Source of the DNA: a virus
Lineage: Duplodnaviria; Caudoviricetes
Length of the DNA: 24,967 nucleotides
Direction: 5' to 3' (one strand)
Virus record (IMG/VR): IMGVR_UViG_3300020043_000013
Coordinates: 1-24,967 of that record
The position numbers were made by a program, and so were the translations under genes. This document shows positions 1 through 24,967 of the stretch, piece by piece (the stretch's first letter is position 1; every line of letters starts with the position of its first letter). Under the pieces are notes generated by a model, which had not been told where the DNA came from, searched no databases, and saw only the letters and a program-made list of their open reading frames with translations.

Positions 1-2
1 CA

Positions 3-809
3 GATAGCCTTGCCTCGGCTACTTTAGATAACTACGCCGTTGAAGGGGCGACAGCTTCTGACGCTACCATGTCTCCAACCACTCGTGTTGGCAACCGCAC
101 TCAGATCGCTCAGAAGACTGTCAAGATCTCTGGCACTTTGCAGAGCGTTGACAAAGCAGGCCGCAAATCTGAAAAAGCCTATCAACTGGCTAAAGCATCG
201 AGCGAAATTAAGCGGGACATGGAAACAACCTTGTTGAGCAACCAGATTGCTGCTAATGGCAACAGTTCTACTGCTCGCAAATTGGGTGGTCTGCAAGCAT
301 GGTTGAACAGCAACTATGATGGTGGTACTAATGGCGTTGCTGGTGATTTGGGTACTACTGCTCGTACCAACGGCACTAATCGCACTTTCACAGAAGACAT
401 TTTGAAGACTGTTATCCGTGAAGTTTACGCTTCTGGTGGCAATCCCAAAGTGTTGATGGTCAACCCTGCACACAAGCAATTGGTGTCTGCTTTTGCTGGT
501 ATCGCTGCACAGCGTTTCATGGCCCCTAGCAATGCTCCTACTACCATCATTGGCGCGGCTGATGTCTATTTGAGCGATTTCGGTACAGTTTCTGTTGTGC
601 CTAACCGCTTTATGACTTCTACCAACTCATGTGATGATGTTGCATTTATTGTTGACCCTGACATGGCTGCTATTGCTTATCTGCGCCCATTCCAGACCAA
701 CGAGTTGGCTGTTACTGGCGACAATGAAACCACACAATTGCTGTGTGAGTTCACATTGGAAGTTAAGAACCAAGCTGCTCACGGGATTTTGGCAGACCTC
801 ACTCCATAA
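3..809 (+). CDS. Major capsid protein (DUF5309/SU10-like), 5'-truncated by window edge
   Basis: Frame is open from base 3 (DSLASATLDNYAVEGATASDATMSPTTRVGNRTQI...). Motifs NxTQI..K...SGT, E.KRDME, YxSDFGxVxVVPNRFM, AYLRPF...LA.TGD. Followed by a terminator. Confidence 0.85.
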   Translation, partial: DSLASATLDNYAVEGATASDATMSPTTRVGNRTQIAQKTVKISGTLQSVDKAGRKSEKAYQLAKASSEIKRDMETTLLSNQIAANGNSSTARKLGGLQAWLNSNYDGGTNGVAGDLGTTARTNGTNRTFTEDILKTVIREVYASGGNPKVLMVNPAHKQLVSAFAGIAAQRFMAPSNAPTTIIGAADVYLSDFGTVSVVPNRFMTSTNSCDDVAFIVDPDMAAIAYLRPFQTNELAVTGDNETTQLLCEFTLEVKNQAAHGILADLTP

Positions 810-832
810 GTCTCGCATTGATTTAACGCTAT

Positions 833-866
833 AATGCCTCTATGTTAATTCATAGGGGCATTTTTT
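833..866 (+). terminator. Rho-independent terminator after capsid gene
   Basis: AATGCCTCTATG-ttaatt-CATAGGGGCATT stem-loop followed by a T run. Confidence 0.8.
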
Positions 867-1448
867 ATGGCTAAATCTTTGTGTAATGTTGATGGATGTG
901 AAAAGTTTGTTCATGCTAAAAATTTATGTGCAAATCATTACCACAGACTTAAGGTCTATGGAGATTTAAATGTAAGTAGCAAACCAAGAGGAACAATAGA
1001 AGAAAGATTCTGGAGATTTATTGTAAAAAATGAATCTTGTTGGTCATGGACTGGAAACAAGGCAAGCGGATATGGTCGTGTTTCTGCTGGCAAACATTCA
1101 GAAGGATATGTATTAGCTCATAGATTTTCTTGGGAGCTTCATAACAAGCAAAAGATTCCTGAAGGTATGTTTGTTATGCACAAATGTGACAATCCAGAAT
1201 GTACAAATCCAGAACATTTGATGATTGGAACACCAAAGGAAAATACGCAAGATATGCTTGCAAAAGGAAGAAGGCGTGTTGTTGCTCCACTAGGAACTGA
1301 GAATGGGAAATCAATTCTTGATGAAGAAAAAGTAAGGTTTATAAGAGCAAGTGATTTGCCTCATGCACAATTAGCAAAACTACTAGAAGTTTCACCTAGT
1401 TGCGTAAGAGGTGTAAGGATTGGAAGAACTTGGTCGCACATTAAATAA
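867..1448 (+). CDS. Free-standing HNH homing endonuclease (N-terminal Cys/His finger, HNH core, C-terminal HTH)
   Basis: CxxxGC...LCxxHYxR; AHRFSWELH; VMHKCDNPECTNPEHL..GT..EN..DM; C-terminal HTH-like segment; visibly AT-rich relative to its flanks. Confidence 0.9.
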   Translation: MAKSLCNVDGCEKFVHAKNLCANHYHRLKVYGDLNVSSKPRGTIEERFWRFIVKNESCWSWTGNKASGYGRVSAGKHSEGYVLAHRFSWELHNKQKIPEGMFVMHKCDNPECTNPEHLMIGTPKENTQDMLAKGRRRVVAPLGTENGKSILDEEKVRFIRASDLPHAQLAKLLEVSPSCVRGVRIGRTWSHIK

Positions 1449-1469
1449 TGTGTGTTTTTTAACCAAAAC

Positions 1470-1485
1470 TGATAGAATTGCACTA
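1470..1485 (+). promoter_or_regulatory. Extended -10 promoter, probably giving a leaderless mRNA
   Basis: TG-a-TAGAAT (1470-1478), then 6 nt, then ATG 1485; no Shine-Dalgarno. Confidence 0.5.
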
Positions 1486-1790
1486 TGGAAAACATTAGAC
1501 AAACTGCTGTTCATGCCGATGGCGAAGGTGGCATCGTTATTCAAACTCGTCAGGATGTTTCTGACATTGTTGAGCAGAACAAAAAAGAATATAACTCGTT
1601 TGACGAGAGAGCAAGATGGTCTGATAACTTGTTTGGCAATAAGGTTGCATCTATCCCAATGACAGTTATTGATGACTTGAACAAACAAGGAATCATGCGA
1701 GGTTTTGCTGTTCTTGATGACAAGCGTTTTGCTGCTTGGTTAAATGACCCAATGAATCGTGCATGGCGCACTAGAACAGGAGTAGTATGA
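1485..1790 (+). CDS. Hypothetical virion-region protein
   Basis: 101-aa ORF, ATGA-coupled to the next gene, located between capsid and adaptor. Confidence 0.75.
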   Translation: MENIRQTAVHADGEGGIVIQTRQDVSDIVEQNKKEYNSFDERARWSDNLFGNKVASIPMTVIDDLNKQGIMRGFAVLDDKRFAAWLNDPMNRAWRTRTGVV

Positions 1791-2407
1791 GTTTCGCAAC
1801 TTACTCTGAATTAAAGACCTCTATCGCAGGTTATCTTGCTAGATCAGATTTGACTAGCCAGATTCCAGACTTCATTACCTTTGCTGAGAATCGTCTTCGC
1901 AGAGAATTGCGTGTTCGTCAGATGCTCAAGTCTGTAACGACAGCTACAGTATCTGGTGATTCAACTGTTGAGTTACCTAGTGACTTTTTAGAAATTCGTG
2001 ATTTTGTCGTACTGACAAACCCAATTCAGCCATTGAGTTACTCTAGCCCATCTGCGTTGTCTAATGACCCAAGAGCATCAGAAGTTGGTGTTCCTAAGTC
2101 TTATACGATCTTGGCTAACGAGTTCTTAATGTCGCCTCCTCCTGATGGTGTTTACACATTGAGAATGTTGTACTTTGCTGCCCCTCCATATCTATCAAGC
2201 AGTAACGCATCTAATGTGTTTTTGAATATCGCACCTGATGCTCTTATTTATGCGGCATTGATTGAGGCAGAGCCTTGGTTAATGAATGATGCTCGAATCA
2301 ATACATGGGGAACTATGTATGACAGAGCGATCTCCTCCCTTACCAAGTCTGACGAAAAAGGTCAGTACTCTGGTGTCCCATTAGCAATGAAACTTACTGC
2401 AAGGTGA
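1787..2407 (+). CDS. Head-tail adaptor protein (podovirus gatekeeper-like)
   Basis: TY.ELK..IA.YL.R.DLT..IPDFI..AE.RL.R.LR start; PDxxxYxALxEA motif; size and position; AGGAG RBS. Confidence 0.7.
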   Translation: MSFATYSELKTSIAGYLARSDLTSQIPDFITFAENRLRRELRVRQMLKSVTTATVSGDSTVELPSDFLEIRDFVVLTNPIQPLSYSSPSALSNDPRASEVGVPKSYTILANEFLMSPPPDGVYTLRMLYFAAPPYLSSSNASNVFLNIAPDALIYAALIEAEPWLMNDARINTWGTMYDRAISSLTKSDEKGQYSGVPLAMKLTAR

Positions 2408-2411
2408 AACT

Positions 2412-2798
2412 ATGGCTGAAATGTCCAACTACCTCGAAAATGCGTTAATCAATGTAACGCTACGAGCAACCGCTTACACAGCACCAACAACTGTTTATGT
2501 GGCACTTTATACCTCTGACCCAACAGATGCTGATACTGGAACTGAGTGTTCTGGTACTAGCTATGCTCGTCAGGCTGTGACCTTTGGTGCGCCTAGCAAT
2601 GGTGCGACTACCAACTCTGCGGCTGTTGAGTTTCCTCAAGCTGGTGGCTCATGGGGAACGATTACCCATATCGGTATTCGTGATGCTTTGACTACTGGCA
2701 ACTTGCTGTATCACACAGCCTTAGATGCGTCTAAGACCATTGCAACTGGTGATGTGTTTCGCATTGCCTCTGGTTCATTGAGCGTCACATTGGCGTGA
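2412..2798 (+). CDS. Small tail/fibre-associated structural protein
   Basis: MSNYLENAL..., YVALYTSDP, SYARQAV, FP.A..SWGTITH.GI.DA.T.GNLL: a common phage tail module. Confidence 0.65.
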   Translation: MAEMSNYLENALINVTLRATAYTAPTTVYVALYTSDPTDADTGTECSGTSYARQAVTFGAPSNGATTNSAAVEFPQAGGSWGTITHIGIRDALTTGNLLYHTALDASKTIATGDVFRIASGSLSVTLA

Positions 2799-2799
2799 G

Positions 2800-3690
2800 A
2801 TGGCTGATTTACTGCCTCCGTGGACAATTGACTCGCTAGACAATTTAAAGTCTAGCATTGATGACTTAACACTCACACTCGATAGTCCACTCTACACAAC
2901 CTCAGTAACCCTATGGGATGCCTATGGGTCTGTTAGCGCTTCTGCGAGCGTTACAGCTAGTGGCACTAGGGTTCAGTTTGGTAGTGGGGCAGTAGATGGT
3001 ACGGCAACAGTTACGGCTGATGCTGTCAGGATTCAGTTTGCTAGTGCAAGCATTACAGGCTCTGCAAGTGCTTCATGCGATGCTACGAGAGTTCAGTTTG
3101 CTTCAGGCTCAATAGACGCTAATGCGACTGTTACTGCTGATGCGATCAGGGTTCAGTTTGCCTCTGGAAGCATTACAGGAAATGCAGATGTAACTGCTGT
3201 TGGTGGCATTATTAAGGATGCTGTAGCCTCTATTACTGGTGAAGCAACTGTTACCGCCAATGGTGGAATTGTTGCTGAAGGTGTTGCCTCTATCACAGGT
3301 AACGCAACAGTAACTGCTGACGCTATCAGGGTGCGTGATGCTGTAGGCGCAATAACTGGTACTGCTACTGTAACGGCTCAAGCAATCAGAGTTCAAAATT
3401 CTATTGCGAGTGTTACTTGTAATGCAGATTTTACGGCTTCTGCTTCCGCAATTTACGCAGGAGTTGGTAGCGTTATTGGTACAGCTACGATCACAGCAAA
3501 TGGCGTGATTCTTGGTGAGAACTGGACACCAGTACCAGAAGACGAAAACACTTGGACTCCTGTATCAACAGACTCAAACACATGGACTGTTGTTTCTAGC
3601 GACACAAATACTTGGACACCAGTATCAGCTAATGACAACACATGGTCAATTCAGGCTCAAGGAAGTAATACATGGCTACGACAAAATTAG
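2800..3690 (+). CDS. Ala/Thr/Ser-rich repeat structural protein (20-aa repeats plus Trp-periodic 10-aa repeats)
   Basis: 296-aa ORF in the tail cluster with obvious internal periodicity. Confidence 0.75.
   Translation: MADLLPPWTIDSLDNLKSSIDDLTLTLDSPLYTTSVTLWDAYGSVSASASVTASGTRVQFGSGAVDGTATVTADAVRIQFASASITGSASASCDATRVQFASGSIDANATVTADAIRVQFASGSITGNADVTAVGGIIKDAVASITGEATVTANGGIVAEGVASITGNATVTADAIRVRDAVGAITGTATVTAQAIRVQNSIASVTCNADFTASASAIYAGVGSVIGTATITANGVILGENWTPVPEDENTWTPVSTDSNTWTVVSSDTNTWTPVSANDNTWSIQAQGSNTWLRQN
2920..3510 (+). repeat. About 10 degenerate 60-nt (20-aa) coding repeats
   Basis: Consecutive 60-nt lines align, e.g. (g/a)ttcagtttg at 2971, 3031, 3091, 3151; consensus ASITGNATVTADAIRVQFAS. 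Confidence 0.9.
3517..3690 (+). repeat. Six 30-nt (10-aa) NTWT repeats
   Basis: ENWTPVPEDE/NTWTPVSTDS/NTWTVVSSDT/NTWTPVSAND/NTWSIQAQGS/NTWLRQN. Confidence 0.9.
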
Positions 3691-5117
3691 TATTTGGTGA
3701 ATGGATGCCTGACCAGCCTAGCATCTCTGGTGCTTTGGTGGATGCTAAGAATGTGGTTTCTCAGGCTTTAGGTTATGGCCCATTCCCAACAGCGGCTACA
3801 TTCTCTGCGGCTGCTTCTGAAAACTTGACTACATTGGTAGCAGGTAAAACCCCTGCAAACGCAACAAAACTGTTTGCTGCTGGCTCAACCAAGATATTTG
3901 ATGTGTCTGGTGTTGGTGCTTTGACCAATGTATCTAAGACAGGTGGATACACACCTAATGCCTCTGGTGATAGATTTAGGTTTACTCAGTTTGGTAATGC
4001 GATTATTGGGACTAACAATAGTGACCCAATACAAGTCTACACCTTGGGAACTTCCACAGCATTTGCTGATTTATCTGGTAGTGCGCCTAAGTGCAAGTTT
4101 TTGACAGTAGTTCGTGACTTTGTGGTTACAGCGCTGACAACTGAGAGTTCTACTGTTTACCCTGCTCGTGTTCGTTGGTCAGGAATCAATGATGAGACTA
4201 CATGGGGTTCTAGCCAAGTAACGCAAGCTGACTTTCAGGACATTCCTGATGGTGGTCAGATTGTTGGGATTCGTGGTGGTGAGTTTGGTCTTGTCTTAAT
4301 GGAAAAAGGTATCTCTCGCATGAGTTATATCGGTACGCCATTTATCTTCCAGTTTGACAATATCTCTCGTGGTAAGGGTTGCATCGCTGCTGGTTCTATT
4401 GCACAGGTTCAGGGTGTAACCTTTTTCTTGTCAGACGATGGTTTTTACTCTTGCGATGGTCAGCAAGTTACTGCCATTGGTTCAGAGAAGGTAGATCGTT
4501 GGTTCTTTGCCAATGCAGATGAGAGTGGATTTGACTCCATGTCAGCGGCTATTGACCCTGTTCGCAAGTTAGTTATCTGGAACTTCAAAACTACATTTGC
4601 ACAGCGTAAACTGGTTATCTATAACTTCAGGACTATGAAGTGGACTTATGGGGATGCAGGGACTGACTTTATCTCTGATGCCTCTACCTCTGCCACTACG
4701 CTTGAGGGATTGGATTCGATCTCCAACAGCATTGATGCTTTGACAGTATCTTTGGACTCTATCCTTTACATGGGTGGTAAGTACTTCTTAGGTGGTACGA
4801 GTGGTGCTTATGTAATGACTTATAACGGTGCTAACGCTACTGCAAACATCGTAACTGGCGATTTAAACGCTGGTGGAAGATCGGTAGTCACATTGGCTAG
4901 ACCTTTGATTGATGGAGGCTCTGCGACTGTTTCTGTGGCTTCTAGGACACTTTTAAGTGAGCAACCTAGCTTTGGAACTGCTGTAGCGGCTGACTCTGAT
5001 AACAGGGTATCTTTAAGGGGTAATGGAAACTATCACCAGTTTCAGGTTGTTCCTACTGGTCAATGGAAAACTGCTGTTGCTTTGGATGTTGAGTTTCAAG
5101 GTCAGGGAGTTAGGTAA
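3672..5117 (+). CDS. Tail nozzle / packaged-DNA stabilisation protein (P22 gp10-like)
   Basis: 481 aa, beta-rich; FGEWMPDQP, RVRWS..ND...W, GCIA.GSI, FFLSDDGFY..DG, IG.EKVDRWF; position. Confidence 0.7.
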   Translation: MATTKLVFGEWMPDQPSISGALVDAKNVVSQALGYGPFPTAATFSAAASENLTTLVAGKTPANATKLFAAGSTKIFDVSGVGALTNVSKTGGYTPNASGDRFRFTQFGNAIIGTNNSDPIQVYTLGTSTAFADLSGSAPKCKFLTVVRDFVVTALTTESSTVYPARVRWSGINDETTWGSSQVTQADFQDIPDGGQIVGIRGGEFGLVLMEKGISRMSYIGTPFIFQFDNISRGKGCIAAGSIAQVQGVTFFLSDDGFYSCDGQQVTAIGSEKVDRWFFANADESGFDSMSAAIDPVRKLVIWNFKTTFAQRKLVIYNFRTMKWTYGDAGTDFISDASTSATTLEGLDSISNSIDALTVSLDSILYMGGKYFLGGTSGAYVMTYNGANATANIVTGDLNAGGRSVVTLARPLIDGGSATVSVASRTLLSEQPSFGTAVAADSDNRVSLRGNGNYHQFQVVPTGQWKTAVALDVEFQGQGVR

Positions 5118-5890
5118 TGTTTAGAAGCCTACCTCCTTTTGGTGGAGATCAGCGTCAGACTGCTGAGGTCGTGCGTGGAATCATGGATGGCAAGACCAAT
5201 AATACTGGTTCGCTGACCTTGGCTACTGGTGGTGCTACGACTACCACTCTGAACGACAGAAGGATTGGTGGGGATAGCGTTATTTTGTTTGTTCCAGCCT
5301 CTGCTGCGGCTTTTACAGACTATATGCCTTATGGGGCATTTCAGAGCCTTGTTGACCAGACTGCTGCCACAGCAAATACGGCTTACGCCATGACAATGGA
5401 CACCACAGATTTTTCTAATGGTGTAACGCTGTCTAACAGTTCTAGGATGAATGTCAAGAACACAGGTCTTTATAACTTCCAATGGTCTGGTCAGTTTGAG
5501 AATACCGACTCCCAAGATCACGATGTGAGGGTTTGGATTAAGGTTAATGGAACTAACCTTACTGGCTCAACTGGATTCTTTGCTGTACCTAGCAAGCATG
5601 GCTCAGTAGATGGTCGTGCTTTGGTTGGGTGGAACTATTATCTAAGCCTAAACGCCAATGATTATGTGGAACTTTGGTGGGAGACAGACAATGTTCTGGT
5701 AAGTCTGCAAGCCTACGCTGCTGGAACAAACTACCCATCTACAGCGTCTTTGATTACCACGATGAACTACATTTCGCCCTCTGCTTTGACTAACATTTAT
5801 GCTAGTTCTGTTGGACAGGGAACGGCTACGATTTCTCACTTTGCAAACTCAACTGCTAATAAGACATACAAATATGTTGTTATTGGTTAA
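5117..5890 (+). CDS. Tail-associated protein with a central beta-sandwich-like domain
   Basis: 257 aa, TAATG-coupled to nozzle; GxYNFQWS.Q...WIKVNG...L.LNANDYVELWW resembles a C1q/BclA-like fold. Confidence 0.6.
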   Translation: MFRSLPPFGGDQRQTAEVVRGIMDGKTNNTGSLTLATGGATTTTLNDRRIGGDSVILFVPASAAAFTDYMPYGAFQSLVDQTAATANTAYAMTMDTTDFSNGVTLSNSSRMNVKNTGLYNFQWSGQFENTDSQDHDVRVWIKVNGTNLTGSTGFFAVPSKHGSVDGRALVGWNYYLSLNANDYVELWWETDNVLVSLQAYAAGTNYPSTASLITTMNYISPSALTNIYASSVGQGTATISHFANSTANKTYKYVVIG

Positions 5891-5935
5891 CTTTCAATTT
5901 ATAATGGATTCCGTGGATGACCCATCTTGGAATCC
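5877..5935 (+). promoter_or_regulatory. Sigma70-like promoter and adjacent stem-loop upstream of ejection genes
   Basis: TTGTTA(5877)-N17-TATAAT(5900); GGATTCC(5906-5912)/GGAATCC(5929-5935) stem; AGGAG RBS. Confidence 0.55.
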
Positions 5936-5954
5936 GAAACTCTAGGAGTAAAAG

Positions 5955-6767
5955 ATGGCGACTACTACCACATCCACAATTGACCCAACAATCCAACCAT
6001 TCTTATCTTATGGTTTGACTGAGGCACAAAAGCTATATCAGCAAGGTGGCCCTCAGTACTATTCTGGTCAGACTTATGTAAGCCCCTCAGAAACCACTCA
6101 AACTGGTATTCAGGCTTTAGAGGCTCGTGCTTCTCAGGGTAATCCCTTACTTTCATCTGCACAAGGACAACTTCAGAACACCATCTCTGGTGGGTTCTTG
6201 CAAGGCAATCCATTCTTTCAGGGTGCGTTTCAACCAGCGGCTCAAGCGGCTCAGTCTAGGTTTGAGCAGACATTAGGTGATGTTGGTTCTGCGGCTTCTC
6301 GTGCAGGTCGTTATGGTGGTGGTGCAATGCAGACACTACAAGATCGTGCGAGTGGTCAGTTTGCTAAGAGTTTGGCTGATACTGCTGGAACTTTGGCTTA
6401 TCAGAACTACGAGGCAGAGCGTGGTCGCCAACAAGCGGCTACGATGGCTGCACCTGAGATGGCTCAAGCTGACTACCAAGACATTCAAAATATGCTCAAG
6501 GCTGGTCAGATGCGTGAGGGCTACACAGGCCAACAACAGCAAGCTGATATTGAGAGGTTTAACTATGAGCAAACTCAGCCACAACAGAACCTGACAAACT
6601 TCTTGTCTAGTGTTTATGGCAATCCATTGGGTCGCCCTAACTCAATGAATACTGTCCAAAGTGCATCTAACTTCCAAAACCTATTAGGTACTGCTGCCTT
6701 GTTGGGTGGTATTGAAAGCAATACTGGATGGTTGAGTGGTGGATGGAATAAATTGTTTGGAAAGTAA
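5955..6767 (+). CDS. Probable DNA ejection / internal virion protein 1
   Basis: Gln/Ala/Gly-rich; GRYGGGA and YQNYEAER..Q motifs; first of three large genes after the tail genes. Confidence 0.6.
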   Translation: MATTTTSTIDPTIQPFLSYGLTEAQKLYQQGGPQYYSGQTYVSPSETTQTGIQALEARASQGNPLLSSAQGQLQNTISGGFLQGNPFFQGAFQPAAQAAQSRFEQTLGDVGSAASRAGRYGGGAMQTLQDRASGQFAKSLADTAGTLAYQNYEAERGRQQAATMAAPEMAQADYQDIQNMLKAGQMREGYTGQQQQADIERFNYEQTQPQQNLTNFLSSVYGNPLGRPNSMNTVQSASNFQNLLGTAALLGGIESNTGWLSGGWNKLFGK

Positions 6768-6770
6768 ATC

Positions 6771-8156
6771 ATGGCTGGATTACTAGATATTTTTGGCACA
6801 AGTGGTCAAGACACAATGGGTCTTCTGGGGATGTCTCCAGAGGACATTCAGAAGAATCGTTCTGATGCACAAGCCCAAGCACTCTACGCATTAGCAGGTC
6901 GCCTATTCCAAGGTGGTAGAGGTGGAGCATCTATTGTTGAGGGTCTTCAGCAAGGTCAGCAAGCCTACAAGACTGCCATGCAAGGCAATCTGCAACAGCA
7001 ACTACAAAACGCACAAGTTCAAGAAATGTTGCGTAAGCGTCAACAAGAACAGGCTGCGTTGGCTGAACAAAAGCGTATTCAAAACATCCTTGGTCAAGCT
7101 GTTACTCCAGAGCAAGTTACATACGAAGGTATGCCAAGTCAATTCCCTGCTCGTGATGACGAGGGTAACTTAATGCCAAACATGGCTGTAAAACCTGCTG
7201 GATTTGATTTAAATCGTATTGCACCTCAATTGATTGGCTCTCAACAAGGTCAAGCCGCATTGGGACAACTAGCTGATCTAATGCCTAAACTGCGTAGGGC
7301 AGGGATTGGTGCTGAACAAAGACCAGAAGACAATCCATTCTTGGTGTTTACGCAAGACGAGACTATTCCTAAGAATGTCAGAACTCTTGCTGAACAATAT
7401 TCTAAGAGTTGGTCTAGTGGTCGCTTAGACCCTGATGTTGCTGACAAGCGATTCTCTGAACTTACTTCTATGGCTCAAAGAATACAAGACAAAAACATTT
7501 CACAAGCAAATATCGAAGCAGCGCAAGCACAAACCAAAGCATTTCAAACAGCAATGACTGACTTGAAAGAAAGAGGACTACAAAATTCTGCTGAATATAA
7601 GCAATTGCAAGCACAAAATACTGCTGCATTGTTGGCTCTTAAAACAGCCGCAAGTGCTAATAAATTTTTGCCAGCAAGTCTCCAGAAGTCTGAAGATGAA
7701 GATTTGCAAGCTATCAATAGCTATAAAGCAACACAGAAAGAGTTGTTCTCTCCACTTAAAGCATTGACTCCAGACCCTATTACTAAGAAACCAATGCTAG
7801 AACTTGGCCCTGTTCAGAACTTGCGTTATCAAGCAGCCAACTTAACTGGTGATTCAACTGAAGCAAGTCGTGCGTATGCAGACTTACAATCTTCAGTTAA
7901 AAATGCTGTTAACTTAAAAGTTAGTGCAGAAAAAGGCGTACAGACAGACAAGGATGTTTTGCGTTTTGCTGATGCTTTGATTGCTGCATATGGAAGAAAT
8001 GATACTAAAGCAACATTGGAAGCATTGAAGAAATTTAATGATTCAATTGCTACTGCACAGGAAAACACAATCAAACTTATTGAACAGCGCAGAAAATCTC
8101 AGGGTGTAGCACCTTTATTTGGTGATACAAATAGAAATGTTAATGTGAACTACTAA
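6771..8156 (+). CDS. Probable DNA ejection / internal virion protein 2
   Basis: MAGLLD start, Gln/Ala-rich helical composition, position. Confidence 0.55.
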   Translation: MAGLLDIFGTSGQDTMGLLGMSPEDIQKNRSDAQAQALYALAGRLFQGGRGGASIVEGLQQGQQAYKTAMQGNLQQQLQNAQVQEMLRKRQQEQAALAEQKRIQNILGQAVTPEQVTYEGMPSQFPARDDEGNLMPNMAVKPAGFDLNRIAPQLIGSQQGQAALGQLADLMPKLRRAGIGAEQRPEDNPFLVFTQDETIPKNVRTLAEQYSKSWSSGRLDPDVADKRFSELTSMAQRIQDKNISQANIEAAQAQTKAFQTAMTDLKERGLQNSAEYKQLQAQNTAALLALKTAASANKFLPASLQKSEDEDLQAINSYKATQKELFSPLKALTPDPITKKPMLELGPVQNLRYQAANLTGDSTEASRAYADLQSSVKNAVNLKVSAEKGVQTDKDVLRFADALIAAYGRNDTKATLEALKKFNDSIATAQENTIKLIEQRRKSQGVAPLFGDTNRNVNVNY

Positions 8157-8157
8157 T

Positions 8158-9783
8158 ATGCCATATTCTATTACTACAAAAGATGGAATTACGATTCCAG
8201 ACATTCCTGATGATGTTGCACCAGATGCACCAGAACTAAAGGCAATGGTTGAAAGAATTCGTGCAAGTCAAAGACCTGCTGAAAAGCCTATGGCTTCTGC
8301 TCAACCACAACTATCTGCGGCTGATGTGGCAGTTAGTGCTGTAAAGAACTTTCCTAGTTCTGTTGGTTCAATGCTTGGTGATATTTATCAAGCTGTATCA
8401 AGTCCTGTTCAAACAACCAAGGCTGTTTTAGACCTTGGTGCTGGTGTATTGCAAAATGTGCTTCCAGAAAAACTGGTGCAAATGATTGGTGAGGATAAGC
8501 CTAGCCGTGACCTTGCAAGCAAAGTTGGTCAGCACTATGTGCAACGCTATGGTAGCGTAGAAGGTGCTAAACGAGCATTGGCTACTGACCCTGCTGGTGT
8601 GATGGCTGACCTATCTACTGTGCTGACTGCTGGTGCTACATTGCCTACAAGGGCTGCCCCTGCATTGGCGGCTTCTGCTCGTGCTGTTGACCCATTAATG
8701 TTGGCGGCTCGTACTACTGGAAAAACACTTGATGTTTTAGGTACTGCTACTAAGGGTGGTCTTGGATTGCAAACTGGCGTAGGCTCTGAGGCAATTGGTC
8801 AGGCTTATCAGGCAGGTAAAGCTGGTGGCGAAACTTCTGAATTGTTTAAAGCAAATTTGCGTGGTGAAGTTCCACAATTAGAAGTTCTTGATGCTGCCAA
8901 GCAAAACCTTGCAAAAATGGCTACAGAAAGAAGGCGTGTTTACAACGAAGGACTCAAAAACATTAAAGGAGATAAAACTGTTCTTTCCTTTAATGGTGTA
9001 GATAACGCAGTTAAACAAGCAATAGATGATATTTCGTTCAAGGGTCAAATTAAGGATGATTTTGCTTTTGAAAAATTAACAGAAGCACAAACAAAAGTTA
9101 ATAACTGGAAAAATCTAGACCCCGCTGAGTTTCATACTCCAGAAGGTTTAGATGCTTTAAAACAACAAATTGGCGGTATTCTTGAGAAAATTCCATATGA
9201 GCAAAAGACTGCTTTAACTTTAGTTAATCAGGTTTATAACGGAATTAAATCTGAGATTGTTAAACAAGCACCAACTTATTCAAAGACAATGAAAGCGTAT
9301 TCTGATGCAACAGATACGATTCGTGAGATTGAAAAGGCTTTGTCACTTGGAAACAAGGCAACAGCAGACACAGCAATGCGTAAGTTGCAGTCTTTGATGA
9401 GAAACAATGTTAATACAAACTATGGTCAACGCTTAAATCTTGCTAAAGAACTTGAGCAAGTTGGTGGTCGTCAGATGATGCCAGCATTGGCAGGTCAAGC
9501 CCTTTCTGAGTGGACACCAAGAGGATTGCAACGAGCGACTTCAATTCCTACTGCGTTTTTAGCGCAAGGTGTTGGTGGTTTGCCACTTGCAGGAGCGTCT
9601 TTAGTTACATCATCCCCTCGTTTGATGGGGGAAGCTGCTTATGGTACAGGTCGTGTCGCTAAAGGTTTGCTTGATGTACAAAACAGACTCCCAGACTTAG
9701 ACTATCCAACAATGTTCAATCTGCTTTATCAATCACAACAACCAATGAAAATTGATTTAACTGGAATGGCTAACCCCGACTAA
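8158..9783 (+). CDS. Probable DNA ejection / internal virion protein 3
   Basis: N-terminal IPDD motif, helical, C-terminal SSPRLMGEAAY..G; position before the tail fibre. Confidence 0.55.
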   Translation: MPYSITTKDGITIPDIPDDVAPDAPELKAMVERIRASQRPAEKPMASAQPQLSAADVAVSAVKNFPSSVGSMLGDIYQAVSSPVQTTKAVLDLGAGVLQNVLPEKLVQMIGEDKPSRDLASKVGQHYVQRYGSVEGAKRALATDPAGVMADLSTVLTAGATLPTRAAPALAASARAVDPLMLAARTTGKTLDVLGTATKGGLGLQTGVGSEAIGQAYQAGKAGGETSELFKANLRGEVPQLEVLDAAKQNLAKMATERRRVYNEGLKNIKGDKTVLSFNGVDNAVKQAIDDISFKGQIKDDFAFEKLTEAQTKVNNWKNLDPAEFHTPEGLDALKQQIGGILEKIPYEQKTALTLVNQVYNGIKSEIVKQAPTYSKTMKAYSDATDTIREIEKALSLGNKATADTAMRKLQSLMRNNVNTNYGQRLNLAKELEQVGGRQMMPALAGQALSEWTPRGLQRATSIPTAFLAQGVGGLPLAGASLVTSSPRLMGEAAYGTGRVAKGLLDVQNRLPDLDYPTMFNLLYQSQQPMKIDLTGMANPD

Positions 9784-9792
9784 GGAATAAAA

Positions 9793-12249
9793 ATGCCCAA
9801 GACAAAAATTAGTGAATTTAGCGCAACCCCTGCTAACAACACAGACATTGACTCGATCAACATTGCCGAGGGCTGTGCGCCCTCTGGTATCAACGATGCT
9901 ATTCGTGAGTTAATGGCTCAACTGAAAGACTTTCAGACAGGTGCTGTTGGTGACTCGTTTAACGGCCCTGTAGGAACGACTACTGCTGCGGCTGGTGCTT
10001 TTACTACTCTAGCGGCTTCTAGCACTCTTGGAGTAACTGGAGTATCTACCTTAACTGGTGGTGCTGTTGTTCAAGGTCTAACTATTGGTCGTGGTGCTGG
10101 TGGTGCGTCTTTCAACACTGCTGTTGGTGCTAGTGCTTTAGCGGATGCTTCTTTAACTGGCACAAGCAATACCGCAGTTGGATTTAGCGCACTTACTGCA
10201 TCTACGGGTGTTGCAACGCAAAACACGGCTATGGGAAGTCGTGCAATGATCACCAATACAACAGGAAGCCAGAACACGGCTATTGGCCCAAATGCGTTGC
10301 GCCTAAACACAACAGGATCAGCAAACACAGGTTTGGGTTTTGATACTCTTTACAACACCACCACCTCTAACAACACAGCCGTTGGATACCAAGCACTTCA
10401 ACAAAACACCACAGGATCAGGCAACACCGCTGTAGGTTATCAAGCAGGACTTAACAATACAACTGGTCTTTATTTGGTTGCATCTGGTTATCAAGCGGCT
10501 CGTTCAAACACCACAGGCAACGGAACTACAGCGTTTGGTTATGGTGCGTTATATGCAAACACAACTGCCAATGACAATAGTGCTTTTGGTATTAACGCTG
10601 TAACAGCAAACTCTACTGGCGCAGAAAATACTGGCATAGGAAGCAGTGCGCTACAGTCAAACACTACTGGTTCGTCCAACACGGCAATAGGTAGACAAGC
10701 TCTTGCATTAAACACTACCGCTTCCAACAACACCGCTGTTGGCTATCAAGCGGGATACTCCAATACAACTGGTGAGAGGCTGTCTGCTTTTGGTATGCGG
10801 TCTTTGCTGGCAAACACAACTGGTACTCGTAATGCCGCATATGGAATGGATTCGTTGACAACAAATTCAACAGGTTCGTACAACACTGCGTTGGGCACTG
10901 AATCTCTAGCCTCTAACACCACAGCATCTAACAACACTGCTGTGGGTTATCAGGCTTTATACAGCCACAATGGTGCAACAGGTAACAATGCCGCTGTTGG
11001 TTATCAGGCTCTGTACGCAAACACATCTGGCACATCAAATGTAGCGCTTGGTTTTGCGTTGCAAGCAAACACCACTGGCTCTGATAACTCTGCTGTTGGG
11101 TGGGCTTCTCTTTATAGCAACACTACTGGGTCGTATAACACTGGGCTTGGCCGATACGCTTTGTTCTCCAACACCACAGCATCTAACAATACTGCTGTAG
11201 GTTATCAGGCCGCTTATTCAAACGTAACTGGAACTCAAATTGTCGCTGTTGGTCGTGGTGCTCTTTACTCCAACACGGCAGACAACAATACAGGTGTTGG
11301 TGACAGAGCATTAAATGTAAACACCACAGGAACTGCAAATGCCGCATTTGGTACTGTTGCTTTAATTTCCAACACGACAGGTAGCAACAACACTGCTTTG
11401 GGTATGCAAGCACTCCAAGCCAACACCACGGCGGCTAACAACACTGCTGTAGGTTATCAGGCGGGGTATAGCAACAGCACAGGTCAATACAACACTTATA
11501 TTGGTGGGCGGGGTGCTGGCTACAACGCTACTGGAAGTCAAAACACTTTTGTTGGTGATTATGCAGGTCGAGAAGTAACGACAGGTTCTATAAATACACT
11601 TATTGGTCAAGGCGCTGGTTATTTAATTACTTCAGGTAGTAAAAACACAGTTCTTGGTTTATTTACAGGCAACCAAGATGGCCTAGACATTCGCACAGCA
11701 AGCAACTACATCGTGCTGTCTGATGGGGATGGGAATCCACGGGCGTATCACAACGGAACAAATTGGATTTTTAACGCTGGGTCGATGAGTACAGCATCAG
11801 GCCTTGCTGTTGGAACCACATCTCAACTTGGGGCAACTTTCTTTTTAGCGAGTGCCGTTCTGTCGGCTGGCGCTGGAACTTACCCGCTCAAATGGAATGT
11901 CAGTACTGGATATGTCACTTACGACACATCCAGTAGATTCGTAAAAGAGAATATCGTTGATTGTCCGTATGGTTTGATTGAGGTTCTCAAACTCAAACCG
12001 AGAAAATACTTCCGTACTGACGATAAACGTGATGAGATCGGATTTGTTGCTGACGAAGTTGTTGGCGTGATGCCTGAATTCGTACCCATGGTGCTGAAAA
12101 GCGTTTTCACCAAAAACGAACAAGACACTGAGTTGACCCCCGGCGGTGTCAATTACGAAAAACTTACTTCTGTTTTGGTCAAAGCTATCCAAGAACAACA
12201 AACCATAATCAATTCTCTCAAGGCACGTTTGGATGCCGCTAACCTTTAA
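9793..12249 (+). CDS. Tail fibre/spike with beta-helical repeats and C-terminal peptidase S74 intramolecular chaperone
   Basis: N-terminal anchor (NIAEGCAPSGINDAIRELMAQLK); about 31 NTAVG-type repeats; SSRFVKENI...LKP..Y...IGFVADEV..VMPEFV...VNYEKL..VLVKAIQE plus coiled coil. Confidence 0.9.
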   Translation: MPKTKISEFSATPANNTDIDSINIAEGCAPSGINDAIRELMAQLKDFQTGAVGDSFNGPVGTTTAAAGAFTTLAASSTLGVTGVSTLTGGAVVQGLTIGRGAGGASFNTAVGASALADASLTGTSNTAVGFSALTASTGVATQNTAMGSRAMITNTTGSQNTAIGPNALRLNTTGSANTGLGFDTLYNTTTSNNTAVGYQALQQNTTGSGNTAVGYQAGLNNTTGLYLVASGYQAARSNTTGNGTTAFGYGALYANTTANDNSAFGINAVTANSTGAENTGIGSSALQSNTTGSSNTAIGRQALALNTTASNNTAVGYQAGYSNTTGERLSAFGMRSLLANTTGTRNAAYGMDSLTTNSTGSYNTALGTESLASNTTASNNTAVGYQALYSHNGATGNNAAVGYQALYANTSGTSNVALGFALQANTTGSDNSAVGWASLYSNTTGSYNTGLGRYALFSNTTASNNTAVGYQAAYSNVTGTQIVAVGRGALYSNTADNNTGVGDRALNVNTTGTANAAFGTVALISNTTGSNNTALGMQALQANTTAANNTAVGYQAGYSNSTGQYNTYIGGRGAGYNATGSQNTFVGDYAGREVTTGSINTLIGQGAGYLITSGSKNTVLGLFTGNQDGLDIRTASNYIVLSDGDGNPRAYHNGTNWIFNAGSMSTASGLAVGTTSQLGATFFLASAVLSAGAGTYPLKWNVSTGYVTYDTSSRFVKENIVDCPYGLIEVLKLKPRKYFRTDDKRDEIGFVADEVVGVMPEFVPMVLKSVFTKNEQDTELTPGGVNYEKLTSVLVKAIQEQQTIINSLKARLDAANL
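10114..11658 (+). repeat. About 31 repeats of 16-18 aa (NTAVGxxALxxNTTGxx)
   Basis: Counted directly from the translation. Confidence 0.9.
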
Positions 12250-12260
12250 AAGGAAACATC

Positions 12261-12482
12261 ATGTCTGAAATCATTGAACAACCCACCGCAGAACAAATTG
12301 CCAAGCACTACAGTGCCGCACTTGATAGCGTAAACCTGATTAACGCAGGACAACCAGAAGGTATGACTGCCGAAGATTGGGCATCTACTGTTGCTCGTAA
12401 CAAAGAGCATTTGGTCATTATGTTGGCTAAAGACTTCTGGACAACAGAAAACCTTGCTCCTCTGCAAGCCGCATCAGTATGA
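12261..12482 (+). CDS. Small protein downstream of tail fibre (possible fibre assembly factor)
   Basis: 73 aa, AAGGA RBS, position. Confidence 0.65.
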   Translation: MSEIIEQPTAEQIAKHYSAALDSVNLINAGQPEGMTAEDWASTVARNKEHLVIMLAKDFWTTENLAPLQAASV

Positions 12483-12619
12483 AACTCGAATTAGAAGTAA
12501 ACGAGATTAACTTTATCTTGCAGACTCTTGGCGAACTGCCTAGCAAGTCAGGAGTTTGGCCTTTGATTCTCAAGATTAAAGAACAAGCTGAAGCACAAAT
12601 TCCGAAAGACGAGGAATGA
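12479..12619 (+). CDS. Hypothetical 46-aa protein (not in ORF track)
   Basis: MKLELEVNEINFILQTLGELPSKSGVWPLILKIKEQAEAQIPKDEE; ATGA-coupled and fills the gap exactly. Confidence 0.7.
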   Translation: MKLELEVNEINFILQTLGELPSKSGVWPLILKIKEQAEAQIPKDEE

Positions 12620-12620
12620 T

Positions 12621-12812
12621 ATGGAAGACGCTGCAACAAAAGCATCATCAGTAGCCACTTATGGTGGTGCTGGTAGTGCTGTTTTCTTTGGTTTATCAGC
12701 TAATGAATTTGGTGCACTCTGTGGTGTTGTGATCGGCTTTGTTGGTCTAGTGGCTAATATCTGGTTCAAACACCAACATCTCAAGATTGCTCGCAAGGAA
12801 GCTGAAAAGTGA
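12621..12812 (+). CDS. Holin candidate (HP1-like)
   Basis: 63 aa, hydrophobic segments ending N.WFK, charged C-terminal tail; GAGG RBS; first gene of the lysis region. Confidence 0.6.
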   Translation: MEDAATKASSVATYGGAGSAVFFGLSANEFGALCGVVIGFVGLVANIWFKHQHLKIARKEAEK

Positions 12813-12925
12813 GTTGGTTGCTTGTACTTGCACTACAAGCAGAATACCGATGTGTTAAGTGGACATGGACAGGTGATGTGTATAACCGAAAGGTTATTTG
12901 CCTGAAGTGGGAAAAGAAGAAATGA
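12809..12925 (+). CDS. Hypothetical 38-aa protein (not in ORF track)
   Basis: MSWLLVLALQAEYRCVKWTWTGDVYNRKVICLKWEKKK; GTGA overlap upstream and ATGA overlap downstream. Confidence 0.6.
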   Translation: MSWLLVLALQAEYRCVKWTWTGDVYNRKVICLKWEKKK

Positions 12926-13422
12926 TACCCTTAGACCCTTTGAGCGCCCTAAATAGCCTCCAAAGCGCCATTTCAATGGTCAAGAAGGCTAGTAAGGTAG
13001 CCAATGACCTAGGCGGTCTTGCGCCCATGATTGGCAAGATGTTTGATGCAAAGAGCCAAGCAACAAAGGCCATGCTTCAAGCAAAGAGGGAGAAGAAAGG
13101 CTCGAACATGGGTGCTGCTCTACAGATCGAGATGGCACTAGAGCAAGCCAGAGCCTTTGAAGAAGAACTAAAGATGTTGTTCATGCAGACGGGCAAGATT
13201 GATGTTTGGAACAAGATCAAGGCTAGACAAGCTGAGATGGACAGGGATGATGCTAGAGAGATTAGTGCTTTAAAGAAAGCTGAGAAGGAAGCCAAGGCTA
13301 AAGAAGAAGAAATGCAAGAGATCGCCATGATTATTGGTGGTGTTGCTTTTGTGATACTTCTTGTCTTTATTGGCATCAATGAGTTGATGAGCCTATGTCC
13401 GAAGGGCGGTTGTGGTAGGTGA
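12922..13422 (+). CDS. Coiled-coil protein with C-terminal transmembrane helix
   Basis: ATG 12922 is coupled to the upstream stop; charged helical body; IAMIIGGVAFVILLVFIGI TM segment. Confidence 0.7.
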   Translation: MIPLDPLSALNSLQSAISMVKKASKVANDLGGLAPMIGKMFDAKSQATKAMLQAKREKKGSNMGAALQIEMALEQARAFEEELKMLFMQTGKIDVWNKIKARQAEMDRDDAREISALKKAEKEAKAKEEEMQEIAMIIGGVAFVILLVFIGINELMSLCPKGGCGR

Positions 13423-13568
13423 ACGAATACCAGAAACAATTTGATTTGTTTTGCAGGGTGTTCTGCTACGGGTGTATTGCTTGGTGGTTTCTAGGGTTTC
13501 TCAGGTTCTTACCTGATGACTTGTCTAACAAGATTGTTAACCTTTTACTTGGAAAGATTGGGTTATGA
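13419..13568 (+). CDS. Hypothetical 49-aa membrane peptide (not in ORF track)
   Basis: MNEYQKQFDLFCRVFCYGCIAWWFLGFLRFLPDDLSNKIVNLLLGKIGL; GTGA/ATGA coupling at both ends. Confidence 0.6.
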   Translation: MNEYQKQFDLFCRVFCYGCIAWWFLGFLRFLPDDLSNKIVNLLLGKIGL

Positions 13569-13735
13569 AAATTACCACTTATCAAGAGAACGCTAGGATG
13601 CTGTGGGAGGCTCATAGGGTGATACACCAACAGAATATGCAAAGGTTGGCAGAACTCAATCGTCAATGCCAAGAGCAACAAAAAGCCCAAGAGATAAAGA
13701 CTCAATGGGTTAAAGCCGTGGATGTGATGGCATGA
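13565..13735 (+). CDS. Hypothetical 56-aa protein (not in ORF track)
   Basis: MKITTYQENARMLWEAHRVIHQQNMQRLAELNRQCQEQQKAQEIKTQWVKAVDVMA; ATGA-coupled. Confidence 0.6.
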   Translation: MKITTYQENARMLWEAHRVIHQQNMQRLAELNRQCQEQQKAQEIKTQWVKAVDVMA

Positions 13736-13744
13736 GATATTTGC

Positions 13745-13805
13745 TTGCAATTTAATTTGACAAGAGTAAAATGCGAAATGCCAAGTGGCGGTAACTACTT
13801 GGCAT
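13745..13805 (+). promoter_or_regulatory. Promoter and leader hairpin of the HNH-AP2 cassette
   Basis: TTGCAA(13745)-N16-TAAAAT(13767); ATGCCAAGTGG-cggtaa-CTACTTGGCAT hairpin at 13778-13805. Confidence 0.55.
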
Positions 13806-13834
13806 CTCTAACCTAAATGATGAAAGGACATCAA

Positions 13835-14341
13835 ATGGCTGAAATTAGTTTATCACGAGAGCGTTTGTGCGAGTTGCTTGAGGTAGATACCGAAAAAGGA
13901 ATCTTTACTTGGCGAAACACAATGGGTGGAAAAGCACAAAAAGGTCAGCAAGCAGGTTCAAAACAGAAGATTGGCTATGTTTTGATAAGGCTTGACCAGA
14001 AGGATTACTACGCACATAGGTTGATGTGGTTGTATGTTTATGGTGCAATACCACTATTACAGATAGACCATATTAATCGAAACAAAGAAGATAACAGACC
14101 TAGCAATTTGAGGTTGGCAACACAAAAACAAAATAGTGAAAATTTGTTCAGACCAAAACAGAATACATCAGGGTTTCGAGGTGTTCGGTTTGAGGCTAGG
14201 CTGAAGTCAAAACCTTGGTCTGCTTGTATAACAAACAATTACAAACAGAAGCATTTGGGATATTACGCAACAATGGAAGAAGCAATTATTGCAAGACAAG
14301 CTGCTGAAGATGCACTTTTCACACATCACATAAGACAATGA
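13835..14341 (+). CDS. HNH-AP2 homing endonuclease
   Basis: AHRLMWLYVYG..P..QIDHINR...DNR..NLRLAT..QN..N; NTSGFRGV...W.A.I......HLGYY.T.EEA..AR (AP2 domain); AAAGGA RBS favours ATG 13835. Confidence 0.92.
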   Translation: MAEISLSRERLCELLEVDTEKGIFTWRNTMGGKAQKGQQAGSKQKIGYVLIRLDQKDYYAHRLMWLYVYGAIPLLQIDHINRNKEDNRPSNLRLATQKQNSENLFRPKQNTSGFRGVRFEARLKSKPWSACITNNYKQKHLGYYATMEEAIIARQAAEDALFTHHIRQ

Positions 14342-14550
14342 AAAAAATTATTCTTGTTATTGTTGCACTTTTTTTGTCTGGTTGCTTTGAAGACAGGTAT
14401 CGCTACTTCTGCCAAAACCCCGATAATTTTGTTCACGCTAGCTGCCAGAAGCCTAAGTGCTTATTTACCCAGACTTGCCCTGAGTATTTAGTAGCCCCTA
14501 TTCTTGAAAAGAAAGTCAACGATGTACAAGAAACAAAGACCAACAATTGA
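14338..14550 (+). CDS. Small Cys-rich lipoprotein
   Basis: MKKIILVIVALF-LSGC lipobox; four further Cys. Confidence 0.75.
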   Translation: MKKIILVIVALFLSGCFEDRYRYFCQNPDNFVHASCQKPKCLFTQTCPEYLVAPILEKKVNDVQETKTNN

Positions 14551-15007
14551 GGAAGTAGAAACCTATGTATGGGGCTTTGTGGTCGTTATGGTCACATTGA
14601 TTCTTTGCTTTATTGTTATTGCTTTGCTCTACTCTGTTACTTTTGTGACTCAGCCTATTAAGAGTATGGCCCCGATAGATATGGCCTACACCAAGATGCT
14701 GAACGACATTGTTCTGCTGATCGTTGGTGGTATCGGTGGAGTTATCGGTAAGAAGGGTGTAGGAACAGCTTTAAACGCCATCCAAGGCACTCCAACACCG
14801 ACTCCTAGTCCTACCCCTCCTCCAGTAGTTCAAGCACCTGTAGCCTCATGGTCTCCAACATCGTCAGCACCTAACTGGCTCAACTTTAAGAACCCTGATC
14901 TAGATGAGTCATGGACACCTCCTCCTCCTCCAACTACTCCTCCTGAATTGCTAGAAGCAGATCACGATAGAGAGCAATTGGCTATGGCTCGTAAAGAGGT
15001 GGGCTAA
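14522..15007 (+). CDS. Two-TM membrane protein with Pro/Thr-rich C-terminal tail
   Basis: WGFVVVMVTLILCFIVIALLY and DIVLLIVGGIGGVIG segments; PTPTPSPTPPP and PPPPPTTPP runs. Confidence 0.7.
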   Translation: MYKKQRPTIEEVETYVWGFVVVMVTLILCFIVIALLYSVTFVTQPIKSMAPIDMAYTKMLNDIVLLIVGGIGGVIGKKGVGTALNAIQGTPTPTPSPTPPPVVQAPVASWSPTSSAPNWLNFKNPDLDESWTPPPPPTTPPELLEADHDREQLAMARKEVG

Positions 15008-15501
15008 TGTTTGGCATACCACTACCTTGGGTTCTGGTTGTTCTTTGTATAACCTTATTTGGAACTTACAGAGGTGGCTATCACTTTGGTTGGTCAGACA
15101 GAGATAAAGAGATGCAGATTGAGATTGCTCGCAAGAATGAGGAATCTCGTCAAACTGAACAGAAACTTAACGAACAATTAAACGCTACTGCTGGTAAACT
15201 TTTGGAGGTTAACAATGTTGTCACTCAGAAACAGTCTGCTCTTGATCGTGCTATTCGGGATGGCAGGGTGCGCCTCCCCTCCCCAAGTTGTGTACAAGCC
15301 CCCACAAGTACCCCCATTGCCCCCACAAATCCAGAAACAACCAGTCAACCTGACAGACCGACTGACACAGCTTCTGATGCCGAGCGAGCAACCCTCCAAG
15401 CCATCGCAGAAATAGTGGCGGCTGGTGATCGTAATACTGCGGCTCTTAATGCTTGCGTTGATTCGTACAATGAAATGAGAGAATTGTTAAATGGTAAATA
15501 A
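15007..15501 (+). CDS. Rz: Inner-membrane spanin (Rz-like)
   Basis: N-terminal TM, coiled coil, IRDGRVRL, GD.....LNAC...Y; contains a nested lipoprotein gene; adjacent to the endolysin. Confidence 0.85.
   Translation: MFGIPLPWVLVVLCITLFGTYRGGYHFGWSDRDKEMQIEIARKNEESRQTEQKLNEQLNATAGKLLEVNNVVTQKQSALDRAIRDGRVRLPSPSCVQAPTSTPIAPTNPETTSQPDRPTDTASDAERATLQAIAEIVAAGDRNTAALNACVDSYNEMRELLNGK
15215..15415 (+). CDS. Rz1: Outer-membrane spanin lipoprotein (Rz1-like), fully embedded in the +1 frame
   Basis: Signal peptide with MAGC lipobox; Pro-rich mature part; GGAGG RBS upstream. Confidence 0.85.
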   Translation: MLSLRNSLLLIVLFGMAGCASPPQVVYKPPQVPPLPPQIQKQPVNLTDRLTQLLMPSEQPSKPSQK

Positions 15502-16090
15502 AGAACAACTTGCCAAACTTCACATTGGTGAACAATGGGTAGAGCCATTGAATGAGACTTTTGCTAGGTTTGATATTTCAACCCCTGCAAGACAAGCAGC
15601 TTTTATTGGACAAGCATCCCATGAAAGCGGTAACTTTAAAACGCTTGAGGAGAATCTTCAATACAGGGCGGAAACTCTGATGCGAGTATGGCCTAAGCGT
15701 TTCCCTACTTTAGAGTTTGCCAAGCAATACGAAAAGAATCCTAAGAAGATTGCAAATTCTGTTTATTCAAACAGGATGGGAAACAGGGATGAGGCGTCAG
15801 GAGATGGGCATCGTTTCCGAGGCAGAGGTCTTTTTCAGCTTACTGGGCATAGCAACTATTTTCATGCAGGAAAAGCACTAGGAGAGGATTTTGTTATGAA
15901 TCCAGACCTAGTGGCTACTCCAATGTATGCAGCCCTTACAGCAGGGTTTTTCTGGAACACTCACAAGTTAAATCAGTATGCTGATGCCAGAGACTATGTA
16001 ACCATGACTAAAAAAATCAATGGTGGAACAATAGGTTTAGCTGATAGACAGAAACATATTGCTCACGCATTAGAAGTGCTTATTGCTTAA
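15491..16090 (+). CDS. Endolysin, glycoside hydrolase family 19
   Basis: AAFIGQ..HES..F..LEENL.Y; FRGRGLFQLTG..NY; TKKINGG..GL.DR. Confidence 0.92.
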   Translation: MVNKEQLAKLHIGEQWVEPLNETFARFDISTPARQAAFIGQASHESGNFKTLEENLQYRAETLMRVWPKRFPTLEFAKQYEKNPKKIANSVYSNRMGNRDEASGDGHRFRGRGLFQLTGHSNYFHAGKALGEDFVMNPDLVATPMYAALTAGFFWNTHKLNQYADARDYVTMTKKINGGTIGLADRQKHIAHALEVLIA

Positions 16091-16382
16091 CAAAGATACC
16101 ATCTTTATTAAGATACCCTTTGCGGTCTTTAATCTCCTCGTATGCGACTTTAAAGCACTCTACAAGGTCAAGATCGGCACAAGCGCAACCCATCACAAGG
16201 GTCACAAGAATATCTCCGTATGCGTCTGCCATTTCAGCCCTGTCGCCTTTGGCAATGGCTGTGAATAGTTCTTGTAGTTCCTCACGAGTTTTAACTGCTT
16301 GGGCATAGGGTGTGCTGTTCTGGACAATCTGCCTAGCCTCACCCCATTGAATAACATCCATCTCAATCTTTGAGAACGACAT
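16080..16382 (-). CDS. mazG: MazG-like nucleotide pyrophosphohydrolase
   Basis: Q..K..EE..EL......D.....DA.GD..VTL ... C...AY.EIKDRKG. Confidence 0.85.
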   Translation of the reverse strand: MSFSKIEMDVIQWGEARQIVQNSTPYAQAVKTREELQELFTAIAKGDRAEMADAYGDILVTLVMGCACADLDLVECFKVAYEEIKDRKGYLNKDGIFVKQ

Positions 16383-16689
16383 CCCATTCCCTTTCATTTC
16401 TGCCTGAGTTTGATTTAACTGTTTTTCCTGTGAGTTGAATAAGCCCTAAGACTCTCATCTCGTTCAATCGTCTAGCGACTTGGTTGCCATCTAGGTTAGT
16501 CAATGCGGCTATTCCATCCTTACCTAGCGCACCATATTCTTGCAGACACGCTTGGATGATTCTGTGGTGGTCAGCTATGACTGGCTTGATTTCCTCTGCT
16601 GCTTCAAAAGAAGTTAGTGGGTCTGTGCTTCTGACTCTTGGGAAGTCAGGCATAGCAAAAATTCTTTTAAACGCTTCTTTGTAATCCAT
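16363..16689 (-). CDS. Winged-helix DNA-binding phage protein
   Basis: R.TDP.TS..AA motif; IAALTNLDGNQVARRLNEM...GLI..TG......SGR..REW; AAGGAG RBS. Confidence 0.7.
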   Translation of the reverse strand: MDYKEAFKRIFAMPDFPRVRSTDPLTSFEAAEEIKPVIADHHRIIQACLQEYGALGKDGIAALTNLDGNQVARRLNEMRVLGLIQLTGKTVKSNSGRNEREWDVVLKD

Positions 16690-16706
16690 TATTTTCTCCT
16701 TGAGGT

Positions 16707-16752
16707 GGGCGGTACTAACATTCGTCCGACATTGCTGTCTGCTTTCCCGCCC
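16707..16752 (-). ncRNA. Candidate structured RNA element with bulged-G (loop E) motif and GNRA tetraloop
   Basis: GGGCGG-GAA-AGCA-GACA-GCAA-UGUC-GGACGAA-UGUU-AGUA-CCGCCC. Confidence 0.5.
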
Positions 16753-16766
16753 GTTAACATTAAATT

Positions 16767-17012
16767 TTAGAAAGGCGCATCGTCAAAGTCTTCTCTTACA
16801 GATCGCTTTGTTGGTGCTTTAGCTTCTTTCTGATCTTTAGCTTTGATAGACAAAGACATGAATTTAGTTCCATCTTTGCCCTCTTTTAACCATGCGCTAA
16901 TCCAGAAATCTACACCCTCTACATTGAGTGAGCCTTTGTAATGAGGAAACTTCTCATCATCCCTGCGGTCGTTCTTCCATAACGCACCACGATTTTCATT
17001 GTTGTATTCCAT
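16767..17012 (-). CDS. Small single-stranded DNA-binding protein-like
   Basis: Aromatic beta-rich core; acidic C-terminal tail ending DFDDAPF (SSB-Ct-like); directly downstream of the annealase. Confidence 0.65.
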   Translation of the reverse strand: MEYNNENRGALWKNDRRDDEKFPHYKGSLNVEGVDFWISAWLKEGKDGTKFMSLSIKAKDQKEAKAPTKRSVREDFDDAPF

Positions 17013-17627
17013 TTATAACTCCTTAGCTTTCTTCAAAGCGCTACGCACCTTGCTTGGCAAGAGTGTCCATAACGCTACCTTTTGTGAATCGTCTAATTTC
17101 TCAGACTCCAACTTCAACCAAGCATCCTTGGATTGATCTTTTTCGCAAGAATCAATTAAATCCATTGCTAACTCTTGCAAGTACTGTAGTTCCTCTGGAG
17201 GAATGTTGTCTGTTGCACCCTGTGTAGGTGTGATGATGACCTTTTCTTTTGTGCTTTCTTCTGGCAAGTCTTCACCAGCATAGATGTACAAACCAAGACC
17301 ATGCAAGCTAAGTGCTTTTGTCATGCAGCGCATGATTGCTGTGTTTACTTGGAAAGCATCAGGACTAGGAATTGCTTTGTTGCGGTAGTCCATTACTGGC
17401 AACTGGCAAGTCATTGGCTTGTCAAACATTGTGACTGTGACCCAAACCATTGATGTGCCATTAATATCCATAAAGCATTTATCGCCAAACATCTCTACTT
17501 TAAAAGTAGCCTTTGGGTCTGCCTTAAGAGCCTCTGCCCATGCCCATGCCCACGATAAGTAGGTCAGATTATTTTTCTTTTCGGTATGTGCGTTTACATC
17601 CGTTTTAAGTAGTGCTTCAATTGACAT
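17013..17627 (-). CDS. Sak3/DUF1071-like single-strand annealing protein
   Basis: EKKN.LTYLSWAWAW; MV.V.VT......LPVMDYRNK; N..IMRC..KA...HGLGLYIYAGEDLP. Confidence 0.85.
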   Translation of the reverse strand: MSIEALLKTDVNAHTEKKNNLTYLSWAWAWAEALKADPKATFKVEMFGDKCFMDINGTSMVWVTVTMFDKPMTCQLPVMDYRNKAIPSPDAFQVNTAIMRCMTKALSLHGLGLYIYAGEDLPEESTKEKVIITPTQGATDNIPPEELQYLQELAMDLIDSCEKDQSKDAWLKLESEKLDDSQKVALWTLLPSKVRSALKKAKEL

Positions 17628-18198
17628 CTTGATTCCTTTTGGTTTCTCTTATTAACTTCATTTTTAACTTTGTTTCTTCTGTATGAGGAATTCCTAATCG
17701 GTTTTTATTCCCCATCCTAGAGATTGCCATATTTTTTCTTGCTTCCTCAGTAAACGGCTTTCTTTTTTTACCAAGTTTTGCAAGAGAAATTTTCTTTTTT
17801 GTTTCTTCAGATACTGGATTCTTTGGACGCATCCGTCTTTGTATCCATGCTTCTTTTAACTTAGCTTTTGTTTCTTCTGTATGCTTTATTCCTTTTCCTC
17901 CAATTACAGAAGGGCTAATGTTAAACCCATTTGTAACAGCGTCAAGTTTTGTTAACAGCAATTGTTCATAAAACAACACATCATCTTTAGAGCAAATTAA
18001 CAATGTTTGGAATTGAAAATTTTGCTCACCATATTTATTCCATGCTCTTTGCAGTTTTGAATTTCTATGCTTGTTTTTTCTTAAGCAGCTTAGATGCGTT
18101 CTTTTTCTTTGTATCAAACTATGTGCGCTACCAATGTAGAATTTTCCAGTTTGCAAACAAGAAATTTTGTAAACACCAGTTTCTTTGGTATCCATCAT
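17617..18198 (-). CDS. GIY-YIG homing endonuclease with NUMOD3 repeats (Seg/I-TevI-like)
   Basis: GVY.I......YIGSA....R...H; EQ; GFN; HTEETK.K, SEETKKKIS, TEEARKNM, HTEETKLKM; start is ATGA-coupled to the upstream stop. Confidence 0.92.
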   Translation of the reverse strand: MMDTKETGVYKISCLQTGKFYIGSAHSLIQRKRTHLSCLRKNKHRNSKLQRAWNKYGEQNFQFQTLLICSKDDVLFYEQLLLTKLDAVTNGFNISPSVIGGKGIKHTEETKAKLKEAWIQRRMRPKNPVSEETKKKISLAKLGKKRKPFTEEARKNMAISRMGNKNRLGIPHTEETKLKMKLIRETKRNQDVN

Positions 18199-18368
18199 TC
18201 TTCCTTTAAGTATTCTTCGATCATTGCTTCTTGGTCTTCTTCGTAGAGATCGCCAAACTCTACAAAGTGATTTTCTGCACAGCATGAGCCGTATGTCTTT
18301 GGTTCAGTACAGTAAACGCAGTAAAGCGGCCCTGTTAAATCCTTGATAGCGTCTTGCCTAGTAATCAT
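18195..18368 (-). CDS. Small Cys-rich acidic hypothetical protein
   Basis: YCVYC...SCC.ENHF; ATGA-coupled start at 18368. Confidence 0.65.
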   Translation of the reverse strand: MITRQDAIKDLTGPLYCVYCTEPKTYGSCCAENHFVEFGDLYEEDQEAMIEEYLKEE

Positions 18369-18523
18369 TGGATTCTTTCGATTGGCTTTGCAACTAACCA
18401 CTTGTCACCAAGTTTAAGAACAGACCTGACCCACTTGCGTTGGTTGTACTGGTTGACTTCTTGAGGCACTTGGCTGTTGTTATAAAGCTGTCTTGCTTTG
18501 CGTCTTAATTGCTCTGTTTGCAT
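18365..18523 (-). CDS. Hypothetical basic 52-aa early protein
   Basis: MQTEQLRRKARQLY...YNQRKWVRSVLKLGDKWL; TAATG coupling, GGAG RBS. Confidence 0.65.
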   Translation of the reverse strand: MQTEQLRRKARQLYNNSQVPQEVNQYNQRKWVRSVLKLGDKWLVAKPIERIQ

Positions 18524-18615
18524 TAGCCTCTCCATGCGAGCATTACGCCCCAACCGCCAAAGATTACGATTGCTAACAAGCACTCAACTAGCGTTTGAAT
18601 AATCTTACTTTTCAT
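18523..18615 (-). CDS. 30-aa single-TM peptide, first gene of the leftward operon (not in ORF track)
   Basis: MKSKIIQTLVECLLAIVIFGGWGVMLAWRG; strong AAGGAG RBS. Confidence 0.65.
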   Translation of the reverse strand: MKSKIIQTLVECLLAIVIFGGWGVMLAWRG

Positions 18616-18630
18616 TTGGTTCTCCTTAAT

Positions 18631-18714
18631 TACCCTTGCGATCTGCTTGGGCTGAGATGAAGTATATCAAAGTAAACAGACATAACAACAACTATTTACT
18701 AAGTATTTTCCCTA
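18631..18714 (-). promoter_or_regulatory. Leftward early promoter with upstream TAGG-N7-CYTA site and 26-nt leader element
   Basis: TAGGGAAAATACTTA (18714-18700); TG-a-TATACT extended -10 (hexamer 18666-18661); leader CTCAGCCCAAGCAGATCGCAAGGGTA. Confidence 0.7.
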
Positions 18715-18727
18715 GTGTATCTTTCTT

Positions 18728-18761
18728 TCAACAAACTGTTGACTTTGCTATACTTCAGGAA
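18728..18761 (+). promoter_or_regulatory. Rightward promoter with overlapping palindromic operator
   Basis: TCAACA-aac-TGTTGA (18728-18742); TG-c-TATACT (hexamer 18749-18754); ATG 6 nt later. Confidence 0.7.
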
Positions 18762-18931
18762 TGGATAAACAAACCGCTGTAAAACTCGCTGGCTCACAAA
18801 GTGCGCTTGGCAGAATCTTTGGCATTAAGAGGGCTGCTGTCCATCATTGGAAGACAATCCCTCCTCTACGCCTATACCAACTAAAAGAACTCAGACCAGA
18901 GTGGTTTAATGACACAAGCAAAAGTAATTAA
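18761..18931 (+). CDS. cro: Cro-like HTH regulator (not in ORF track)
   Basis: MDKQTAVKLAGSQSALGRIFGIKRAAVHHWKTIPPLRLYQLKELRPEWF: P22/N15 Cro-like pattern G....LA...GI...AV..W..IP..R..QL. Confidence 0.85.
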   Translation: MDKQTAVKLAGSQSALGRIFGIKRAAVHHWKTIPPLRLYQLKELRPEWFNDTSKSN

Positions 18932-19265
18932 AGCCCTACAGAATGGCCCATTGACCTCCCATGAGGTAGCTAACCTGACTGGTATGCCACAGGCCACAGT
19001 TCTGTCAACAGCTAAGAAGCTACGCCATAAAGGTGATCTAACGACTGAGATTATCAAAGTCGGTAGCCATTGGGTTGCCCAGTACACGCTAAACGATAGC
19101 CTGATTGAGCATAAAAAGAAGGATGACGAGGATACGCGCTGCAAACTAAACCCATTTGACATTCGTAACGCCAAGGGCATTTTCACCCCTGCTGAGTACA
19201 GAGTGATGAACGCTCAGGCAAAAAGATTGTTTAAAGGCAATCCAAGTTTTACAGCAAGCAGATAA
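18909..19265 (+). CDS. Winged-helix HTH protein
   Basis: VIKALQNGPLTSHEVANLTGMPQATVLSTAKKL...G; between cro and the replication gene. Confidence 0.7.
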   Translation: MTQAKVIKALQNGPLTSHEVANLTGMPQATVLSTAKKLRHKGDLTTEIIKVGSHWVAQYTLNDSLIEHKKKDDEDTRCKLNPFDIRNAKGIFTPAEYRVMNAQAKRLFKGNPSFTASR

Positions 19266-19276
19266 TTTGCTACAAT
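19248..19276 (+). promoter_or_regulatory. Sigma70 promoter for the replication gene
   Basis: TTTACA-N17-TACAAT with TG extension. Confidence 0.7.
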
Positions 19277-19281
19277 GTTTT

Positions 19282-19347
19282 GAAACACGGCTAGGTCTGA
19301 AGTCATGAGCAGACCGAAAAGAGAACTCCCCTCCTGCCGATTGTTTC
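19282..19347 (+). ncRNA. Candidate cis-regulatory three-way-junction RNA in the initiator 5' UTR
   Basis: GAAACA/TGTTTC and CGGC/GCCG outer stem; GGTCTG/CAGACC and GAG/CTC inner hairpins joined by GAAAA. Confidence 0.55.
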
Positions 19348-19374
19348 TTTCTGGGAGATTTGCGGAGAAGTGTT

Positions 19375-20133
19375 ATGCACTATTTTCAATTTAATATTGG
19401 CGACTACATTAAAAATACTATCCATCTTTCTTTATTGGAAGACTTGGCTTATAGGCGACTTTTAGATCATTACTATGATTCTGAAAAACCAATACCCAAC
19501 GATATCCCAATGGTTTCAAGAAAGATGCGTTTGGATTCAGATGTTATTCAAAGTGTCTTAAATGAGTTTTTTGTATTGACGCCTGATGGGTATAGAAACC
19601 ATCGTGCAGACCTTGAAATTGCAAGTTATCACGAATACATGGCAAAGCAAAAAGCTAATGGTAGCAAGGGTGGTAGACCGAAGAAAACCCAAACAAAACC
19701 CATCGCTAACCCAAGTGAAACCCAAAATAACCCTAAACAACAACCACTAACCACTAACCATAAACCAATAGAGAAGAAGACACTCGGCAAACGCCTCCCT
19801 CAAGATTCTTGTTTGTCAAAAGAATGGGAAAAGTTTTGTGTTGACCACAGACCAGAACTAAACCCACAAAAAACATTTGATAACTTCAAAGATCATTGGA
19901 TTGCTCAATCTGGTCAAAAAGGTGTGAAGTTGGATTGGGATGCAACTTGGCGTAATTGGGTTAGAAATACTTACGCACCTAAACAAAATCCTGCTGACAT
20001 AGTGAGGCTCACAGTTCCGTCAAAGAATGAGCCTGATGCGGCATTGGAAAAGATTAAAGCTGATGAAAAAATAACCAGACCTCCAAGCCTTGCGGAATTG
20101 GAAAGAATGGCTCAATTAAGGAGAAAAGCATGA
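19375..20133 (+). CDS. Replication initiator, DUF1376/YdaU family
   Basis: MHYFQFNIGDY...T.HL...EDLAYRRLLD.YY..E.P; NG.KGGRP; C-terminal F.DHW......K.DW.ATWRNWVRN; GGAG RBS before ATG 19375. Confidence 0.85.
   Translation: MHYFQFNIGDYIKNTIHLSLLEDLAYRRLLDHYYDSEKPIPNDIPMVSRKMRLDSDVIQSVLNEFFVLTPDGYRNHRADLEIASYHEYMAKQKANGSKGGRPKKTQTKPIANPSETQNNPKQQPLTTNHKPIEKKTLGKRLPQDSCLSKEWEKFCVDHRPELNPQKTFDNFKDHWIAQSGQKGVKLDWDATWRNWVRNTYAPKQNPADIVRLTVPSKNEPDAALEKIKADEKITRPPSLAELERMAQLRRKA
19686..19767 (+). repeat. Iteron-like repeats (putative replication origin) inside the initiator gene
   Basis: AACCC at 19686, 19697, 19708, 19719, 19729; AACCA at 19742, 19749, 19756, 19763. Confidence 0.65.
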
Positions 20134-20456
20134 GAAAAGAATTGGGAAAAATTCAAAAATTTGATGTTGGTCTTGGTGGTTATGACGGGGCAATGTTTGG
20201 TATGTCTGTCACTTTGGGAGGAAAAGGTTGGGGTGTATGTGACTTTGATGGTACATGGTCAAGAACACCTGATGAGCGTTGCCAATGGTCGATAGAAGAC
20301 CAAACAAAGTTATGGGGTGATATGTGCCGTAGAGTTGCGGAACTAATGCAAAAAGCAAAAGTTACAAGTTGTTCAGAAATGGTTGGAATACCTGTTGAAG
20401 TTGAATTTAACGGAAGTTCTTTACATTCATGGAGAATTCTTGAGGAGGTGCTTTGA
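20130..20456 (+). CDS. Hypothetical protein
   Basis: 108 aa, ATGA-coupled, AAGGAG RBS. Confidence 0.7.
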   Translation: MRKELGKIQKFDVGLGGYDGAMFGMSVTLGGKGWGVCDFDGTWSRTPDERCQWSIEDQTKLWGDMCRRVAELMQKAKVTSCSEMVGIPVEVEFNGSSLHSWRILEEVL

Positions 20457-20563
20457 ATTACTTTGACGCTATGAAACTACTAGACAAGGTGCGTGAGGGA
20501 GTGCCCTACCCTCTACACCTGATAAACAAAGCATTGGAACTTACTGGTGACTTGGAGTCGTAA
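20453..20563 (+). CDS. Hypothetical 36-aa protein (not in ORF track)
   Basis: TTG start after GAGGAGG; MNYFDAMKLLDKVREGVPYPLHLINKALELTGDLES. Confidence 0.55.
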   Translation: MNYFDAMKLLDKVREGVPYPLHLINKALELTGDLES

Positions 20564-20759
20564 AAATGTAGAAAACCCAAGCGATAGGGTAATCCTCGAG
20601 CAGTCTGAGGCTCGGGAACTCTATCGTAATTGGGAGACTACTAAGAATCGAGACTTGATTCGTGCAAGGCTAGAACGTGCTGAACGAATCTACGGCTCTG
20701 GTGCTAGAGATCGTATCCGTACCTACATGAACATGATTAAAGATGGGATGCTTGAATGA
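20547..20759 (+). CDS. Hypothetical protein
   Basis: 70-aa ORF whose stop is coupled to the next gene; start uncertain. Confidence 0.55.
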   Translation: MTWSRKNVENPSDRVILEQSEARELYRNWETTKNRDLIRARLERAERIYGSGARDRIRTYMNMIKDGMLE

Positions 20760-21340
20760 GAGTTTTAGTCGCTTGCGAATACTCTGGGACAGTCAGAGAT
20801 GCTTTTATTGCTTTAGGACATGAAGCAATGTCTTGTGACTTGCTGCCAACTGATGTTGAAGGGCCGCATTACCAAGGTGATATTTTTGATGTTCTTGATG
20901 ATGGTTGGGATTTAATGGTTGCTCACCCTCCATGCACTTACCTTTCAAATGCTGGCGCAAGACATTTGTACCCTAAAAAGTTTTTAAATCAACAAAGATA
21001 TGAACAAGGATTAGAAGCAAAAGAATTCTTTATGAAGTTGTTAACTTGCAACATCAAAAAAATCTGTGTTGAGAATCCAGTTCCATCGTCAATCTTTGGG
21101 TTGCCTAAATATCATCAAGTTATTCAGCCTTATGAGTTTGGACATCCTTATCAAAAGAAAACTTGTCTTTGGTTAAAAAACTTACCGCCATTGATGGCAA
21201 CTATGTATGTGCAAAAACAAGAAAGCACTAAAGTTGTTGGTAATTGGTTTAATGCTGGTGGTAAAGATAGACAAAAAAATAGAGCAAAAACTTTTGAAGG
21301 AATAGCTACAGCAATGGCAAACCAATGGGGTGCAGTATGA
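20756..21340 (+). CDS. Compact DNA cytosine-C5 methyltransferase-like protein
   Basis: VLVACEYSG (variant motif I), SCDL, GD, AHPPCT (catalytic PC), ENP, QPYEFG...K.T.LWL. Confidence 0.75.
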   Translation: MRVLVACEYSGTVRDAFIALGHEAMSCDLLPTDVEGPHYQGDIFDVLDDGWDLMVAHPPCTYLSNAGARHLYPKKFLNQQRYEQGLEAKEFFMKLLTCNIKKICVENPVPSSIFGLPKYHQVIQPYEFGHPYQKKTCLWLKNLPPLMATMYVQKQESTKVVGNWFNAGGKDRQKNRAKTFEGIATAMANQWGAV

Positions 21341-21603
21341 GATACGCAGCTAGGGTCGATGCAAATCAAACGCAGATAGTTAGCGCATTGAGGGCGGCAG
21401 GGGCTTATGTTTGGATTATTGGCCTACCTGTTGATCTTTTGGTTGGCTACAAATCTCATACCTTTCTGGTTGAATTGAAATCAGGGCCTAGAAAGCGTTT
21501 AACCAAGCTACAAGCCGACTTTTTCGAGAATTGGTCTGGAAGTACCTTGGCAAGAATAGATAGTCCAGAAGCGGCATTAAGAATGATCGGGGTTGTCAAA
21601 TGA
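21337..21603 (+). CDS. VRR-NUC-like PD-(D/E)xK nuclease
   Basis: AARVDANQ..IV.ALR..GA; PVDLLVG......VELK......LT..Q..F...W. Confidence 0.7.
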   Translation: MRYAARVDANQTQIVSALRAAGAYVWIIGLPVDLLVGYKSHTFLVELKSGPRKRLTKLQADFFENWSGSTLARIDSPEAALRMIGVVK

Positions 21604-21932
21604 AAGCACCTTACAAAGCAATTGAATTTATCCTTGAGCAAGCACCTAAGTATGCGGAAGCTAAAGCCCAAAGAATCTACCTTGAGGAATTTCGTAAGAC
21701 CAAGAAAGCCTTGTTGATGAAAGAGGCCATGGGTAAAGGATTCGACTCAGCCGTAGCTCAAGAGCGTGAGGCCTATGCCCACTACGAATATCAAGAGTTA
21801 TTGCAAGGCTTACAGGTAGCCATTGAAAAAGAGGAAACCCTAAAGTGGAAACTTACTGCTGCCCAAATGAAGTCGGACATTTGGCGATCAGAACAAGCAA
21901 GTGAGCGTCTTGGCGTAAAAACCACAGAGTAG
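21600..21932 (+). CDS. Hypothetical coiled-coil protein
   Basis: 110 aa, ATGA-coupled; YLEEFRK.KKA.LM, QEREAYAH. Confidence 0.7.
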   Translation: MKAPYKAIEFILEQAPKYAEAKAQRIYLEEFRKTKKALLMKEAMGKGFDSAVAQEREAYAHYEYQELLQGLQVAIEKEETLKWKLTAAQMKSDIWRSEQASERLGVKTTE

Positions 21933-22011
21933 GGAAAGTACCTATAAAAAAGTTTCTATTGACGTTTAGAAAACTATACAATGCACTCAGCCCAAGCAAT
22001 TCGCAAGGGTA
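21930..22011 (+). promoter_or_regulatory. Internal promoter with the same architecture as the leftward early promoter
   Basis: TAGGGAAAGTACCTA (21930-21944); TACAAT (21977-21982); leader CTCAGCCCAAGCAATTCGCAAGGGTA (21986-22011); TAAGGA RBS. Confidence 0.7.
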
Positions 22012-22028
22012 CTTTTAAGGAATAAGTC

Positions 22029-22292
22029 ATGGAACACGAATTCAAATTTGAAACAACTACTGGTGCTGGTGACGAGACTGTGCAATGTGTCTTGACATAC
22101 GAGACTGACGAGGAAGGCACTTACGCTGAGAATCTCAAGTCAATTCACTACCAAGGTGTAGATGTGTTTGCTTTGCTGTCTGATGAGCAATTTGTAGAGA
22201 TTGAGATGCGTGGCACGATGATGTTGTCAAGCCATCTTGTTGCAGAAGCAGATCATTCCAAAACTGTCGAATACGACATGAGGGCAGTCTAA
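22029..22292 (+). CDS. Acidic hypothetical protein
   Basis: 87 aa, Glu/Asp-rich, good RBS. Confidence 0.7.
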   Translation: MEHEFKFETTTGAGDETVQCVLTYETDEEGTYAENLKSIHYQGVDVFALLSDEQFVEIEMRGTMMLSSHLVAEADHSKTVEYDMRAV

Positions 22293-22441
22293 TGATTATC
22301 GGATGCAAACCAGTCTTAATTGGTTCTAAATGCCAGAACTGCAAGAGACTGGTATCCGATGCCAAGTTCTATGTGAATGTAAAGAGTTCTAAGGACTTGG
22401 CTTGCATCTACATACCTATTTCATTACAAGTAAAAAAATGA
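22292..22441 (+). CDS. Hypothetical 49-aa Cys-containing protein (not in ORF track)
   Basis: MIIGCKPVLIGSKCQNCKRL...; TAATG and ATGA coupling. Confidence 0.55.
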   Translation: MIIGCKPVLIGSKCQNCKRLVSDAKFYVNVKSSKDLACIYIPISLQVKK

Positions 22442-22629
22442 TGCCTCCAATAGACTTAGGCGCAACACACTCAGCCAACAAATTCAAGTTCTGTTCTATG
22501 TGCGACACAACAAAGCCTCCAGAGGGTGGCATTGAGATTGGCGCTAAATGGAACTGTCAAGCCTGTTGGTTAAAGCGAATCACAGGCGTACACCTTAAAC
22601 AAAACCGAATTAACGGAGGTGCTAAATGA
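22438..22629 (+). CDS. Small zinc-finger-like protein
   Basis: CSMC...KPPEGG...W.CQAC; ATGA-coupled start at 22438. Confidence 0.65.
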   Translation: MMPPIDLGATHSANKFKFCSMCDTTKPPEGGIEIGAKWNCQACWLKRITGVHLKQNRINGGAK

Positions 22630-22790
22630 ATAGGAGGCAAATAGCATATTTGCATATTATTTTTTTGCCATTTGTTATATCTGCATCTATTGAGTTTTTA
22701 CCATCTTGGCTGAATTTTCCTATTGCTTTGCTTGGTGGAATGATGTGGTTCGGTGCTTGTTTAATTGTTGCTGAAAAGGGGCAAGAATGA
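22626..22790 (+). CDS. 54-aa two-TM membrane protein (not in ORF track)
   Basis: MNRRQIAYLHIIFLPFVISASIEFLPSWLNFPIALLGGMMWFGACLIVAEKGQE; GGAGG RBS; ATGA coupling at both ends. Confidence 0.65.
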   Translation: MNRRQIAYLHIIFLPFVISASIEFLPSWLNFPIALLGGMMWFGACLIVAEKGQE

Positions 22791-23143
22791 CTAAGTATGA
22801 AGCTCTCAAATTAGCATTAGAGGCATTTAACAATTTAGCCGCTTGGAATGATGGTGAAGTTGGAAGCCACATGGATGAGCCTTATTCAGCTAAAGTTGCA
22901 AGAGAAGCAATCACCGCCATTAAAGCCGCACTAGAAGCGAAAGAAGAGCCTTGGGAGAAGTTCTGCGATTCAAATTGTGTATGGACTGACCATCATCCTG
23001 ATTGCAAATTAGCACAGCGCACATGGGTAGGGCTGACGGATAAGGAAGTTACATGGCTTTGCAATACAGCCAAGTCACACGAGCAGACATGGGGAATGTT
23101 CGTCCGAGCCATTGAAACCAAACTCAAGGAAAAGAACACATGA
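22787..23143 (+). CDS. Modular hypothetical phage protein
   Basis: EALKLALEA...AITAIKAALE N-terminal block and RTWVGLTD.E...RAIE.KLKEKN C-terminal block. Confidence 0.7.
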   Translation: MTKYEALKLALEAFNNLAAWNDGEVGSHMDEPYSAKVAREAITAIKAALEAKEEPWEKFCDSNCVWTDHHPDCKLAQRTWVGLTDKEVTWLCNTAKSHEQTWGMFVRAIETKLKEKNT

Positions 23144-23376
23144 CTGAATGGACAACTGAGGAAGACGAAGCATTTAACGATGTTGAAAGACAAAGCAATC
23201 TTGGTAAACAGATACTGCGTGGCTTAGGTCAGCCTTACCACTTTGACATTTATGTATCTCCATCACAAAGAAACTCAGTTCTTGAGGAAGTAGCCAAAGA
23301 GTTTGACAAGATGAAAGCCTTTGGCACTACTGCTGAGAGTTTTGCTACTTTTGTAAGGAATATGAAAAATGGGTAA
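23140..23376 (+). CDS. Hypothetical protein
   Basis: 78 aa, ATGA-coupled, AAGGA RBS. Confidence 0.7.
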   Translation: MTEWTTEEDEAFNDVERQSNLGKQILRGLGQPYHFDIYVSPSQRNSVLEEVAKEFDKMKAFGTTAESFATFVRNMKNG

Positions 23377-23566
23377 AGGGTCAACACAGAGGCCGTTTTC
23401 AGTAACAAACGAAGAATACGCAAATCGATGGAACTCCATCTTTGGAAAAGACAATGAGAAAGAAAACAAAGAGAAAGCATTGGAATCTGATCGATCCCTT
23501 GACGCACGCCCTAGTGGGAGCAGCGATAACTCAGAGGGACAAGCTGAACAAACTAAGGATGCTTGA
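23369..23566 (+). CDS. Hypothetical protein overlapping the next gene
   Basis: MGKGSTQRPFSV..EEYANRW..IFG; AAGGA upstream. Confidence 0.5.
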   Translation: MGKGSTQRPFSVTNEEYANRWNSIFGKDNEKENKEKALESDRSLDARPSGSSDNSEGQAEQTKDA

Positions 23567-23912
23567 GTATTCCGCTTTGGAGGCCATCACTAAGGGAAAC
23601 GGCACAATCCACGACTGGCGTACCTTGGTGGATGTTTTAAACCTATCCGAAACAATGGGTAGAGGCGGTATTGGCCCAGAGGTATTGCCTATCTGTGAGA
23701 AAGCCCAAAACAGCCTACATAAAGCCGCTATGCGCTATCAAGAGACAATGCATATAGGTCTGGATGGCGAAGGAATTAAGGCAATTAGAGAACTGATAGA
23801 GTATGCTGACCTACAGCAAGGAAGTATCTCAAGATCAGAGTTTGAGAGATACATTCAGAAAACAAAAGACTACATTCGTTCACATGGCGACAAGGTGGTA
23901 GAAATTGAATAA
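23454..23912 (+). CDS. Hypothetical protein
   Basis: Basic N-terminus MRKKTKRKHW, helical body; start at 23454 or 23442. Confidence 0.65.
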   Translation: MRKKTKRKHWNLIDPLTHALVGAAITQRDKLNKLRMLEYSALEAITKGNGTIHDWRTLVDVLNLSETMGRGGIGPEVLPICEKAQNSLHKAAMRYQETMHIGLDGEGIKAIRELIEYADLQQGSISRSEFERYIQKTKDYIRSHGDKVVEIE

Positions 23913-24552
23913 AGTAGAAATAGGTAATGCAACCCTGTATTTGGGGGATTGCATGGACATTCTGCCAACCTTGCCAAAGGTGGATGCGGTGATTACTGAT
24001 CCGCCTTATGGCATTGGTGCTAACAAGCAAACACTTGGCAAAGGAAAAAAACAATTTGATCGTGGTGGTGATTGGGATGATGTTTTGCCAGACATCAAAA
24101 TTTGGTTAGATTTGTCATCATTGTGTTGTTTTTGGGGTGGAAACTATTTTTCAGATCAACTTAAACCAACAAATGACTGGTTAATTTGGCACAAAATGAA
24201 TGATGGGCGTAGTTTTAGTGAATGTGAGATGGCATGGACAAACTTTGGGAAACAAGTTCGTCATTTATCCCATCATTGGTCTGGTGAAGAAAAAATGCAC
24301 CCAACTATGAAACCTTTACCTGTAATGCTTTGGACTATTGAGCAAGCTGGAAACCCTGAAACCATCCTAGACCCATTCATGGGAAGCGGTACAACAGGCG
24401 TAGCAGCAATTCAAATGGGGTGTAAATTCATAGGCATAGAGCGAGAGCCTAAATACTTTGAAATAGCTTGTAAACGCATAGAACAAGCGGTAGCACAAGG
24501 CCAGTTATTTGAGCCAGAGCCAGTAAAACAGACTCAGGAGTCCATGTTTTGA
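23905..24552 (+). CDS. DNA N6-adenine/N4-cytosine methyltransferase, beta class
   Basis: GDC, TDPPY (motif IV) preceding HPT.KP and ILDPFMGSGTTG (motif I), FIGIERE..YF. Confidence 0.92.
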   Translation: MNKVEIGNATLYLGDCMDILPTLPKVDAVITDPPYGIGANKQTLGKGKKQFDRGGDWDDVLPDIKIWLDLSSLCCFWGGNYFSDQLKPTNDWLIWHKMNDGRSFSECEMAWTNFGKQVRHLSHHWSGEEKMHPTMKPLPVMLWTIEQAGNPETILDPFMGSGTTGVAAIQMGCKFIGIEREPKYFEIACKRIEQAVAQGQLFEPEPVKQTQESMF

Positions 24553-24869
24553 AATATCCTAAATTCCCATATTTCCGTAGCACTACCCATTTGAGGAATG
24601 TAGCCTCACTCCCATGCCAATGGTGTGGAATGGATGATGGATGCCAAGCCGCACACTCAAACATGGCTATACATGGAAAAGGAAGGGGAATTCGTGCAAG
24701 TGACGAGTACACGGCTGCTCTATGCCAAACTTGCCATTACCAGCTAGATCAGGGCAATAAACTGTCAAAACAAGAACGCCAAGATATGTGGACAGAATCT
24801 CATAAACGGACATACAATAAACTCAAGTCTTTAGGTCTATGGCCTCAAGATGTACCAATGCCTTACTGA
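24549..24869 (+). CDS. DUF968/DUF1364-like Zn-binding HNH-type nuclease
   Basis: HL..VA.LPCQWCG....AAHSN...HGKG.G...SD..TAALC..CH...D.G. Confidence 0.7.
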   Translation: MKYPKFPYFRSTTHLRNVASLPCQWCGMDDGCQAAHSNMAIHGKGRGIRASDEYTAALCQTCHYQLDQGNKLSKQERQDMWTESHKRTYNKLKSLGLWPQDVPMPY

Positions 24870-24883
24870 GTTGCCAAGGTTTT

Positions 24884-24910
24884 AGAGGGACTATACGTTC
24901 CTCTTTTTTT
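24884..24910 (+). terminator. Rho-independent terminator ending the rightward early/middle operon
   Basis: AGAGGGAC-tatac-GTTCCTCT followed by a T run. Confidence 0.8.
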
Positions 24911-24944
24911 GTGCGAAAATAGCGCAAACTCCACGAGGATTGCT

Positions 24945-24967
24945 ATGAGCGGTTTACTAGAACCATC
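24945..24967 (+). CDS. Start of next gene, truncated by window edge
   Basis: GAGGA RBS then ATG AGC GGT TTA CTA GAA CCA (MSGLLEP). Confidence 0.45.

Follow-up and report, generated by a model that had tools for sequence, protein, structure and literature searches.

A long-P2 variant of the int-alpA RNA upstream of a likely phage replication initiator gene: two loop-matching sites and a palindromic hairpin tip suggest translational control

The DNA analysed here, the window, is a stretch of 24,967 nucleotides comprising positions 1 to 24,967 of the virus record IMGVR_UViG_3300020043_000013 (Duplodnaviria; Caudoviricetes), in which capsid, Cro-like, Sak and DUF1376 genes were identified with Pfam and which gave no match by blastn against GenBank phages. 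The DUF1376 gene (19375..20133, plus strand, ATG at 19375) is a likely phage replication initiator, as its product matches Pfam PF07120 (E 6e-22) and PHROG primosomal and replication-initiation families, and it is the predicted regulated gene of the element described below. Upstream of it lie a Cro-like gene and an HTH gene, and a scan of the neighbouring proteins detected no CI-like repressor. Between the leftward genes and the Cro-like gene lies a gap with a 22-nt inverted repeat (18658-18679 and 18736-18757, 91% complementary, arms 56 nt apart), each arm of which has TG-N-TATACT, so that the pair looks like divergent extended -10 promoters that are mutual copies. Inside the DUF1376 gene, degenerate A/C-rich repeats with an 11-bp period and an AACCC core (19678-19746) are a likely iteron origin; an origin within the initiator gene is also found in lambda O. 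Elsewhere in the window, a GIY-YIG/NUMOD3 homing endonuclease gene (17617-18285, minus strand) adjoins the Sak annealase gene, and two DNA methyltransferase genes are predicted at 20756-21340 and 23905-24552.

The DUF1376 gene is preceded by a predicted sigma-70-type promoter (TTTACA-17-TACAAT with a TG extension, 19248..19276, plus strand, 10/12 consensus match), which ends at 19276, six bases before the stem P1, with a predicted transcript start near 19282-19284. The leader that would result is predicted to fold, in both the MFE and the centroid structure, into a three-way junction on the plus strand. Its closing stem P1 is built from 19282..19291 and 19336..19347, supported by fold and covariation, and is followed by a U-rich linker to 19352. 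The P2 hairpin (19294..19315) consists of six base pairs (19294-19299 with 19310-19315) and a 10-nt loop, AAG-TCATGA-G, with an off-centre palindrome whose self-complementary hexamer (19303..19308) is a candidate kissing-loop dimerisation site. A conserved junction strand, GAAAA (19316..19320; AAAAG is invariant in 43 of 43 relatives and part of the Rfam consensus), leads to the P3 hairpin (19321..19333; 19321-19323 with 19331-19333), which exposes the recognition loop AACTCCC at 19324-19330. Two predicted partners of this loop follow on the same strand, the proximal site 1, GGGAG at 19353..19357, a predicted pseudoknot or decoy, and the distal site 2, GCGGAG at 19362..19367, a putative ribosome landing region which includes the SD-like GGAG at 19364-19367. 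The original prediction, a three-way junction with a GAAAA linker, had placed the outer stem, GGGAG and GGAG exactly where the sequence has them, and its fold is borne out by both structures and by covariation in 43 relatives; the palindromic P2 loop was absent from it. The leader motif occurs once in the window. The energy of its fold is ordinary (z -0.64; 51 of 200 shuffles do equally well), so that the element stands above chance by comparison with relatives and not by folding energy.

Relatives were found through the protein as well as by pattern. The N-terminus could be matched in 63 of 80 DUF1376-homolog loci, and 58 of these 63 homologs, found by protein and not by pattern, have the leader motif at most 130 nt upstream. 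Two DUF1376 homologs (L002 and L031) have no leader directly upstream and a short-P2 copy elsewhere in the locus; in the L002 record this copy precedes another first gene, some 250-300 nt farther upstream. Pattern scans added at least 118 and at least 120 viral loci and at least 121 genome loci; the first viral pattern was loose, with many chance matches, and the stricter two returned the P3 stem in 104 of 113 and 113 of 122 unique matches listed. Labels of the genome matches listed include Proteobacteria, Planctomycetota, Acidobacteria, Bacillota, Chloroflexota and others, many of these matches being metagenome bins whose taxonomy may not be that of the phage's host. A three-stem parser, in which the tail was not a selection criterion, kept 266 unique members among the matches listed, 109 of them of the long-P2 type seen here, and dropped the remainder, including some true members with a bulged P2.

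Covariation was assessed in 43 long-P2 relatives chosen from 94 unique ones. All cells of P2 and P3 (100%) are paired, those of P2 numbering 258 of 258 with 18 G-U and zero mismatches, and double-sided changes occur at five of six P2 pairs and at five of five pairs between the loop and site 1. The covariation score reaches 0.448 compared with 0.158 for shuffles and 0.06-0.11 for slid registers. The original prediction had named covariation across leaders of DUF1376 genes as a check. The junction nucleotides (CUAG, GAAAAG, CUGCC) are invariant or nearly so in these relatives. A -10-like hexamer is found at the same distance upstream as in the window in 97 of the 109 long-P2 members listed, compared with 7 for a control window; for the short-P2 members listed the figures are 51 of 157 and 11.

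Rfam at the gathering threshold gave no match in the window and none in 20 DUF1376-homolog loci, and a match to CRISPR-DR51 (E 3.9) was rejected as chance. The Rfam search suggested with the original prediction was thus empty at gathering; below it, the window leader aligns to int-alpA (RF02996) at E 1.9e-4 over the full length of the model (positions 1-71 of 71), with P1, P2 and P3 all aligned, and scores 30.1 bits where the cut-off is 35.8. Both are three-way junctions with a C-rich P3 loop and a U-rich tail, the int-alpA junction nucleotides CUAG, CGAAAAG and CCUG are present in the window leader, and the location upstream of a gene in a phage or mobile-element context is likewise shared. 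The window leader differs in a P2 of 6 bp with a 10-nt loop, about twice as long as that of the model (4 bp and a 5-nt loop), and in a score below the cut-off. Among 20 hand-picked, pattern-found loci 17 pass the cut-off, including a long-P2 member (L371, 38.4 bits) that precedes a gene similar to the DUF1376 gene of the window; among 50 virus records 43 match int-alpA at E 5e-4 or better and 20 pass, one of these 20 being a DUF1376-homolog record (G005, locus L027) with 37.2 bits. The window element is a long-P2 variant of int-alpA and not a formal member. The last positions of the int-alpA model (uaAgGG) are complementary to its own loop consensus, which places site 1 inside the model; site 2 and the start codon lie beyond its end, and the printed model has no pseudoknot and no mention of a palindromic tip. 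The family, typed by Rfam as 'Gene; sRNA', is reportedly due to Weinberg et al. 2017. A functional study of int-alpA was not found in the literature searched, which omits most subscription papers; the name turned up there as a table entry and, elsewhere, as the designation of a gene order, and it is absent from the main text of PMC5737381 as far as that source was available.

The pairing between the P3 loop and the tail was compared across one representative per distinct P3 loop (n=162, from many phyla, among the matches listed). The best site in a loop's own tail has a mean predicted energy of -8.6 kcal/mol versus -5.3 kcal/mol in foreign tails, the second-best site -6.8 versus -3.3 kcal/mol, and none of 5000 permutations came near either own-tail mean. 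Both sites reach -3 or better for 138 of the 152 loops with a start codon, and when the two sites are sought in fixed windows, both hold a Watson-Crick run of at least 4 for 117 of 143 loops against 12.4% with swapped partners. Complementarity to both downstream sites is thus kept while the sequence varies, and on this point an attempt to refute the original prediction failed. The designation of the loop as 'anti-SD' turned out to be too narrow, since 103 of the 143 loops are without an anti-SD word and still match both sites; for 97 of these 103 at the proximal position, and for 92 at the distal one, the loop's own window surpasses the mean of the foreign windows.

The arrangement of the two sites is regular. 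The junction and the start of site 1 are separated by a median of 13 nt, and the distance from the end of site 2 to the start codon is about 6 nt, mostly within 1-12 nt; in 122 of 138 loops the two sites begin 10-16 nt from each other. They are similar in strength (means of -8.0 kcal/mol for site 1 and -7.7 kcal/mol for site 2); for the loop type of the window (row L032) site 1 is predicted to be the stronger one (-8.1 vs -5.9), and in the DUF1376 clade site 2 often is, by eye, site 1 with one inserted C. The distal site overlaps the predicted SD by at least 3 nt in 82 of 128 cases, a partial overlap for which ribosome landing region is the better name. A putative switch between a decoy and the ribosome site is well supported by the covariation of both sites with the loop, the second site coinciding with the SD itself in part of the cases. 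Within the loop-site duplexes G-U is not enriched over A-C (4 vs 6 internal), the same as in controls, so strand-specific RNA pairing is supported by the comparison for the stems and not so for the loop-site pairs. As a whole, the comparison strongly supports a real and conserved element with a two-site architecture, which very probably serves translational control.

The second variable part of the element is the tip of P2. A 4-base palindrome is present in 58 of 76 distinct P2 loops listed, compared with 32.3±3.9 (maximum 45) in within-loop shuffles and 25.7±4.0 under a pooled-composition null, and 20 of 167 P3 loops, taken as a control, have one. The palindromic cores use 13 of the 16 possible words and lie off the hairpin axis in 101 of 109 cases. 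In a fixed register, which was chosen after inspection of the data, 47 of 60 distinct hexamers (242 of 266 members listed) have a complementary innermost pair and 27 have both inner pairs complementary, the latter count being 2/73, 9/59 and 2/69 at shifted registers; central 4-mers are palindromic in 10 of 33 distinct ones (binomial P 2e-5). No 4-base palindrome is found in 55 of the 266 members listed, many of which keep a central GC and nine of which have a GACG P2 loop. The same words are depleted elsewhere in the phages (window O/E: CATG 0.63, AGCT 0.43, GATC 0.59). Self-complementarity of the loop is kept through compensatory change, and as a short palindrome cannot pair within one loop, its retention via double changes points to intermolecular pairing or to a DNA-level site. 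The self-duplex of the hexamer TCATGA is predicted at -5.0 kcal/mol; a cofold dimer gain of -10.4 kcal/mol was not counted, since a hairpin with a palindromic loop tends to strand-swap regardless of function. The palindromic tip suggests self-sensing of the mRNA by way of a predicted dimer; a self-complementary P2 loop was not found noted elsewhere in the literature searched, from which most subscription papers were omitted.

The genes behind the leader are diverse. Of 137 downstream open reading frames listed, many cut by locus ends, 106 were scanned, and 67 were without a Pfam match. The 39 named ones comprise 16 of the initiator type (11 DUF1376, 4 HTH_36, 1 DUF6291), 12 HNH/NUMOD/GIY-YIG nucleases, 3 integrases, 2 antirepressor/Rha, 2 DUF1016 and 4 others, so that the leader is not specific to initiators, a correction to the original prediction, the same module standing also before nucleases, integrases and antirepressors. 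The named genes are plausibly, for the most part, ones whose dose matters. Long-P2 leaders are also seen before N-terminal domains other than DUF1376, such as HTH_36 and unnamed ones (L058, L062-L069, L071, L072, L074, L089, L092, L154), which in the L058-L074 group are fused to a C-terminus like that of the window protein; this shared C-terminus with differing N-terminal domains indicates that initiator modules swap under a constant leader.

The comparison gives a fold, a promoter whose position is conserved, two sites that match the loop and keep their spacing, and a P2 tip that is palindromic. The explanation that we favour would combine them into a leader that limits translation of its own mRNA, in the window that of the likely initiator, according to its abundance. 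On a fresh, lone transcript, the P3 loop would pair with site 1, which is made first, leaving the ribosome site free (ON). Once leaders are abundant, two of them would kiss via the P2 palindrome, and a P3 loop supplied by the partner, or by a tail-less leader arising from termination or decay, would then cover site 2 (OFF), the simplest donor being a partner that has no tail of its own or a displaced one. Transcript or genome copy number would thereby come under negative feedback, for which no protein and no separate antisense gene would be required. We give this full model, with the P3 loop toggling between decoy and ribosome site and pairing of leaders in trans as the trigger, slightly less than even odds. 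The sign of its trans effect is inferred from the nature of the downstream genes and, for the dimer, could be reversed by analogy with IsrK, which activates its own mRNA in trans (PMC4825925, as far as available). As two full-length leaders offer two loops to a total of four sites, complete silencing cannot be explained without a further assumption. Only 87-125 of the 266 members listed have a U-tract from which a tail-less leader could be set free; a general intrinsic terminator was rejected, as no terminator-like site was called at the leader and the U-tract is not general. A wider claim, that int-alpA-type leaders are portable, protein-free copy-number sensors acting through kissing-loop homodimers that redirect the P3 loop from the decoy to the ribosome site, with the P2 palindrome and the P3 loop as a two-part address, is put forward tentatively. 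Such an address, drawn from 13 palindromes and 162 loops, would prevent cross-talk between phages and between the genes of one phage.

The same two sites could also work without any partner molecule, as a purely cis-acting switch or folding timer in which site 1 is captured co-transcriptionally and the loop subsequently moves on to site 2, so that every new mRNA is translated for a brief period, with the P2 tip being structural or a dock for a protein. This explanation makes the fewest assumptions about two near-equal sites, their order and their spacing, and the members listed that are without a 4-base palindrome fit it. Such a timer would favour a stronger site 2, however, and among 138 loops the stronger site is the distal one in 45 and the proximal one in 63, with 30 ties; it also leaves the 13 interchanging, off-axis, self-complementary palindromes of P2 unexplained, and we regard it as rather unlikely. 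The palindromes stand equally unexplained if the switch is gated by a ligand or a protein, the near-invariant junction binding a host factor or a small molecule in the manner of a riboswitch. Conservation of the junction in the 43 relatives, the presence of the motif at 58 of 63 protein-found loci and its spread across many phyla among the matches listed would suit such a gate, but the downstream genes share no metabolic theme and the junction may be conserved just to build the tertiary fold, which makes this reading improbable.

Abundance sensing by the mRNA itself has further to be set against an RNA for immunity or exclusion that acts in trans, like C4, CI and IsrK. The main product would then be a short RNA made up of the leader only, which would silence or activate matching mRNAs when a related phage comes in and would carry in P2 and P3 a two-part code of identity. 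Features that recall such a code are the typing of int-alpA as an sRNA by Rfam and the free reassortment of P2 cores and P3 loops in the DUF1376 clade, where most of the 16 commonest loops occur with two to four cores. Two leader copies are present in 4 of 50 virus records and in the locus L360, and the P2 tips differ in five of five such same-record pairs, a small and hence weak sample in which random pairs would often differ too. The targets, however, lie directly downstream in cis at fixed spacing and the U-tract is not general, and an immunity RNA appears quite improbable. Among the tandem arrangements, the leaders at L360:1501-1543 and 1912-1954 have near identical flanks and P3 loops and the P2 palindromes CGCG and TGCA, and L243 has tandem paralogous leaders, the two copies about 590 nt apart.

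A DNA-level element, be it an operator, a methylation site, a single-strand hairpin or the end of a recombination cassette with loop and sites as inverted or direct repeats, would agree with P2 cores that are typical restriction and methylation words, with a module that reassorts among genes and with loop-site duplexes without G-U enrichment, but is highly improbable for an element that reaches from 5-7 nt behind a conserved -10 box to a start codon, whose P2 on the plus strand has 18 G-U cells and otherwise no mismatch, whose palindrome is off the dyad of the stem and whose cores show no link with restriction-word avoidance, the word depletion in flanking DNA not tracking the core carried.

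Under the favoured reading, a catalogued RNA family of phages and mobile elements from many phyla, without a functional study found, gains a concrete mechanism that can be tested cheaply. If the two-site switch is true, it would explain how phages can do without a repressor in holding initiators, nucleases and integrases at low levels. If the P2 loop dimerises leaders, this would be gene control by self-pairing of an mRNA, used across many phyla, which for bacterial or phage leaders was not found described in the literature searched, mostly without subscription papers, and the family would constitute a natural orthogonal set of riboregulators for synthetic biology.

Among known systems, the leader of repZ of the IncI-alpha plasmid ColIb-P9, to which the original prediction had likened the element, also has a loop that pairs near the ribosome-binding site of an initiator and is subject to competition for that one loop (PMC4705826, in the part available). 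The analogy is otherwise loose, since the repZ pseudoknot activates, opening the ribosome site, depends on a leader peptide and is blocked by the separate Inc antisense RNA (PMC4705826, same part), whereas the type of leader found in the window has two partner sites and neither a conserved antisense promoter nor a conserved upstream ORF. Within 18500-19500 the leader is not overlapped by any promoter-like site found on the minus strand, and in relatives the -10 words of that strand show no peak (at most 14 of 107 in any 10-nt bin, by pattern test). An ATG of any kind occurs in the leader core of only 124 of the 266 members listed and none is conserved, the one at 19305 in the window arising from the CATG tip. 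On these pattern tests we rejected both a leader peptide of the repY type and an antisense promoter.

Another comparison is with the phage leader RNAs IsrK of prophage Gifsy-1, which activates translation, and CI of P4, which causes termination; both act in trans on their own read-through transcript, and CI pairs with two complementary sequences (PMC4825925). They differ from the window leader in fold, the Rfam models of C4, CI and IsrK do not match it, and a palindromic docking loop is not described in the available part of that source. For such a loop the nearest counterparts are retroviral, the DIS of HIV-1 being a six-base palindrome flanked by purines and the GACG loop of MoMuSV a kissing loop of two base pairs (PMC7357161, in the part available). 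Those loops pair genomes for packaging, whereas the loop described here is richer in A/U and belongs to a phage mRNA leader whose dimer is predicted; it shares with them the purine-flanked six-base palindrome, AAG-UCAUGA-G, and, in the nine members listed that have it, the GACG loop.
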